DNA of 64,000 nucleotides from Akkermansia sp. (GCA_045614705.1 JAZLDM010000017.1:5263-69262); one strand, 5' to 3'; counted from the stretch's first letter, positions 1-64,000 are shown. Made by a program: numbers and translations. The notes: generated by a model from the letters alone, not told the origin.

Positions 1-96
1 CAGCAGTGACAGGCAGATGTGGCGTGTTTTCATAGGAAGATGATACACGCGAAAACCCCGCCGTGTTTAATATCTGTTACTGTTCGAATGGAGCGT

Positions 97-129
97 ACAA
101 AAAAGCGCACCCACTGAGTGAGTGCGCTT
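97..129 (-). terminator. Rho-independent terminator downstream of yidC
   Basis: 8-bp stem AAGCGCAC (103-110) / GTGCGCTT (122-129). On the minus strand it is followed by TTTTG (A-run 99-104 on +), about 30 nt past the yidC stop. Confidence 0.6.
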
Positions 130-160
130 GTAAAATGTTCAGATATGCTGTGTTGGGAGC

Positions 161-2092
161 TTACTTCTTGCCGTTGTTACGCATAGCGTTCTGGCGTTTC
201 TGCTCCTCGAGTGCTTTCTGCTGCTCTTCCAACGCGCGCTGCAGGCGCTCCATCAGGCCGCCTTTCTTGGGCTGTTTCTGCTTTTTGGGATCAACCTTTT
301 CGAGGGTAGGCTGAGGCAGACGGCGGATGATGATGGTTTGGATGATGGAGATGATGTTGGTGGTGGTCCAGTACAGAGCGAGCGCGCTGGGGTAGGTGTA
401 GCAGAAGAGGAAGAACATGACGGGCATGAACTTCATGATTTTCTGCTGAGTGGGGTCACCGGCCTGCGGGGTCATCTTCATCATAGCAATCATGGAGGCA
501 GCCATGATGAAGGGCAGCACGTTGATTACGGGCTCCCAGCCCAGGATGGTGAAGGGCAGGGTGTAGACGGTGTCCATTTGCGACAAGTCGGTTACCCAGC
601 CCATGAAGGGGGCGCCGCGCAGCTCGGCCGCAGTCTGCAATACATAGAAGAATGCGAAGAAAATGGGGATTTGAAGGAACATGGGCAGGCAGCCGCCGAA
701 GGGGGAGATGCCGTATTCCTTGTACAGACGCATCATTTCCATGCTGACCTTCTGCTGGTCGTTGGGGTAGAGCTCTTTGAGCTCCTTCATCTTGGGCTGC
801 AACAGGCTCATGCGCTTCATGCTCATGTAGCTCTTGCGGTAGAGCGGCCAAATGACGAGACGCACCACGAAAGTCATGGCGACGATAGCCCAACCCCAGT
901 TACCGAACCAGTCGTGGAAGATGTTGATGAGCCAGTTCATGGGGTAGCTGATGAGGTAGAGCCAGCCGTAGTCCATGATTTGCTCAATGCGCGGGATATC
1001 CTGAGTCATGTCCTCAAGCATAAGGTTGAGCTTGGGACCGGTGAAGATGCGGTAGGACAGAGTGCGCATGCTGGGCATGCCGGGTGCCTGTGCCGCGAGA
1101 GTGAAGTCGGGTATGCCGGCGGCGATTTCCACGCCATCAACTTCCTCACCGGTAACGGGGAGCTTGTAGCGGGTGGGGGCAGCGTAGTAAGCGTTGCGGG
1201 CGCTGTCGGGCATGGGCATGACAACGGTAGAGTAGTATTGGCTCATGGTGCCGACCCACTCGAGTTTCTTGCAGTCTGTCACATAGAGACGCTGCTTGGC
1301 CGAGCCGAAGAACGAATCGAAGGAACCGCGGTTTTCTTTTTCGAAATCGCCGTTCTCGAGCATGATGTAGTGGGTGTAGATGGAGCCCTCAGAATGGTTG
1401 ATTTGGCTCATACCGCCGGCATACAGACCCCAGTTAGTTACACCGAGGGGGGTATTGCCTGTATTCCACACGCTGATATCAAGTGTGATGGTGTAAGCGT
1501 TGCCATCGGTTACTTCACCGTCTGCTTGTGTGACGGGAACGAGCTTGTAGATTTTGCGCACGGTTAAATTGCCCATGCGAGCCAACAGGCTGACCTGTTT
1601 GTCATTGGTGTTGGCCTCGTCCACTTTATAGGCAGTCTGGTCGAAGGCCGGGGCGGCGTCATTGCTCAGGCGGAACATGAGCGTGCCGATGCCCTGGGGA
1701 ACATTGCCATTGATGCTGACGTCGCCGCGCAGCTCCTCTTTCGTGCTGTTAATGGCTTGGCCGAGCATATCGACGCTCTGAATGCTGCCGCCGATGTCGC
1801 TGAAGGAGTACTTTGCCACGGGCTTACCTTGCGAATCGGTAGAAGTCAGGGTGGCAATCACCTGGGGAACCGGTGTGGCCGGGGATTCGATTGCCGGAGT
1901 CGCCGGGGTAGGTGTGGACTGTGTGTCGAGCGGCTGGGCTGTCGGAGCCGCAGGTGCCTCTGCCGGAGTGACAGGGGCAGTTTGAGCCTGCGGAGTGGCA
2001 GCAGGGGGCGGCGTTTGATTGCTCGTGTACCACCAGTTGGCGGCCAGCAGAGCAATGCATGAGCCTACTACAATTGCTGATGTTTTATCCAT
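161..2092 (-). CDS. yidC: Membrane protein insertase YidC
   Basis: 643-aa ORF with an N-terminal TM, a Pro/Ala/Thr-rich linker and a large periplasmic domain. The C-terminal Oxa1/YidC core has multiple TMs (GGCLPMFLQIPIFFAFF...) and a basic tail. Canonical rpmH-rnpA-yidD-yidC order. Confidence 0.95.
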   Translation of the reverse strand: MDKTSAIVVGSCIALLAANWWYTSNQTPPPAATPQAQTAPVTPAEAPAAPTAQPLDTQSTPTPATPAIESPATPVPQVIATLTSTDSQGKPVAKYSFSDIGGSIQSVDMLGQAINSTKEELRGDVSINGNVPQGIGTLMFRLSNDAAPAFDQTAYKVDEANTNDKQVSLLARMGNLTVRKIYKLVPVTQADGEVTDGNAYTITLDISVWNTGNTPLGVTNWGLYAGGMSQINHSEGSIYTHYIMLENGDFEKENRGSFDSFFGSAKQRLYVTDCKKLEWVGTMSQYYSTVVMPMPDSARNAYYAAPTRYKLPVTGEEVDGVEIAAGIPDFTLAAQAPGMPSMRTLSYRIFTGPKLNLMLEDMTQDIPRIEQIMDYGWLYLISYPMNWLINIFHDWFGNWGWAIVAMTFVVRLVIWPLYRKSYMSMKRMSLLQPKMKELKELYPNDQQKVSMEMMRLYKEYGISPFGGCLPMFLQIPIFFAFFYVLQTAAELRGAPFMGWVTDLSQMDTVYTLPFTILGWEPVINVLPFIMAASMIAMMKMTPQAGDPTQQKIMKFMPVMFFLFCYTYPSALALYWTTTNIISIIQTIIIRRLPQPTLEKVDPKKQKQPKKGGLMERLQRALEEQQKALEEQKRQNAMRNNGKK

Positions 2093-2116
2093 AAATTTGT
2101 TGTATTGGGGGTAGAT

Positions 2117-2374
2117 TCAGTGGGGTGAACGCTTGTTTTTTGCGGGTGGAACCGGGTCGTGTCCGCAGCCACCCCAAGGGTTACAGCGCAGAATTCGCCA
2201 TATACCCAAGGCTGCGCCTTTGAAGGCGCCATGTTCTTCAACGGCTTGTATGAAGTAGGTTGAGCAGCTGGGGGTAAATCGACAGCCTGACCCCGGGCCG
2301 GCCAGTATATGCAGCGGGCGGCTCAGGTAGCGCTTGTAGAACAGCACCGGCAAAATGAGAAGTTTTTTAAGCAT
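2117..2374 (-). CDS. yidD: Membrane protein insertion efficiency factor YidD
   Basis: 85-aa ORF with YidD-type Cys pattern ([10 protein letters not shown] ... [17 protein letters not shown]). Overlaps the rnpA stop by 8 nt and lies directly upstream of yidC. Confidence 0.9.
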
Positions 2375-2738
2375 CCGGTGTGGTGGGGCAATTCATTCTT
2401 TTTTGCAGACGTGCCAGCAGCTTGAGAAAATCTTTCTCCAATCCTGAATAGTCGGTCATGGCAGCGCGGTTTCGCACGATGATGACGACATAGAGTCCGG
2501 CTGAAATCGGTGTGCCATGCGCGCGCAGAATCTCGCGCACTCGCCTGCGCAACAGGTTACGCACGACTGCGTGCCCAATGCGCTTAGTGGTAATGATACC
2601 AAAACGCGAATGCTCCCCTGCGATGGGCAGGGGGGCAGTACTCAGAATGAGGAAACGCCCTGCTTCAGAATGTCCAGCTTGGCGCACCATGGCGAACTCT
2701 GAGGCTCGCTTCATGGTGTTATTGCGCTTGAGCTGCAT
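2367..2738 (-). CDS. rnpA: RNase P protein component (start uncertain: ATG 2738 or 2714; the ORF track extends to a TTG at 2828)
   Basis: Core [27 protein letters not shown] matches the RnpA RNR motif region. Position is immediately downstream of rpmH. Typical RnpA length favours the internal ATGs. Confidence 0.85.
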
Positions 2739-2824
2739 CTTACAACAGGACGTTGCTATTGCTGTGCCGGATGTCGGAGTGCAAACAGTTGAGAACTGCC
2801 TGTTCGCCGACATCGGTCGCCTTA

Positions 2825-3010
2825 TCAAACACCGTGCTGAACGGTGTGGCGCTTGTAGTGGATTTCCACACCCTTGGGCAGAAGGCGCTTGCGGCCCTTG
2901 GCACGACGACGGGCGAGGATGGCACGACCATTCTTGGAAGCCATGCGTGCGCGGAAACCGAACTGGCGCTTGCGGCAGCGCTTGGAAGGCTGGTATGTTC
3001 TCTTGCTCAT
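2825..3010 (-). CDS. rpmH: 50S ribosomal protein L34 with about 17 extra C-terminal residues
   Basis: [43 protein letters not shown] is the L34 core. The ORF continues [18 protein letters not shown] to the stop at 2825. Confidence 0.92.
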
Positions 3011-3085
3011 GATGATGTATGGTTACGTTTAGAAGTTCTTGAAGTGTGCTGTGGCCGCTGCACGCGGTCGGGGTCAGCTATGATA

Positions 3086-3116
3086 CTCAAAAATCGGTGC
3101 TTGTCAAGCACCGATT
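3086..3116 (-). terminator. Rho-independent terminator of lpxC-fabZ
   Basis: Perfect 11-bp stem AATCGGTGCTT (3092-3102) / AAGCACCGATT (3106-3116) with a 3-nt loop. On the minus strand a T-run follows (A-run 3089-3093 on +). Confidence 0.75.
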
Positions 3117-3152
3117 CTTGATTTTTGCGATTTTTCTGCAAAAAGAGCTGCA

Positions 3153-4469
3153 TCAGGCGTCTGCTACCATGAATTTAAGTTCAGCTTCGCATGTGACTTC
3201 GCCATTCACAAGGCAGCGGGCATTGCATACGCCGATGGCACCGCGCATCTTGGTGAGTTCAGCTTCGATGATGAGCACATCGCCGGGCTCTACAGGCTTG
3301 CGCCATTTAACCTTGTCGCAGCTCATGAAGTAGCCAATCTTACCCTGATTTTCGGGCAGGCGCAGCATGAGGATGGAGCCCACCTGAGCCATAGCTTCCA
3401 GCTGCAGCACACCGGGCATCACCGGCTTGCCGGGGAAGTGACCCTGGAAGAACTGCTCGTTCATGGTGACGTTCTTCTGACCCACGCACTTGGTATCGCC
3501 CTCGAAGCCGAGCACACGGTCGACCATGAGGAAGGGATAGCGGTGCGGCAGAAGTTTGATGACTTCACATGTGTCGAGCACAGTGTCGCCGGAGGGGAAG
3601 ATGAAGGGCTTGGGTTTGAGCGCCTCCATGCTGTCGAATTTCTTTTGCAGGGCAGAGGCCATCTGGGTATTGATACCGTGGCCGGGCATGATGGCGATAA
3701 CGTGGCCGAGGATGCGGTGGCCGTTGAGAATGAGGTCGCCCACCATGTCCATTGCTTTGTGGCGAGCGCATTCGTTGTGGAAGCGCAGGCCGCCGGCGCA
3801 GATGTACTGGTCGCCCTTAATAACAATGGCGTTGTCGAGTGTGCCACCTTGAATCAGCCCTTTGTCGAGCAGGGGCTGTACATCTTCGTAGAAGCAGAAG
3901 GTGCGTGCCGTGGAGAACTCTTTTTCGTAGGTCTCGGGGTTGACCTCGCTGGTGAAGTATTGGGTTACGCGCCCCTCCGGTCCCACGGCGGTAACGGACA
4001 CGCGGAACTTCTTGTCGGGCATGATGATGATTCGGCTGCCGTTCTTGTTTTCTACCTGAATGGGCTCGCGGATTTCCCAGATGTGGCAGGGAGCGTCCTG
4101 CTCCTCAATGCCGGCTTGCTTAATAAGCTCAACGTAGGGGGAAGCGGAGCCATCGCCGATGGGGGGCTCATTGCTGTCCATCTCGATGATGGCGTTGTCC
4201 ACCCCCATGCCGGTAAGGGCGGAGAGGATGTGCTCGACTGTGTGAACCTTTACGGAGCCCTCAGCCAAGGTGGTAGCGCGCTCTACAGTCTGAACTTTGG
4301 CGGCAGACGCATCGATAAAGGGCTTATCGGGCAGGTCTATGCGTCTGAACTTCAGACCGGTATTGACCTCTGCCGGTTTGATGGTGAGGTTGACGGGCAG
4401 ACCCGTGTGAAGCGATGTGCCCTTGATGGAGGCACACTTCTTTAGTGTTCGTTGCATCTGAATAGCCAT
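3153..4469 (-). CDS. lpxC-fabZ: Bifunctional UDP-3-O-acyl-GlcNAc deacetylase / 3-hydroxyacyl-ACP dehydratase (LpxC-FabZ fusion)
   Basis: 438 aa. The N-terminal half is LpxC-like (IKGTSLHTGLPVNLTIKPA..., HTVEHILSAL, GHVIAIMPGH). The C-terminal part is FabZ hot-dog (LPHRYPFLMVDRV...FFQGHFPGKPVMPGVLQLEAMAQ). Confidence 0.93.
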   Translation of the reverse strand: MAIQMQRTLKKCASIKGTSLHTGLPVNLTIKPAEVNTGLKFRRIDLPDKPFIDASAAKVQTVERATTLAEGSVKVHTVEHILSALTGMGVDNAIIEMDSNEPPIGDGSASPYVELIKQAGIEEQDAPCHIWEIREPIQVENKNGSRIIIMPDKKFRVSVTAVGPEGRVTQYFTSEVNPETYEKEFSTARTFCFYEDVQPLLDKGLIQGGTLDNAIVIKGDQYICAGGLRFHNECARHKAMDMVGDLILNGHRILGHVIAIMPGHGINTQMASALQKKFDSMEALKPKPFIFPSGDTVLDTCEVIKLLPHRYPFLMVDRVLGFEGDTKCVGQKNVTMNEQFFQGHFPGKPVMPGVLQLEAMAQVGSILMLRLPENQGKIGYFMSCDKVKWRKPVEPGDVLIIEAELTKMRGAIGVCNARCLVNGEVTCEAELKFMVADA

Positions 4470-4589
4470 ATCGTGACTATATACTACACGCTTTTTATTG
4501 GTTTGTGAAGCTAAAAATGCTGTGTTAGCGAATAATATTGGAGCGGACTTTACAAAACGGCAAAAAAAAATGAAATGGCGCGATTTTGC

Positions 4590-4617
4590 TTGCCATTCTG
4601 AGAAAAGGTAGTAGAAT
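4590..4617 (+). promoter_or_regulatory. Sigma70-like promoter of the permease gene (leadered)
   Basis: TTGCCA (4590-4595), 16-nt spacer, TAGAAT (4612-4617). ATG at 4666. Confidence 0.35.
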
Positions 4618-4665
4618 AGTCGCCCCTACGCGCGAGTGCGCGTATGGGTGCAACTATATACGGAT

Positions 4666-5967
4666 ATGGAACTGAATTTTACGACATACGCGGCAATAGC
4701 GGTATTTTTGATTACCTATGCGCTGATAGTATCTGAGCAAATGCACCGAACGGTAACGGCTCTGTGTGGTGCCATGTTGATGGTGGTGCTGGGGCTTATT
4801 ACCCAAGAGCAGGCGATTGAATGCATAGATTTCAATACTCTGGCGCTGTTGGTCGGTATGATGATTCAGGTGCTGATATTGAGCCGCACCGGCTTGTTCC
4901 GCTATTTGGCGGTAAGTGCTGCCCAGCGCGCAAAGGGCAATCCGAAAGCACTGCTGGTGAGTTTGTCTATCATTGTTGCGGTATGTTCTGCCTTGCTGGA
5001 CAACGTGACCACGGTGCTACTCACTGTGCCTATCAGTTTTACCTTGGCGAAAGATTTGCGGATATCGCCTATGCCCTTTGTGATGGCACAAATTTTTGCG
5101 TCCAATATCGGTGGAACGTCGACCATGATTGGCGACCCTCCCAACATCATGATTGCCAGTGCTGTGAAAGAGCTTGATTTCATGGCCTTTATTACCAATC
5201 TGGCATTGCCCTGTGTGGTTATTTTTGTTATCACTGTAGCGTTGCTGTTGTTTGTGTTCCGTCGGCAGTTGGTGTGCGATTCCAAGGTGCAGCAGCGCAT
5301 TATGAAAATTAAGACGGATGGGCTTATTCGCAGTAAACCCCTGTTGGATAAGTGCTTGTTTACCCTAGTTGTTACTATTTTGCTTTTCTGCCTACACGGT
5401 CAATTCCCGGGGTGGAGTTTGGAGAGCGGTACAGTGGCGGTGTTGGGAGCCTCCTTGCTCATGTTGCTGACTATGCCTCGCCGTGAGAAAATGCTGGAAC
5501 TTGTATTTTCGAAGGTTGAGTGGACCACCATATTCTTTTTCATCGGGCTCTTTGTATTGGTTGGTGGTTTAGAGGTGAATGGTATCATAAAGTGGCTCGC
5601 TGCCGGTACCTTGGAATTGACCGGTGGAGATCACACGGTGACAACGCTTTCCATACTCTGGCTCAGTGCCATCATGTCAGCCTTTGTTGACAATATACCA
5701 TTTGTTGCCACCATGATACCGCTTATTCAGGATATGGGGGCTATGGGGTACAGTAATTTAGAGCCGCTGTGGTGGGCTCTTTCATTGGGTGCTTGTCTGG
5801 GCGGAAACGGTACGGTAATAGGTGCCAGCGCAAATGTAGTTGCACTTTCGCTCGCTCGCAAGCAAAACCTGGTTGTTACGTTCTGGGGATTCATGAAGGT
5901 AGCATTCCCGCTCATGATTCTTTCCATCGTGATTGCGAGTGTTTATTTGTACCTGTTTTACCTGTAA
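4666..5967 (+). CDS. ArsB/NhaD-superfamily anion permease (CitMHS/YbiR-like)
   Basis: Polytopic membrane protein with the two-fold repeat typical of ArsB/NhaD permeases (GDPPNIMIAS..., GACLGGNGTVIGASANVV). The ORF track starts at GTG 4636; the first ATG is 4666. Confidence 0.8.
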   Translation: MELNFTTYAAIAVFLITYALIVSEQMHRTVTALCGAMLMVVLGLITQEQAIECIDFNTLALLVGMMIQVLILSRTGLFRYLAVSAAQRAKGNPKALLVSLSIIVAVCSALLDNVTTVLLTVPISFTLAKDLRISPMPFVMAQIFASNIGGTSTMIGDPPNIMIASAVKELDFMAFITNLALPCVVIFVITVALLLFVFRRQLVCDSKVQQRIMKIKTDGLIRSKPLLDKCLFTLVVTILLFCLHGQFPGWSLESGTVAVLGASLLMLLTMPRREKMLELVFSKVEWTTIFFFIGLFVLVGGLEVNGIIKWLAAGTLELTGGDHTVTTLSILWLSAIMSAFVDNIPFVATMIPLIQDMGAMGYSNLEPLWWALSLGACLGGNGTVIGASANVVALSLARKQNLVVTFWGFMKVAFPLMILSIVIASVYLYLFYL

Positions 5968-5981
5968 AGGGACTTTTTGAT

Positions 5982-6021
5982 AAAAAAATCCCCCGTTATC
6001 CTTAAAGGAGCGGGGGATTTT
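5982..6021. terminator. Bidirectional terminator between the convergent permease and serpin genes
   Basis: Stem AAATCCCCCG (5986-5995) / CGGGGGATTT (6011-6020), flanked by an A7 run on the left and a T-run on the right. A second CGGGGGATTT copy at 6032-6041 could form an alternative pairing. Confidence 0.65.
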
Positions 6022-6039
6022 CATATACGGACGGGGGAT

Positions 6040-7233
6040 TTACAGATTTTCCACCACGCCCATGGCGAAGGGCGCGTGGGGGGAAGAGAGGGGCATGAGG
6101 AACCAAATGAAGGGGCGGTTACAGTCGAAATTGAGTCCTGTGGCCGGTGCCGGGCGTGAATTAACGGCTGCTTGGGTGGATTCCTGCATGTTGATGCAGC
6201 AGTATTGCATGGCGGAGTTGAACGGCCATGGGGTCACTTGAGTTAATTTTTCAAAGGGGGCTGCAGAGGTGAAGAGCGCATCAATTTCGAGCGCTTTGAG
6301 GAGCAGAGTAATGTCCTGCGGCGGAGTCGCGAAATTAAGTCGGGGAAGCAGGGTGGTGCAGCTGCGGGTGGATTCTCTCAGCGCGGTTCTGATGGCGCTG
6401 AACTGCTCAGTGGTCATAGCGGCAGCCATAGGGTGAGCGCTGCTGGCGGTGGTCGGCTGTATAACGATGAGGTAACAATCGGGAGTTTCCGGCAGAGCTC
6501 GAGCGGAGCGATGTAAGCGAATAGCTGCGGCCTTCCAGCTACCTTGCGGGCACTCGGCATAGTGCTCACTATACATGCTCAAACAGCGCACTTGTGGCAT
6601 GCTGCCATTGGCATTGAAGAATGAGCTGGCCTTGGTGTCTTCGGCGCTGACTGCTATGTGCCACTGTGGGGTTATGTTGACACCGTTAATCGCTAATAAA
6701 TTTGTTTTTTCGTTGACGGTTTCGCCGTTGGCAGGAGTGCCGATATTTTTACCGAAGGCGGATTGCAGGCGTAGGTTGATTTCGCTGAAAGCCCGTGCCG
6801 GGTCGTGAGTTATAGGAACGTCGTAGACGTACATTTGGGCTAGTTCCGGGTTGAGCGAGACCGCGGAATCTGCAAAAAGATAGGCAGCAGAGGTATGATA
6901 GGCCGAGCTTTTTTGCTGTTCGGTCGGTAGTTGCAATTTTTGGATTGCCTGTTCCACCTCGGGGGTTGACAAAGGTGCCATGAGTTGCAAGAGGCTTGCA
7001 AGAGAGTCCGGGGCGAGGATGATGTTGCCTTGCGGGTTGGCAATGGTGGCAGCTTTCAACAATCGCAGGGTGAATTCATTGCTGGCGATGGGGGCTTTAT
7101 CTTGCTCCGGCTCGATGGGGGGTGCCGCCATCGGCGTTTCTTCCATCCATTGGACGAGATAGGGGTAGAGCAGTCCCATGGCGAAGGCTGCTGTCGCCAC
7201 TAGTATGATTTTTTTGATAGAGAGATTGAACAT
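6040..7233 (-). CDS. Serpin-family protein with an N-terminal membrane anchor or signal
   Basis: 397 aa. N-terminal hydrophobic helix, then the serpin-like NEFTLRLLKAA...NIILAPDSLASLLQLMAPLS. C-terminus has hinge-like ESTQAAV followed by FDCNRPFIWFL...PFAMGVVENL, matching the serpin E-GTEAAA...F-x-x-x-PF...G-V-x-NP pattern. Confidence 0.7.
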   Translation of the reverse strand: MFNLSIKKIILVATAAFAMGLLYPYLVQWMEETPMAAPPIEPEQDKAPIASNEFTLRLLKAATIANPQGNIILAPDSLASLLQLMAPLSTPEVEQAIQKLQLPTEQQKSSAYHTSAAYLFADSAVSLNPELAQMYVYDVPITHDPARAFSEINLRLQSAFGKNIGTPANGETVNEKTNLLAINGVNITPQWHIAVSAEDTKASSFFNANGSMPQVRCLSMYSEHYAECPQGSWKAAAIRLHRSARALPETPDCYLIVIQPTTASSAHPMAAAMTTEQFSAIRTALRESTRSCTTLLPRLNFATPPQDITLLLKALEIDALFTSAAPFEKLTQVTPWPFNSAMQYCCINMQESTQAAVNSRPAPATGLNFDCNRPFIWFLMPLSSPHAPFAMGVVENL

Positions 7234-10200
7234 TAGCTGTAAAGTGAAAGTTGTTCGTCTAATTTCGGCGAAGGAGTTACACGGTAACGCTCGCCCAGTT
7301 CGATGGCTGCACGGTTACCCAGTGAGTTGCGGAAGATGATGTGCACCGGGGTGCGCCCGCCGTGCTCGAGCAATATGCCCTTGATATGCTGAAGGTCGGC
7401 CATGGTGTGGCGCGCGGTATTGAGTACGATTTCGTAGTGCGTGGGTTCTTTTGATTTGCCACGGCGTGGAGCATTGGCATTGAGTAGTTCCAATCCGTTG
7501 GCCGAGACTTTTTTGCCGCCTGTTTTCTCATCCTCCGATATACGGGCACGGAACTTCACGAAACTGCCGGCCTGCAGCAGACCTTCTATTGCTGCCGCCT
7601 TGTTGTAGGAGTCGCCCCAGAGCAGTGCCTCCGTACAGCCGGTGAAGTCTTCCACCGCAATGATGGCGAATTTCTGACCACTCTTGCTCACTTTGATAGT
7701 GGCCGAGCGGAGCATGCCGGCCATTTCGTGAGCCCCCTTAATCTCATCGCTTGTGAGGTCGGGAAGCGTGCCGATGCGGGTATATTTCGGGGCATCGATG
7801 ATACCGCGCATGCTGTCGAGCGGGTTGCCGGTGAAGTAGGCGCCGGTGAGGAACTTTTCATCATCGAGGCGTTTTTCTTTCGGCCATTCCTGCAAGATAA
7901 CTTTTTCCTCAGCCGCCGAGGTCGTGTCCTCCATGGCAAAGAGAGCCATCTGCCCAACGGAGCGATCTTTGTGCACGCCGGCAGCGCCGTTCAGGCACTG
8001 TTCAATAGTCTCGAATAGCTGCGCACGGCAAACCTGCATCCAGTCAAAGGCGCCGCACTGAACCAATACTTCCAACTGATTGCGGCGAACATTCTGCGGG
8101 GGAATGCGGTAGCAGAAATCCTCCAAGCTCTTATAAGGGCCGTTGGCTTCACGCTCTTTCACGATGACTTCTACGGTATCGGAGCTCATGCTCTTAATGG
8201 AAGCCAGACCGAATCGCACGGCCAAGTGGCCGTTTGGCATAGTCTCGGGTTGGAATTTGACGGCTGAGTGATTCACGCAGGGGCCGAGTACCTCGATACC
8301 CAAGCGCGTAGCCTCTTGAATAAAGACGCCGATTTTTTCGTTGGTCGACTCGTTGGACATCAGGCCGCAAAGGAATTCCACCGGATAGTGGGCCTTCAGG
8401 TACGCGGTCCAGTAAGAAATGTGACCGTAGCAGGCTGAGTGTGATTTGTTGAAACCGTAACCGGCGAACTTCTGGATTTTGTCGAAGATTGCGTTGGCTG
8501 TTTTTTCGTCAATTTGGTTGACGTCCCAGCAGCCTTTCACGAAACGGCGGCGCTGGTCGGCCATTTCCTGCATATCTTTGTGACCCATGGCTCGGCGCAG
8601 CAAGTCTGCACCACCCAAGGTATAACCGGCCAACAGTTTGGCGGCGGCCTGCACCTGTTCTTGGTAAATCATTACGCCGTAGGTCAGGCCGGATACCGTT
8701 TCGAGTAGGGGGTGTTCGTATTCTGCCTGTTTCAACCCCTTCTTCACGGCAATCATATCATCCATGAACTGCATGGCGCCGGGGCGGTAGAGTGCCAGTA
8801 GGGCGATGATGTCTTCGATGTTGTCGATGCCGTAACGGCGGCAGGTGTCGACCATGCCGCCCGATTCGAGCTGGAATACGCCCATGGTGTCGCCACGGTT
8901 GAGCAGGGCAAAGGTTTCTTTGTCCTCAATGTCTACGGCATCGTAGCAGAAATTCGGTACACGCCAGCGTACATAGCGCTCGGCATCCTTCATCACGGTG
9001 AGAGTTTTGAGCCCGAGGAAGTCCATCTTCAGCAGGCCTGCATTGTAAATGGCGCTCATATCGCACTGGGCTACTACTTCGCCCTGCGGATTGCTCAGGT
9101 CATCTCGTGTGAGTGCCACATAATCATCCAGCGCTCGGTCACCAATCACCACACCGGCGGCGTGCATGCCTACGTTGCGCACGGTGCCTTCGAGTTTGAG
9201 CGCGTAGTCCCACACTTCGGCGTAGGTGGGGTCTTGCAGTAGATTGCGCAGGTCTTCGTTGGCATCGTAACTCTTTTTCAGTGTTACGCCGGGGCCACTT
9301 TCAATCTGCTTGGCTATTCGGTCACTGTCCGCATAGCTCAAATCGAGCACGCGCGCTACGTCCTTAATCACAGACTTAGCACCCATGGTACCATAGGTGA
9401 TGATGTGGGTCACAGCGCGTTCGCCGTATTTATGGCGCACGTAGTCAATTACCTCGGGGCGGCGGGTCTGGCAGAAGTCGATATCGATATCCGGCGGGCT
9501 CACACGTTCGGGGTTGAGGAATCGCTCGAAGATGAGGGAGAACTTGTAGGGGTCGATGTTGGTAATTTTCATGCAGTAGGCCACCAGTGAACCGGCGGCC
9601 GAACCACGGCCCGGGCCTACGGGGATATCGTGATCCTTGGCCCAGTTAATGAAGTCTGCGGTGATGAGGAAGTAGCTGGGGAAGCGGAGCATGTTAATAA
9701 TGCTCAGCTCGTAGTCCAGACGCTCGCGCAGGTCTTTGTCATTTTCCGCGCGCTCCTTACCGTAGCGCTCTTCGAGACCTTTGTAACAGATTTTGCGCAG
9801 GTATTCCTCACGGGTGGATCCATCATCGGGGGCGAACTCGGGGTAACGCTCCGTGGAGGTGGAGTCGAGTTTGATGGATGTGTTGCAACGCTCGGCAATG
9901 ATATTGGTGTTCTCGTAAGCGTCCGGGTATTCGGGGAAGAGCTCGCGCATTTCCGCCTCGCTTTTGAAGTAAACGCTGCGCGGGTAGCGCATGCGCTTGC
10001 CGTCCATGCGTTTGTTGCCGGTACCTACGCAGATGAGAATGTCGTGAGCATCGTGGTCGCTTTCGTTCAGGAAGTGAGCATCGTTTGTGACGACCAGGCC
10101 TACATCGTGCTTGCGTGCTAAGCGCACCAGTTCGGGGGTGCAGCGGCGCTCTTCTTCAATTTCGTGGTCTTGCAGTTCCACGAATACGTTGTTTTTGCCG

Positions 10201-10748
10201 AAAATATCCACCAGCTCCAGCAGCACCTCCTCGGCTTTCTCCGGTTGGTCCTGCAAAATCCATTCCTGCATGGGGCCGCCTACGCAACCGGTCAGGCAGA
10301 TGAGCCCCCGGCTGAACTCACGCAGGGTGGCCATATCTACGCGAGGCTTGTGGTAGAAGCCCTCCAAGTGCCCGCGCGAGACTATCTTAATAAGGTTTGC
10401 CCAACCGAGGTTGTTTTCGCACAGCAGTACCAAGTGGGTGTATTTCTTGCGACCGGGAATTTGTTTTTTGACATCCAGCGGAGTGGGCGACAGATAAATT
10501 TCGCAGCCGAGAATCGGTTTGAACACCGGCTTCTTTTCCTCCGGGTGTTCCTTATTCCAAGCTAAAATATCCTTGTTGTGTTTCTTCACATTCACCATGA
10601 ACTCAATGGCAGAGAATACGTTGCCGTGATCGGTGATGGCAACGGAGTTCATGCCCAGTTCGGCACAGCGCTTGATGAGATCCTTCGTGTGAATCATCCC
10701 ATCCAACAGTGAGTACTCAGTGTGAACGTGTAGGTGTGTGAATGCCAT
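7233..10748 (-). CDS. dnaE: DNA polymerase III alpha subunit
   Basis: Starts MAFTHLHVHTEYSLLDG (PHP domain), followed by the polymerase core, HhH and OB regions; 1171 aa from ATG 10748. The 81 codons upstream in the ORF track have no DnaE counterpart and contain the promoter. Confidence 0.96.
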   Translation of the reverse strand: MAFTHLHVHTEYSLLDGMIHTKDLIKRCAELGMNSVAITDHGNVFSAIEFMVNVKKHNKDILAWNKEHPEEKKPVFKPILGCEIYLSPTPLDVKKQIPGRKKYTHLVLLCENNLGWANLIKIVSRGHLEGFYHKPRVDMATLREFSRGLICLTGCVGGPMQEWILQDQPEKAEEVLLELVDIFGKNNVFVELQDHEIEEERRCTPELVRLARKHDVGLVVTNDAHFLNESDHDAHDILICVGTGNKRMDGKRMRYPRSVYFKSEAEMRELFPEYPDAYENTNIIAERCNTSIKLDSTSTERYPEFAPDDGSTREEYLRKICYKGLEERYGKERAENDKDLRERLDYELSIINMLRFPSYFLITADFINWAKDHDIPVGPGRGSAAGSLVAYCMKITNIDPYKFSLIFERFLNPERVSPPDIDIDFCQTRRPEVIDYVRHKYGERAVTHIITYGTMGAKSVIKDVARVLDLSYADSDRIAKQIESGPGVTLKKSYDANEDLRNLLQDPTYAEVWDYALKLEGTVRNVGMHAAGVVIGDRALDDYVALTRDDLSNPQGEVVAQCDMSAIYNAGLLKMDFLGLKTLTVMKDAERYVRWRVPNFCYDAVDIEDKETFALLNRGDTMGVFQLESGGMVDTCRRYGIDNIEDIIALLALYRPGAMQFMDDMIAVKKGLKQAEYEHPLLETVSGLTYGVMIYQEQVQAAAKLLAGYTLGGADLLRRAMGHKDMQEMADQRRRFVKGCWDVNQIDEKTANAIFDKIQKFAGYGFNKSHSACYGHISYWTAYLKAHYPVEFLCGLMSNESTNEKIGVFIQEATRLGIEVLGPCVNHSAVKFQPETMPNGHLAVRFGLASIKSMSSDTVEVIVKEREANGPYKSLEDFCYRIPPQNVRRNQLEVLVQCGAFDWMQVCRAQLFETIEQCLNGAAGVHKDRSVGQMALFAMEDTTSAAEEKVILQEWPKEKRLDDEKFLTGAYFTGNPLDSMRGIIDAPKYTRIGTLPDLTSDEIKGAHEMAGMLRSATIKVSKSGQKFAIIAVEDFTGCTEALLWGDSYNKAAAIEGLLQAGSFVKFRARISEDEKTGGKKVSANGLELLNANAPRRGKSKEPTHYEIVLNTARHTMADLQHIKGILLEHGGRTPVHIIFRNSLGNRAAIELGERYRVTPSPKLDEQLSLYS

Positions 10749-10760
10749 GGTACGGCGCTG

Positions 10761-10790
10761 AGTATAGCATAAAAGATAGGTGAAAGTAAA
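10761..10790 (-). promoter_or_regulatory. Sigma70-like promoter of dnaE (very short leader)
   Basis: On the minus strand: TTTACT (10790-10785), 18 nt, TATACT (10766-10761), then 12 nt to ATG 10748. Confidence 0.45.
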
Positions 10791-10886
10791 GCCCCAAAAG
10801 GCCGCCCCATGCCGAGGCTTTGAGCTTTTGGCCCGGTTTGTGATTTTCCGGTCGCGGAAATTATGCAGCAAAAAAGCGACCTTTTC

Positions 10887-10915
10887 TTGACCTTGCTCGA
10901 AAATACTGGTATAAG
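10887..10915 (+). promoter_or_regulatory. Sigma70-like promoter in leaderless geometry (chagasin-like gene)
   Basis: TTGACC (10887-10892), 17 nt, TATAAG (10910-10915), 6 nt, ATG 10922. Confidence 0.55.
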
Positions 10916-10921
10916 TGTAGC

Positions 10922-11290
10922 ATGAAGATGCGCAATATAGCAATAGCCTTGGGGGCGGCAGCGGCTTCTGTGGTCTGTGCTGCGGAGCCAACGGTCGAGA
11001 CCATGGAACTTGCAGTGGGGCAGAGCAAGACGATTACCCTGCCGGGCAATCCGACAACAGGTTTCGTGTGGAGCGTGGCCGAGTGTTCGGATGTGGTGAA
11101 AGTTGAGTTGGCTTTTGAAAGGAACACTCGCCCGAGTGACCCGCCTTTGTGTGGCAGACCGCAAGCTACTGTGATTACCCTGACCGGGGTGAAGGACGGG
11201 CAGGGGACAGTAAGGTTGATTTATGCTCGTCCGTGGGAGAAAGACACCGCGCCAGTCAGCACTCGTACATATACCGTAACTGTTAAATAA
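10922..11290 (+). CDS. Chagasin-family (I42) cysteine-peptidase inhibitor, secreted
   Basis: 122 aa. Signal peptide MKMRNIAIALGAAAASVVCAAEP. Contains the chagasin signatures GNPTTGFVW and YARPWE. Size is typical of the family. Confidence 0.8.
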   Translation: MKMRNIAIALGAAAASVVCAAEPTVETMELAVGQSKTITLPGNPTTGFVWSVAECSDVVKVELAFERNTRPSDPPLCGRPQATVITLTGVKDGQGTVRLIYARPWEKDTAPVSTRTYTVTVK

Positions 11291-11307
11291 AAGAGAAGAC
11301 ACAATAT

Positions 11308-11601
11308 ATGGGATTATTACAAAATCTGGCCGCTATGGCCATACGCAAGAAAGTAGTAGCAGCGCTGGAGGCTAATTGCCCGCCCTCGCTGAAGGAGCCC
11401 CTTGCCAGCTTGCTGGGTGACAAAGATGCCGTGTCCGCCATTCAGAACTATGTGATGGCCAACCTGAAGACTCCCGAGGCCATCACGCCTGATGCCCTGA
11501 AGAGTTTGGAACTTTCACCTGCTACGAAGGAGTTGTTCGAGTCTACCCCCAGATTGCTCATTTATCTTTCGAAGGTAGCTCGCGCCGGTGTGCCTAAATA
11601 A
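11308..11601 (+). CDS. Hypothetical protein (97 aa), co-oriented 17 nt after the chagasin-like gene
   Basis: Intact ORF followed by a strong terminator. No recognisable motif. Confidence 0.5.
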   Translation: MGLLQNLAAMAIRKKVVAALEANCPPSLKEPLASLLGDKDAVSAIQNYVMANLKTPEAITPDALKSLELSPATKELFESTPRLLIYLSKVARAGVPK

Positions 11602-11632
11602 AATCGGCGTATTTTAGTTTCTTTTTCATTGG

Positions 11633-11672
11633 GGCGCATCGGCTGTGGCTGCCGATGCGCCTCGATTTATTT
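11633..11672 (+). terminator. Rho-independent terminator
   Basis: 11-bp stem GGCGCATCGGC (11633-11643) / GCCGATGCGCC (11651-11661), followed by the T-rich TCGATTTATTT. Confidence 0.7.
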
Positions 11673-11756
11673 AACCTTGCCTGATAATCATAAAAATCAA
11701 TCAATAAAGGGTCGATAAGGAAAGCGAGATTTGGCCTGCGGCTGTATGTTTTTTGC

Positions 11757-11784
11757 TTGACGCGACGTGTTTGTGGTGTATAGT
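11757..11784 (+). promoter_or_regulatory. Sigma70-like promoter of the giant pseudopilin-like gene
   Basis: TTGACG (11757-11762), 16 nt, TATAGT (11779-11784). The first downstream in-frame ATG is 11809. Confidence 0.45.
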
Positions 11785-11808
11785 AGAAAAGTACTTGCAT
11801 ATAGTGTT

Positions 11809-14800
11809 ATGAAGCTCAAACACAAGACTCCTTTACCTAAGAGATTGATAAAGCGGAAGAAACATGGTTTCGCGCTTATCGCGTCTCTTACATTGATGAT
11901 GTTGCTTACCCTGTTGGCTGTGGGTATATTGGCCATGGCATCATCGCAAAATCGAATAGCCTTGCAAACTGCGCTGCAATCCGAGGCTCGTCAGCAGGCC
12001 TTGGTGGGGCTTGATGCCGCCATTGGTGAATTGCAGATGGCGCTTGGTCCCGACCGCCGAGTGACTGCCAGTTCTGCTATAGTGGCAGAAGAAGAGGGCA
12101 GTGTGGCTCAGCATATTTTGGGTGTTTGGGATAGCTGGTCCGGCCCGATTTACGGCAAACCCATATCGGGCAAGGGAGGGGATATTCGCTCTACTTACGA
12201 CAAGGGGCGTTCATCCATGTTCCGCCGCTGGCTCATATCTTCACGCCGTCCGCAAGAGTTGCGCCAGCTTCAGGCCGCGCAGTCCTTGGGTAGCCGTGAC
12301 CCGGGTAACCGCATTTGCTTGGTGGGCGAAGGTACTCTCGGCAAGCGCCTGAGCGGTCGCCACTTGGTATATGCCGACCTTATTTCCATGCCCTCCACCG
12401 GCAAAAATAGCGGTTGTTTCGCTTGGTGGGTAGGCGGTGAGAACCAGAAGAGCAAAATCACCGTCAAAGACCCCGAGAGCACCAGTGTTCCCTTGGAGGT
12501 GCTGCGCCGTACATGGAATACGCCGTCTCCCCTGTTTGTGGACAGCGAGTATCTCTCATTCCTGCCGCAGGAGGGAATTCAGGCTCCGGACAAGCTGCTC
12601 ACCATGGCCAGCATTCCGCTGACTTCCACTTCATCTCAGGAGGCCGGTATGCCCTATTTCTTCGATGTGACCACCACATCGTATTCACTGCCCATCAACG
12701 TACGAACCGGCGGGTTTAAGCAAGACCTTTGCTTGCTGCTCAACAAGAAGACCCTGAAAGGAACAGACTTCGCCGCACGTTCTTCGCAGGATTGCCCCTT
12801 GGTGGAAGGAAATGATGTTCCGCGCGGTACGGAGGAGAATATGCCCATTGGCTCCTGGCAGAACCTGTATGCCTACTATAACTGCTGGCCGGATGGTTCG
12901 GCGAAGGATTCCTCCAACTTTACGGCTCGTTTGTTGGGCAATGTGGACAACTGCTACACCCGAATGAGCGGTGTGGGCTATCCGCACGGTAATCCCGAGG
13001 CTGCGACTTCGAATCTCGATGAACTTACACCCACCGGCGAAGGTACGATATATGACTCCCGTTCGCTCATGGATCAGGGCAGTGAGTTCTCCGGTTATGC
13101 TCGTACGCCGGTTATGCTGGCCTTCATGAACACCTTCGGTCTGGTGACTGACCAAGTAGAAGGCTCGGAGGGTGACCAAGCCAAGTACAATCTGCGCCTC
13201 TGCTTTGCTCCCATGTTCCTGTGGTGGAACCCCTACAACGTGCCTATGAAGATTCGTGGTCAGCAGCTTTGGTCTCAATCTGCCCCTTATAAGGCTACAT
13301 GGTTGCAAGGGTGGTCCAACAGCGGTGGAAATTATTTGTGGCAGAACTACGGTTTCAGGCAGGAGTCCAGTGATAAGGGCTTCGGTCTGGACTATGGTGA
13401 CTATTTCCAGGCAACACTTAACGACCAGACCGGTGATATCGAATTCAAACCCGGTGAGATTCTCTTCTTCTCGCCCGGTCAGGCTCGTGCAACGGATAGC
13501 TATACCAAGCCCTATTCCAACCCGTGGACTCTGGGGTACAATGCCAGTGCCGTGTCCGGTTACAAGGCTCACTTCTATGCCAATAAGCCCCAGTCTGAAT
13601 TGGACAACGGCAATTGGTATATACGAATTCGTCTTGGTTTGAGCCACGAAGGTGGCCAGCACCAGACCGACGGTCAGTGGTTTGCACCTCGCAATAAGGA
13701 GGCTATTACCCTGTTCAATGGCTACAACGGTATGGCCGAGTCCAGTGGCGCCAGTGGCGGTGTCGGCAAACGTGGTCAGAGCCCGCACCGTGGTCTGTTG
13801 GGCTGGTATAACCCCGCTGACCCTGCACAGAATACCGTATTCTGCGATGAAAATCGCAATGATGCTCGCTGGAGTGCGGACGGTTCACAGAGCGATAGCG
13901 CTGTGCCGTACTTCGTGGCCGCCCTCGGTATTGTGCCCAAGTCTGCCAACCGCAACCTCGATGCGCGCCTTTTTGAAGGTAAGGATTACCGCACAAAGTC
14001 GTGGCAGCACTCGAGCCCTGCATTCTGGGGTAGCATGATTATCAATCCCGATGATCAGCAGCGCCAGTACCACCCCTACCAGCTTGCTGCACTCGATGTG
14101 GGTGCCGGTATGAATGCTTGCCCCATGGACAACATTGGCAACAATGGTATGCTGGGTATTACCAGCGATGGTGAGCAAGTATCATTCGTATCCGTGCTCG
14201 AATTGCCGGTGCACCCTCCGTTCTCTCTGGCCGGTTTCGCCGGTATGCGTCTGCAGCCCGGTTGGTACAGTGCCGGCGGAAGCTCCGACTACAAGACACA
14301 GGCAGCCCTGCGCCGTATGCAGTACCAGGCCGGTGTACCCGGTGTAGGTATCGGTAACTCGTTTGCTGACCCCTGTTTGCCGGCAACGGATGTGTACGCA
14401 TTCCACGAGAGCAAGATTAACGCCGAGCTTGGTGGCAACGATAAGGTATTCGGTGATTTCTATGACCATGCCTTGCTGATTAACGATGCTATGTGGGATC
14501 GCTGGTTCTGCTCCTCTGTCTCCGATATGCCCAACACCAGGGGCAAGATTGAAGCCAAGGAGGTGCTTTCTCGATTCCTGAGCGGTGAGGAGCCTCTGCC
14601 CGTAGCACGCTATGTGAAATCGAATACCCCGTACAAGGATTCCGATGTCGTGAAGCGACTCATGAATGACGACGGCTGGAAGTACATTGCCCAATATCTC
14701 ATGATTGACGGTGGTTTCAACGTGAACTCCACCTCGGTGGAGGCATGGACATCCGTACTGCAAGGCTTGGCCAAGCGAAAGCTGGTGACCAATGCCGGCG

Positions 14801-15543
14801 GTAAGCTCGCGCTGGTGGAACCCGGCAAGACTGACAGCCAAGTGCTCTTCTCTCGCTTTATGGTATCCACAGCCGATAAGAGCATTGACTCCCTGGGTGG
14901 TTATAGCATGATGCAGGGGTCGTCGGCTCTGCGTGGCAGCAGCGGCATGCTGGCTGCATGGGGTGAGGTGCGCTCGCTCGAGGCAGACAAGATTCGCGAA
15001 CTTGCTACCGAGATTGTGAAGCAGGTGAAGAAGCGTGGCCCCTTCCTCAACATGTCCGACTTCATTAATCGCCGCCTCGATACTAATAAGGAGAATGCCT
15101 TGAAGGGGGCACTGCAGGCTGCGATAGATGCAACCGACATCAACAGCATGTTCATGGATGAAATGACAAATCCCGTTGCCGGTGGTGAGCTCTACCAGTT
15201 CAAAGAAGCAGAGGAGGGCTCTATTTACACCGCAGCTCCGGGGTACCTCATTCAGAGTGATGTGCTGGCTTCTCTCGGTAACATTCTCACCGTGCGAGAC
15301 GATACCTTCACAGTGCGCGCATACGGCTGTGTACGCAATGCCCGCAAGGCAATTCTTGCCCAAGCATGGTGCGAAGCAGTTGTACAGCGCACCATGGACT
15401 ATGTGGACCCGACCAACGAGCCCTCCGCGGTTGAGTTCGACCCCGATGGTCGCAAGGCTAAGGGGCTGAGCTCCGCCAACAAGGTGTTCGGCCGCCGATT
15501 CCGAGTGGTGTCATTCAAATGGCTCGACGCTTGGGATATTTAA
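11809..15543 (+). CDS. Giant (1244 aa) GspK/PilX-like pseudopilin; possible Verru_Chthon cassette protein A-type
   Basis: N-terminus KRKKHG/FALIASLTLMMLLTLLAVGILAMA resembles a prepilin leader plus hydrophobic helix lacking Glu+5, as in GspK-type minor pseudopilins. C-terminus (GPFLNMSDFINRRL..., TVRDDTFTVRAYG...AWCEAVVQR) resembles GspK/PilX C-termini. The Verru_Chthon A family assignment is from memory, not a search. Confidence 0.6.
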   Translation: MKLKHKTPLPKRLIKRKKHGFALIASLTLMMLLTLLAVGILAMASSQNRIALQTALQSEARQQALVGLDAAIGELQMALGPDRRVTASSAIVAEEEGSVAQHILGVWDSWSGPIYGKPISGKGGDIRSTYDKGRSSMFRRWLISSRRPQELRQLQAAQSLGSRDPGNRICLVGEGTLGKRLSGRHLVYADLISMPSTGKNSGCFAWWVGGENQKSKITVKDPESTSVPLEVLRRTWNTPSPLFVDSEYLSFLPQEGIQAPDKLLTMASIPLTSTSSQEAGMPYFFDVTTTSYSLPINVRTGGFKQDLCLLLNKKTLKGTDFAARSSQDCPLVEGNDVPRGTEENMPIGSWQNLYAYYNCWPDGSAKDSSNFTARLLGNVDNCYTRMSGVGYPHGNPEAATSNLDELTPTGEGTIYDSRSLMDQGSEFSGYARTPVMLAFMNTFGLVTDQVEGSEGDQAKYNLRLCFAPMFLWWNPYNVPMKIRGQQLWSQSAPYKATWLQGWSNSGGNYLWQNYGFRQESSDKGFGLDYGDYFQATLNDQTGDIEFKPGEILFFSPGQARATDSYTKPYSNPWTLGYNASAVSGYKAHFYANKPQSELDNGNWYIRIRLGLSHEGGQHQTDGQWFAPRNKEAITLFNGYNGMAESSGASGGVGKRGQSPHRGLLGWYNPADPAQNTVFCDENRNDARWSADGSQSDSAVPYFVAALGIVPKSANRNLDARLFEGKDYRTKSWQHSSPAFWGSMIINPDDQQRQYHPYQLAALDVGAGMNACPMDNIGNNGMLGITSDGEQVSFVSVLELPVHPPFSLAGFAGMRLQPGWYSAGGSSDYKTQAALRRMQYQAGVPGVGIGNSFADPCLPATDVYAFHESKINAELGGNDKVFGDFYDHALLINDAMWDRWFCSSVSDMPNTRGKIEAKEVLSRFLSGEEPLPVARYVKSNTPYKDSDVVKRLMNDDGWKYIAQYLMIDGGFNVNSTSVEAWTSVLQGLAKRKLVTNAGGKLALVEPGKTDSQVLFSRFMVSTADKSIDSLGGYSMMQGSSALRGSSGMLAAWGEVRSLEADKIRELATEIVKQVKKRGPFLNMSDFINRRLDTNKENALKGALQAAIDATDINSMFMDEMTNPVAGGELYQFKEAEEGSIYTAAPGYLIQSDVLASLGNILTVRDDTFTVRAYGCVRNARKAILAQAWCEAVVQRTMDYVDPTNEPSAVEFDPDGRKAKGLSSANKVFGRRFRVVSFKWLDAWDI

Positions 15544-15557
15544 AATATCAACTTTTA

Positions 15558-15591
15558 CCCCCGCCGAGGTACGTCCTTGGCGGGGGTTTTT
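15558..15591 (+). terminator. Rho-independent terminator after the giant pseudopilin gene
   Basis: Stem CCCCCGCCGAGG / CCTTGGCGGGGG (one G-U pair), followed by TTTTT (15587-15591). Confidence 0.8.
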
Positions 15592-15731
15592 AGTTATAGA
15601 AACACCGGTGAAGGTGCTGCCATTAACATATAAATATACGCGTGAACGCGCGCTCGCGCGCGCGAAAGAGCAAAAAATTTACGGCATCATATCAAAAAAT
15701 GCAAAAAAATTGATTTTTCAAAAGAAAAGTC

Positions 15732-15759
15732 TTGCCAAATCGGCAAAATAAGGTACAAT
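15732..15759 (+). promoter_or_regulatory. Putative str-operon promoter with an A-rich upstream tract and a ~140-nt leader
   Basis: TTGCCA (15732-15737), 16 nt, TACAAT (15754-15759). Preceded by A/T-rich UP-like sequence at 15671-15730. Confidence 0.45.
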
Positions 15760-15902
15760 GCTGCACCGCCTATGCGCAGGAATGCGCAGGGTTACAAGTA
15801 TTTATCGGGCTTGTAGAAGGTGCTGAAATACAGTTCCCGCGAGGTAATGAGGGATGTGTGAAGCGCTCTAAGCCCCTGAATAACAATAAACTAATAGGAA
15901 AC

Positions 15903-16307
15903 ATGCCGACCATTAATCAGCTCGTCCGAAAAGGGCGAATCGTACCGGAAGAGAAGTCGAAGTCTCGCGCTCTTCATAGCTGTCCGCAGCGTCGTGGCGT
16001 CTGCCTTCAGGTGATGACTCGTACGCCGAAGAAACCGAACTCCGCTCTTCGTAAAGTTGCTAAAGTGCGCCTTACCAATGGCGAAGAAGTGATTGCCTAC
16101 ATTGGTGGTGAGGGTCACAACCTTCAGGAACACTCCATCGTGCTTGTGCGCGGCGGTCGTGTGAAGGACCTTCCCGGTGTTCGTTATCACATTGTTCGTG
16201 GTGCTCTGGACTGCCTTGGCGTTGACAAGCGCCGCCGTGGCCGCTCTAAGTACGGTGCTAAGCGCCCGAAGGCCGGTGCAGCCGCCGCTCCCGCTAAGAA
16301 GAAGTAA
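15903..16307 (+). CDS. rpsL: 30S ribosomal protein S12
   Basis: [12 protein letters not shown]...[19 protein letters not shown]. The 57 upstream codons in the ORF track are non-homologous. C-terminal extension [10 protein letters not shown]. Confidence 0.97.
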
Positions 16308-16334
16308 ACCTAGAATATTTAAAGATAAACTATT

Positions 16335-16808
16335 ATGGCTCGTCGCAAACGCGTCTATAAGAAAATTGAACGTCGTGACTCCCGTTACGATTCCGTGCTC
16401 GTTGGCCGCCTGATTGGTAAGGTGATGCTTGACGGCAAGCGCTCCCTGGCTGAGCGTATCGTTTACAAGGCTATCGACCTTGCAAACGAAGGTACTGACA
16501 CTGTAAGTCCTCTCGAGGTGCTGACTCGCGCCATTGAGAATGCTAAGCCCCGTGTGGAGGTCAAGAGCCGCCGCGTGGGTGGTGCTACTTACCAGGTGCC
16601 GCTTGAGGTTGCCCCCGATCGTTCCGAAGCTCTCGCTATGCGCTGGATTATCAACTACGCTCGCAATCGTAAGGGTATCCCCATGGCTAAGGCTCTCGCT
16701 AACGAGATTAAGGAAGCCGCTGCCAATCAGGGTGCTGCCGTGCGCAAGCGCGATGACGTGCACAAGATGGCTCAGGCCAACCGTGCCTTTGCTCACTTCC
16801 GCTGGTAA
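16335..16808 (+). CDS. rpsG: 30S ribosomal protein S7
   Basis: MARRKRVYKKIERRDSRYDS...; conserved position after rpsL. Confidence 0.97.
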   Translation: MARRKRVYKKIERRDSRYDSVLVGRLIGKVMLDGKRSLAERIVYKAIDLANEGTDTVSPLEVLTRAIENAKPRVEVKSRRVGGATYQVPLEVAPDRSEALAMRWIINYARNRKGIPMAKALANEIKEAAANQGAAVRKRDDVHKMAQANRAFAHFRW

Positions 16809-16872
16809 TTAACCGCGTGAAGTTTTCTCGTAATCTCTGAAAACTGAAACATTCATATTACTTTACTAATTT

Positions 16873-19053
16873 ATGGCTAGTTATAGCAGCCCTGATCGCA
16901 AGGCCCCGCTCGAGCGCTACCGTAACTTCGGTATCGCTGCTCACATCGACGGCGGCAAAACCACGCTTTCCGAGCGCATCCTTTTCTACACCGGCATGAT
17001 CCACAAGATCGGCGAGACCCACGAGGGTTCTGCGACGACCGACTGGATGGAACAGGAGCAGGAACGCGGTATTACCATTACCTCCGCCGCCGTTACTACT
17101 AACTGGAAACAGTTGCCTGCCGAGGGCTGCTGCAAGCTTTTCGAGAACGAGAACTTCCAGCTCAACGTTATTGATACCCCCGGCCACGTGGACTTCACCG
17201 CTGAGGTGGAGCGCTCCCTGCGTGTGCTCGACGGCGCCATCGTTGTGTTCTGCGGTGTGGCAGGCGTGCAGCCCCAGACCCAGACCGTGTGGCGTCAGGC
17301 CAACAAGTATGAAGTGCCCCGTATCTGCTTCGTCAACAAGATGGACCGTACCGGTGCATACTTCAACAACGTTCTTAGCGACATCAAGACCAAGCTCGGC
17401 GCCAACGCCGCTGCCGTTCTCATCCCCATCGGTTCCGAGGACCAGCTCTGCGGTCAGATTGACGTGGTGAACCAGAAGGCTATCTACTACAGCGACTCCG
17501 ACCGCATGGGTTCCACCTACGAGATTAAAGACCTCGAGGGTGAGCTTAAGGAAATCGGTGAGGCTGCTCTCGATGAGCTGAAGGGTGCCGTGGCTGACGT
17601 GGACGATGAGCTCGCCGAACTCTTCCTCATGGAGGAGCCCATCGATGCTCCCACTCTGAAGGCCGCCATTCGTCGCGCCTGTATCGCCAACAAGTTCATC
17701 CCTGTAACCGGCGGTTCCGCCTTCAAGAACAAGGGTGTGCAGGGTCTGCTCGACGCTGTGGTTGACTACCTTCCCTCCCCGCTTGAGGCCAAGCTCGCCA
17801 CCGTTACTGGCACTGTTCCCACCGGTCTTGACGAGAACGGTTACGAGACCTTCGAGACTAAGGACATCATCCCCTCCGACAACGACAAGCCCGTTGCCCT
17901 CGCATTCAAACTGTGGGCCGACAAGTTCGTGGGTTCTCTGGTGTTCATCCGCGTGTACACCGGCGTTATCCGCAAGGGCGACACCGTTTACAACCCTCGT
18001 ACCCGCAAGCGTGAGCGCGTAGGCCGTCTGCTCCAGATTCAGGCTAACGTTCACACCGACGTAAGCGAGGTATACTCCGGCGATATCGCCGCTATCGTGG
18101 GTCTGAAGAATGCCACCACCGGTGATACCCTCGCCTCTGATGACTTCGACTACACCCTCGAGCCCCCCACCTTCCCGGACACCGTTATCTCCATGGCTGT
18201 GGAGCCTCTTACCAAGGCCGACCAGGAGAAGATGTCCAACGCTCTCCAGCGCCTCTCTGCTGAAGACCCCACCTTCCGCGTGAAGACTGACGAAGAAACC
18301 GGTCAGACCATCATCGCAGGCATGGGTGAGCTTCACCTCGACATTATCGTTGACCGCCTTAAGCGCGAGTTCAAGGTAGAGGCCAACACCGGTAAGCCCC
18401 AGATTGCCTACCGTGAAACCATCACCAAGTCCGTTGACCGCGTTCAGGGCAAGCTCGTGAAGCAGTCCGGTGGTCGTGGTCAGTACGGTGACGTGGTAAT
18501 CGCCATGCGCCCCGGTGAGCGTGGTACCGGCCTGAAGATTGCCAACAAGATTGTTGGTGGTGCCATTCCCAAGGAGTACATGAACGCCGTGTACGCCGGT
18601 CTGAATGAGGCCATGAACTCCGGCACAGTTGCCGGTTATCCCGTAGAGGACGTGGAGGTAGACGTGATTGACGGCTCCTACCACGAAGTGGACTCCAACG
18701 AAAACGCCTTCAAGATGGCTGCTATCTTCGCTATGAAGAACGCCTTTGTCAAGTGCGCCCCCGTGCTGCTTGAGCCCATCATGGCTGTTGAAGTTGTGAC
18801 CCCCGCTGAGAACCAGGGCGATATCATGGGCGACCTTAACCGCCGCCGCGCCATGGTTAAGAACATGGAGCACAAGGGCTCCGAGTGTGTTCTTACCGCC
18901 GATGTCCCCTTGGCTGAAATGTTCGGTTACTCCACCGACATCCGTACCCTTTCCAAGGGTCTTGCCTCTTACTCTATGGAGCCCTCCCACTTCGAACAAG
19001 TACCCCAGAACCTTGTCACAGAAATCGTCAAGGCTCGCGGTGGTAATAAATAA
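16873..19053 (+). CDS. fusA: Elongation factor G
   Basis: [38 protein letters not shown] and EF-G domains III-V; 726 aa. Confidence 0.97.
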
Positions 19054-19091
19054 ACCAACTAAATTACTAACCTAAACATAACCGCACGTTC

Positions 19092-19400
19092 ATGCAAAGT
19101 CCCAAAATCCGCATTCGTCTCCGTGCTTTTGATAGCCGCGCTATCGACCGCTCCGCATCTGAGATCGTCGAGACCGCCAAGCGCACGGGCGCCAAAGTCG
19201 CCGGACCGATTCCTTTGCCGACTCGTATCGAGAAGTTCTCTGTGAACCGCTCGGTCCATGTTAACAAGAAATCTGCCGACCAGTTCGAAATCCGCACCCA
19301 CAAGCGTCTTCTTGACATTGTGGAGCCTACCTCCCGCACGGTTGAGGAGCTCAAGAAGCTCAACCTGCCCGCAGGCGTGGACATCACCATCAAGATCTAA
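19092..19400 (+). CDS. rpsJ: 30S ribosomal protein S10
   Basis: [30 protein letters not shown]...; follows fusA after 38 nt with no tuf gene between. Confidence 0.97.
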
Positions 19401-19453
19401 TCCCCGATTCAGATCCTCATTATTACGAACCTTAACACAGATTTCATATTAAC

Positions 19454-20098
19454 ATGTCTTTAGGACTTATTGGTAAGAAGGTTGGCATGACCCGCGTCTT
19501 CAACAAAGAGACCGGCGCCATGATCCCCGTCACGGTTATCGACGTGACCGGCAACACTTACGGCCAGATCAAGACCGCTGATAAGGATGGCTACACCGCC
19601 ATTCAGGTGGCATTCGACGAGCAGAAGGAGAGCCGCCTCTCCAAGCCCGTAGCAGGCCACTTTAAGAAACTCGGCATCGCCCCCGCCAAGCTCCTCAAGG
19701 AGTTCCGCGTAGATGCCGCCGAGCTGCCCGCTGAAGGTGCTGCTCACCCCGGTGCAGAGCTCTTTGAGGAGGGTGCCTGGGTTGACGTAATCGGCACCAG
19801 CAAGGGTAAGGGCTTCCAGGGCGTTGTGCGTCGTCACAACTTCTCCGGTTCCCCCATGACCCACGGCTCGATGATGCACCGCCGTACCGGTGGTGTGGGC
19901 GCTTGCGCCACTCCCTCCCGTGTATGGAAGGGTCAGAAGATGCCCGGTCACATGGGCAACGAGCGCAAGACTGTGCAGAACCTGAAGGTCGTTCAGGTGC
20001 GCAAGGATGACAACGTAATTCTTGTGTCCGGCCCCGTGCCCGGCGCTAAGGGTTCCTACGTTGTTGTTCGCCCGGCCAAGAAGAAGAACGGTAAATAA
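19454..20098 (+). CDS. rplC: 50S ribosomal protein L3
   Basis: MSLGLIGKKVGMTRVF... and FQGVVRRHNFSG. Confidence 0.97.
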   Translation: MSLGLIGKKVGMTRVFNKETGAMIPVTVIDVTGNTYGQIKTADKDGYTAIQVAFDEQKESRLSKPVAGHFKKLGIAPAKLLKEFRVDAAELPAEGAAHPGAELFEEGAWVDVIGTSKGKGFQGVVRRHNFSGSPMTHGSMMHRRTGGVGACATPSRVWKGQKMPGHMGNERKTVQNLKVVQVRKDDNVILVSGPVPGAKGSYVVVRPAKKKNGK

Positions 20099-20122
20099 TA
20101 TACGAACTAGGAGAACCTATCT

Positions 20123-20731
20123 ATGTCCGCAACAGAAATGACCATAGAGGCCGCTACCGCCGCGAATATCGTGACGGTAGGGCCCGAGAAAGGCAATCAG
20201 GCCGTACACGACCTGGTAGTTGCCTACCGCGCCAATCGCCGTACCGGCTCCGCTTGCACCAAGACTCGTGGTGAAGTTGCCGGTAACAACCGCAAGATCT
20301 ACCGCCAGAAGGGCACAGGTAATGCCCGTCACGGCGACCACCAGTCCCCCATTTTCGTGGGTGGTGGCGTTGTGTTCGGCCCCCGTCCCCACGACTACAG
20401 CAAGAAGGTGAACAAGTCCACCCGCAAGCTGGCCCTGCGCCGCGTGCTTGGTGACATCATCTCTGCCGGTAAGGTTTGCACCGTTCCTTCCTTCAGCATC
20501 GAGGACGGCAAGACCAAGAGCTTCGTAGCTGCTGTGGCTGAAATCGCCAACTGCCGCAAGGTTCTTGTCATTGCTGATTCTTTCGACGAGAAGACCAAGC
20601 TTGCAGGCCGCAACGTACAGGATGTACAGTTGATGAGCGCTGCCGAAGTGAACGTGGAGCAGCTGCTGCACGCTAACAAGGTTGTTATCGTTGAGTCCGC
20701 CCTCGAAACCATCGCCAACCGCACCAAGTAA
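20123..20731 (+). CDS. rplD: 50S ribosomal protein L4
   Basis: Contains KGTGNARHGD... and occupies the S10-operon position. Confidence 0.95.
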   Translation: MSATEMTIEAATAANIVTVGPEKGNQAVHDLVVAYRANRRTGSACTKTRGEVAGNNRKIYRQKGTGNARHGDHQSPIFVGGGVVFGPRPHDYSKKVNKSTRKLALRRVLGDIISAGKVCTVPSFSIEDGKTKSFVAAVAEIANCRKVLVIADSFDEKTKLAGRNVQDVQLMSAAEVNVEQLLHANKVVIVESALETIANRTK

Positions 20732-20733
20732 TC

Positions 20734-21018
20734 ATGAACGACATTTACGACGTAATCAAGAAGCCGCGCGTGTCCGAAAAGGCCGCTGTGCTGCACGAGA
20801 CCACCGGTGAGCTTGTGCTTGAAGTGGCGGTAAAGGCCACCAAGCTTGAAGTTAAGCAGGCCGTGGAGAAATGCCTCGGCAAGAAGGTAGCCGCTGTTCG
20901 CACGGCTAACTATGACGGTAAAGTGCGCCGCAAGCGCACCAAGGACGCCGGCAACGCTCCGGCATGGAAGAAGGCCTATGTGCGCCTCGCCGCTGGTGAG
21001 AGCCTCGACCTCGTCTAA
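20734..21018 (+). CDS. rplW: 50S ribosomal protein L23
   Basis: IKKPRVSEKA...LVLEVAVKATKLEVKQAVE; operon position. Confidence 0.95.
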   Translation: MNDIYDVIKKPRVSEKAAVLHETTGELVLEVAVKATKLEVKQAVEKCLGKKVAAVRTANYDGKVRRKRTKDAGNAPAWKKAYVRLAAGESLDLV

Positions 21019-21054
21019 TCTGAGAACCCATAACGACAATAGAAGTAAGCTATC

Positions 21055-21888
21055 ATGTCCCTCAAGTCATTCAAGCCTACAACTCCGTCCAACCGCTACA
21101 AGGTTCTGCCCGCGTTTGACGAGATCACCAAGAGCAAGCCGGAGAAGTCCCTTCTTCAGCCCATCCGCAAGAGCGGTGGCCGCAACAACAACGGCCGCAT
21201 CACCACTCGCCACATCGGCGGTGGCCACAAGAAGCACTACCGCCTGGTAGACTTCCGCCGCACTCGTACCGAGGCTGCCACTGTACTGGCAATCGAATAT
21301 GATCCGAACCGTACCTGCCGCATCGCCCTGGTACAGTACCCCGATGGTGCCAAGAGCTACATTCTTGCCCCCGTGGGTCTGACCGTTGGTATGACCGTAC
21401 AGGCCGGTGAGAACGTTGCCCCGAAGGTTGGCAACGCTATGCCCCTGAAGAACGTACCCCTGGGTACCGCCATTCACAACATCGAGGTGCGCCCCGGCAC
21501 CGGCGGCAAGATTGCTCGCTCTGCCGGTCAGCAGGCTGTGCTCTCTAACCGTGACGGCGACTATGCCCTGGTTAAGATGCCCTCCGGTGAAGTTCGCAAG
21601 TTCCGCGTAGAGTGCTACTGCACCATCGGTCAGGTGGGCAACACTCAGCACATGAACGAGTCCTCCGGTAAGGCCGGCCGTACACGTTGGATGGGTATCC
21701 GCCCGACCGTGCGTGGTATGTGTATGAACCCCGTCGACCACCCCAACGGTGGTGGTGAGGGTAAGTCCAAGTCCGGTGGTGGTCGTCAGCACCTGAAGTC
21801 CCCCTGGGGTCACACCAAGGGTCAGAAGACTCGCCGTCTGCGCAAGCCCAGCGACGTATTCATCGTACAGCGCCGCAAGAACAAGTAA
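21055..21888 (+). CDS. rplB: 50S ribosomal protein L2
   Basis: [15 protein letters not shown]..., GTAIHNIE..., [18 protein letters not shown]. Confidence 0.97.
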
Positions 21889-21916
21889 TTTTTAACCTTC
21901 AATATCACTTAGAACA

Positions 21917-22186
21917 ATGGGACGTTCCCTCAAAAAAGGACCCTTCGTAAGCCAGCCTCTTCTCGACAAGGTTGACGCCCAGCTTCAGAGCGGGGACCGC
22001 AAGCCGATTAAAACCTGGAGCCGCGCCTCCATGGTCATTCCGGATTTCGTTGGCCTCACTTTCCTCGTACACACCGGCAAGACCTTTGCTACCGTGTATG
22101 TAACGGAAAACATGGTCGGCCACAAGCTCGGTGAATTCGCCCCCACGCGTATCTTCAAGGCGCACGGCGGTATCGGCAAGAAGTAA
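21917..22186 (+). CDS. rpsS: 30S ribosomal protein S19
   Basis: [11 protein letters not shown]...[23 protein letters not shown]...[11 protein letters not shown]. Confidence 0.97.
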
Positions 22187-22207
22187 TAGTAACCCGCACT
22201 TTGCCAC

Positions 22208-22918
22208 ATGTCCGCACCTCGTCTCAGCTCCGTGCTTCTCACCTTTGCCCTTTGTGGTATCGGGATGGTTGCCGGTGCAGGCGAGGGGGACAGTGGTGCT
22301 GCGGAACACAAGATCGCACAACTCGAACGCCAGGTCGCCACGCTTCGTGAAAGCTATGCCCTCTCTCGGGCTGATGCTGATGAAGCACGCCGCCAACTGC
22401 GCGAAATCCGCTCCAGATTGGAGGCTCTCGGTGGCGCAGCTCTTGGTAGCGGTGAGGAGCGCTTGATTGACACAGCAGCCCAGCTCGAAGCAGCAAATGC
22501 TGAGCTAGACACGCTGCGACAGTCCGCCCTCATGCTTTCTGCTGCTGTCACCGCTTATACTCGCGGTGCGTTGGTGGAGGATGCCGCTGCCCGTCAGGCT
22601 CTGGAGGCCGCCCTGCGAGAGCTCGATGTAGCCCTTGGGCTGCGCCAGGCTCCGCAGAATGACCTCACCGGTACGCTGACAGATGCCCGAGTGCTGAGCA
22701 TAGACTCAGAGAGTGGCCTTATCGTCATCAATGCCGGTCGCGAGAGTAAGGTAGAAGTGGGCATGCCCATGCAGGTAACCCGCGGTGACCAGGCAATCGC
22801 ACGTGCAATCGTGACTGATGTTCGCAAGAAAGTAGCAGGCATGCTGGTGCAACGCCAGCTTAACCCCGCTCTCTCTATAGCAGTCGGTGACAGTGTTTCC
22901 GTAACAAACAATGATTAA
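22208..22918 (+). CDS. Non-ribosomal insert in the S10 operon: membrane-anchored/secreted coiled-coil protein with a MreC-like C-terminal beta-domain
   Basis: 236 aa. N-terminal hydrophobic segment LSSVLLTFALCGIGMVAGAG, then an Ala/Leu/Arg/Glu-rich coiled-coil region of about 130 aa. The C-terminus ARVLSIDSESGLIVINAGRESKVEVGMPMQVTRGDQAIARAIVTDV resembles the MreC barrel pattern. 21-nt gaps to rpsS and rplV, with no terminator on either side. Confidence 0.6.
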   Translation: MSAPRLSSVLLTFALCGIGMVAGAGEGDSGAAEHKIAQLERQVATLRESYALSRADADEARRQLREIRSRLEALGGAALGSGEERLIDTAAQLEAANAELDTLRQSALMLSAAVTAYTRGALVEDAAARQALEAALRELDVALGLRQAPQNDLTGTLTDARVLSIDSESGLIVINAGRESKVEVGMPMQVTRGDQAIARAIVTDVRKKVAGMLVQRQLNPALSIAVGDSVSVTNND

Positions 22919-22939
22919 TCTTCAACAAATACCATAACA

Positions 22940-23278
22940 ATGGAAGTTAAAGCAGTATACAAGAACGCTCGCATCTCTGCGAAGAAGATGCGCGATGTAG
23001 CCGCTGCCGTTCAGGGTATGTCTGTTTCTCAGGCTACTGACGTGCTCAGCTACACTCCCAAGAAGGGCGCCTACCTCCTCAACAAGACTCTGAAGGCCGC
23101 CGTAGCCAATGCCGAGAACAACAATGGCCTCTCCGCTGATGAGCTCGTGCTCAAGAGCGTCATGGTTGACGAAGGTCCTACCTTCCGCCGTACAATGGCT
23201 CGTGCTCGCGGTTCCGCCAACATGATTCGCAAGCGCACCTCCCACATCACCGTCATCCTCGCCAACGCCGAGGCATAA
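22940..23278 (+). CDS. rplV: 50S ribosomal protein L22
   Basis: [23 protein letters not shown]...[30 protein letters not shown]. Confidence 0.96.
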
Positions 23279-23306
23279 CCACAACACAAGCACATATACA
23301 AACACT

Positions 23307-24041
23307 ATGGGACAGAAAGTAAATCCTATCGGCTTCCGTCTGGCCGTTACTAAAGACTGGCGCTCCAAGTGGTATGCTACCGGCAAGGACTATGCCACTA
23401 AGCTCCACGAGGACCTCAAGATCCGTAAGTTCATCAAGGACTACACCGCTAAGCTCAACAGCGACCTCAAGGGATCTTCCCCCGCTATCTCCCGCATCAC
23501 CATCGAGCGCGCTTGGAACAGCGTTCGCGTGACTATCGCTACCGCTCGCCCCGGTCTCGTTATCGGGCCCAAGGGTAAGAATATCGAAGACATGACTGCT
23601 GCACTCAGCAAGCTTTGCGGTGGTGCTCAGGTTAAGCTCGATATCATGGAGATTCGCCAGCCCGAGCTCGATGCTCAGCTTGTTGCTGAGAACATCGCCA
23701 CTCAGCTTGAGCGCCGCGTATCTTTCCGTCGCGCTATGAAGCGTGCCGTTCAGGTTGCCATGGACTTTGGTGCTGAGGGTATCCGCATTCGTTGCGCCGG
23801 CCGTCTGGGTGGTGCTGACATTGCCCGTGCCGAGCAGTACCGCGAAGGTAAAGTACCGCTTCAGACCCTGCGTGCCCCCATCGACTACGGTTTTGCCGAG
23901 GCTCGCACTCTCTACGGTATCATTGGTATTAAGTGCTGGATCAACACGCGCCCGGAAGTTCCCGGTGCAGCTCCCTCCGGCCGCCCGAACAACCGCCCGG
24001 CTCGCCCCCGTCGTGACCGTGGTGATCGCCGCGATGCTTAA
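23307..24041 (+). CDS. rpsC: 30S ribosomal protein S3 with an Arg/Pro-rich tail
   Basis: [24 protein letters not shown]..., KH domain, and [17 protein letters not shown]. Confidence 0.97.
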
Positions 24042-24089
24042 TCCCCTACACATCATAAGAACCTTTAACGATTACAGGAGATATAAAAT

Positions 24090-24524
24090 ATGCCTTTAAT
24101 GCCTAAACGAGTGAAGGACAACCACCGCAAGATGCACCGCGGCAATCGCGGCGGTAATGCTACCAGCGGTGACTATGTTGCCTTCGGTGACTTCGGCCTT
24201 CAGGTACTGACTCGCGGTTGGGTAACCAACAACCAGATCGAGGCTTGCCGTATCGCCATCAACCGTTACCTGCGCCGTCGTGGTCGCGTGTACATCCGCA
24301 TCTTCCCGCAGAAGAGCTTCACCAAGCGCCCGCCGGATACCCGTATGGGTAAGGGTAAAGGTGCTGTTGAGGGCTGGATTGCTGTATGCCGCCCCGGCAA
24401 CATTATGTTCGAGGTTGGCGGTGTTACCGAGTCCGCCGCCCGCGAGGCTCTCCGCCTTGCTTCCAACAAGCTCGGCATCCGTACGCGTTTCGTATACCGC
24501 CAGGGCGTGGAGCCCCAGGCTTAA
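24090..24524 (+). CDS. rplP: 50S ribosomal protein L16
   Basis: MPLMPKRVK...[27 protein letters not shown]. Confidence 0.96.
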
Positions 24525-24554
24525 ACCAAGTAAACAACTAACATTACACAGATT

Positions 24555-24764
24555 ATGCCTGTAAAGAAAGCTAAAGACTTCCGCGGTATGCCCGCTAAGG
24601 AGCTCGCCGCCCACATCCGTGGTCTGCGCGAAGAGCTGTTCAACCTGCGCTTGCAGCAGGGTACCGGTCAGCTGGAGAACAACCAGCGCCTCCGCATCGT
24701 TCGCAAGGAACTCGCCTGCGCCCTGACTGTTCAGGGCGAGGGCGCCGCTGCCGAACAGAACTGA
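24555..24764 (+). CDS. rpmC: 50S ribosomal protein L29
   Basis: ELAAHIRGLREELFNLRLQQGTGQLENNQRLRIVRKELA. Confidence 0.93.
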   Translation: MPVKKAKDFRGMPAKELAAHIRGLREELFNLRLQQGTGQLENNQRLRIVRKELACALTVQGEGAAAEQN

Positions 24765-24791
24765 TAACGAAGTAACCTAAGGACTTATACA

Positions 24792-25067
24792 ATGAGCGAA
24801 GAAACTACTACGACCACCAAGCCTCAGGGCATTCGTAAGACCCGCGTCGGCGTTGTTGTCTCCAACAAGATGAGCAAGACCATCGTTGTGGAGTATGTGG
24901 CCCGTGTGCCGCACCCCGTGTTCAAGAAGATCGTTAAGAAGAGCAAGAAGTTCTATGCTCACGACGAGAACGAGACCGCGAACGTTGGCGATACCGTACG
25001 CATTCGTGAGACCCGCCCGCTTTCCAAGTTGAAGCGCTGGGAGCTCGTGGAAATCATCAAACACTAA
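24792..25067 (+). CDS. rpsQ: 30S ribosomal protein S17
   Basis: [18 protein letters not shown]...[32 protein letters not shown]. Confidence 0.95.
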
Positions 25068-25089
25068 ACCGGAAAGGACATTACATACC

Positions 25090-25458
25090 ATGCTCCAGAT
25101 GGAATCCCTCGTTCAGGTCGCCGACAACACCGGCGCCCGCACCGCCAAGATGATTGGTGTTATCGGCAAGTCCGGTACCGATCAGGCTCACATCGGTGAC
25201 ATCATCACCTGCCACATTCGCGAGTCTATCCCCACTGCCTCCGTTAAGAAGGGCAGCGTGGTGAAGGCCGTGGTTGTCCGCACTGCTGCCCCCATCCGTC
25301 GCGATGATGGCTCCGTGCTCCGCTTTGACTCCAACGCTGTTGTGGTCATCGACAAGGACAACAACCCCAAGGGCACCCGTATCTTCGGGCCCGTGGCTCG
25401 CGAGCTTCGTGAAAAAGGTTTCATGAAGATTGTCTCTCTGGCACCTGAGGTGCTCTGA
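25090..25458 (+). CDS. rplN: 50S ribosomal protein L14
   Basis: [17 protein letters not shown]...VVRT...[11 protein letters not shown]...[12 protein letters not shown]. Confidence 0.97.
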
Positions 25459-25488
25459 TACCCCTTCTTGGGTATTTGTTGAAACTTT

Positions 25489-25523
25489 GGCCCTGTCTCT
25501 CAACGAGGCAGGGCCGGTTTTTT
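25489..25523 (+). terminator. Rho-independent terminator ending the ribosomal operon after rplN
   Basis: Stem GGCCCTGTCTC (25489-25499) / GAGGCAGGGCC (25505-25515) with one G-U pair, followed by GGTTTTTTG. Confidence 0.8.
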
Positions 25524-25535
25524 GTCGGTTGGCTA

Positions 25536-25573
25536 CAAATAAAAATCCCGCGCGGCGATGACGTCACGCGGGA
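25536..25573 (-). terminator. Terminator of the thioredoxin-like gene
   Basis: Stem TCCCGCG (25546-25552) / CGCGGGA (25567-25573). On the minus strand it is followed by TTTTTATTT. Confidence 0.55.
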
Positions 25574-25600
25574 AAAGTATGCGCACAGAGGCCGGGATTG

Positions 25601-26275
25601 TTAATCCTCTTTTTTGCGTTTAATGGTATAATCTCGCCAGTTCTCGAGGATTTCTTTCACTTTGCTGGCACCAACTGCTGATGTAATCTGTTGCCCGTTT
25701 TTATCCGCAATACTGATGGCGGGGAAGCCAGGCATAGCGCAGCCGGGTAGTCCCATGAAATTCGTTGCTTTGAGGTCATCAAAGGCCATACAGGGCATTT
25801 TGGCCTTGTACTCCTTCATATAGGCTATTGCCTCGGCCTTGCTCTTGTCGCCGTTGATGAGGATAAACTCTACTTGCTTGCTGCTGCGTATTTTCTTATA
25901 TTCTTTAACAGCTGAGGGCATGCACATCTTGCAGTAACCACACCAGCTGGCGGAGTACATGTATATGTAGTATTCGGCTTTCAGATTTGGTTTGCCGCTG
26001 ATAAACTTAAATTTCTTAAGAGCCTCGGCAACCTTGCTGACCTCCTTGGTATCGGTGGCTTTATCGTCTGTATCGGCTGCATCTTTTCCCTTTGCTGACT
26101 TCTTCTTCTTTTTTTTCTTTTTTGTTTTTGAAGAAGAATCAACGTCCTCGTCATTGAGTTCGGTTTCAACTGCCGGGTCGAGTTGCAATTCCTCCTGCCC
26201 CAGGGCAGACGTTGAGGTAAGGGGGAGCCCCATTAGTGCAACTAACAGCCCTATTGTATATTTACTGATTGCCAT
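25601..26275 (-). CDS. Secreted thioredoxin-fold (TlpA/DsbE-like) protein with an acidic then poly-Lys linker
   Basis: 224 aa. Signal peptide MAISKYTIGLLVALMGLPLTSTSALG. Low-complexity DEDVDSSSKTKKKKKKKKSAKGK. Thioredoxin motif SASWCGYCKMC. Lower GC (about 45% in one counted line). Confidence 0.75.
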   Translation of the reverse strand: MAISKYTIGLLVALMGLPLTSTSALGQEELQLDPAVETELNDEDVDSSSKTKKKKKKKKSAKGKDAADTDDKATDTKEVSKVAEALKKFKFISGKPNLKAEYYIYMYSASWCGYCKMCMPSAVKEYKKIRSSKQVEFILINGDKSKAEAIAYMKEYKAKMPCMAFDDLKATNFMGLPGCAMPGFPAISIADKNGQQITSAVGASKVKEILENWRDYTIKRKKED

Positions 26276-26281
26276 GTCCGT

Positions 26282-26310
26282 AGCTTAGCAAAGCACTACC
26301 CATGTGTCAA
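26282..26310 (-). promoter_or_regulatory. Sigma70-like promoter in leaderless geometry (thioredoxin-like gene)
   Basis: Minus strand: TTGACA (26310-26305), 17 nt, TAAGCT (26287-26282), 6 nt, ATG 26275. Confidence 0.5.
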
Positions 26311-26793
26311 TCGAAAAATCATACCATTTTCGTGTAAATTTGTTACTTCGAGCAATATCTATTTATGTCTCTATGAGTGTCTTTGGTATAATTTGGATTG
26401 CGCGATGCTGTGGGGTTATGGTATTATGTTTCGGAGTGAGGTTTGGCATGCCCTGTGTTTATTTTTCTGAGGAGAAAGGTATAAGCCGCAGCTTGCACAA
26501 AGATGGAGCGTTGCGCGGACATGATTTTGCCTCTTTGCCCTTGAAAGGAGTCTCCCCCTGATCCGAAGACCAGGGGGAGCCCAACTACCCTATGAAATGG
26601 ACCCTTTTGGACCCAAGAATCTGTTTTACGTCTGATTCCAAGGACAGGGGCATTATAACCAAATTTAGGTAGTTTCGTCAAGCAAAAAAGATGCTATTTT
26701 GTGGCATTTTGTGAGAGTTATGTGTAAACCACAGACTATCAGTAGGCACGAATGTGTATTACAATGTATGTGGTAGTGATTTTGAGGGCGAAA

Positions 26794-29142
26794 TCAGAGG
26801 ATGTTATAGCCGAGCTCGGTTATTGTGTGGTGAATGGTAGCGAGCGGAACGTCGTGAGAGGTGGTAATCGTGACGGTTTTTGCCTTGTAATCGGCGTGGC
26901 AGTCGGTGATTCCGGGAATGGCAAGCAGTGCTTTATTGACGTGATTCTCGCAATGGGGGCACATCATGCCGTCTACATGTATGGTGATGGTGTTCATATT
27001 GAGTTGTGGGGTGGGGGTGAAGTGGCGCAGTCGCAGTGCGTTGGAGACTACGCAGAGGCTGCTCATGCCCATAGCGGCAGCTGCCACGGCCGGGTGGAGA
27101 AGCCAACCGGTGAGGGGATAAAGAATGCCGGCTGCTACGGGAATAGCCAAGCAGTTGTAGAGCAGAGCCCAGAATAAGTTGGTACGAATATTCTGTATAA
27201 CCGCTCGGCTCAGCCGCAGGGCATCTACAGCATCCATCAGATTGCTGCGCACTAGGATAACTCCGGCGCACTCCATGGCGATATCGGTGCCGGCACCGAT
27301 GGCGATGCCAACGTCGGCGCGGGTGAGGGCGGGTGCATCGTTGATTCCGTCACCTACCATGGCAACGCAGTGCCCTTCTGCTTGCAGGCGGCGCACCAGC
27401 GCATCTTTGTCCTGCGGCAGGGCTTCGGCATGGACTTCATCCACCCCGGCGCGTAGGGCGATGGCATGGGCCGTGCGTGAGTTGTCGCCGCTTATCATGA
27501 GCACGCGCAGGCCGGCCTGCTTCATGGCGGCAATGGCGGCGGGTGATTCGGGCTTTATAGTGTCGGCCACGGCCAGAGTGCCGATGAGTTCGTTGCCTTG
27601 TGCGAAGAAAATCGGGGTTTTACCTGCTGCGGTCAGAGCGGCGACATCGGGGACACTTACGCCTATTTCGGACATAAGGGTGGCATTTCCGGCGGCACAG
27701 GGTACGGAGCCGATGCTCGCTGTTATGCCTCTCCCGGGTAGGTAAGTTAAGCTGTTGCAAGGTTCGGGTGTAAGACTTGCTGCGGCCTGTAGTACGGCCT
27801 CGGCCAGCGGGTGATTGCTGCCGCTCTCCAGAGTGACGGCGAGCTGCAGCAGTTCTTCGTTGCTGTGAGCGGGAGCGGGTAGGGTATCGGTGACGACCGG
27901 GTGACCGGTGGTGATGGTGCCGGTCTTGTCGAGCACTACGGCTGTGGCGCGCCGGGCGGTCTCGAGTGCTGTACCGTTGCGGAACAATATACCACACTCA
28001 GCCCCGCGTCCTGTCCCAACCATGATTGCTACCGGTGTGGCCAGTCCCAGCGCGCAGGGACAACTGATAACCAGCACGGCAATGGCGCATGATAGCGCAA
28101 AACCAACTCCGGCACCCAGCAATAGCCAAGTAAGGGCAGTCAGAAGTGATATGGCCACGACAACTGGCACAAACACGCCCGATATACGGTCGGCCAGGCG
28201 AGAAATGGGGGCTTTGGTGGCAGCAGCCTCGCCCACCAGGGATACGATGCCGGCCAGTGCGCTGCTCGCCGCTGTTTTGTCTGTCCGTATTTGCAGGGCT
28301 CCATTGCGGTTTACTGTACCGGCATACACGTAGGCTCCCGGCGTTTTTTCCACCGGCAGGCTTTCACCGGTGAGGGGGGCCTCATCCGCTGCCGAGGTGC
28401 CCTCGGTCACGGTGCCGTCCACCGGCATGCGTTCACCGGGGCGAACCAGTACGATTTCGCCTACTTGCACAGCGTCTGCCGGGATGTTGGTGGGAGTGCC
28501 GTTTCGCAGAACAGTAGCGGTTCGTGGCAGCAGGGAGAGCAGTTTTTCCAGTGCTTCGCCGGTGCGGCCCGTGGCTCGGCTTTCCAGCCATTTGCCCAGG
28601 GTGATGAGCGTCACAATCATAGCCGCACACTCGAAATAATAGGCCCCGCGGTGGGCAAAATAGAAATTGGCCAGACCGTCCATCATAGCGGCACCTGCAC
28701 CCAGCGCTACTAGGGTGTCCATGTTGGCTGCTCCCTTCAGCACAGCTTTCAGCCCGTTGATAAAAAACTTTCGGTTAAGCCACAGAATTGGCAGAGCCAG
28801 CAGGAGCTGCACGATAGCCGAGGGCAGGCCATGCCATAGGTGGTGAATGGCCATGAGCGGCAGCAGAATGCTCAGCGACAGTACCAATCGGCGGCGCAGC
28901 CCGCTGTCTTCGCGTTTCGTAGTGTTGGCACCCTGAGCTAAGGCAGCACCATAGCCTGCAGCCTCGATTGCGGAGATGATAGCGGCCTCACTCAGTTCCG
29001 CGCTGAATTGCGCTCGCATGCTGCCGGTCAGTAGGTTTACTTGTACACTCCGCACTCCGGGCAGTACCGACACGGCACGCTCCACTCTGGCTGAGCAAGC
29101 GGAGCAGCTCATGCCGGTTACTTTGAATTGTTCCTCTCGCAT
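26794..29142 (-). CDS. copA: Copper-translocating P1B-type ATPase with N- and C-terminal HMA domains
   Basis: 782 aa. N-terminal GMSCSACSARVE; TM CPC motif (VISCPCALGLATP); DKTGTIT; GDGINDAPAL. C-terminal second HMA: ITIHVDGMMCPHCENHVNKAL. Confidence 0.93.
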   Translation of the reverse strand: MREEQFKVTGMSCSACSARVERAVSVLPGVRSVQVNLLTGSMRAQFSAELSEAAIISAIEAAGYGAALAQGANTTKREDSGLRRRLVLSLSILLPLMAIHHLWHGLPSAIVQLLLALPILWLNRKFFINGLKAVLKGAANMDTLVALGAGAAMMDGLANFYFAHRGAYYFECAAMIVTLITLGKWLESRATGRTGEALEKLLSLLPRTATVLRNGTPTNIPADAVQVGEIVLVRPGERMPVDGTVTEGTSAADEAPLTGESLPVEKTPGAYVYAGTVNRNGALQIRTDKTAASSALAGIVSLVGEAAATKAPISRLADRISGVFVPVVVAISLLTALTWLLLGAGVGFALSCAIAVLVISCPCALGLATPVAIMVGTGRGAECGILFRNGTALETARRATAVVLDKTGTITTGHPVVTDTLPAPAHSNEELLQLAVTLESGSNHPLAEAVLQAAASLTPEPCNSLTYLPGRGITASIGSVPCAAGNATLMSEIGVSVPDVAALTAAGKTPIFFAQGNELIGTLAVADTIKPESPAAIAAMKQAGLRVLMISGDNSRTAHAIALRAGVDEVHAEALPQDKDALVRRLQAEGHCVAMVGDGINDAPALTRADVGIAIGAGTDIAMECAGVILVRSNLMDAVDALRLSRAVIQNIRTNLFWALLYNCLAIPVAAGILYPLTGWLLHPAVAAAAMGMSSLCVVSNALRLRHFTPTPQLNMNTITIHVDGMMCPHCENHVNKALLAIPGITDCHADYKAKTVTITTSHDVPLATIHHTITELGYNIL

Positions 29143-29280
29143 AACTGCGTTAAATTACTTTTATTGTACGGTTTTTGCTGAGTTGGGAAAGGTTAATTGT
29201 TGTCATGCTGGCGGAAGCTCTGTACAAAAAATCGGGCAATTAGAAGAGGTTCCCTGAACCAGCGAGGAAACCGTAGCAGC

Positions 29281-30318
29281 TCAAGTTGCCGTAGGAAGTA
29301 AATTGTCCAGCAGCGCCCGCATGGTTTGCATTTTTGCTGCGGTTTCTTGCCACTCGCACTCTTCGACCGAGTCGGGCATGAGCCCGCCGCCGGCATACAG
29401 ACGGCAGAACCCCGGGAAAATCTGCATGCACCTCAGTGCAACGTAGAGCTGGACTTCGCCATTGCCCCAATGTCCCAGGTAGCCGGCGTAGCATGTGCGG
29501 TCAATATCGGGGTAGGTGAGCAAAAGCTCACGCGCAGCCGCTACGGGCGAACCGCATACAGCCGGGGTGGGGGGCAGTTGCTCCAGCAGGAGCAGCAAGC
29601 GCCCCGGGGGCATGCGCAGGTGAAAGCGGGTGCAAAGGTGCTCGATGTTACCGGCTCGCAGGTTTTCGGGTTCGCTTTCGTTAATTTCGTCTGCCAGCGG
29701 AGTGAGTACCTCGCGCATGAACTCGGTTACCAGCACTTGTTCACGGCGATTTTTGGTATCCCATGGCAATCGGCTGGGCATGCGTGTGCCGGCGAGGGCC
29801 ATGGTGTACCAGTCGGTACCGCTACCGGTAATGAGCTGTTCCGGTGTGCAGAATAGCCAAGTGCCGTGTTCCGGGGTGTGTACCAGTGCTTTGAAGGCTT
29901 CCGGGCGGTCGGCACAGGCTTGCAGAAACGCCCGCGTCGGGGAAAAAGTTTGGCTCACCTCGGCATCTTCCGTGCGAGCCAAGACTATTTTCCGAACTTG
30001 CCTGTTGCGTATAAAATCCGTGTAGAGCTTGAATTTTGCGGCATATTCCTCGCGCGAGGTAGCTGCTTGTAGTGGTACTTGCTGTAGCTCGGGCCAGGCG
30101 TCTGCCACGGGCGGTTCGTCTAATTCAGCGGGGATGAAGAGTTGCTTCCCAGTGAATGTAGCCAGTATAAATCCGTTGCGGAAGATAAAATCCTGCTCCG
30201 TTCGTCCATCTGCTGCCATGCAGAATCGGGGTTCCGTATCACCGGGTAGCGCATAGAGCGCAAAGGCACAGTGCCGCCCGCACAGTGCATCCACTCTCTC
30301 TACTGCCCACGTCTGCAT
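29281..30318 (-). CDS. menF: Isochorismate synthase (menaquinone-type, short form)
   Basis: Chorismate-binding C-terminal motifs LAGT, PPTPAVCGSP, CYAGYLGHW, VALRCMQ, YAGGGLMPDSVEECEWQETAAK. Start set at ATG 30318 because of the promoter geometry; the ORF track starts at GTG 30324. Confidence 0.85.
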   Translation of the reverse strand: MQTWAVERVDALCGRHCAFALYALPGDTEPRFCMAADGRTEQDFIFRNGFILATFTGKQLFIPAELDEPPVADAWPELQQVPLQAATSREEYAAKFKLYTDFIRNRQVRKIVLARTEDAEVSQTFSPTRAFLQACADRPEAFKALVHTPEHGTWLFCTPEQLITGSGTDWYTMALAGTRMPSRLPWDTKNRREQVLVTEFMREVLTPLADEINESEPENLRAGNIEHLCTRFHLRMPPGRLLLLLEQLPPTPAVCGSPVAAARELLLTYPDIDRTCYAGYLGHWGNGEVQLYVALRCMQIFPGFCRLYAGGGLMPDSVEECEWQETAAKMQTMRALLDNLLPTAT

Positions 30319-30324
30319 GACCAC

Positions 30325-30353
30325 AGTCTAGCACATTTATTTCACTTTGGCAA
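30325..30353 (-). promoter_or_regulatory. Sigma70-like promoter in leaderless geometry (menF)
   Basis: Minus strand: TTGCCA (30353-30348), 17 nt, TAGACT (30330-30325), 6 nt, ATG 30318. Confidence 0.55.
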
Positions 30354-30410
30354 GGGGGGATATATGACTCCGAGCCGGGGGTGGGCTAACAGTCGTTATC
30401 ATCCGAATGG

Positions 30411-30447
30411 TAAAAAGGAAGAGCAGCAGTCTTGTGACTGCTGCTCT
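30411..30447 (-). terminator. Terminator of the sulfatase gene
   Basis: 11-bp stem AGAGCAGCAGT (30420-30430) / ACTGCTGCTCT (30437-30447). On the minus strand it is followed by TTCCTTTTT. Confidence 0.7.
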
Positions 30448-30470
30448 TGAAAGGGAGGTGGAAATTACTT

Positions 30471-32735
30471 TTAGTGTGCGATATGCCTGAAAGCCTCATT
30501 CGGTATATCTACCTTAGGCGTTTGTTTGCCATTGTGAGGGCCACGGTTCCACTCGAGCTTGAGCGTACCGGGGGCGGATTGCCCCTGTACCACAGTAATG
30601 GTAATGGGGTGCAGCCCTGCCTTGAGCGGTATGCCTTTCTTGCCGGTTTTGGCGGCATCGAGTTCTACGGTGTTGGCAGCTGCGGATTCCGTTGCAGTGG
30701 TACCGGGGGTGTAATTGAAGTCGGCATCCACCAGGTTGAAGTTGTGGAGCTTCACGAAGGCTTTGCTGCCGGGTACATCGCTGAGAGTGAGGTAGAAGTG
30801 CCAGTGGTTGCCATCATTGGGCACATTGAGATAGCCCGTATAGGTAGTGATGGTACCGGCGGGCAGGGTGGCGCCGTTCGGATTGGCAACTTGCAGGTCG
30901 AGCGTGGCAGGGGCGTTCACACCTGCGGGAACCCAGGGGGATTCTGCTTGTACTTGCTGTATGTAAAGACCGGTATGGAGTTGCTCCGGGCAGGTGGGGG
31001 GATTGGCCGGAACAAGGTTCATATCGTAACTGCGGAACCCGCCGCAGCTGTTGTTGCGCCTGGGGGCTTGCGGGTCGCGGTAGTAGTCATACGCGCGGCG
31101 ATTCCACAGGGCGAGGTTATGCAGGAACTGCTGCATTTGCGGGCATTTGCCAGCGGGCAGGGGGCTGCTTTCGTGGGGGTCCGTCTCTGTATCGAAAAGC
31201 TCCCAATCCTCGGTGCCGTTTTTGACACCGGTACGCAGGGCTTTAATCCAACGATTGCTACGGTTGTCGAAGAATATCAGCACCTGCTGCTCCCCGCGCA
31301 CTCGGCCTTTCTTGTTGTCGGCATAGTCTCGGTATTGGGCCATGCCGCCCCCGAAGGCATACTCCGCATACAATACGCGGTTGGGTTGAGCGCTCAGGGT
31401 GTCATGCCCTTGCAGCAGGGGCAGCAGCGAGGTGCCATCGCAACGAGCAGGCACAGGTACACCTGCCAAATCGGCTACAGTAGCCATCCAATCTTGGAAT
31501 TGTGTGGGTGTCGTGCTTACCAGACCGCCTTTGATAATGCCGGGGGCATATACCACGCAGGGTACACGCAGACCGCCATCGAAGACGTCGCGCTTAATCC
31601 CATCGTGGTTGCCATAACTGCGGAAGAAGGAGGGGTCTTGTGCCGGTGCCGGGTGCCCGGCAAAGCCGTATACGGCGCCGGGTTCGTCGTGTGAGCCGTT
31701 GTCACTGGTGAAGATGATAACCGTGTTTTCTGCAATTCCCAAATCCTCGCAGAGTTTGACAAGGTCGCCCACGCCCTCGTCTACGCGTGTAATCATCGAG
31801 GCATGGCGGCGGGCGGTCATGAGCTTGTGGGCTGCATTGTTACCATAGCGAGCGGTCGCATAGTCCTGCCATGCTTCGCGATACTGCGGGTGAATGAAGG
31901 TATCCCAGTCAGCCGGGCGGGCTGTGTTAATCATTTGCCCCGGGGTGCCTAACCATTGGACTCCACCGTTCAGCCCCCCACCTGCGGGGTAGGGGCCAGC
32001 CGGAATTCCTAAGCGTGCATGCGGCGCCACATAGGTGAGAGCCAAGAAGATGGGCTTATCTTTGTCCGCCTGTTTTTGCTCGGTAATCCATTTTTTTGCG
32101 CGGGCTGTGAAGAGATCTGTGCAGTAGCAGCCATCCAGACGGTCGGTTATCATTTCATCTCCGTCCCAGATGGCGTTGCGGTGTGTTTCCGGGTCGGCAT
32201 TGCTCTCCTCCTTGGGGTAATGACGGTGGCCGGCCAAGTGGTTGTTGTAGCCGAAGAAGTAGTCAAAACCGCGTTTGGTGGGCCAAGCCGGGCAGGTGGT
32301 GGGAGTGCCGCCGCTTTCGCGCCCGCCGCCGATTCCCCATTTGCCAATGAGAGCAGTACTATAACCGGCGGCCTTCAATACTGTGGCTAGGGTGTGGCCG
32401 TTTTCCAGTGCTGCATCGAAACTGTTGTTGCGAATCACTTCGGCATGGCCTTGGTGCAAGCCGGTGAAGAGCGAGGCTCTGGCCGGTGCGCAAACCGGTG
32501 CGCATGTATAGTGGCGCCGCAACTGGGCACCCTGCGTGGCCAATCTATCCAGTGTAGGTGTATCAATTCTCGGGGTGTCAGCATGCTCGGCGGGCTGGTT
32601 CAGCCCCAAGTCACCCCATCCCATATCGTCCACCAGTACCAATATAATGTTCGGTTTTTGCTGTGTCGGTTCAGCTGCTGTTGCTAAACAGGCTGCCAGG
32701 GACAGCAAAAGCCCTGTGAAAATGGCTCGTTTCAT
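30471..32735 (-). CDS. Secreted formylglycine-dependent sulfatase with a PA14-like C-terminal domain
   Basis: Signal peptide MKRAIFTGLLLSLAACLATAAEP. Sulfatase motifs NIILVLVDDMGWGD and CAPARASLFTG (C-x-P-x-R). The last ~170 aa resemble PA14 (YTGYLNVPNDGNHWHFYL...LKAGLHPITI...LKLEW). AAGGAG lies 6 nt before ATG 32735. The ORF track's upstream extension was rejected. Confidence 0.85.
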   Translation of the reverse strand: MKRAIFTGLLLSLAACLATAAEPTQQKPNIILVLVDDMGWGDLGLNQPAEHADTPRIDTPTLDRLATQGAQLRRHYTCAPVCAPARASLFTGLHQGHAEVIRNNSFDAALENGHTLATVLKAAGYSTALIGKWGIGGGRESGGTPTTCPAWPTKRGFDYFFGYNNHLAGHRHYPKEESNADPETHRNAIWDGDEMITDRLDGCYCTDLFTARAKKWITEQKQADKDKPIFLALTYVAPHARLGIPAGPYPAGGGLNGGVQWLGTPGQMINTARPADWDTFIHPQYREAWQDYATARYGNNAAHKLMTARRHASMITRVDEGVGDLVKLCEDLGIAENTVIIFTSDNGSHDEPGAVYGFAGHPAPAQDPSFFRSYGNHDGIKRDVFDGGLRVPCVVYAPGIIKGGLVSTTPTQFQDWMATVADLAGVPVPARCDGTSLLPLLQGHDTLSAQPNRVLYAEYAFGGGMAQYRDYADNKKGRVRGEQQVLIFFDNRSNRWIKALRTGVKNGTEDWELFDTETDPHESSPLPAGKCPQMQQFLHNLALWNRRAYDYYRDPQAPRRNNSCGGFRSYDMNLVPANPPTCPEQLHTGLYIQQVQAESPWVPAGVNAPATLDLQVANPNGATLPAGTITTYTGYLNVPNDGNHWHFYLTLSDVPGSKAFVKLHNFNLVDADFNYTPGTTATESAAANTVELDAAKTGKKGIPLKAGLHPITITVVQGQSAPGTLKLEWNRGPHNGKQTPKVDIPNEAFRHIAH

Positions 32736-32857
32736 AGCTGTCTCCTTACTACCACATATCACTGAGCCTTTCAAGCAAAAAAGGTGTTGTTCCTTTGCTC
32801 TCTCCATGAAATTGTGTGAATAACAGCTCTAAAATTGCGTCATTCCTCACTATGTGC

Positions 32858-32886
32858 TTGCCTTTGTGTGGGTATGCGGGTATAAT
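32858..32886 (+). promoter_or_regulatory. Sigma70-like promoter of tig (leader about 30 nt)
   Basis: TTGCCT (32858-32863), 17 nt, TATAAT (32881-32886). ATG 32924. Confidence 0.5.
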
Positions 32887-32923
32887 TCCCACGCGAAATT
32901 TTTATCAAACCTCTATAGATATT

Positions 32924-34225
32924 ATGGAAATCAGCATCGAAAAAATCAGTGACTGTCAGGTAAGCCTGAGCGCTACCGTGCCTGCAAGTGATGTGGCAAC
33001 CGTGAAGGAGAACATCCTGGCCGGCTACGCCAAGAGCGCTCGTCTGCCCGGCTTCCGTCCCGGTAAGGCTCCCAAGAGCATGATTGCCAAGCGCTATGCC
33101 ACCGAAATCAATGAGGAGCTCGATATGCGCCTGAAGAGCGATATCCAGGATAAGTGCTTGGATGAGAATCCGGATATGAAGGTGCTGGATTTCGGTACCC
33201 CCGAGGGCGGTATGGCCGAAGATGGCTCCTACACCCTGAAGAGCACTCTGACTGTTGTGCCCGAGTTCGAGCTTCCCGAGTACATGGGTATTGAGGTTAC
33301 GGTGCCGAGCACTGAGGTGAGCGATGCCGAAATCGATGAGACCCTGCAGAAGTATGCCGAGACTTCCGCTAAGCACGAGGTCGTGGAGCGCGCCAGCGCC
33401 AAGGGCGATATCGTGGTTGTGGACTTCAAGACCTCTTGCGAGGGTAAGCCGGTGGCTGAGTACTGCGGTAAGAGCGTTGGTTTCCTTGAGGGCCGCGAGG
33501 ACTACTGGGTAAGCTTGCAGGATGACCGCTTCATCCCCGAGTTGGCCGATGGTCTGGTAGGCGTAAGCGCCGGTGAGACCAAAGATATCGTGGCTACTCT
33601 GAAGGAAGATTTCCCCATCTCTGACCTCGCCGGTAAGGAGGTTACCTTCACTTGCGACGTTAAGGAGGTGCGCGAGAAGCAGGTGCCCGAGGTAACAGCT
33701 GAGCTTTTCGCAACCGCTCTGCCCGGTAAGACCATGGAGGAAATCCGTGACATCGTTCGCGAGAACCTCAAGAGCAACAAGGAGCGCAGCAATGACGAGG
33801 CCAAGGCTGACCAGATTTCTGAGAAGCTTGCCGACCAGCTCACTTTCGCTCTGCCCGCAGACCTTGTGGAGCGCGAGAATGAGAACACCGTGCAGCGCAA
33901 GATTTATGCCGCTATTCAGGCCGGTGATTACGAGGCCGCTAAGGACATGGATGCTCTGCGCGAGAGCTCCAAGGCTGAGACTGAGCGCAACCTGCGCGTA
34001 TACTTCGCCCTGCAGGAGATTGCTCGCCGCGAGATGATTACTGCCAGCGATGCCGAGATGCTCAACGCTATCTCCAACATGGCTCAGCAGGCTCGCGAGA
34101 AGAACCTCAAGACCTTCGTTCGCAAGCTGCACCGCGAGAACCGCATGACCGGTATCCGCCTGAGCATCGTTACCTCCAAGGTTATCGACCTGCTTGCCCG
34201 TAACGCCAAGGTTACTGTGGAGTAA
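32924..34225 (+). CDS. tig: Trigger factor
   Basis: MEISIEKISDCQVSLSATVPAS...LPGFRPGKAPKSMIAKRY (ribosome-binding GFRxGxxP motif), then a PPIase-like middle and helical C-terminal arms. Upstream ORF-track extension rejected. Confidence 0.93.
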   Translation: MEISIEKISDCQVSLSATVPASDVATVKENILAGYAKSARLPGFRPGKAPKSMIAKRYATEINEELDMRLKSDIQDKCLDENPDMKVLDFGTPEGGMAEDGSYTLKSTLTVVPEFELPEYMGIEVTVPSTEVSDAEIDETLQKYAETSAKHEVVERASAKGDIVVVDFKTSCEGKPVAEYCGKSVGFLEGREDYWVSLQDDRFIPELADGLVGVSAGETKDIVATLKEDFPISDLAGKEVTFTCDVKEVREKQVPEVTAELFATALPGKTMEEIRDIVRENLKSNKERSNDEAKADQISEKLADQLTFALPADLVERENENTVQRKIYAAIQAGDYEAAKDMDALRESSKAETERNLRVYFALQEIARREMITASDAEMLNAISNMAQQAREKNLKTFVRKLHRENRMTGIRLSIVTSKVIDLLARNAKVTVE

Positions 34226-34275
34226 AGCTTCCCTCTCTGCATTGCAGAAAGTTTGACGGGTTCGCCCGTAAAGAG

Positions 34276-34306
34276 AAAAGCCGTAGTTTATGAAACTACG
34301 GCTTTT
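34276..34306. terminator. Bidirectional terminator between tig and the LemA-like gene
   Basis: Perfect stem AAAAGCCGTAGTTT (34276-34289) / AAACTACGGCTTTT (34293-34306). A- and T-runs are built into the arms. Confidence 0.85.
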
Positions 34307-34326
34307 CCGCGTTTATCGTCGACTAT

Positions 34327-34890
34327 TTAGTTTAACCTTGTTGTTGGTCGACCGGAAATTTCATCCATGGGCGAGAATCCGAGAGTAGGGGCCAGCAAAC
34401 GCATGGCGGGTTCATCGAGAGCCGCATTAAAATCGTGCACCGACCGGTTGTAGAGCCGGGCTTCCTCTGCTTGCATGCGGTGCGAAACGGCCATGGCCTG
34501 ATATAGGCCCAGAAGTTGTTCGTTTTCTCTCAATTGCGGGGTTGCTTCTACTGTGCGCCCGGAGTAGCGCAAAATGCGCTCCAGATTGCGCTCTGCGTGC
34601 CCCAACACTTGCCCGGCTCCCAGTACCGGGGCCGTTGTCAGTTCGGCCAATGCTCGGCGGCTGTCTTCCGTCCAGCGTCTCATGTCACGCGCCAATGTAT
34701 CCTCTTGCGGAAGATAGCAGGCAAACAAGCTTACGAAATCCCCTAGGCAATCATTCCTGTGGCGTGTGGCAAACTGCCATTTCTCCCAAGCATGCTGTAC
34801 ACGCTCATGCAAATGGTGCAGCCGTATAAAGGCACCAATGACCCATGCGCCTACCGCTACAAGCAATGCCAATGCGACTATGTACTCCAT
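34327..34890 (-). CDS. LemA-family membrane protein
   Basis: N-terminal TM followed by a LemA-like helical bundle. C-terminal EARLYNRSVHDFNAALDEPAMRLLAPTLGF matches the LemA R-x-YN-x-x-V-x-x-N...P pattern. Confidence 0.7.
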   Translation of the reverse strand: MEYIVALALLVAVGAWVIGAFIRLHHLHERVQHAWEKWQFATRHRNDCLGDFVSLFACYLPQEDTLARDMRRWTEDSRRALAELTTAPVLGAGQVLGHAERNLERILRYSGRTVEATPQLRENEQLLGLYQAMAVSHRMQAEEARLYNRSVHDFNAALDEPAMRLLAPTLGFSPMDEISGRPTTRLN

Positions 34891-34896
34891 GAACTA

Positions 34897-34925
34897 CTTT
34901 TACTCTAATATCAATTCCCGCGCAA
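34897..34925 (-). promoter_or_regulatory. Sigma70-like promoter in leaderless geometry (LemA-like gene)
   Basis: Minus strand: TTGCGC (34925-34920), 17 nt, TAAAAG (34902-34897), 6 nt, ATG 34890. Confidence 0.4.
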
Positions 34926-35025
34926 GTAGTTAGATTAAACAGTTGGTAATAAATTAAATTCGGTTTTGTTTGAACATTTTTTGTGTGTATTCGTCTATGA
35001 TAATGTATAACATATATAATCATAT

Positions 35026-35532
35026 ATGAAAACATTAGAAGACATGATAAATAGAGTTGTGCGGGTGATAGATATATCATCTCGCATGAAGGATTTCCCC
35101 GAGTTTGCTCCGCTGAGCAATTTGGGCGCGAAGCCATTTGTGATGGATGGTGTGGAGTGTGCTTGTTTGGAGGGCTTTCTGCAGGCATTGAAAACGCCGG
35201 ACAGGGAGCGACAGGTGGAGATATGTGCCATGAATGGGCCACATGCTAAGTGTGTGGGGGCTAAGATTATCTGGCAAGATAAGCAGACTCTCTATTGGTG
35301 CGGTCGCGCGTATGGGCGCCACACACAGGAGTACCAAGAGCTTATCTCCCGAGCTTATCAGGCATGTTATGACCAGTGTGAGGAGTTCCGTCGGCTCTTG
35401 GCTCAAACGGGTAACGCTATATTGGAACACTCTATCGGCAAGACTGACCCCACTCAAACAATTCTTACAATAGATGAGTTTGTGGGAAGGTTGGAACGCT
35501 TGCGAGAGAAAGGAACATTACTTGTTCAATGA
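35026..35532 (+). CDS. Divergent NADAR (YbiA/DUF1768)-like protein, paralogue 1
   Basis: 168 aa. LSNLGAKPFVMDGVECACLEGFLQALK parallels the YbiA FSNFAAWPIKVDGKTWPTSEHYFQAQK block. The later helix ...EEFRRLLAQTGNAILEHS parallels ...AELRALLLATAPAKLVEH. TATAAT (35015-35020) lies 5 nt before the ATG. Confidence 0.6.
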   Translation: MKTLEDMINRVVRVIDISSRMKDFPEFAPLSNLGAKPFVMDGVECACLEGFLQALKTPDRERQVEICAMNGPHAKCVGAKIIWQDKQTLYWCGRAYGRHTQEYQELISRAYQACYDQCEEFRRLLAQTGNAILEHSIGKTDPTQTILTIDEFVGRLERLREKGTLLVQ

Positions 35533-35536
35533 TGAG

Positions 35537-36028
35537 ATGAATCTGGAAGGTAATCCGGACTACTGCGAGGCTACACATTCGTATGATATCCGTACGAGTG
35601 TGTGGCCGTCTACCGTATTGAGTAATTTTGCGGCGAACACCTTTGAACTGGATGGGGTATTGTGTGCATCGATGGAGGGCTTTTTGCAGAGTCTAAAAGT
35701 TCAGGATGTCGATAAACAGGCAGAAATATGCTCGTTGGTAGGTGGGCGTGCCATGCGTGCCGGGCGACGTCATGACTGGAAAAGTTCGCAGTTGTTGTAC
35801 TGGCGTGGTCAGGTATATGGCCGCCACACGGTGGAGTACCAAGCGCTTATTACCCGAGCCTATCAGGCATGTTATGAGCAGTGTGCGGAGTTCAGAGCGG
35901 CTTTGGCTGCAACTGTCGGGCTACGATTGGCTCACAGTTTGGGTAAGTCTGACCCCTCGCAAACGGTGCTCACGGAGATAGAGTTCACGGAGCGTCTTAC
36001 TCGGCTACGCGATTGTGGAACCCTGTGA
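35537..36028 (+). CDS. Divergent NADAR (YbiA/DUF1768)-like protein, paralogue 2
   Basis: 163 aa from the ATG 4 nt after the paralogue-1 stop. LSNFAANTFELDGVLCASMEGFLQSLK. About half of aligned residues are identical to paralogue 1 by hand alignment. Confidence 0.6.
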   Translation: MNLEGNPDYCEATHSYDIRTSVWPSTVLSNFAANTFELDGVLCASMEGFLQSLKVQDVDKQAEICSLVGGRAMRAGRRHDWKSSQLLYWRGQVYGRHTVEYQALITRAYQACYEQCAEFRAALAATVGLRLAHSLGKSDPSQTVLTEIEFTERLTRLRDCGTL

Positions 36029-36039
36029 GGTTCCCTCTC

Positions 36040-39000
36040 TTACATATCTTGCAAAAAGCGGAGCGTCTCGCGCAGTTTGTCGGCAGGGTGAATTTTTGAC
36101 AAGCGCGGGAATCTGCGGTCCAGAAGTATGTAATCTTTGTTGCGGGTGAGCATGAGTTTTTGCCCCGATATTTCCACTTGCGAGATATTTCGGCGCGAGG
36201 CCAGTATCTTGATTTTATGTGCAAGGAGCAGGTGACGGGCCTGCTTGGGTAGAGGGCCGAAGCGGTCAATCCACTGACGCTCTAAATCATCTACATCGTC
36301 TTCCGTCAGGGCTTTGGCCAATAGGGTGTAGCAGGCCATGCGGGTTTGAGTGCTCTCGACCCAGGCTTCCGGTATGAAGGCTCCGATGAGTTTGTCGGCA
36401 TCGGGGCGGGTGGAGAGCAGAGCCTCGCTTACACAGAGGAAGTCTGCTTTCAGCTGGGCATCTACCCGAATGGCAGGAGCCTTGCCCTGCAGGCGCTCGA
36501 TGGATTGGCGCAATAGCTGGCAGTAGAGCTCGAAACCAATTGCGGCAATATGGCCACTCTGCTGGGTACCCAGCAGGTTGCCGGCACCTCGGATTTCGAG
36601 GTCGCGCATGGCGATTTTGAATCCGCTGCCCAGCTCTGTGTATTGCTTGATGGCGGCTACGCGTTTGCGGGCATCGGAGGTGCATAGGGCATCTTGCGGC
36701 AGCAGTAGGTAGGCGTACGCGCGGTGGCCGCCTCGGCCTACTCGGCCACGCAGCTGGTAAAGGTCTGCCAGCCCGAATCGGTCGGCACGGTCGATGATGA
36801 TGGTGTTGGCGTTCGGTATGTCAATGCCGCTTTCGATAATGGTGGTGGAGAGTAGTACATCGGCCTTGTGCCCCACGAAGTCGCGCATCACACACTCCAG
36901 CTCGCTTTTATCCATTTGCCCGTGGCCGATGACGATGCGTGCTTTCGGGACGAGGCGTTGCAGGGTCTCCGCCATTTTGTGAATGCTTTGCACACGGTTG
37001 TGCAGGAAGAAAACCTGACCGTTGCGGGCGAGCTCGCGCTCGATGGCACGAGCAATGAGTTCCTCGCTGTAGGGGCATACGGCGGTTTGCACGGGCAGGC
37101 GGTTGAGGGGCGCTGTGTCGATGGTGCTCATGTCGCGCGCTCCCATGAGTGCCACATAGAGGGTTCTCGGTATGGGGGTGGCGGATAGGGTGAGCATGTC
37201 AACCATGCGGAACATGCGCTTGAATTGCTCTTTGTGGCGCACGCCGAAGCGTTGTTCTTCATCGATGACCGCTAAGCCCAGATTTTTGAAGCTCACACTT
37301 TTGGAAATCAGCCTGTGGGTTCCGATAACGATATCGACATCTCCCCTGCGCAGGCCTTCCACTATCGCGGCGGCCTTTTTGGCGGGGGTAAAGCGGCTGA
37401 GCAGCTCGATGCGGATGGGATATTCGCTCATGCGGCTGCGGAAGGTGCGGTAGTGCTGGTCTGCCAGCACTGTGGTGGGAGCCAGTATTGCAGCTTGGCG
37501 CCCGCCGGTCACGCATTTGAATGCGGCTCGGATGGCGACTTCTGTTTTGCCGAAGCCTACATCACCGCAGATGAGGCGGTCCATGGGGCGGTTGGCCTCC
37601 ATATCAGCCTTGCACTGGTTGATGGCTCGCAGCTGATCAGGGGTCTCGCGGTAGGGGAAGGAACTCTCAAATTGCCACATCCATGAGGAGTCCGCCGGGT
37701 GTGCATAACCGGTTTTGCTTTCGCGCTCGGCCTGTACTTCGAGCAGTTGGGCGGCGTAGTCTTGCACGGCGCGTTCTGCGGCTTGGCAGGCGCGCTTCCA
37801 GCGGGCATCGCCCAGTCGTGAAAGTTCGGGTGTTTTGGCTCCCAACCCCACATATTTGCTGACCAAATGAGCTTGTTGGAGAGGGATTCGCAGCAATACA
37901 CCGCCGGCGTATTTGATGTGCAGTTCCTGTTCTCCGGTCTTGGGGTCTTGCACGATACCCTCGAAGCGCCCTAATCCGTGGGCGGCGTGAATGACTAAAT
38001 CCCCGGGGGTAATTTCGCGTAGGGGGGCTTGTGCTCGCTCGCGGCGCAGGCGGTCTTCGCGGTCATTGCGCAGGCGGGCGCGCGGTGAGCTGTAGCGGCC
38101 GAATATTTCTGCCGCTGAGAGTACTGCCAGTTTGGCTCCGGGTACGGTGAACCCGAAGGGTAAATCACCATCGCGGCTTTGCACCGCTCTCCACGCGTCA
38201 TCTTCCCCGCAGATTTCCTCGAATCGTGTTTTCTCGCCTTCGTGTGGGAAATACATCACCACTCTCCATTTTTGCTCACGCCACTGCACAAGGTTGTGGC
38301 GTGCCAGCTCGCGGCGGGCCTCCTGCATGACGAAATCGCCTGTGTCGAAATTGCCAAGCGGCTCGCCATAAAAGGATAGTGCTTCTTTTTGGTGCAGCTC
38401 GTCCAGTTCCGGTACTACATCTACGACTTCGGGCGGGGTTTCAAATATGAGCACATTGCCGCGCTCTCCGCTACCGGGCAGGGATATGACCCAATCTTGC
38501 GGGGTTATCAGGTCGCGAAGCTTCCGGTCAGCCGGCGGTTCATCGAGCACCAGCTCGGCACTTGCCATCTTGCGGAAGGAAAGCTGGCTGTCAATGTCAA
38601 AGGCTCGTATGCTCTCGATTTCATCGCCGAAGAATTCAATTCTCAAAGGCCAGGCGGATTGCAGCGGGAATACGTCTAATATGCCGCCACGCAGGCTCCA
38701 CTGGCTGCGAGCTGTTACTTGTTCCACTCTTTCAAAACCTTGCTCGCTTAGGCGCCGACAGAGATTTTCGGGGGAAATTTCGTCGCCGATTTTCAGGCTC
38801 AGTGTTGTGTCGGTTTCTGCTTGTGCGAAAACGGGAGCTGCTTGTTCCAGCGCGGCTGCCGTCACTACTACTACTTGTGGAGCGAGTGGTGGGGTGGAGA
38901 TGGTACGGAGCGCTTCTAAACGCTCAGCGGCTAAATCCGGGTCGCTCAGACCGTTGTTGACATGGATTTCTCTCTCGGGTACGAATACGCAGGGCGCACC

Positions 39001-39237
39001 CCACAGCGGTAGTTCGGCCGCTAAGCGTTCCTGCATCGGTAGGGCATCCGCCACAGCCCATATTCGCCGGGCTTCTTTACATTGCTCGGTTACCAGTGCT
39101 ACGGCAAAAGCATACGCCGCCGGGCAGGTGCAGGGAAATACTACCGGGTTCTCCTGCGTGTCGTCAGAGTACAAACGACCGAGCTCCGACGCAAACGCGG
39201 AGCTTTTTATCACATAGCTGGTGAGCCGGAATGACAA
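36040..39237 (-). CDS. mfd: Transcription-repair coupling factor Mfd (TTG start as given; start uncertain)
   Basis: 1065 aa. UvrB-homology N-terminus, RNAP-interaction domain, SF2 translocase motifs (GDVGFGKTEVA, DEEQRFG, LSATPIPRT, QLRGRVGR) and TRG/C-terminal domain. Confidence 0.93.
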   Translation of the reverse strand: MSFRLTSYVIKSSAFASELGRLYSDDTQENPVVFPCTCPAAYAFAVALVTEQCKEARRIWAVADALPMQERLAAELPLWGAPCVFVPEREIHVNNGLSDPDLAAERLEALRTISTPPLAPQVVVVTAAALEQAAPVFAQAETDTTLSLKIGDEISPENLCRRLSEQGFERVEQVTARSQWSLRGGILDVFPLQSAWPLRIEFFGDEIESIRAFDIDSQLSFRKMASAELVLDEPPADRKLRDLITPQDWVISLPGSGERGNVLIFETPPEVVDVVPELDELHQKEALSFYGEPLGNFDTGDFVMQEARRELARHNLVQWREQKWRVVMYFPHEGEKTRFEEICGEDDAWRAVQSRDGDLPFGFTVPGAKLAVLSAAEIFGRYSSPRARLRNDREDRLRRERAQAPLREITPGDLVIHAAHGLGRFEGIVQDPKTGEQELHIKYAGGVLLRIPLQQAHLVSKYVGLGAKTPELSRLGDARWKRACQAAERAVQDYAAQLLEVQAERESKTGYAHPADSSWMWQFESSFPYRETPDQLRAINQCKADMEANRPMDRLICGDVGFGKTEVAIRAAFKCVTGGRQAAILAPTTVLADQHYRTFRSRMSEYPIRIELLSRFTPAKKAAAIVEGLRRGDVDIVIGTHRLISKSVSFKNLGLAVIDEEQRFGVRHKEQFKRMFRMVDMLTLSATPIPRTLYVALMGARDMSTIDTAPLNRLPVQTAVCPYSEELIARAIERELARNGQVFFLHNRVQSIHKMAETLQRLVPKARIVIGHGQMDKSELECVMRDFVGHKADVLLSTTIIESGIDIPNANTIIIDRADRFGLADLYQLRGRVGRGGHRAYAYLLLPQDALCTSDARKRVAAIKQYTELGSGFKIAMRDLEIRGAGNLLGTQQSGHIAAIGFELYCQLLRQSIERLQGKAPAIRVDAQLKADFLCVSEALLSTRPDADKLIGAFIPEAWVESTQTRMACYTLLAKALTEDDVDDLERQWIDRFGPLPKQARHLLLAHKIKILASRRNISQVEISGQKLMLTRNKDYILLDRRFPRLSKIHPADKLRETLRFLQDM

Positions 39238-39248
39238 AAGAAACGCAC

Positions 39249-39290
39249 AATTTACAAGCTACAGCGTACCAAGACTGTAGCTTGTAAATT
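39249..39290 (-). terminator. Perfect 16-bp inverted repeat: fabH terminator, 12 nt upstream of the mfd start
   Basis: AATTTACAAGCTACAG (39249-39264) / CTGTAGCTTGTAAATT (39275-39290) with a 10-nt loop. On the minus strand it is followed by GTGCGTTTCTTTT. Confidence 0.7.
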
Positions 39291-39306
39291 GCAGAAAAAG
39301 CGGATG

Positions 39307-40323
39307 TTACAGTCGTATGGCCGCGCTACTCCAAGTGAGGCCGGCGCCGAAGGTGACCATCAGCACGATATCTCCCTTCTTGGCTTTGCCGGAGCGTACA
39401 GCTTCATCGAGCGCGATGGCGCAAGCTGCACCGGAGGTGTTGCCATATTTCTGCAGGTTGATAAATACTCGTTCAACGGGAATTCCCAAGCGCTGAGCCA
39501 CAGCATTGATGATACGCAGGTTGGCTTGGTGGGGGATGACGAGGCTTACTTCCTCGGGCTTGATGCCGGTGCGCTCAATAAGCGACAGGGCGGAATCTTT
39601 CATGTGCGCTACTGCATGGCGGAATACCTCGTTGCCGCGCATGGCCAAAGTGTAGAGCTTTTCGTGAATGTTCTCTTCCGTTGTGGGAATGGCTGAACCG
39701 CCACCGGGTACCAGCAGTAGGTCTGTCAGTGTGCCATCGGAGCCGATATCGGTGGCCAGAATGGCACTGTCACCTTCGATACCTGTGCCCGTGCGCAAAA
39801 CTGCGGCGCCGGCACCGTCACCGAAGAGTACGCAGGTGCTGCGATCTTCCCAGTTCACGATGTGACTGAGTTTTTCGGAGGAAATGATGAGAGCCGTGCG
39901 AGCTTGTCCGCAGCCGATATACTGCACCGCTGTTTTCAGCGCGAAGAGGAAGCTCGAGCAGGCGGCTGAGATGTCGAATGCCGCAGCATTCACTGCTCCG
40001 ATATTGGCCTGCACATAGCAGGCGGTGGAGGGCGTGAAGGTGTCGGGCGTGACGGTGCCCACGATGATGAGGTCGATTTCCTCAGGGGCTACACCGGCTG
40101 CCTCCAGCGCTTTTTTGGCGGCCTGTGTGGCCATGTCGCTGGTTCTTTCGTCGGGGGCGGCAATTCGGCGCTCTTCAATACCGGTGCGTTCAATAATCCA
40201 CTCGTTTGACGTGTCGACCATCTTTTCGAGGTCGGAGTTGGTCAGGCGAGTTTCCGGTACATAAGAGCCTGTGCCGATAAGAGCCACCGGCAGGCGTTTG
40301 AAAGGCTTTGTGAGATCGTTCAT
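39307..40323 (-). CDS. fabH: 3-oxoacyl-ACP synthase III
   Basis: MNDLTKPFKRLPVALIGTGSYVPE..., active-site region AACSSFLFAL, HQANLRII and GNTSGAA motifs. The ORF-track extension upstream of ATG 40323 contains the promoter. Confidence 0.93.
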   Translation of the reverse strand: MNDLTKPFKRLPVALIGTGSYVPETRLTNSDLEKMVDTSNEWIIERTGIEERRIAAPDERTSDMATQAAKKALEAAGVAPEEIDLIIVGTVTPDTFTPSTACYVQANIGAVNAAAFDISAACSSFLFALKTAVQYIGCGQARTALIISSEKLSHIVNWEDRSTCVLFGDGAGAAVLRTGTGIEGDSAILATDIGSDGTLTDLLLVPGGGSAIPTTEENIHEKLYTLAMRGNEVFRHAVAHMKDSALSLIERTGIKPEEVSLVIPHQANLRIINAVAQRLGIPVERVFINLQKYGNTSGAACAIALDEAVRSGKAKKGDIVLMVTFGAGLTWSSAAIRL

Positions 40324-40377
40324 AGCTCGTGCAGTTCTGTATGATGATGTGCTCTCTCCCTTTTCGGGAACGCTCGT

Positions 40378-40386
40378 ATTATAGCA
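40378..40386 (-). promoter_or_regulatory. Extended -10 promoter element of fabH (leader about 48 nt)
   Basis: Minus strand reads TGCTATAAT (40386-40378), i.e. TGnTATAAT. Confidence 0.4.
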
Positions 40387-40650
40387 CAATGCTAGAGGGA
40401 ACACTAGCTTTTTTTGCGTTTTGTCTCAAATTTTGGCAAAAAATAGGAAAGTTAGTCCCAAAATAGATTGATTTCAGGTAGGAAAAGGGGGCTTTTTGTA
40501 ATTTGGTAAAGGATTTTAGGTGTTTTATGGGGGGATTTGTCTATATTTTTTTTGACGTGGCTATTGATCCAAGCGTTGTTGAATGTGGCTGTTGCTGCGA
40601 CGGAGTGTAGTTGTTTTGAACGTAGTAACCGAGTGAGAATGAGATGGCGC

Positions 40651-40679
40651 TTGTCATTATCGGTGAAATGTGCTATATT
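40651..40679 (+). promoter_or_regulatory. Sigma70-like promoter in leaderless geometry (outer-membrane protein gene)
   Basis: TTGTCA (40651-40656), 17 nt, TATATT (40674-40679), 7 nt, ATG 40687. Confidence 0.55.
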
Positions 40680-40686
40680 GCCTCGC

Positions 40687-41622
40687 ATGAGAAAGGTGCA
40701 TATTGCTGTGATGGCAGTTTTGGCTACCGGATGGGGGCAGGCTGCTACCGGAATGAGTGGGAGTGAAGCTGAGCTTGCGGCTTTGCGCGGGTGGCGCTAT
40801 GGCTTGCCCGATACGGGAATACTGCCCAGCTATGCGCAGGTTGAGTGGTATAGTCGCATGGGTGAGCGCCATGGGGGCTCTGAGCTGAGTATGCAGAGCT
40901 ATTCGCTTATTGTACCGCTCTCTGACCCTCGGAAAACCGGTTGGGAAAAGACGATGCTTAACCTGCAATTTAATGCTAAGCTTACCTGTGTCAACACCGG
41001 TGGTACGCTTGATTTGCGAAACGATGAATTATACAATTTTGCGCTCCCCATTACTTTCATCACTCCGGCGGCTAATGGTAACAGATGGACTTATGGTGTG
41101 GCACCTGAGATTGCTGCCGATTGTAAAGCCGTGGACAAGGGGATTGATTTAGCCGCGTATGCTTTTTATACCGTGAAGCACAGTAAAACATTCAGCTATT
41201 CGCTCGGGCTGGCAATGTCGCCCCGTTTTGCTGAGTATTTGGTGTTGCCCATGTTGCGCTTTGAGTGGGAGCCATGTGAGGATTGGGTGGTTAAGATGTC
41301 CGGCTACGAACTTGCTGCCATGTATCAGGCAACGGAACGCTTGTCGTTCGGGCCGTTTGTGGCTGCGCGTGGTGGGGTGTGGGCGGTTGATACTGACCGA
41401 GGAGACCGCATATTCCGTGTGCGTTCACTTGTGGTGGGTGGTATGTTCGAGTACGATTTTTCTCGTCCCGGGCAAACAAAGCGTATCATTACAGCCTCCG
41501 TCGGCTCGACTGTTACGACCAATGCTCAGTTTTTGGAGCGCAACGCGCGAAAGGACTCTTTCGGTAATCACCACTACAAGCCGGCCTTTTATGTGAGCGC
41601 CGGGGTGGATTTCAGGTTCTGA
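40687..41622 (+). CDS. Putative outer-membrane beta-barrel protein
   Basis: 311 aa. Signal peptide MRKVHIAVMAVLATGWGQA, alternating beta-strand pattern, and terminal ...YVSAGVDFRF ending in Phe as in OMP C-terminal signatures. Confidence 0.6.
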   Translation: MRKVHIAVMAVLATGWGQAATGMSGSEAELAALRGWRYGLPDTGILPSYAQVEWYSRMGERHGGSELSMQSYSLIVPLSDPRKTGWEKTMLNLQFNAKLTCVNTGGTLDLRNDELYNFALPITFITPAANGNRWTYGVAPEIAADCKAVDKGIDLAAYAFYTVKHSKTFSYSLGLAMSPRFAEYLVLPMLRFEWEPCEDWVVKMSGYELAAMYQATERLSFGPFVAARGGVWAVDTDRGDRIFRVRSLVVGGMFEYDFSRPGQTKRIITASVGSTVTTNAQFLERNARKDSFGNHHYKPAFYVSAGVDFRF

Positions 41623-41629
41623 GGTAAAC

Positions 41630-42280
41630 TCAGTCTAGCGGGATACGGTAGTGCCCGGTCAGGGGGAAGGTGAATAGCTGCGGGTTTTCGCGCGTGCCAT
41701 TCCCCATGTTGTGTATGACCATGGGAGTGCCGCTCAGGTCGGCGCGATTGCTTACTATCATGATGTGCGGTCGTCCGTTGTGGGTGCGGCATGTTACGAT
41801 ATCTCCCGGTTTGTAGTCTGAAGGGGTTTCTGTTACGGGGAGACTCCACCCCCGGCGCTTGAAGTATACTTGCAGGTTCGGTACGCGGCGGTGGTCGATA
41901 TTTTTATCGGGGCGCTTGGCTCCCCAGTTTTTCGGGTAGGCGGCGAAATCGCGACTCATATCTTCGTGTACTGCTTGCTGCAAATCGAGCCCCTTGAGTC
42001 TCAGTGCGCGAATTACCACGTCTGTACATACGCCGCGCTCTATGGGGATATCTCCGCCCGGGTAGGTCAGTTTTTCATAAGCCGAATCGTACTTTAGCGT
42101 TACTCCGATTTGCAATCTCGCTTTCTCAGCCAAGTTGTCGGAGGCGGAGGGTATTGGGCGGTAGAACCCTGTGGGTAAGTATTGGCGAATATATGGTTGA
42201 TATGGGGATAGTACTGCTACGCCTATCGCTACCATTGCTAAGATGACAAGTGAGAAGGTGATGAAAAGGGCTTTTTTCAT
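41630..42280 (-). CDS. DUF1287-family protein (N-terminal TM/signal)
   Basis: YPGGDIPIERGVCTDVVIRALR...DLQQAVHEDM...NIDHRRVPNLQVYF...GDIV...HIMIVS...VIHNMGNG...LTGHYRI matches my recollection of the DUF1287 conserved blocks. Starts 18 nt after the nuclease-like ORF. Confidence 0.7.
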   Translation of the reverse strand: MKKALFITFSLVILAMVAIGVAVLSPYQPYIRQYLPTGFYRPIPSASDNLAEKARLQIGVTLKYDSAYEKLTYPGGDIPIERGVCTDVVIRALRLKGLDLQQAVHEDMSRDFAAYPKNWGAKRPDKNIDHRRVPNLQVYFKRRGWSLPVTETPSDYKPGDIVTCRTHNGRPHIMIVSNRADLSGTPMVIHNMGNGTRENPQLFTFPLTGHYRIPLD

Positions 42281-42298
42281 GGGGGGATGCTGGCCGCA

Positions 42299-43069
42299 TC
42301 ATGGTTTCTTTTTGCGGTCGGCGTGGGTACCGGTTTGGCCGGCTTCGCGTTCGGCGGCTCGCTGTTTCCAGAGCGGAACGGAGCTTTTGCGGGCTTTGGC
42401 TTTGCGCTTGCGTTCGCGCCGCTCAGCAGCGCGCGCTTGTTCGGCGGCTATTTGCTGTTCTTTTTCGCGGGCTCGCCGGGCTTCTTCGATGCGTTTTTGG
42501 ATGCGAGAGGAGTGCTCATTGCCGGCGGAGGTTATGGTCCATGGGCAGCGGGGGTCTGTGCCGGACTCTGTGATAGGCAGGCACACCATATCGGGGTCGA
42601 TGAAACGAATCTGCCGGTAGAGTAAATCTTTGATGGTGGCCAGCAGACTCTTCGGCGGGAAGAGCCCGGTGCGCGCCAGCTCAATGGTGAATGCCACGCG
42701 TATGTGCTTGGCCTGTAAGCTCATGCGGGCGATGTCGCGCAGGGAAATACCCTCTGCCGGTTCTTCCTCCGGAGCGCAAATGGCTGCTGCGCGCAGCAGA
42801 AAAAGGCAATCCTTCACCTTGCGGCACAGCTTGTCTACCAAATCGCGCACCTTGGGGCGGGCATTGAAGCGATAGTCCTTTACCTCGATAAGCCATAGCT
42901 CCTTCTTGCCCGGGTGATAGAGCACGAAATCCATCTCCTTGCAACTGCTGCAGAAATTCTGTGCATGGTGGGAGTAAAAGGGCGAGCACTCAAAACGGCA
43001 CACATAGTACCCGGCTTCAAAATTGAAGCGGTGCAAACCTTCCACACAACTGGTACCGGACTGAAACAC
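42299..43069 (-). CDS. Zn-ribbon plus PD-(D/E)xK nuclease-like protein with a ~70-aa Arg/Lys/Glu-rich tail
   Basis: 256 aa, GTG start 2 nt after the ATPase stop. Cys cluster C24-x3-C28...C40-x2-C43. MDFVLYHPGKKELWLIEVKDY gives D47-x14-E62-x-K64 in beta-strand context. Tail RIQKRIEEARRAREKEQQ...RRERKRKAKARK...DRKKKP. Confidence 0.6.
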   Translation of the reverse strand: MFQSGTSCVEGLHRFNFEAGYYVCRFECSPFYSHHAQNFCSSCKEMDFVLYHPGKKELWLIEVKDYRFNARPKVRDLVDKLCRKVKDCLFLLRAAAICAPEEEPAEGISLRDIARMSLQAKHIRVAFTIELARTGLFPPKSLLATIKDLLYRQIRFIDPDMVCLPITESGTDPRCPWTITSAGNEHSSRIQKRIEEARRAREKEQQIAAEQARAAERRERKRKAKARKSSVPLWKQRAAEREAGQTGTHADRKKKP

Positions 43070-43071
43070 GC

Positions 43072-44160
43072 TTATACCTGCTCTCCCAGTTCGAGGTTCA
43101 TATTGAGGTAGCGGTCAGCCTGCTCCATTTCGGCCTCCAGACTGGCAATGTGGTCGATTTCATCGAGGGTGCTACCGGTTGAGGTGCGTACTCCGCAGCG
43201 GTTGTCATTCGGCGGTTCCAGCCCGAAGAATTTGCGGCTCAGTTTGCCGTTCAGTTTATCGGCTAATTGGATAACCAGTTCGCGCAGCAGAAAAAGACTG
43301 TGGGTGGTGAGCATGAGTTGAATCCCGGCACGGCAGAGCCCCAGAATGATATTGACCAGCAGGGGCAGGTGGGTGGTGTTCAGGTTCATCTCCGGTTCAT
43401 CCCAGAAAAGCGTTGTACCGGCGCGCACGGTGCCATTGCCGATGAGTAATCCCAGTGTGCCGATTCGTTTGAAGCCTTCTGCTACCAAATTAAGCTCCAA
43501 CGGTTCTTGACAGGGGCGCTGTAAGTAAAAGCGCCCGTTGATGCGACGGAGTTTCCCTGACAGTAACGCTTCAATTTGCCGCATGACATAGCGCAGTGCC
43601 TCGGGCAGTGCCGCTCCGGTGGGTTCTTCCTCCAGCGCTCGGCAGAGTTCCCAGCTGGCAGAATCCAGCAGCTCGGGGTAACGCTTACCTGCCTGCATGT
43701 AGCAGGGGTAGATGGAGAGTACCTCGCGAGGTGAGATGAATACCGCATTCTCACTGAGAAATCTCTGGGGTAATTTTTTGATGTGCAAGCCCTCTTCTTC
43801 TTGGCCGGCGACAAAGCGGAAATCGAGTTCGGCAGCCCCGAGCGGTACTTTATACCCCTCGAGAGAGGCTTGCACGGCCGCTTGTCCGTTGCCTCGATTG
43901 CGTGCCGTGAGAGAGGTGAGACTGTGCGTGCCGAACACACGCAGCAAGTCGCGTCTCAGCCGTTTTTCTTCGGCCCACACCTCGGGCAGCTCGCGGCGAT
44001 TGCCATCGCAGCCCCATTTTGTGAGCGCATAGCAGAGCTTCATCAGGTGACTTTTGCCGGAATCATTACCACCTACAATGATATTGACTCCCGGCACAAA
44101 GTGAAATGCCTCTTGCTGAGGGAATACCGTTACGCCCTCCACTGCCAGCTTTCTTATCAT
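43072..44160 (-). CDS. ABC/SMC-like AAA_15/AAA_21-type ATPase (alternative start ATG 44169)
   Basis: Walker A GGNDSGKS, signature-like VAEGFKRIGTL, Walker B TLFWDEPE, H-loop LTTHS. Start placed at ATG 44160 (MIRKLAVEG...) because the -10 hexamer overlaps the ATG at 44169. Confidence 0.8.
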   Translation of the reverse strand: MIRKLAVEGVTVFPQQEAFHFVPGVNIIVGGNDSGKSHLMKLCYALTKWGCDGNRRELPEVWAEEKRLRRDLLRVFGTHSLTSLTARNRGNGQAAVQASLEGYKVPLGAAELDFRFVAGQEEEGLHIKKLPQRFLSENAVFISPREVLSIYPCYMQAGKRYPELLDSASWELCRALEEEPTGAALPEALRYVMRQIEALLSGKLRRINGRFYLQRPCQEPLELNLVAEGFKRIGTLGLLIGNGTVRAGTTLFWDEPEMNLNTTHLPLLVNIILGLCRAGIQLMLTTHSLFLLRELVIQLADKLNGKLSRKFFGLEPPNDNRCGVRTSTGSTLDEIDHIASLEAEMEQADRYLNMNLELGEQV

Positions 44161-44167
44161 GTCTGAC

Positions 44168-44196
44168 ATTCTACCTCATTTGTGCGTTGTTTGCAA
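44168..44196 (-). promoter_or_regulatory. Sigma70-like promoter in leaderless geometry (ATPase-nuclease operon)
   Basis: Minus strand: TTGCAA (44196-44191), 17 nt, TAGAAT (44173-44168), 7 nt, ATG 44160. Confidence 0.55.
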
Positions 44197-44230
44197 TGCA
44201 GAAAATGCTCCGTTATGACTTTTCGTCGGC

Positions 44231-44260
44231 TTGCCTCGGGTGAGGCGGGTATGGTAAAAT
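44231..44260 (+). promoter_or_regulatory. Sigma70-like promoter in leaderless geometry (FKBP gene)
   Basis: TTGCCT (44231-44236), 18 nt, TAAAAT (44255-44260), 6 nt, ATG 44267. Confidence 0.5.
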
Positions 44261-44266
44261 GCGCTC

Positions 44267-44905
44267 ATGACCGATCAGGATAAAATGAAGAATGTGATGG
44301 GGTACCTCATCGGGTACCGTTTGGGTAGCCAGATGCTGCCGCAGATGCTCCCCGGTATCGAGGCCGACGACGTGGTGGCTGAGATGCTTGCCAAGGGCGT
44401 GAAAGACGGTATTGCCGGAGAGGCTGATATGAGCATTATCGATGAGAAGGTGGAGGAGTACCAGCAGGCTTTTGTCGCTATGTTGCAGGAGCGTGGTAAG
44501 AAGGTGGGCCAAGCCAACCTTGAGAAGGGTCGCCGCTACATGGAAGAGAACGGCAAGCGCCCCGAGGTGACCACCACTGAGAGCGGTTTGCAGTACGAGG
44601 TACTGACTGCCGGCGGTAGCGAGAAGTATGATGCCGCCGTGCATGGTGATGCTCCCACTGCCGAGGTGATGTACAAGGGCACGCTGGTAGATGGTACGGT
44701 GTTTGACCAGTCCCGCCAGCCTGTGAAGTTTAACATTCGTCAGGTTATCCCCGGCTTTACCGAGGCGCTTAAGCTCATGCCCGTGGGTGCCAAGTGGCGC
44801 GTAACCATCCCCGCCAACCTTGCTTATGGTGCCAACGGCCCCGGCAGCATTGGCCCGAACTCCACCCTCATTTTTGAGATGGAGTTGATAGGCCTCACCA
44901 AGTAA
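44267..44905 (+). CDS. FKBP-type peptidyl-prolyl isomerase (FkpA/Mip-like; no obvious signal peptide)
   Basis: C-terminal FKBP domain GLQYEVL...VMYKGTLVDGTVFDQS...VIPGFTEALKLMPVGAKWRVTIPANLAYG...LIFEMELI. Confidence 0.9.
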   Translation: MTDQDKMKNVMGYLIGYRLGSQMLPQMLPGIEADDVVAEMLAKGVKDGIAGEADMSIIDEKVEEYQQAFVAMLQERGKKVGQANLEKGRRYMEENGKRPEVTTTESGLQYEVLTAGGSEKYDAAVHGDAPTAEVMYKGTLVDGTVFDQSRQPVKFNIRQVIPGFTEALKLMPVGAKWRVTIPANLAYGANGPGSIGPNSTLIFEMELIGLTK

Positions 44906-44920
44906 TTCTTTTTTTACACG

Positions 44921-44955
44921 CCCCGCGGGCGGATTGCGTCCGCAGGGCTCTTTTT
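44921..44955 (+). terminator. Rho-independent terminator after the FKBP gene
   Basis: Stem CCCCGCGG... / ...CCGCAGGG (44921-44948, one mismatch), followed by CTCTTTTTATTT. Confidence 0.55.
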
Positions 44956-44963
44956 ATTTCGCT

Positions 44964-45143
44964 ATGAACACTCGATGGGGTAAAATCATTCGCAGCGTAT
45001 TTTTTGCTGCGCTGGGTGTGTTCTTTTTAATGTACGCACTCAATATGCCGCCCAGCGGTTACAGAATTGCCTTTTTTGCTTTTTTTGCACTTGATATAGT
45101 GTGGGCACTCTGGCTGCTGATATCTGCTATTCGTCAGCGCTGA
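44964..45143 (+). CDS. Small two-TM membrane protein (hypothetical)
   Basis: 59 aa from ATG 44964, with two hydrophobic helices, followed by a strong terminator. No promoter found; it sits right after a terminator, so it is uncertain. Confidence 0.4.
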   Translation: MNTRWGKIIRSVFFAALGVFFLMYALNMPPSGYRIAFFAFFALDIVWALWLLISAIRQR

Positions 45144-45168
45144 GGCACGCTGCTTAATTTGTTATCTA

Positions 45169-45206
45169 ACCGTTGCGGTCATGACACTGCAACGGTCGTT
45201 TTTTTT
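45169..45206 (+). terminator. Rho-independent terminator
   Basis: Stem ACCGTTGC (45169-45176) / GCAACGGT (45189-45196), followed by CGTTTTTTTT. Confidence 0.7.
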
Positions 45207-45241
45207 GAACGTCCGAACCTCTTTCGGTGTCTGAGTAGGGG

Positions 45242-45679
45242 ATGAAGACGTACCTGACAACAGTGGTAGTAATGGCGGCGGTATTAGTGGTATCGCTGCT
45301 TGTGGTGTTGCAGAGTCAGACGATACAGTATGGCCGATTTTCATGGACTCATGTTGGTTTCCTTCCCTTTACCGGCAAGGCATTGCATGTGGTGAAATAT
45401 GAAGATGAAACACTCTGTGCGCGTATGCTTGATGATACCGAAGCCCCATGGGTTCGGGCAAATGCTGACCGCACCCTTACGGTTTCATACGGGCGCGTAG
45501 GGCATGAGACCTCATTGCATTACTCCATTGACAAAAAGAATTTTGTGAATGAACCGCCCATGCACCTGTATGGGTTTGATGTTAATTTTGACTCCCTTGT
45601 TCAGGGTACGGAATCAGCAACTCATGGGAGCGAGGTTCGTACCTTCAGCCGCAGGGTTAATGCATGGGATAAAACGTAA
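45242..45679 (+). CDS. Hypothetical membrane-anchored protein
   Basis: 145 aa. N-terminal TM LTTVVVMAAVLVVSLLVVL. No recognisable domain. Confidence 0.5.
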   Translation: MKTYLTTVVVMAAVLVVSLLVVLQSQTIQYGRFSWTHVGFLPFTGKALHVVKYEDETLCARMLDDTEAPWVRANADRTLTVSYGRVGHETSLHYSIDKKNFVNEPPMHLYGFDVNFDSLVQGTESATHGSEVRTFSRRVNAWDKT

Positions 45680-45696
45680 ATTATTCTTTTGCGGGC

Positions 45697-45725
45697 TTGC
45701 AATTTTCTGACTGTTAGGGTATGAT
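45697..45725 (+). promoter_or_regulatory. Sigma70-like promoter in leaderless geometry (rimO)
   Basis: TTGCAA (45697-45702), 17 nt, TATGAT (45720-45725), 6 nt, ATG 45732. Confidence 0.55.
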
Positions 45726-45731
45726 TCGGGC

Positions 45732-47105
45732 ATGGCAGAGAAGTTTGCAATGGTATCGCTTGGTTGTGCCAAGAATTTGGTGGATTCTGAGGTGATGGTA
45801 GACCGCATGTTGGGCGCCGGTTATGAAAAATGTGAACCGGGGCAGGCCGATGTGCTTATTATCAATACCTGTGCATTCATTGACCCTGCCAAGCAAGAGG
45901 CCATAGATACCATATTTGCAGCAGCTCGTGCCAGAGAGGCAGGTGAGGCGCCTGCCAACCAGAAAATCATTGTCGCCGGCTGCTTGTCGCAGCGTTATGC
46001 GCAGGATTTGGTAAAAATCATGCCCGAGGCTGATTGCTTTGTCGGTGTGGACAAGGTGTGCGAAATCGCCGAAATTGTTGCGGCTTGCGTAGCCGGTACT
46101 GCTGAAAAGGTGTACAGCACCAAGGTGTCGAAACTCATGCCCGATTTTGGTGATACACGCTACCGCCTGACAGCGCCACACACGGCCTATGTGAAGATTG
46201 CCGAAGGGTGCAATCACGCTTGTGCATACTGTGTTATACCGCGTATACGCGGTGGGCACCGCAGCCGCCCGCAGGCCAATATCCTGCGCGAGGTTCGCGC
46301 TTTGGTGGAGAAGGGCTGCCGAGAAATTAACCTCATCGCGCAAGATACGACCTACTACGGTATGGATAAGTGGGAGCAGAAAGCCGGTAAGACCAGCGGT
46401 GTGGATTCCAGTCGCGGTGAGTCGCTGGCTACCCTACTGCGTGCTATCAATGACCTACCCGGTGATTTCTGGGTGCGTGTGCTCTACACTCACCCGGCAC
46501 ATTGGAGCCGTGAGCTCATAGAGGTGTTCGCCACCTGTGACAAAGTGGTGAAATATGTCGATATTCCCTTGCAGCACATTTCTGCCCATATTCTTGAGGA
46601 ACAGCGCCGCAAGACGGATGGTGACTACATTCGCAATCTTATTCGCGATTTGCGTGAGGCTGTGCCCGGTATCGGTTTGCGCACGACTTTTATCAGTGGT
46701 TTGCCCGGCGAGACGGAGGAGGACCACGCCGAGCTTCGCGACTTTATTCGTGAGTTCCGTTTTGAGCGTGCCGGGGTATTCCCCTATTCGCGAGAAGAAG
46801 GCTCACTTGCCGCCAAAATGAAAGGGCAGGTTCACCATGCAACCCGCAAGCGCCGCGCAAACGAGCTTTCCATGATTCTCGCCGGAATTGCAGATGAAAT
46901 CGGCCAGGAGTGCGTGGGTACTACTTTGCGCGTGTTGGTGGACGAGCCCGGTATCGCTCGCGGCCCGTGGGATGCACCCGATGTCGATGGCTCTATTCAC
47001 GTCAATCCCGCATTGCCTGTAGGCGAGTTTGCCGAGGTTTCCATTGTTGATTCCATTGCGTACGAGCTTTTTGCTGAAGGCGCGGAGGAAATCCCGGAGG
47101 ATTAA
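45732..47105 (+). CDS. rimO: Ribosomal protein S12 methylthiotransferase RimO
   Basis: FAMVSLGCAKNLVDSE (UPF0004 domain), radical-SAM CNHACAYC, and a C-terminal TRAM domain. Confidence 0.88.
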   Translation: MAEKFAMVSLGCAKNLVDSEVMVDRMLGAGYEKCEPGQADVLIINTCAFIDPAKQEAIDTIFAAARAREAGEAPANQKIIVAGCLSQRYAQDLVKIMPEADCFVGVDKVCEIAEIVAACVAGTAEKVYSTKVSKLMPDFGDTRYRLTAPHTAYVKIAEGCNHACAYCVIPRIRGGHRSRPQANILREVRALVEKGCREINLIAQDTTYYGMDKWEQKAGKTSGVDSSRGESLATLLRAINDLPGDFWVRVLYTHPAHWSRELIEVFATCDKVVKYVDIPLQHISAHILEEQRRKTDGDYIRNLIRDLREAVPGIGLRTTFISGLPGETEEDHAELRDFIREFRFERAGVFPYSREEGSLAAKMKGQVHHATRKRRANELSMILAGIADEIGQECVGTTLRVLVDEPGIARGPWDAPDVDGSIHVNPALPVGEFAEVSIVDSIAYELFAEGAEEIPED

Positions 47106-47133
47106 CGAGTAGGTAGCACTTGCACCGTTGAGT

Positions 47134-47820
47134 TTACTCTTCGGTTGGCTCTTCGTCACGCCCGAGCATCGTTCGCGTTTCGCGGATGGTTTTCCGGTAA
47201 TAGTCCTGATGACTGAAGATGCGCGGCTTTTTGGTTTTGTCCTTGCGGCTCTCGAAATAGCCGCTTGTAATGTCGCGCGATACGTCACTGCTGTAGCCGG
47301 TGCTGTAGGTGTGGGCGGGAGAGAAGTCGTCGTATGCGCGGCCATCTTGTTCGGCTCGGTTGTCTGAGCTGATATTGGCAGCATCATCCCTGCTGAATAC
47401 ACCCTTGGTATCGCTCATGAAGGCGGGGCGCAGGTCGGTGCTGTAGGCGCTGTTGCGGAAGGTGCCACCGAAGGGCTCCCCGGTATCGAATTTTTTATTG
47501 GCGTCTCGGAAGTCCCGCTCGGATCCGCTGAAAGTTTTTGTTCCGCCGAATACGCTGGTGCTGAATGTTTTGTCGCTTTTGCGCGCGGCGTCTATATCCT
47601 TCTGATAGCGGCTGACTTTTGACGAGGTTGATTCAGGTACTCCATCCTTATTTTTAGAGCGCGTGACTTCGGAGTCGAAGGTGTCCTGCATGTAGGACTC
47701 CAACGAGCGTTCTCCGCTGTGCTCTTTCACTTCGTTGCCATTGTGGTCGTAAACCGTGCGCACCGTTTGGCAAGCGGGTAGGGCGAACAGGCAGAGGGTG
47801 AGGGGGAGTATGCGGTTCAT
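47134..47820 (-). CDS. Lipoprotein, hypothetical
   Basis: MNRILPLTLCLFALPAC lipobox. The rest is a polar, low-complexity Ser/Asp/Arg/Thr-rich sequence. Starts 13 nt after the ankyrin gene. Confidence 0.6.
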   Translation of the reverse strand: MNRILPLTLCLFALPACQTVRTVYDHNGNEVKEHSGERSLESYMQDTFDSEVTRSKNKDGVPESTSSKVSRYQKDIDAARKSDKTFSTSVFGGTKTFSGSERDFRDANKKFDTGEPFGGTFRNSAYSTDLRPAFMSDTKGVFSRDDAANISSDNRAEQDGRAYDDFSPAHTYSTGYSSDVSRDITSGYFESRKDKTKKPRIFSHQDYYRKTIRETRTMLGRDEEPTEE

Positions 47821-47833
47821 GGTCAGGACTTGG

Positions 47834-48757
47834 TTAGTACAAGGAGCCACCGGTGGCTCCGCAGGTGAGTAGGTAGGATTTTACCTGCGCGTTGGAGACG
47901 ATATCGAAAGGTTTCTTCCCGCTGTAATCGGTGGCATTTATGGCGGCACCGGCATTGAGCAGGAGCTGAGCTTGATGAATGGTCTGGCAATAGAAAAGCG
48001 GTGTGCGACCCAAGTTGTTTCGAGCGTTGACCCGGGCGCCTGCTGCCAGTAAGTTAGGTATCAGCTCAGCCGGCGCAAAGTGCAGGGGCGTGTTGCCTTC
48101 GCTGTCCACCTGCAGCGGGTTTGCGCCACTGAGCAGCAGCGATTGGGCTATGCTGAGTTTTTTTGCATTCTCGGCAGGGGCTTTTAAGGCAGCCATCAAG
48201 GGACTTTCTCCATCGGTTATACGACCGTAGTCGGGGGATGCACCGCGGGAGAGCAGTAGATTGCAGGCGTCAATGTGCATATTGCCCGCAGCCAAATACA
48301 GCGGGGATTCACCCCGGGAGTCCGGGCGATTGGGATCGGCGCCACCTGCAAGCAGCATGCTGACAGCTTGCGTATTTCCATTGACCGCAGCGTTGCACAG
48401 AGCATTGCGGTGGGTACTGCCGCTGCCTATATTGGCATCTGCCCCGGCTTCGAGTAGCACGCGTATCACCTGTTCATTATCGGTCTGCGCTATGGCACTT
48501 CCGGTTTCAACCTGCCCGTTGCGTATGATTTTGCCGACCGGCTGAGCTCCCCGCTTTAATAATTCGCGGGCAACCTCGGGGCTCGATGCCTCTGCCAACA
48601 GGGTGGTGCCGTAGTGGTGAATCTCGCAGTTTGTCAGTGCGTGTACCTGTGCCACTGTAGTGGCGTGCGGCTGCGGTACCAGCCTGTAGTCATCGGGGCA
48701 GGTGCAGTTGCTCAGTCCTATGGCGAGCAGCGGGGCTAGTGGCAGCAGGTGTTTCAT
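47834..48757 (-). CDS. Ankyrin-repeat lipoprotein
   Basis: MKHLLPLAPLLAIGLSNC lipobox, then about 7 ANK-like repeats (G-x-TPLH/..LL..GA.. periodicity, e.g. EGNTPLHFAPAELIPNLLAAGARVNARNNLGRTPLFY). Confidence 0.8.
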   Translation of the reverse strand: MKHLLPLAPLLAIGLSNCTCPDDYRLVPQPHATTVAQVHALTNCEIHHYGTTLLAEASSPEVARELLKRGAQPVGKIIRNGQVETGSAIAQTDNEQVIRVLLEAGADANIGSGSTHRNALCNAAVNGNTQAVSMLLAGGADPNRPDSRGESPLYLAAGNMHIDACNLLLSRGASPDYGRITDGESPLMAALKAPAENAKKLSIAQSLLLSGANPLQVDSEGNTPLHFAPAELIPNLLAAGARVNARNNLGRTPLFYCQTIHQAQLLLNAGAAINATDYSGKKPFDIVSNAQVKSYLLTCGATGGSLY

Positions 48758-48764
48758 CCTATTC

Positions 48765-48794
48765 ACTTTAACTTGTCGCACTATGTTTCGTCAA
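48765..48794 (-). promoter_or_regulatory. Sigma70-like promoter in leaderless geometry (ankyrin gene)
   Basis: Minus strand: TTGACG (48794-48789), 18 nt, TAAAGT (48770-48765), 7 nt, ATG 48757. Confidence 0.45.
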
Positions 48795-48821
48795 GCCAAA
48801 AAGCTGTGTTACATACAACTG

Positions 48822-49523
48822 CTACTCGTTCAGCTGTGTTAGTGTTGCTGATTCCGGTCGTGCGGCATCGCGGTTGCTCAGTTGCAGGTTCAGGCGGTGG
48901 GTTCCGGCTTCCAATCGATAGAGCTCGGTGAGCGTGTTCTTTTCCTGCACGGTTTGTTCTGACCAGATGGGGTGCGCGAGCGAATCGTTCCTGCGGGGGC
49001 AAAATTCCCCATCGTAAGCCCCGATTTCCCAGCGCAGGGCATAGAGACCGCGTTTGGGGGCATGCAGCAGCACTTCTGAGTGTAGGTAGCCCTCGGTGTT
49101 TTTGTGTAGTTTAATAGGGTGTGCCTGCGGGGCGGTGATAGCGTTCATTGTACCAGGTTCGGCTTCTATGGCCGGTTGGTATTTTTTACTTTGGCGGTAA
49201 AGGTTGATAGGGTGAAGGGTGTAAAAAATATAGTGAATGACGAACATGATAGCTGCCCAAACTGCCCACCACAGTAGGGCTGTCTCGCCCGCCGCCGGGT
49301 TGCCGTTCACATACTGCCAGCCCACATAGCAGCCAAAGAGGGCCGTTACGAAAATCCCCGGTACCTTCAGTCCCAGTACCCACAGCGGGTTGAGCAGGCA
49401 GCGCAGGTAGCAAAAGGGGCTCAGCAGTACCCCGGCCAACAACACCATACGGGCACTATGCCGCATGCCGGCGCTTAATATGCTCTCTAATTCTTCCTGT
49501 GTGGCCTGCGGTGGTATGGTCAT
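48822..49523 (-). CDS. Hypothetical polytopic membrane protein with a C-terminal soluble domain
   Basis: 233 aa from ATG 49523 (MTIPPQATQEE...). About 4 TM segments, then a ~110-aa domain. Start chosen by promoter geometry; the longer ORF-track version would overlap the symporter gene. Confidence 0.55.
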   Translation of the reverse strand: MTIPPQATQEELESILSAGMRHSARMVLLAGVLLSPFCYLRCLLNPLWVLGLKVPGIFVTALFGCYVGWQYVNGNPAAGETALLWWAVWAAIMFVIHYIFYTLHPINLYRQSKKYQPAIEAEPGTMNAITAPQAHPIKLHKNTEGYLHSEVLLHAPKRGLYALRWEIGAYDGEFCPRRNDSLAHPIWSEQTVQEKNTLTELYRLEAGTHRLNLQLSNRDAARPESATLTQLNE

Positions 49524-49529
49524 GCCGTG

Positions 49530-49558
49530 ATTGTAGCACATATCGGCAGGGTAGACAA
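49530..49558 (-). promoter_or_regulatory. Sigma70-like promoter in leaderless geometry (membrane protein gene)
   Basis: Minus strand: TTGTCT (49558-49553), 17 nt, TACAAT (49535-49530, preceded by TGC), 6 nt, ATG 49523. Confidence 0.55.
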
Positions 49559-49650
49559 GCAGGAGCTCTGCCCTCATGGCGGAAAAAGCGCGCTGCCCAT
49601 ACGAGCAGCGCGCTTTGCAAATGGATGTTGTTTTTCTACTCCTGTATTCT

Positions 49651-51795
49651 TTACCAGAAGATGTAGTAGAGAGCAAGAGTTGCAATCACAACGGCCAGAC
49701 CGAAAGCCTTGGCGCGGCCGGAGGTCTTCATCTCGATGATGCCCTTGTCGCCCAGAACAACGGCCTCGCCGCCCTTGAGAGCGTTCACGATGGTCAGGAT
49801 AGCACCCACCACGCATACCACGATGAGCGAGTAGCCCATGCGGTTGAGGAAGGAGCTGTCGGTGCAGCCCAGAATGCTCACCCACTTAAAGGCGGCGAAG
49901 GAGGCAGCACCAATCAGAATACCCAGCCAACCGAAGATGCGCGGGCACTTGGGCACGAAGAAGCCGAACAGGAACACGGCCAATACACCCGGGCTCAGGA
50001 AGCCCTGGAACTCCTGAATGAAGGTGAAGATACCACCGAAGGCAGGGTTGTCCAAGAAGGGGGAAATGACGGTTGCGATGACGGCGCATACCAGCACGCC
50101 AACCTTACCCATGGCAACAAGCTGCTTGTTGGTGGCAGGCTTGCCGGCTACCTCCTTAGCCTTCGCATAGATATCCATGGTGAAGAGGGTGGAAGCGGAG
50201 TTGAGCATGGAAGCCAGGGAGCTCACTACAGCACCGAACAGGGCGGCAAGTACGAACCAAGCCCAACCGGTACCCGGCAGCAGTTTGCGAAGCAGGGTGG
50301 CGAAGGCGTAGTCGTACTGATAGGCGGCCAGTGTGGTGGTTACAGTGTACTCAGCGGCATTGCTGCGTGCAGCCGCTGTAGCGGCCTTGTCGATGGCAAG
50401 AATTTCCTTAGCCTTGTTTTCACGACCGGCGATATCTGTAGCGGGCAAGTTTGCCAGCTCAGCAGCCTTGGCCTCTACTTCTGCCATCTTGTCAGTAGCA
50501 CCCACGGTGGTGAGGTTGCTCTTGATATAGTCGATGGAGGAAGCCGCGGAATCTTCGCGAACGAAGCGGCTGGCGGCGATGTCGTAAATGACCTTCTTGC
50601 CGCTTTCCTCGGCTTTCTGAATGATGGTGGCAGCATTGCTGTCGGCCTTAGCTGCAAGGTCATCGCGGTACAAGTTGTAGGCCAGAATGCCGGGGATGAT
50701 TACAACGAAGGGAATGAGCAGCTTCAGGAATGCGGCGAACACGATACCGAGCTGGCCTTCTTCCAAGCTCTTGGAAGCCAGGGTACGCTGCATGATGTAC
50801 TGGTTGAGCCCCCAGTAGAAGAAGTTCGGAATCCACAGACCCAGCAGGTACACGGTCCAAGGCATGGTGGGGTCGGTGCTCTCGCGCATCATGTGCAGCT
50901 TGCCGCCGATACCGTTTGTGGCGCCGCTCACCTCGCCGGCGTTCAGGTCCCACATGCGGGACAGGCCGTCGCAGAACTGGGAACCGGTGGAGGCCATGGC
51001 GTCTGCACTGGTGTTAGCGGTGCTAACGGCGGTAGCCATCACATTTTCGGGGATGGGGTTAAGACCGCCCAAGGCCATGATGGCGAAGTAGGCCACCACG
51101 CCACCGCCTACGATAAGAGCTGCACCCCAGATGAGGTCAGTCCATGCGCAGGCCTTCAGACCACCAACGTATACATACACGGTGGCTGCACCGGCAATGA
51201 TGAGACAGCCTACCGTCAGCGACAGGTTGAAGTAAACAGATACCACGCTGGCACCGGCGTAAATAACGGCTGCAGTGGGTACACCCACAAGAATGAGCAG
51301 GTTCACCAGAGCCATGGTTACACGGGCAATGCCGTTGTAGCGCTCCTCAAGGAACTGGGGAATGGTGAACACGCCGCGCTTAAGCAGCATGGGCAGGAAG
51401 GTGAAAGCTACAATCACCAGCACGATGGCTGCAAGCCACTCATAGCCGGCAATAGCAAGCCCCAGCCAGTCTGCGGACTGGCCGCTCATGCCTACGAACT
51501 GCTCGGTAGAGATATTAGCTGCCAGCAGGGAGAAACCCACGAGCCACCAGCTCAGGCCACGGCCGGCCAAGAAGTAGTCGGCTGCACCTTTTTCTTTTTT
51601 CTCTTCCGTGCTTTCGCCGGAGTCACCGGATTTCCAGATACCCAGACCGATTACGCCAACGACTACGATGCAGAACACAATCATCTCCCAGAGCGGGAGT
51701 GCCTCGGGTTCGGCAGCGGCGGTTGCGGCCTCCTGGGCGCTTGCACCCATGGCCAAGAGCGCCAGGGCGCTCAGTGTTGTCAGAATATGTTTCAT
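49651..51795 (-). CDS. Sodium:solute symporter (SSF/SGLT-like), probably a sugar (galactose?) transporter
   Basis: 714 aa. SSF hallmarks (ADYFLAGRGLSWWLVGFSLLAANISTEQFVG..., ...SSLASMLNSASTLFTMDIY). Lies 15 nt downstream of galK. Substrate is inferred only from that linkage. Confidence 0.85.
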   Translation of the reverse strand: MKHILTTLSALALLAMGASAQEAATAAAEPEALPLWEMIVFCIVVVGVIGLGIWKSGDSGESTEEKKEKGAADYFLAGRGLSWWLVGFSLLAANISTEQFVGMSGQSADWLGLAIAGYEWLAAIVLVIVAFTFLPMLLKRGVFTIPQFLEERYNGIARVTMALVNLLILVGVPTAAVIYAGASVVSVYFNLSLTVGCLIIAGAATVYVYVGGLKACAWTDLIWGAALIVGGGVVAYFAIMALGGLNPIPENVMATAVSTANTSADAMASTGSQFCDGLSRMWDLNAGEVSGATNGIGGKLHMMRESTDPTMPWTVYLLGLWIPNFFYWGLNQYIMQRTLASKSLEEGQLGIVFAAFLKLLIPFVVIIPGILAYNLYRDDLAAKADSNAATIIQKAEESGKKVIYDIAASRFVREDSAASSIDYIKSNLTTVGATDKMAEVEAKAAELANLPATDIAGRENKAKEILAIDKAATAAARSNAAEYTVTTTLAAYQYDYAFATLLRKLLPGTGWAWFVLAALFGAVVSSLASMLNSASTLFTMDIYAKAKEVAGKPATNKQLVAMGKVGVLVCAVIATVISPFLDNPAFGGIFTFIQEFQGFLSPGVLAVFLFGFFVPKCPRIFGWLGILIGAASFAAFKWVSILGCTDSSFLNRMGYSLIVVCVVGAILTIVNALKGGEAVVLGDKGIIEMKTSGRAKAFGLAVVIATLALYYIFW

Positions 51796-51810
51796 AAGTT
51801 TTTCCGTTGA

Positions 51811-52989
51811 TTAAGCTTTGTAAAGCACACGAGCACCTTCGCCCGGGCGGGTTACCAGGTAAGTGGTCTCGATACCGAGTGCCGTGCGGTAGGCCTCCAG
51901 CATTTCCTCAGCCACTTTCTCCACATCTTCGCTCTTCACCAGTGCGACGATGCAGCCACCGAAACCGCCACCCGTCATGCGGGCACCGTATACGGAGGCT
52001 GCGGAGGGGATGCTGTCTGCCAGACTTACCAAGGTGTCTACCTCGGCGCAGGAGACTTCAAAGTCGTTCTTCAGCGAATCGTGAGAGCTGCGCATGGCAA
52101 CGCCGGCAGCGTCCCAGTCACCCTTCTGCAGGGCGGTGGCGAAGGCCTCCACACGCAGATTCTCGCCGATGACGTGGCGAGCGCGGCGGTAGCACAGGTC
52201 GCCGAGTTCGGCTTTCTTCTCCTCAAGCATTTCAAGTGTAGCCTCGCGCAGGGAGGGCACGCCGAGCACTACGCAGGCGTCCTCACAGTTCTTGCGGCGG
52301 GCTGCATAGCCACCATCGGCGAGTGAGTGCTTAACGGCGGAGTCGATGACGAGCACGCTCACGCTCGGGTCGGTCATGGGGATGTGCTTGTAGCTGAGGT
52401 CCTTGCAGTCAAGCATGAGGGCGTGGCCTTCCTTGCCGTTGGCAGAGATGAACTGATCCATGATACCGCAGGGCACGTTCACGAACTCGTGCTCGGTAGC
52501 CTGGCCGATGAGGGCGCGGTCTGTCGGTGTGATGTCTACCCCGCAGAGAGCGGCGAGAGCAGTGCAGGCAGATACCTCAAATGCAGCACTGGAGGACAGG
52601 CCACCACCGCGCGGTACATTGGAGTCGATAAGCATATCCACTGCCGGAACTTTCACGCCACGGCGCTCCAGCATGCAAATGACGCCGCGCACATAGTTGC
52701 TCCAGAAAGGATCGCCGGGTTTTGTTACGTCTGCCGGGTCAATCTCAATCATCGTTTCACCCAGTGAGCCAATCCAGCGGTGTTTGCCGGTGGGGGAGGG
52801 GGCGACAGCTATCACGTTGATGTTGTTGAGGGCCATCGGCAGTACAAAGCCGTTGTTGTAGTCTGTGTGCTCACCAATCAGGTTCACGCGTCCGGGAGAG
52901 GCCGCCACTACTGTGGGCTTCTGGCCGAAGTACTCCTCGAAGTACGGGCTGATGGTTGCTGCACTGATTTCGCGTTGCTCTAAATCCAT
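51811..52989 (-). CDS. galK: Galactokinase
   Basis: [21 protein letters not shown] (galactokinase signature), GGGLSSSAA (GHMP motif), and MTGGGFGGC near the C-terminus. Confidence 0.95.
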
Positions 52990-52998
52990 AGCGCGCGG

Positions 52999-53027
52999 AT
53001 TTTAGCAGATTTGCCATGCCAAGTAAA
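52999..53027 (-). promoter_or_regulatory. Sigma70-like promoter of galK (near-leaderless)
   Basis: Minus strand: TTTACT (53027-53022), 17 nt, TAAAAT (53004-52999), 9 nt, ATG 52989. Confidence 0.45.
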
Positions 53028-53084
53028 GCGCCAAGTACCCCTAAGTGATTTTTTTACAGTCTAAATGTGAGAGTTAGAGGTATT

Positions 53085-53963
53085 TCACCCCTCGGCAGCC
53101 AGTGTTAATATGTCCTCATCAGTGTAAAAACGATTGCTCATGGCAATGGGGACGAGTGGGCGGTGGTAGCGGGCTACATCTACGGCAAGCGCGTCTTCCT
53201 GCATGTGCAGTAGAGTGGCGCAGGGGCGCCAGCGCATGTTTTCGTATAGGGCATCAAGCTTGCTTTCTTCCCACTCTGTAACAAGGTCGCACAGCCAGCG
53301 CGGATAGCCTTCCGTGGTTCTTGGCGAAAAAGAATCCCCGTAACCCATCCATTTGTAGGGTAATTCTGCCGGGTCAAAGTGTAGATAGCCGCAGCAGTAG
53401 TCGAAGTCGCCCCAGCCACGGTAACCATGCTGTGGTAGCGTGAGCGTTGAATTTGCAGTTTCAGTGAGCAGGTGGAGCAAGTGGCGATTGGGGGTGATGT
53501 CTTGCGGTAGGGGACAGGTGGATTCCGGGTCTCGGAAGTTGAAGTCATACCCGGGTACGCAGTGCTCGCGCATGAGCAGACACAGGGCGAAGTCATCGTG
53601 AACAGGGAGACCGCAGTAGTTGATACGGCGGGTCGGGAGGGCTCGCGCTATGTCGATAGCGATTGCGGTGGCGTACGCCTCCAGTCCGTATACGGATGGT
53701 GTGTATTCGTACTCATGCTCCAGCGCGTAACTGGCCCAGCGGTTCCAAAAACTTATACGCTCGATGATGTAGTCGGGTAGGGGGAGATTGTGTAAATCGA
53801 CGGTGTCGCATGAATCTCGCAGCTGTAAGCACGCGCTGTTGGAATTCATTGCGCAACAGAGCGTGAGCGGGGGCTCGGCTCTCTCTCCGAAGAACTCGAG
53901 CTCCTCACGCCGGTTGATGCAGCCATTGAAACGGTTGCTGCGGAACAGGGTTCGTAGTTGCAT
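53085..53963 (-). CDS. Hypothetical protein (Cys/Trp/Tyr-rich), starts 1 nt after the mscS stop
   Basis: 292-aa ORF with no recognisable motif. The tight junction with mscS suggests co-transcription. Confidence 0.5.
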   Translation of the reverse strand: MQLRTLFRSNRFNGCINRREELEFFGERAEPPLTLCCAMNSNSACLQLRDSCDTVDLHNLPLPDYIIERISFWNRWASYALEHEYEYTPSVYGLEAYATAIAIDIARALPTRRINYCGLPVHDDFALCLLMREHCVPGYDFNFRDPESTCPLPQDITPNRHLLHLLTETANSTLTLPQHGYRGWGDFDYCCGYLHFDPAELPYKWMGYGDSFSPRTTEGYPRWLCDLVTEWEESKLDALYENMRWRPCATLLHMQEDALAVDVARYHRPLVPIAMSNRFYTDEDILTLAAEG

Positions 53964-53964
53964 G

Positions 53965-54780
53965 TCAGTCCTTTGAAGTGTAGCGAGTTACGGCTCGTAT
54001 GGGGAAGGGAATGTTGATGCCGTTTTCGTTAAATGCTGCCAGTAGCTCAGTGGCAAAAGTATAGCGTACGCTGTGGTATTCGGCAGTTTTACACCAAGCC
54101 CCGATGCGTAAATTCAGTGAGCTGTCGCCGAAGTTGCTGAAGGTGACAGTGGGAGCCGGGGTATTCATCAGCTCCGGGCGTTTGGTGATGACGCTCATGA
54201 TGACTTCTTTTACCATCTTCAAATCACATGCGTAGTCTACACCGATGTCGAGGTCGATTCTCCGCAGCTCTGCACCGGTGAGGTTGCGAACCGGGGACTT
54301 AATAAGCGTTTCGCAGGGGACTCGTACCAAGGTGTTATCTCCCCGGCGCAGGTAAACGGAAAGTAGGTTGAAGCTCTCTACCGTGCCTTCTTCACCGCCC
54401 ACTTGTATGTAATCGCCCATGCGGAAGCTGCGTTCGCTGACGAGAAATGCGCCGCTGATGAGGTTGCTGAGAGCTGTTTGTGAGGCGAAACCGATGGCCA
54501 CACCGGCAACGCCGGCAGCTCCCAGTATGCTCACGACATCCACTCCTATTCCTCGTAATCCCTGTACCAGAACCAGTACCCATACTATGGCCTTGAGTAT
54601 TTTGCAGAGCAGGGTGAAAAATTGCCGTTGTTCGTACTGTGTTTGCGTTAGCCTGCGTTGCATGCGCCCCAGTGCTATGCTTGCCACCCAACCGAGGGCG
54701 ATATATATGGCAAAAGCTATCCAGCTCATTTCTACTGAGGCTGCTACATGTCCGTATACTTCTTTAATCCATTCCATCAT
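53965..54780 (-). CDS. mscS: Small-conductance mechanosensitive channel (MscS family)
   Basis: Three TMs, then the MscS beta-domain FRMGDYIQVGGEEGTVESFNLLSVYLRRGDNTLVRVPCETL. Start moved to ATG 54780 (MMEWIKE...) by promoter geometry; the ORF track starts at 54798. Confidence 0.88.
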   Translation of the reverse strand: MMEWIKEVYGHVAASVEMSWIAFAIYIALGWVASIALGRMQRRLTQTQYEQRQFFTLLCKILKAIVWVLVLVQGLRGIGVDVVSILGAAGVAGVAIGFASQTALSNLISGAFLVSERSFRMGDYIQVGGEEGTVESFNLLSVYLRRGDNTLVRVPCETLIKSPVRNLTGAELRRIDLDIGVDYACDLKMVKEVIMSVITKRPELMNTPAPTVTFSNFGDSSLNLRIGAWCKTAEYHSVRYTFATELLAAFNENGINIPFPIRAVTRYTSKD

Positions 54781-54786
54781 GTTACA

Positions 54787-54815
54787 ACTATAGTTCATGC
54801 CGGCTCAGCCGTCAA
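54787..54815 (-). promoter_or_regulatory. Sigma70-like promoter in leaderless geometry (mscS)
   Basis: Minus strand: TTGACG (54815-54810), 17 nt, TATAGT (54792-54787), 6 nt, ATG 54780. Confidence 0.55.
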
Positions 54816-54929
54816 TCCAATTTGCTGTTTCGGGGGTAATTTTTACAATGAGTTATAAGATTATTTTGTCATTGTTTCCCAAAATGTGCGTTTAGCTGTG
54901 TCAAAATTGCAAAATGCGGCAACCTGCGC

Positions 54930-54957
54930 TTGACTTTATTTTCGGCGAGCGTATAAT
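54930..54957 (+). promoter_or_regulatory. Near-consensus sigma70 promoter of the gcv operon (very short leader)
   Basis: TTGACT (54930-54935), 16 nt, TATAAT (54952-54957), 10 nt, ATG 54968. Confidence 0.6.
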
Positions 54958-54967
54958 CTCGCACCTC

Positions 54968-56053
54968 ATGAACGCCGAAGAAACAATTAAGAGCACGCCG
55001 CTGTGCGACAAGCACGTGGAGCTCGGAGCCAAGATGGTGCCCTTCGCCGGTTGGAATATGCCGGTGCAGTATGCGGGTATATTAGCTGAGCACAATGCAG
55101 TGCGCACCGATTGCGGTGTGTTCGATATCTCACACATGGGACAGTTCCTCGTGAGCGGTGCCGGCTCCACTGAGTGGCTCAACGGCATGTTCACCAATAA
55201 CCTTAATAAGCTGGTGGACGGCATGGGACAGTACTCGATGATGCTCAATGAAAAGGGTGGTGTAATCGATGACCTTATCATTTATCAGACCGGTAAGGAT
55301 GACTTCTTTGTAGTGGTGAATGCCAGCATGATTGATGAGGACTATGCTTGGCTTTCCGCCCGTAAGCCCGAGGGTATCACCCTTGTGAACAAGAGCGATG
55401 ATTATGTGGGCTTGGCCATTCAGGGCCCGAACTGCGAGGCCGTGTTCGCCAAGATGTGCCCCGGCGTGGAGCTTCCCGTGCGCAACGGTATCCTGATGTT
55501 TGAGGCTGATGGTGATGCTTGCGTGGTATGCCGCACCGGTTACACCGGTGAGAACGGTTTCGAGTTCTTCTGCCCCGCTGAGCAGGGTGTGAAGTGGTTT
55601 GAGAAGAGCATCGCTTCCGGCGCTCAGCCCTGTGGCTTGGGTGCTCGCGATAGCCTGCGTTTGGAGATGTGCTATTCTCTCAACGGTTCCGACCTTTCCC
55701 CCGAAAAAACTCCGCTCGAAGCCGGTCTTTCTTGGTGCTGCGATCTGAGCAAAGACTTCATCGGCGTAGAGGTGCTGCGTGAGCAGAAGGCTGTCGGCCG
55801 TCCCACGGCTTTGGTGGCTATCGAGTATACCGGCAAGGGTGCTCCTCCCCGCCATGGTTACGAAGTGCAGCTGCCCGACGGCACTCCGCTGGGTGAGATT
55901 TGCAGTGGCGTGCTTTCTCCCTCCCTGGGCAAGGGTATCGCCATGCTCTATGTCCCCGCTGCTCACTCCAAGGTGGGTACCGAGGTGAACGTCATCGTGC
56001 GCAACAAGGCTGTTCCCGCCGTTATCGTCAAGAAACCTTTCCTTAAAAAATAA
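54968..56053 (+). CDS. gcvT: Glycine cleavage system aminomethyltransferase T
   Basis: MNAEETIKSTPLCDKHVELGAKMVPFAGWNMPVQY...FDISHMG...TGYTGENGFE. Confidence 0.95.
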   Translation: MNAEETIKSTPLCDKHVELGAKMVPFAGWNMPVQYAGILAEHNAVRTDCGVFDISHMGQFLVSGAGSTEWLNGMFTNNLNKLVDGMGQYSMMLNEKGGVIDDLIIYQTGKDDFFVVVNASMIDEDYAWLSARKPEGITLVNKSDDYVGLAIQGPNCEAVFAKMCPGVELPVRNGILMFEADGDACVVCRTGYTGENGFEFFCPAEQGVKWFEKSIASGAQPCGLGARDSLRLEMCYSLNGSDLSPEKTPLEAGLSWCCDLSKDFIGVEVLREQKAVGRPTALVAIEYTGKGAPPRHGYEVQLPDGTPLGEICSGVLSPSLGKGIAMLYVPAAHSKVGTEVNVIVRNKAVPAVIVKKPFLKK

Positions 56054-56077
56054 CCCCTGACACCAATACATATTACT

Positions 56078-56461
56078 ATGAGCAATCCCGCTGATTACAA
56101 GTATTCCTCCGAGCACGAATGGATCAGCCCCGCCGTTGATGGCGTGGTGACCCTCGGTATCACCGATTTCGCACAGGCTGAGCTGGGCGAGGTTGTATAC
56201 GTTGACCTTCCCGCCGTTGGCGATACCTTCTCCAAGGAGGACAGCATCGGCGCCGTTGAGTCCACCAAGGCTGCTTCCGATATCTACACTCCCGTTTCCG
56301 GTGAGATTGTGGAGGTGAACGAGGCTCTCGACGCTGAACCCAACACCGTGAATAACGATGCTTTCGGCGCCGGCTGGATTTGCAAGATTAAGCTCGACGA
56401 CCCCTCCGAGCTCGACGCTCTGATGGACGCCGCTGCCTACACCGATTTCTGCAACAAATAA
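56078..56461 (+). CDS. gcvH: Glycine cleavage system H protein
   Basis: YSSEHEWI...GITDFAQAELGEVVYVDLP...VESTKAASDIYTPVSGEIVEVN (lipoyl-Lys motif). Confidence 0.96.
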   Translation: MSNPADYKYSSEHEWISPAVDGVVTLGITDFAQAELGEVVYVDLPAVGDTFSKEDSIGAVESTKAASDIYTPVSGEIVEVNEALDAEPNTVNNDAFGAGWICKIKLDDPSELDALMDAAAYTDFCNK

Positions 56462-56561
56462 GTAACGCCGCAAAGCCTTGCCGGTGGAGCTCCCGGTGCA
56501 GGGGATTACCCCTCCTGCCCGAAGCCCCCGCAAGGCTTTGCTACTTTTTACTCAAAACGCT

Positions 56562-59390
56562 ATGATTTCCGCTCAGACATCATTCATCCCCCGCCATATC
56601 GGCCCGAATGCCGCCGATACTGCCGCCATGTTGGCTGCCATTGGTTTCGACTCTCTGGAGTCTATGACCGAGGCAATCGTACCCGCCGACATTCGCCTGA
56701 AGGCTCCGCTTAATCTGCCTGCCCCCATGGCTGAGCAGGAGGCTCTTGCTGCCCTGCAGCAGATGCTCTCTGCCAACAAGCCGGTGCGCAGCCTTATTGG
56801 TCAGGGGTACTACGGTACCTTCCTTCCCGCTGTCATTCAGCGCAACGTGTATGAGAACCCCAGCTGGTACACAGCCTACACTCCCTACCAGCCTGAGATT
56901 GCTCAGGGGCGTTTGGAGATGCTCATGAACTTCCAGACCATGATTGCCGGCCTGACCGGTCTGCCTATTGCCAACGCCAGTATGCTCGATGAGGGCACTG
57001 CCGCTGCTGAGGCCGTGCATCTTTGCGTGTGCGAGAAGCGTAAGAGCGATACCTTCTTCGTGGCCGATACCTGTTTCCCGCAGACCATCGACGTTATCCG
57101 CACTCGTTGCGAGACTACCGGTGTGAACCTTATTGTAGGGGATTGGAAGAGCTTTGACCCCGCCTCCGTGCCCACCCTCGCCGGTGTGCTGGTGCAGTAT
57201 CCCGACAATTTGGGTGCAGTAGAGGACTATGCCGCCTTCTTCGAGAAGTGCCACGCCGCCAAGGTGCTGTGCTGTGTGGCTGCTGACCTGCTGGCCCTCA
57301 CCGTGCTGAAGGAGCCCGGTTCCTTCGGTGCTGATGTGTGCGTAGGTACCACGCAGCGCTTCGGTATCCCCATGGGCTACGGTGGTCCCGCCGCCGCTTA
57401 CATGGCATGTACGGATGCTCTTAAGCGTAAACTTCCCGGCCGCTATATCGGCAAGTCCATCGACCGCGATGGTAAGCCTGCCTATCGTCTGGCTCTGCAG
57501 ACGCGTGAGCAGCACATCCGCCGTGAGAAAGCTACCTCGAACATCTGCACCGCACAGGTACTTACCGCGCTGCTCTGCACGTTCTACGCCATGTATCAGG
57601 GCCCCGAAGGCCTGAAGAACGTGGCCACTACCGCTCACCGTCTGGCTGCCGGGTTCGCAGCTGCTGCGACCGCCGCTGGCTATGCCGTGCCCGCTGCTAC
57701 ATATTTCGACACTGTGTCGGTAACTGTTCCCGGCAAGGCCGCTGAGTTGGTAGCTGCCGCTCTGACCGCCGGCTACAACATCCGCAAGGTGAATGCCGAC
57801 ACCATTTCCGTTTCCTTCGACGAGACTACGACAGATGTTGATTTGACCGCCCTTTGCACTGCTCTGGGGCTGCCTGCAGCCGAGGTGCCTGCTGCCCCGG
57901 TATGGGCGGCCGAGTGGAATCGCACGAGCGCATTCTGCACGGAGACCTGCTTCAACTCCTTCCACTCCGAGACGGAGATGATGCGCTACATCCACACGCT
58001 GGAGTGCAAGGACCTGGCTCTCAACGAGGCCATGATTCCGCTGGGCTCCTGCACCATGAAGGCCAACTGCGCCGCTATCATGATGCCCATCACCTGGTCG
58101 TCCGTAACGGAACTGCACCCCTTCGCTCCCGCTGACCAGTGCCAGGGTATGCGCGCTATGCTTGAGCAGCTCAAGCAGTGGCTGGCCGTAGTGACCGGTT
58201 TCCACGGTGTGTCTCTGCAGCCGAACTCCGGTGCCGCCGGTGAGTTCGCCGGCTTGCTCACCATTCACCGCTATCAGGTGGCTCAGGGTGAGGGGCACCG
58301 CAACGTGTGCCTTATCCCGAACTCCGCTCACGGTACCAACCCCGCCTCCGCCGCGATGGCCGGCTTCACCTGTGTACCCGTGAAGTGCGACGAGCTCGGT
58401 AATATCGATGCCGCTGATTTGAAGGCTCAGGCTGAGAAGTACCGCGACAACCTCGCGGCTCTCATGGTGACCTATCCCTCCACTCACGGCGTGTACGAAA
58501 GCGGCGTGGCTGACCTCTGCCGCATCATTCACGAGAACGGCGGTCAGGTGTACATGGACGGCGCTAACATGAACGCTCAGTGTGGTCTGACAAACCCCGG
58601 CACCATTGGTGCTGACGTCTGCCACCTGAACCTGCACAAGACCTTTGCCATGCCCCACGGCGGCGGTGGTCCCGGTGTAGGCCCCATCTGCTGTGCTGAG
58701 CACCTTACCCCCTACCTGCCGGGGCACATTTGCGATGACAGTCAGGCTCACTCCGCTGTATCTTCCGCTGAGTACGGCTCTGCCGCTATCTGCCCCATCA
58801 CTTGGATGTACCTTGCTATGATGGGCTTCGAAGGGCTCAAGAAGGCCTCTCAGATGGCAATCCTGAACGCTAACTACATCGCCAAGCGTCTCGAGAATTA
58901 CTTCCCGACCCTCTACTCCGGTGCCAACGGCTTGGTGGCTCACGAGTGTATTCTCGACACCACTATCATGCTCCGCAAGAGCCACCTCTCGGTGGATGAC
59001 ATGGCTAAGCGTCTTATGGACTACGGCTTCCTCGCCCCCACCATGAGCTTCCCGGTGCACGACACGCTGATGGTAGAACCCACGGAGTCCGAGAGCAAGT
59101 ACGAGCTCGATCGTTTCATCGATGCCATGATTGGTATTCACGCAGAGATGGAGGCTGTGGCCAATGGCACCGTACCCGCCGATGACAACGTGATGGTGAA
59201 TGCTCCCCACACCGCACTGGCTGTGACCGCCGACGAGTGGAACCACGCCTACACCCGCGCTCAGGCCGCCTATCCCGCTGCCTGCCAGCGACTCCACAAG
59301 TTCTGGCCGTCTTGCTCCCGTGTGGAGAACGCATGGGGCGACCGCAACTTCTGCTGCACCTGCGATACTCTCGCTGAGCAGCAGGGCTGA
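56562..59390 (+). CDS. gcvP: Glycine dehydrogenase (decarboxylating), single-chain P protein
   Basis: 942 aa from ATG 56562 (MISAQTSFIPRHIGPN...). PYQPEIAQGRLE, and the PLP-Lys region HLNLHKTFAMPHGGGGPG. Confidence 0.95.
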   Translation: MISAQTSFIPRHIGPNAADTAAMLAAIGFDSLESMTEAIVPADIRLKAPLNLPAPMAEQEALAALQQMLSANKPVRSLIGQGYYGTFLPAVIQRNVYENPSWYTAYTPYQPEIAQGRLEMLMNFQTMIAGLTGLPIANASMLDEGTAAAEAVHLCVCEKRKSDTFFVADTCFPQTIDVIRTRCETTGVNLIVGDWKSFDPASVPTLAGVLVQYPDNLGAVEDYAAFFEKCHAAKVLCCVAADLLALTVLKEPGSFGADVCVGTTQRFGIPMGYGGPAAAYMACTDALKRKLPGRYIGKSIDRDGKPAYRLALQTREQHIRREKATSNICTAQVLTALLCTFYAMYQGPEGLKNVATTAHRLAAGFAAAATAAGYAVPAATYFDTVSVTVPGKAAELVAAALTAGYNIRKVNADTISVSFDETTTDVDLTALCTALGLPAAEVPAAPVWAAEWNRTSAFCTETCFNSFHSETEMMRYIHTLECKDLALNEAMIPLGSCTMKANCAAIMMPITWSSVTELHPFAPADQCQGMRAMLEQLKQWLAVVTGFHGVSLQPNSGAAGEFAGLLTIHRYQVAQGEGHRNVCLIPNSAHGTNPASAAMAGFTCVPVKCDELGNIDAADLKAQAEKYRDNLAALMVTYPSTHGVYESGVADLCRIIHENGGQVYMDGANMNAQCGLTNPGTIGADVCHLNLHKTFAMPHGGGGPGVGPICCAEHLTPYLPGHICDDSQAHSAVSSAEYGSAAICPITWMYLAMMGFEGLKKASQMAILNANYIAKRLENYFPTLYSGANGLVAHECILDTTIMLRKSHLSVDDMAKRLMDYGFLAPTMSFPVHDTLMVEPTESESKYELDRFIDAMIGIHAEMEAVANGTVPADDNVMVNAPHTALAVTADEWNHAYTRAQAAYPAACQRLHKFWPSCSRVENAWGDRNFCCTCDTLAEQQG

Positions 59391-59418
59391 TAGCCCGTTG
59401 AAAGTGCTTTTTGCATAC

Positions 59419-59455
59419 AATCCCTGCGCCTCGCTTGAGGTGCAGGGATTTTTCT
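59419..59455 (+). terminator. Rho-independent terminator of the gcv operon
   Basis: Stem AATCCCTGCGCCTC / GAGGTGCAGGGATT (59419-59450) with loop GCTT and one G-U pair, followed by TTTTC. Confidence 0.85.
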
Positions 59456-59597
59456 ATCCCTTACCATTGCCTAACACAAGGAGTAAAGCCGAAAAAAAAA
59501 CTGCATGTGGCATTCGAATGACGTGCTGTTACTGTATAGATGTATGTTTTTTTGTACAACTGCCACAAAATCCTGTGCCCGATTTTGTACTTTTTTC

Positions 59598-59626
59598 TTT
59601 ACGTTTCCCGAAATATATAGTAGACT
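59598..59626 (+). promoter_or_regulatory. Sigma70-like promoter in leaderless geometry (Sel1-like gene A)
   Basis: TTTACG (59598-59603), 17 nt, TAGACT (59621-59626), 7 nt, ATG 59634. Confidence 0.45.
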
Positions 59627-59633
59627 CTACAAC

Positions 59634-60194
59634 ATGGATGCCACCTCTCTTCTTGCTACCGAAATAGATTATTCTCTCTACGATGACGATGATGCTTACA
59701 TCGCCGCATACAATGAGCTTATAGACAAACTGCGTGCCTGTGCCAAGGCTCACGCTCAGGGGACTGACGGTTGTCCTCAGGATTTGCAGACGGCTGTCGC
59801 CTGTTGGCAGAAGGCCGCTGAGCTGGAAGACCCGGAGTCTCTCTGCGCTCTGGCCGACTATTATCTTTCCGTTGGCGACAATGACCGCGCTATCAACTGG
59901 CTGCATGAAGTTGTAAATGTCTACGACCTTGAGCAGCCCCTTTGCACGCTCATTTCGCTGCTCCTTAAGCGCAATACCGAAGACGACCGCGCCGAGCTCG
60001 ACTCTCTCTATCGCACCCTCGTTTCCGGTTATCCCAGTGCTGAGCATCACTACGACTACGCCTGCTACCTCCTTTCCATCGACTCCTCCATCCATTCCCT
60101 CGTCCGTAGAAAGGCCGTGCGTTTCCTCGAACTCGCCGCCGCTACCGGCCATGCAGACGCCGTAGCCCAGCTCGAGCGCCTCGGTAAGCGCTAA
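59634..60194 (+). CDS. Sel1-like (TPR-family) repeat protein
   Basis: 186 aa from ATG 59634. Repeats of the A-x-x-W/F-x-x-AAE-x-G/D...A...LA-x-YY type (AVACWQKAAELEDPESLCALADYYLS; AVRFLELAAATGHADAVAQLERLG). Confidence 0.7.
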   Translation: MDATSLLATEIDYSLYDDDDAYIAAYNELIDKLRACAKAHAQGTDGCPQDLQTAVACWQKAAELEDPESLCALADYYLSVGDNDRAINWLHEVVNVYDLEQPLCTLISLLLKRNTEDDRAELDSLYRTLVSGYPSAEHHYDYACYLLSIDSSIHSLVRRKAVRFLELAAATGHADAVAQLERLGKR

Positions 60195-60252
60195 CTCCGG
60201 GCTAGCTGCCCGCCGTTTTATCTTTTTTTTCTTGGTTTGTTATTGTGGTTTA

Positions 60253-60291
60253 TCCGGCTCGTTCTCCAAAGAGAACGAGCCGGAGTTTTTT
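60253..60291 (+). terminator. Strong rho-independent terminator at the left edge of the low-GC islet
   Basis: Perfect 14-bp stem TCCGGCTCGTTCTC (60253-60266) / GAGAACGAGCCGGA (60271-60284) with loop CAAA, followed by GTTTTTT. Confidence 0.9.
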
Positions 60292-60359
60292 CAAAAAGCT
60301 GTATACATAACGTGTTTCGTTTCTATGGCTTTGTCTGTATTATAGAAAGTAGATTTTAT

Positions 60360-60388
60360 TTGATCTTAAGGCGAATATATGTTATAAG
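60360..60388 (+). promoter_or_regulatory. Sigma70-like promoter in leaderless geometry (restriction gene)
   Basis: TTGATC (60360-60365), 17 nt, TATAAG (60383-60388), 6 nt, ATG 60395. Confidence 0.5.
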
Positions 60389-60394
60389 TGCCTT

Positions 60395-63300
60395 ATGCAG
60401 TTAGGATTTTACGATCTTTTTTTTACGCAAGAGCTTGTAAAGAAATGCGAGGGTATCCAAGGTCAGCATATTTCAACTGAGCCATTAAGTAAAGAATTGT
60501 TTTGGCATGAGTTTCCTACACATGTTGCGGCAGAGGTGTTGGAATACTTGAAGCTGCATGACGAAAAGTTACAAGCCAAAAATATGTATGAAACGCTCCG
60601 CGTTTTGCTCACTTCTCCTGGCTTTACTGAATTCTTGAGCCAACGTATTATTCCTACTACCGGTCATAAGTTGCAAGGAATCCTACCCTCATACGTGCAG
60701 GAGGGGCATATTAACTTGCCAGATACACCTTTAGCGATTTCTTCTCTGTTGACGGGGGCCGCTCGTACTCCAAAATTGGGTGAACAAATCAAGAAGGAGC
60801 TTGCCACATGCGACAGGGCTGAATGGATGGTTTCTTTCATTCGTATGACAGGGCTTGTTCCGCTCATGTCGGCCCTTGAGGAGTTTACGAAGAAACATCG
60901 CAATGATTCTGAACCCTGTTTGAGAATTGCGACCACGACTTATATGGGAGTGACCGAAGCAAAGGCTATTGAGTGGTTGCAAAATCTACCGAACACTGAA
61001 GTCCGTGTATCCTATGATACCAAAAATACGCGACTTCATGCCAAAACATATATTTTCCATCGCAATACCGGTTTTGGTTCCGCTTATATCGGCTCGTCCA
61101 ATATTTCAAAAGTTGCTATGGATAATGGGCTAGAGTGGAACGTGAAAATAAGTCAGAGAGAATTGGCTCATCTGTGGGAAGCTGCGATAGCCTCCTTTGA
61201 ATCTCACTGGGAAGATGCTCGTTCCTTTGAACTCTGCTCTTCTATAGAGCACCTCGAGCGTTTAAAACAAGCACTTGATTGTGAGCGAAAAGAACCGACT
61301 GCAAACTCAAACTTTACTTTTTTTGATTTACGTCCATTCCGTTATCAGGAGGAGGCGTTAGAGGATATTGAACGTGAGCGACAAGGTGGAAAGAATAAAC
61401 ATCTTATTGTTGCTGCTACTGGAACGGGGAAAACCATGATTGCTGCTTTTGATTACCAGAGATTTTGTAAAACTCATCCTAATGCAAACTTGCTTTTCCT
61501 TGCTCATCGAAAAGAAATCTTAGAGCAAGCGCAAACCGCATTTCGCCAAGTATCTAAAAACGGGAGCTTGGGTTGCATTGTTGATGGTTCAAATCGGCCT
61601 ACAAATCATAGTCACTGGTTCTGTACAATTCAGTCGTGGCAGAAGTATAAGCATTTATATGATCCGTCACACTTTAAATACGTTGTCGTAGATGAGGCTC
61701 ATCACGGAAGCGCTAATAGCTATAAGGAATCGTTGGACCGCATAGAGCCAGAAAGTCTTCTGGGGCTTACAGCTACTCCAGAACGAATGGATGGTAACGA
61801 TATTCGTCATCTTTTCGGTGGTTGTTATACTCATGAAATCCGGTTGGGTGATGCTATAGAGCGTACGCTACTGAGTCCATTTGTCTACTATGGTATTTCT
61901 GACTCTCCCAATGTTGACTTTTCTACCTTGAAATGGAACTCAGGCAAGTACGATGAACGAGCGCTCGCAGAGATGCTTGAGTTTAATGAGTCTCGTGCAG
62001 CGTGGGTTCTGGAACAAATGAATAGACGTCTCGATAATATTCATCGTATTAAATGTCTAGGATTCTGTGTAAATATCAATCATGCGGAGTTTATGGCTCG
62101 ATTCTGTAATTCTCATGGTGTAAAAGCAATTGCACTCACGTCGCATAGTTTACCAGAGGAACGAGATTCTGCACAAGCTAAGCTGAAAAATGGGGACGTT
62201 AATATCATCTTTACGGTGGATATGTACAATGAAGGTGTCGATATTCCTAACGTGGATACTGTGCTCTTTCTTCGTCCGACTGAAAGTCTAACCGTATTTT
62301 TGCAACAACTTGGTCGAGGTTTGCGACGTGCTGATGATAAGGAATGCTTGGTTGTCTTTGATTTCATAGCTCAACAACATAAGAAGTTTAATTATGCTCA
62401 ACGTTACCGAGCTTTGTGTGCTAACTCCAGCTTGAAAGCAATAGAGAAGCAAGTTAAATACGGGTTTTCGCTTCTTCCTATCGGGTGTTCAATTCATTTG
62501 GAAGAAGTTGCACAAAAACATATACTTGCCAATATCAAGGATATCATTAGCTCCATGACTCGGAGAAAAATGGAAGCCGAGCTTCGTCTGCACATGGTGG
62601 ATAATCGATGGCTTACGCTCGCCGAAATTATGGAGATATTTGGCGTAGATTCGCCTGAGTCTATATATAGTAAAATACTTCCTTCTGCTATTCAAGAAAG
62701 CTTAGTTACGTATGGTGCAATAGATGATGAACTCAATAAGTTCGAGAAGAACATTCGTAGCGGTATTTGTCGATTGCTTCTTCAAACCGACAGTGATTTG
62801 TTGAGTCGTTTTTCTGATTTGTTGAATAAGCCCAATGTTTACGATGAATCGACACTTAGTAGTGTATACAAAGTTCTCTGGGGAGAGAAGAGACCGGCTG
62901 ATAATGTAAGAAAATTACATGACTTTACATTACAGCACTCGGCCTTAGTTCATGAGTTGTCTCAAATTATCAAGTGGCAACAGCAACATCGCTGTCAATA
63001 TGGAGGTAGAACTTTTTCTACAACAGGTAATCTAAAATTGCATGCTAGCTACACGCGAGACCAAATACTCCTAGCTCTCGGTCTTGGTAGTTTTGAAGCT
63101 CCATATCCTTCACGAGAAGGAGTATTGCATTTGAAGGAAAGAAAATTACACGTATTCTTCGCAGACATTAATAAGAGTGAGGATGATTTCTCTCCAACGA
63201 CAATGTATGAAGATTATGCGATTTCCCCTACCTTGTTTCATTGGCAAAGCCAATCTGGTACTACGCCATATAGCTCAGTTGGACAAAGCTATATCAATCA

Positions 63301-63496
63301 AGAAAAGCTGGGTTATACCATCATGCTTTTCATTCGAGAGCGTAAGCAAACAGCTGATGGTATATCTGCTCCGTATGTGTTTATCGGGCCTGCTACTTAC
63401 GTGCGACATTCAGGTAGTAAACCAATGAGTATTCGCTGGCGACTTACTTACCCACTTCCTGCGCATATTATGGCGTGGGCTAATAGGGAAAATTAA
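60395..63496 (+). CDS. SauUSI-like type IV (modification-dependent) restriction endonuclease: PLD nuclease, SF2 helicase/ATPase, DUF3427-type C-terminal domain
   Basis: 1033 aa. Single HKD-type motif LHAKTYIFH...GSAYIGSSNIS (residues ~214-238). Helicase motifs VAATGTGKT (I), VVDEAHHG (II), GLTATPER (III), QQLGRGLRR (VI). The ~280-aa C-terminal domain is in the position of the SauUSI target-recognition domain. About 40% GC against about 60% in the flanks (spot counts). Confidence 0.8.
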   Translation: MQLGFYDLFFTQELVKKCEGIQGQHISTEPLSKELFWHEFPTHVAAEVLEYLKLHDEKLQAKNMYETLRVLLTSPGFTEFLSQRIIPTTGHKLQGILPSYVQEGHINLPDTPLAISSLLTGAARTPKLGEQIKKELATCDRAEWMVSFIRMTGLVPLMSALEEFTKKHRNDSEPCLRIATTTYMGVTEAKAIEWLQNLPNTEVRVSYDTKNTRLHAKTYIFHRNTGFGSAYIGSSNISKVAMDNGLEWNVKISQRELAHLWEAAIASFESHWEDARSFELCSSIEHLERLKQALDCERKEPTANSNFTFFDLRPFRYQEEALEDIERERQGGKNKHLIVAATGTGKTMIAAFDYQRFCKTHPNANLLFLAHRKEILEQAQTAFRQVSKNGSLGCIVDGSNRPTNHSHWFCTIQSWQKYKHLYDPSHFKYVVVDEAHHGSANSYKESLDRIEPESLLGLTATPERMDGNDIRHLFGGCYTHEIRLGDAIERTLLSPFVYYGISDSPNVDFSTLKWNSGKYDERALAEMLEFNESRAAWVLEQMNRRLDNIHRIKCLGFCVNINHAEFMARFCNSHGVKAIALTSHSLPEERDSAQAKLKNGDVNIIFTVDMYNEGVDIPNVDTVLFLRPTESLTVFLQQLGRGLRRADDKECLVVFDFIAQQHKKFNYAQRYRALCANSSLKAIEKQVKYGFSLLPIGCSIHLEEVAQKHILANIKDIISSMTRRKMEAELRLHMVDNRWLTLAEIMEIFGVDSPESIYSKILPSAIQESLVTYGAIDDELNKFEKNIRSGICRLLLQTDSDLLSRFSDLLNKPNVYDESTLSSVYKVLWGEKRPADNVRKLHDFTLQHSALVHELSQIIKWQQQHRCQYGGRTFSTTGNLKLHASYTRDQILLALGLGSFEAPYPSREGVLHLKERKLHVFFADINKSEDDFSPTTMYEDYAISPTLFHWQSQSGTTPYSSVGQSYINQEKLGYTIMLFIRERKQTADGISAPYVFIGPATYVRHSGSKPMSIRWRLTYPLPAHIMAWANREN

Positions 63497-63739
63497 ACGT
63501 ATATAATTAAGAAGAACGTTTTTCAGTAGTTCGATTAGTATAGAATGTTCTTTAGTATTAACTGTTAGCTCTTTCATATGAGCTACGTACATCGGTATGT
63601 TCATAGGTGGTCTGGCTCCAATGTCGAGAAATATGTATGTAATGAGCGGTCGTATCTAAATGTTCAATGCTCAATAGTTGAAGATTATATAGTTGAAAAA
63701 GTGTTTATGCACATTATAGTGTGCAATTAAACTAATTTC

Positions 63740-63768
63740 TTGCTTGCGAGATCCAGTTAGTATACACT
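63740..63768 (+). promoter_or_regulatory. Sigma70-like promoter in leaderless geometry (Sel1-like gene B)
   Basis: TTGCTT (63740-63745), 17 nt, TACACT (63763-63768), 7 nt, ATG 63776. Confidence 0.45.
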
Positions 63769-63775
63769 GGAGGGT

Positions 63776-64000
63776 ATGGAATCAACAGATAGTATTCATA
63801 TCCCTATGAACGATTTTCGGGACTTTCTTTCTGTGCTGGAAGATGACATCCACACCCTGTTGGTGATGGGTGATGCGTATCGCTGGGGGAATGAGGAGGT
63901 GGAGCCGGATGCGACGATGGCGATGGAATATTATCGCGAGGCGGCAGAGCTGGGAGATTGGGAAGCCATGGGCTTGCTGGCCGATATGCTCGAGGAGCAG
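63776..64000 (+). CDS. Sel1-like repeat protein, 5' part (runs off the window)
   Basis: My translation from ATG 63776: MESTDSIHIPMNDFRDFLSVLEDDIHTLLVMGDAYRWGNEEVEPDATMAMEYYREAAELGDWEAMGLLADMLEEQ. Open to the window end, with a Sel1 pattern (A-x-x-YY-x-x-AAELGD-x-x-A...LA). Not in the ORF track because no stop is reached. Confidence 0.65.
   Translation, partial: MESTDSIHIPMNDFRDFLSVLEDDIHTLLVMGDAYRWGNEEVEPDATMAMEYYREAAELGDWEAMGLLADMLEEQ

Follow-up and report, generated by a model that had tools for sequence, protein, structure and literature searches.

A two-gene HEC-02-type ATPase–nuclease cassette in Akkermansia: a probable anti-phage module with a lineage-specific cysteine cluster and basic tail

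HEC-02, or Hma-embedded candidate 02, combines an ABC ATPase with a NERD nuclease (Payne et al., bioRxiv 10.1101/2024.01.29.577857; PADLOC-DB v2). The system comes from Dickeya dianthicola NCPPB 3534, where it comprises the proteins WP_024108366.1 and WP_024108365.1, and when placed in Escherichia coli it reduces the plaquing of several coliphages in a manner that needs both genes (bioRxiv 10.1101/2024.01.29.577857). A (D/E/Q)xK motif has been reported for HEC-02B, and anti-phage activity has been shown for the Dickeya representative only, in E. coli (bioRxiv 10.1101/2024.01.29.577857). Our literature search on HEC-02 returned nothing beyond this one preprint.

The locus described here lies in a 64,000-nt stretch of DNA, which we refer to as the window, from an uncultured herbivore-gut Akkermansia. 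The original prediction proposed that two adjacent genes in the window, encoding an ATPase and a putative nuclease (gene 2), form a defence module that fits no named system. The latter part of that proposal is wrong. When the window proteins were run through PADLOC, as had been suggested, the ATPase and the gene 2 product matched HEC-02 models (1.4e-64 and 1.2e-21, respectively), and both proteins also match the validated Dickeya HEC-02A and HEC-02B. We assign the pair to HEC-02 because both proteins match the HEC-02 profiles over nearly their full length and align with the tested Dickeya pair in the same gene order, although the identity between the Akkermansia pair and the tested system is only ≈30%. 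An anti-phage defence module, as first proposed, remains the best reading of the locus. We consider it likely that the pair is a two-gene HEC-02-type anti-phage cassette that stands "solo" among the housekeeping genes of its host.

Both genes are on the minus strand, and ORF calls, translation, and a consensus scan recovered the genes, their motifs, their promoter, and their spacing where the original prediction had placed them. The ORF of the ATPase gene spans 43072–44169 (365 aa), and from the ATG at 44160 it encodes a HEC-02A-type ABC ATPase of 362 aa (43072–44160), the presumed sensor or regulator. We consider the ATG at 44160, which had been proposed as the start, to be correct because three lines of evidence agree: a MIRKL/MLREL/MIKQL N terminus begins at this codon in all 13 of the orthologs checked, DNA homology between loci ends at 44160/44161, and the PADLOC ATPase model begins at the residue encoded there. 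The HEC-02B-type nuclease gene occupies 42299–43069 (256 aa plus the stop codon) and begins with a GTG 2 nt past the ATPase TAA, a gap consistent with translational coupling. The junction between the two genes falls between −13 and +13 nt in ≈85 of 92 loci, and the Dickeya HEC-02 genes have the same order with a 4-nt overlap. Public gene calls often place the gene 2 start ≈50 codons too late, so that the cysteines and the catalytic aspartate are lost from the annotated protein, a matter of some importance for annotation. Three plus-strand ORFs that overlap the 3' part of gene 2 encoding its tail (42243–42620, 42287–42625, and 42301–42573) were taken to be shadow ORFs of the gene 2 frame, which is the one that is conserved and under purifying selection. 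The GC content of the pair (0.53–0.60 versus ≈0.55 in the surroundings) looks native, as had been noted. No tRNA gene was found in the 64,000-nt window, and no Rfam match in 40000–46000.

The dedicated promoter that had been predicted for the pair is present at 44168–44196 on the minus strand, where the consensus scan identifies a −35 element TTGCAA (44196–44191), a 17-nt spacer, and a −10 element TAGAAT (44173–44168). By itself TTGCAA-17-TAGAAT is a weak match, with 9 of 12 positions agreeing with the consensus. The same architecture (TTGNNN-16..18-TANNN[T/G], ending 6–10 nt 5' of the ATG) recurs in 61 of 81 distinct orthologous upstream regions, however, as opposed to 1.2 ± 1.0 in shuffled sequence, and the block is kept at loci where the DNA further upstream is unrelated. 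The predicted promoter is thus one that travels with the ATPase–nuclease cassette. The −10 box lies just 7 nt from the ATPase ATG, and an mRNA with its start site at the position expected from this promoter would therefore have no leader or almost none.

The ATPase matches Pfam AAA_21 as well as two PADLOC HEC-02 models, PDLC04146 (1.4e-64, residues 4–357 of the 365-aa ORF against model positions 1–342 of 344) and PDLC04213 (1.4e-55). In BLASTP comparisons against the Dickeya protein pair, which we took from Table S2 of the preprint, it aligns with HEC-02A over 356 aa with 31% identity (E = 1e-48). Translation confirms the four motifs that had been quoted for it, all on the minus strand. The Walker A sequence GGNDSGKS (44050–44073) contains N32, G35, and K36, which are invariant, Dickeya included; the ABC signature-like AEGFKR (43465–43482) has invariant A227, E228, and G229; the Walker B and D-loop segment LFWDEPE (43390–43410) has invariant L251, F252, D254, E255, P256, and E257; and in the H-loop TTHS (43297–43308) S288 never varies, while H287 is kept in at least 90% of sequences. 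Searching PDB chains directly with the two protein sequences gave nothing useful. With an AlphaFold2 (AF2) model of the ATPase (pLDDT 88.7), Foldseek returned Septu PtuA as the best match (8eea_B, E = 3.6e-13, TM 0.54), followed by SMC and Rad50 heads, and together with the AAA_21 match this supports the earlier description of the protein as an ABC/SMC-type ATPase. Its variability is 2.5 times that of the nuclease domain and is concentrated outside the catalytic motifs, with fast-evolving insert regions at residues ≈81–130, 181–220, and 301–340.

Gene 2 matches PADLOC model PDLC04145 (1.2e-21, residues 9–163 against model positions 6–154 of 170), with four further HEC-02 nuclease models scoring more weakly, and BLASTP aligns it with Dickeya HEC-02B over 178 aa at 29% identity (E = 7e-19, residues 6–179 against 2–167). 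The PD-(D/E)xK core that had been read from the sequence, D47...E62-V-K64 (42878–42931, minus strand), is present by translation and conserved across a family of 70 sequences that extends down to 24% identity, in line with the motif reported for HEC-02B. In this family E62 is invariant, and conservation is 90% or higher at K44, D47, K64, D65, Y66, K84, and E130. The nuclease domain has a dN/dS of 0.09. An AF2 model of the globular domain (residues 1–185, 42515–43069, minus strand) has a pLDDT of 94 and places D47 just before strand 48–52 and E62 and K64 in strand 57–66. For the restriction-endonuclease-like fold that the original prediction had pointed to, Foldseek gave no significant match (best E = 0.1 in the PDB and 3.7e-3 in BFVD). 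Those weak matches that carry names are almost all PD-(D/E)xK proteins, including cap-snatching endonucleases, CdiA-CT, FAN1, MunI, HerA-DUF4297, Cas4, and Mrr. The window protein has no Pfam match at E ≤ 1, NERD (PF08378) included, and a profile of the gene 2 family found no match in the PDB. Among its 70 relatives, 11 do match Pfam NERD (best 5.2e-5); because the window protein has no such match of its own, the NERD link runs only through these relatives. Relatives also reach DUF6661, a family of unknown function, and a few weakly reach Hjc, Mrr_cat_2, and BsuBI/PstI. Based on the conserved D47, E62, and K64, the relatives that reach NERD, and the PD-(D/E)xK-rich weak Foldseek matches, gene 2 is predicted to encode a diverged NERD-like PD-(D/E)xK nuclease. 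In its model the D...ExK core lies on consecutive β-strands, as in NERD and other PD-(D/E)xK nucleases, yet it represents a strongly diverged branch that falls below detection for every Pfam model and lacks a significant structural match.

Two features of the Akkermansia nuclease are lineage-specific. The C24-x3-C28 and C40-x2-C43 pairs noted in gene 2 are indeed encoded (42941–43000, minus strand), and all four cysteines are 100% conserved in 83 Akkermansia-clade proteins but not family-wide. The Cys4 set is missing from Dickeya HEC-02B, which has one cysteine at the equivalent sites, and is partial or differently arranged in distant relatives, one of which (P0201) carries a CxxC..CxxC insertion at the same site. 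Neither gene 2 nor its relatives gave a significant Zn-ribbon match in Pfam. The original label of Zn-ribbon is not supported, as the four cysteines lie within the nuclease fold rather than in a separate ribbon domain kept family-wide; they may form a structural metal site. The second feature is the Arg/Lys/Glu-rich tail, which is real by translation and spans residues 186–256 (42302–42514, minus strand), with residues 188–227 predicted to form a long helix in the AF2 model. Such a tail is found in all 83 clade proteins (60–99 aa, 33% K/R, net charge +6 to +19) and is missing from Dickeya HEC-02B, which ends at residue 169, and from ≈60 distant relatives of 165–185 aa. It ends in a conserved PLWKxR..ER motif, PLWKQRAAEREAGQT in the window protein (42332–42376, minus strand), with P232, W234, R237, and R241 invariant, and a scan of 1.2 Mb of sequence found the motif confined to gene 2 orthologs. 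Judged by a dN/dS of 0.28, and of 0.17 for the C-terminal motif, the tail is under purifying selection. It appears not to have been described before, and it may either tether the nuclease to nucleic acid or dock the nuclease on the ATPase and autoinhibit it. The novelty of the system is Akkermansia-specific and consists of the Cys4 cluster and the basic tail with its PLWKxR..ER motif.

The co-occurrence of the two genes that the original prediction had called for is very strong: every one of 91 related loci has them side by side in the same orientation, the ATPase gene leading, which is far beyond chance, and they are also linked on a Paracoccus plasmid at 31% identity. Within one genus the pair is found next to at least 21 types of upstream flank and at least 16 types of downstream flank. 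At least 80 species-level Akkermansia/Akkermansiaceae genomes carry it; a family scan of genomes covered the best 80 of 344 genome matches, all of them Akkermansia. A spread this wide is unusual for an accessory defence system, and we count it against the defence reading. So, too, do we count the setting of the pair, which is not in a defence island and has mostly housekeeping flanks and native GC. The defence-island setting that had been envisaged was looked for in 96 flanking ORFs from 37 flank types and was rejected, since these hold one type I restriction–modification (R-M) locus and otherwise generic helicase- or kinase-like matches amid mostly housekeeping genes. Searches of IMG/VR viral contigs and GenBank phages turned up no relatives, and a relative is present on only 2 of 72,556 plasmids, which together indicate that the cassette is not mainly carried by mobile replicons.

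Several other explanations of the locus merit consideration. One concerns the extent of the module. A DUF1287 gene (41630–42280, Pfam PF06940, 5.5e-68) lies 18 nt beyond gene 2 on the same strand, and the gap holds no terminator-like site. In loci L010 and L011 and in the majority of the syntenic clade (≥91% identity), the pair is likewise followed by DUF1287, frequently in two tandem copies. That DUF1287 functions as part of a three-gene module nevertheless seems very improbable. No DUF1287 gene is near the pair in ≈65 of 91 loci (≈70%), and locus L012, the closest relative, is 99% identical and stays collinear as far as the gene 2 stop, beyond which precisely the DUF1287 gene is missing. Moreover, the protein has no PADLOC match, validated HEC-02 consists of two genes, and the DUF1287 N terminus, as read from the sequence, is a hydrophobic signal- or anchor-like segment, suggesting an extracytoplasmic protein unlike its two cytoplasmic partners. 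We therefore reject DUF1287 as the third component that the original prediction had suggested it might be and regard it as a neighbor. Another explanation accepts descent from HEC-02 and holds that the mechanism is distinct, with the tail and Cys4 site altering the target or the control of the nuclease and the clade forming a subtype of its own. The tail might, for example, anchor the nuclease on DNA, RNA, or ribosomes, or it might be the part that the ATPase grips; these variants are possible, if unlikely. In its fullest and equally tentative form, PLWKxR..ER would be a docking motif, the tail would be sequestered and then released by the ATPase, and the cassette with its leaderless promoter would have spread until it was the main anti-phage system of gut Akkermansia across nearly the whole genus. 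The universal presence of the tail in the clade, its selective constraint and four invariant motif residues, the complete conservation of Cys4, and the lack of both elements in the tested Dickeya protein and of the tail in distant relatives all fit a separate subtype. On the other hand, canonical HEC-02 can be aligned with both the ATPase and the catalytic core over their whole length, and charged helical tails can be mere spacers or solubility elements.

The remaining explanations dispense with defence as the function. The pair could be a domesticated, near-core Akkermansia housekeeping module, for instance one in which a RecF/Rad50-like ATPase and a nuclease act in repair or surveillance, as its occurrence in at least 80 species-level genomes, native GC, housekeeping neighbors, strong purifying selection on the nuclease, and an ATPase fold resembling Rad50 and SMC heads might suggest. 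Yet the likeness of the ATPase to RecF, RecN, Rad50, and SMC housekeeping proteins goes no further than the head fold and P-loop, the protein has no coiled-coil insertion, and NCBIfam repair equivalogs score far under their cutoffs (Rad50, E = 0.099 and 10.6 bits versus 700; SMC, 10.1 versus 729; RecF is not listed). A cassette with its own promoter in at least 16 neighborhoods is also unlike core genes, a metagenome scan found more distant Akkermansia contigs in which it is absent beside FKBP, and its closest characterized homolog is a validated defence system. We accordingly find a housekeeping role improbable; neither a housekeeping family nor a fixed syntenic partner of the sort that would have told against the original prediction came to light. 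A selfish addiction cassette akin to toxin–antitoxin systems, in which the nuclease is the toxin, the ATPase the antidote, and the outcome post-segregational killing, strikes us as no less doubtful. The pair is compact, tightly coupled, and often relocated, the neighbors of the Paracoccus plasmid homolog are toxin–antitoxin genes and an integrase, and Pfam labels AAA_21 as "AbiEii toxin, Type IV TA". Against this stand the near absence from plasmids and the lack of IMG/VR or GenBank phage carriage, and the preprint mentions IPTG toxicity for HEC-03 and HEC-04 only and not for HEC-02 (bioRxiv 10.1101/2024.01.29.577857). Addiction and abortive-infection defence can also coexist.

Taking the pair as a HEC-02-type anti-phage cassette, we propose a mechanism by analogy with Septu PtuAB and PARIS AriAB and with the proposal of the HEC-02 authors. 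An oligomer of the ATPase may hold or gate the nuclease, and the variable insert regions of the ATPase may detect either a product of the phage or a change brought about by infection. Once freed or activated, the conserved nuclease would cut nucleic acid and so stop the phage from replicating, perhaps at the expense of the cell. The Akkermansia nuclease has in addition acquired the Cys4 site, probably a structural metal site, and the basic helical tail of ≈70 residues.

The main value of these results is corrective, in that the pair belongs to HEC-02, which PADLOC already detects and which has been shown to defend E. coli, rather than to a new defence system. HEC-02 has one tested representative, to which the Akkermansia clade adds more than 80 diverse natural variants. 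Their variable ATPase inserts, set beside a conserved nuclease, point to the surfaces that likely do the sensing. The tail, its C-terminal motif, and the Cys4 cluster, each of which can be deleted or mutated, offer practical entry points into the control of the nuclease by the ATPase. As a gut commensal, Akkermansia is of therapeutic interest, and a widespread solo defence cassette bears on the phage ecology of the genus as well as on its phage-based or genetic manipulation.

Comparison with other ATPase–nuclease systems places the cassette more precisely. The original prediction set aside Septu, PARIS, and Gabija because the effector is neither HNH nor Toprim, and this exclusion stands, while the further step of excluding every named system does not. 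Gabija couples GajA, an ATPase-Toprim protein, to the UvrD helicase GajB; GajA models weakly match the P-loop of the Akkermansia ATPase (residues 4–44), but no Toprim domain is fused to the 362-aa protein and no helicase gene adjoins it. The HEC-01A model likewise matches the P-loop weakly, and in HEC-01 and HEC-03 the ATPase is paired with Toprim/DUF4276 and PIN effectors, respectively, unlike gene 2. PARIS also combines a small ABC ATPase (AriA) with a separate nuclease effector (AriB, DUF4435/Toprim). The PADLOC match to AriA is only local, however, covering the signature and Walker B region (1.9e-13, residues 205–295), Pfam and PADLOC give neither a Toprim nor a DUF4435 match for gene 2, and neither the AriA-type scaffold nor the anti-restriction-triggered release that characterize PARIS has left a sign here. 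Septu, which includes the PtuAB effectors of retron I-A, shares the two-gene logic of an ATPase (PtuA, an ABC ATPase) and a nuclease (PtuB, HNH), and PtuA is the closest solved structure to our ATPase model. Sequence likeness to PtuA nonetheless does not extend beyond the P-loop and the signature/Walker B segments, no PtuA model appears among the best 25 PADLOC matches of the ATPase, and the partner is of the PD-(D/E)xK rather than the HNH type, with no HNH match for gene 2 in Pfam or PADLOC. The Dickeya HEC-02 system differs in other respects. It is proteobacterial and experimentally validated, whereas the present cassette belongs to Verrucomicrobiota and is known from sequence; the Akkermansia cassette lies outside any Hma, R-M, or BREX locus; and its nuclease carries four conserved cysteines, as opposed to one at the equivalent Dickeya sites, and a basic C-terminal extension of 60–99 aa beyond the point where Dickeya HEC-02B ends. 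What the two have in common is the architecture itself, an ABC ATPase of ≈350 aa followed directly by a small NERD-like PD-(D/E)xK protein, with end-to-end alignment of both proteins at 31% and 29% identity and with the catalytic ExK and the ATPase motifs shared.

The ATPase gene and the nuclease gene behind it (gene 2) are homologous to a two-gene defense system validated in E. coli and are not a new system. Pfam assigns the ATPase to the generic AAA_21/AAA_15 families and has no match for gene 2, and an NCBIfam search of the pair gave no meaningful match. PADLOC-DB models of HEC-02 match both proteins at near full length (1.4e-64 and 1.4e-55 for the ATPase, 1.2e-21 for gene 2), and four further HEC-02 nuclease models match gene 2 more weakly. 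HEC-02, or 'Hma-embedded candidate 02', comprises an ABC ATPase and a NERD-domain PD-(D/E)xK protein, and one representative in E. coli lowered the plaquing of several phages, with both genes required (bioRxiv 10.1101/2024.01.29.577857). The tested pair is Dickeya dianthicola WP_024108366.1 (342 aa) and WP_024108365.1 (169 aa; Table S2 of that preprint). By BLASTP, the window proteins align with these end to end, at 31% identity over 356 aa for the ATPase (E = 1e-48) and 29% over 178 aa for gene 2 (E = 7e-19), and the two pairs have the same gene order. Our literature search on HEC-02 found no paper besides this preprint. WP_024108365.1 carries the RefSeq name 'cysteinyl-tRNA synthetase' (Table S2), apparently a misannotation, given that it is a NERD-like nuclease of 169 aa. 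The original prediction of a novel defense module, possibly of three genes and with a Zn-ribbon, was correct as to the class of system but not as to its novelty or its third gene, and its Zn-ribbon is not supported.

The gene layout is as originally described. An ORF scan of the window gives minus-strand reading frames at 43072–44169 (ATPase) and 42299–43069 (gene 2), the latter opening at a GTG 2 nt past the TAA of the former, with a DUF1287 gene (41630–42280) 18 nt 3′ of gene 2. Although the automatic call starts the ATPase at ATG 44169, we prefer ATG 44160, the start first proposed, which yields 362 aa, because N-termini of MIRKL, MLREL, or MIKQL fall there in 13 of 13 orthologs checked, DNA similarity among loci ends at 44160/44161, and the first residue matched by the PADLOC profile is the one encoded there. 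Translating the exact coordinates recovers every motif quoted for the two proteins: GGNDSGKS, AEGFKR, LFWDEPE, and TTHS in the ATPase, and C24-x3-C28 ... C40-x2-C43, D47, E62-V-K64, and an Arg/Lys/Glu tail in gene 2. The GC content of the pair (0.53–0.60) is no different from that of its surroundings, consistent with its description as native. Many public calls for the gene 2 protein (P0030, P0033, P0052, P0069, P0113, and others) are 195 to 217 aa long and start ≈50 codons downstream, at the V49 column of the alignment, printed as M, with loss of the cysteine cluster and the catalytic D47. Alignment of both the Dickeya protein and the PADLOC model begins at residues 6–9, which supports the upstream GTG/ATG start.

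A consensus scan confirms the predicted cassette promoter TTGCAA-17-TAGAAT at 44196–44168 (minus strand). Taken alone, its 9/12 match to consensus means little; the same architecture recurs upstream of orthologous cassettes, and an ≈55-bp block (cATTTc..aTTGymA, 17 nt, TAGAAT, 7 nt, ATG) is kept where the DNA further upstream is unrelated. Over the 60 nt that precede the ATPase ATG in 91 homologous loci (L001–L091; 81 distinct regions, all clades), TTGNNN-16..18-TANNN[T/G] ends 6–10 nt short of the ATG in 61 of 81 regions, compared with 1.2 ± 1.0 matches in shuffled regions, and the same pattern at 12–18 nt from the ATG gave zero matches. An extended −10 TG accompanies 42 of the 61, and a Shine-Dalgarno-like tetramer of any kind is present in only 21 of the 81. 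The conserved block amid unrelated DNA and the excess over shuffles argue that a putative sigma-70-like promoter is part of the cassette and travels with its genes. By standard spacing rules, the position of the −10 box implies an ATPase mRNA that would be leaderless or nearly so, and the nuclease is probably translated by coupling to the ATPase. On the opposite strand, a divergent site resembling a promoter (TTGCCT-18-TAAAAT, extended −10 TG; 44231–44260, plus strand) precedes the FKBP gene at 44267; it and the cassette promoter lie in one 106-bp intergenic region.

The AF2 model of the ATPase (pLDDT 88.7, pTM 0.88) finds E. coli Septu PtuA as its best Foldseek match (8eea_B, E = 3.6e-13, TM 0.54), followed by SMC heads, Rad50 heads, and retron-associated PtuA. 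A sequence profile of the ATPase also finds these proteins, but its matches are confined to the P-loop and the signature/Walker B segments, and the resemblance to PtuA is one of fold. Together, the model and profile matches bear out the prediction of an ABC/SMC-type ATPase. To our knowledge, no structure of an HEC-02A protein has been solved. Across 82 distinct orthologs, the ATPase is 2.5 times as variable as the nuclease domain (1.05 versus 0.41 bits per site), and its variable regions (residues ≈81–130, 181–220, and 301–340) lie outside the catalytic motifs, the pattern expected of a diversifying sensor with a conserved effector. In some loci, an ATPase of ≈60% identity sits beside a nuclease of ≈78% identity, a mismatch that may reflect module exchange or a sensor that evolves faster.

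Residues 1–185 of gene 2, used as the query of an exhaustive HMMER search, yielded 266 representative relatives, from which 70 were aligned, at identities down to 24%. E62 is invariant in this alignment, and conservation is 90% or higher at K44, D47, W59, L60, K64, D65, Y66, K84, E130, D158, and W177, so that, at the level of sequence, gene 2 has the catalytic motif of PD-(D/E)xK nucleases. Pfam NERD is reached by 11 of the 70 relatives (best 5e-5), DUF6661, a family of unknown function, by 7, and the PD-(D/E)xK families Hjc, Mrr_cat_2, BsuBI/PstI, and HSDR_N by a few. In the AF2 model, a confident one (pLDDT 94, pTM 0.83), D47 lies just before strand 48–52 and E62 and K64 lie within strand 57–66, a predicted fold consistent with PD-(D/E)xK enzymes. 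A Foldseek search with this model returned no significant match; its weak named matches, none significant, are almost all PD-(D/E)xK enzymes (cap-snatching endonucleases, CdiA-CT, FAN1, MunI, HerA-DUF4297, McrC, Cas4, Mrr, UL24).

Two features set the Akkermansia proteins apart. All 83 distinct gene 2 proteins of the Akkermansia clade have C24, C28, C40, and C43 (100% conservation); elsewhere in the family these positions mostly hold other residues, with two or three of the four cysteines present in the nearest tail-less relatives and one in Dickeya HEC-02B. The cysteines lie inside the nuclease fold, where a structural metal site is plausible, and are probably not a separate Zn-ribbon domain. 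P0201, a distant relative of 196 aa, bears a CxxC...CxxC insertion (NPICGNCNGVILCASCNHKN) at the same loop, and a metal site may therefore have arisen there more than once. The second feature is a C-terminal extension, found in every Akkermansia-clade protein (60–99 residues, 33% K/R, 15% D/E, net charge +6 to +19); distant relatives are 165–185 aa long and lack it. The tail is modeled as a long helix (residues 188–227) and ends in a conserved motif, PLWKxR..ER..G, in which P232, W234, R237, and R241 are invariant in a 17-sequence alignment; the motif was not found outside gene 2 orthologs in 1.2 Mb of sequence searched. With dN/dS at 0.09 in the nuclease domain, 0.17 in the tail motif, and 0.35 in the variable portion of the tail, the tail is a selected coding feature. 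We consider it unlikely that the Akkermansia pairs form a mechanistically distinct HEC-02 subtype, near genus-wide and dependent on the tail and the cysteines.

When one genome was scanned for each GTDB species, 344 genomes contained a gene 2 relative. Every one of the best 80 of 344 is an Akkermansia or Akkermansiaceae MAG, for the most part from a herbivore gut, and the nearest (99% identity) comes from water-buffalo rectum, which places the window in an uncultured Akkermansia. At no fewer than 80 of 344, this genus is strikingly over-represented, and among the relatives examined the tailed form is seen only there. The ATPase lies directly upstream of an intact gene 2 (247–282 aa), on the same strand, in 91 of 91 loci, with a junction of −13 to +13 nt in about 85 of 92. 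A tail-less HEC-02-like pair of 31% identity (AAA family ATPase, 354 aa, overlapping a 175-aa hypothetical protein) occurs on the 24-kb plasmid p7 of Paracoccus sp. SCSIO 75233 (NZ_CP115765.1:5252-6824), flanked on one side by a YoeB/Phd toxin-antitoxin pair and on the other by a tyrosine recombinase.

The cassette has at least 21 upstream and at least 16 downstream flank types (among them ZnuABC with an integrase and type I R-M, ribosomal protein genes, MTHFR/TPR, SNF2/GDSL lipases, and nitroreductase/patatin), and the 96 flanking ORFs scanned are mostly housekeeping, with only generic helicase or kinase-type matches to defense genes beyond one R-M locus. In that locus (L001:8766-16499, MAG GCA_964418985.1), the sole clear defense-gene association among the contexts examined, which represents one lineage, the cassette directly adjoins a tyrosine recombinase and a type I R-M system with all its subunits (HsdR, HsdM, HsdS), and another integrase comes after these. 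Its neighbors in the window are Mfd, FabH, a DUF6268 protein (possibly outer-membrane), DUF1287, FKBP, and a RimO/MiaB-type enzyme, and more distant Akkermansia contigs have the FKBP-adjacent site without the cassette. No relatives were found on IMG/VR contigs or in GenBank phages. The cassette is a relocating 'solo' unit outside any island.

The DUF1287 gene, suggested as a third component, is a neighbor instead. Outside the closest syntenic clade, where it is often duplicated in tandem, only a few loci have it next to the pair. L012, a 99% identical locus, stays collinear with the window as far as the gene 2 stop codon, beyond which precisely this gene is missing, a clean ≈670-bp indel (window 41623–42291; L012:6769-6820; compared also with L013–L028). 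This restricted distribution, the gap in L012, and the lack of any match to the defense library argue strongly against DUF1287 as a component. Its copy number varies among close relatives (none in L012, one in the window, two tandem paralogs in most syntenic loci), and its N-terminus has a hydrophobic signal- or anchor-like segment.

By analogy with known systems, the ATPase, probably oligomeric like PtuA or AriA, would gate the nuclease; recognition of a phage cue would release or activate it, and cleavage of nucleic acid would abort infection. The tail might, speculatively, serve as a nucleic-acid tether or as a docking or autoinhibitory element. What is established for the pair is its homology to a validated two-gene defense system, its strict linkage and coupled gene arrangement, the intactness of the motifs in both ATPase and nuclease, a promoter that travels with the genes, and a nuclease that is conserved where the ATPase varies. 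HEC systems have been reported to share the non-island character of the window cassette (bioRxiv 10.1101/2024.01.29.577857). The same preprint suggests that ABC inserts set specificity, a view that the variable regions of the ATPase echo.
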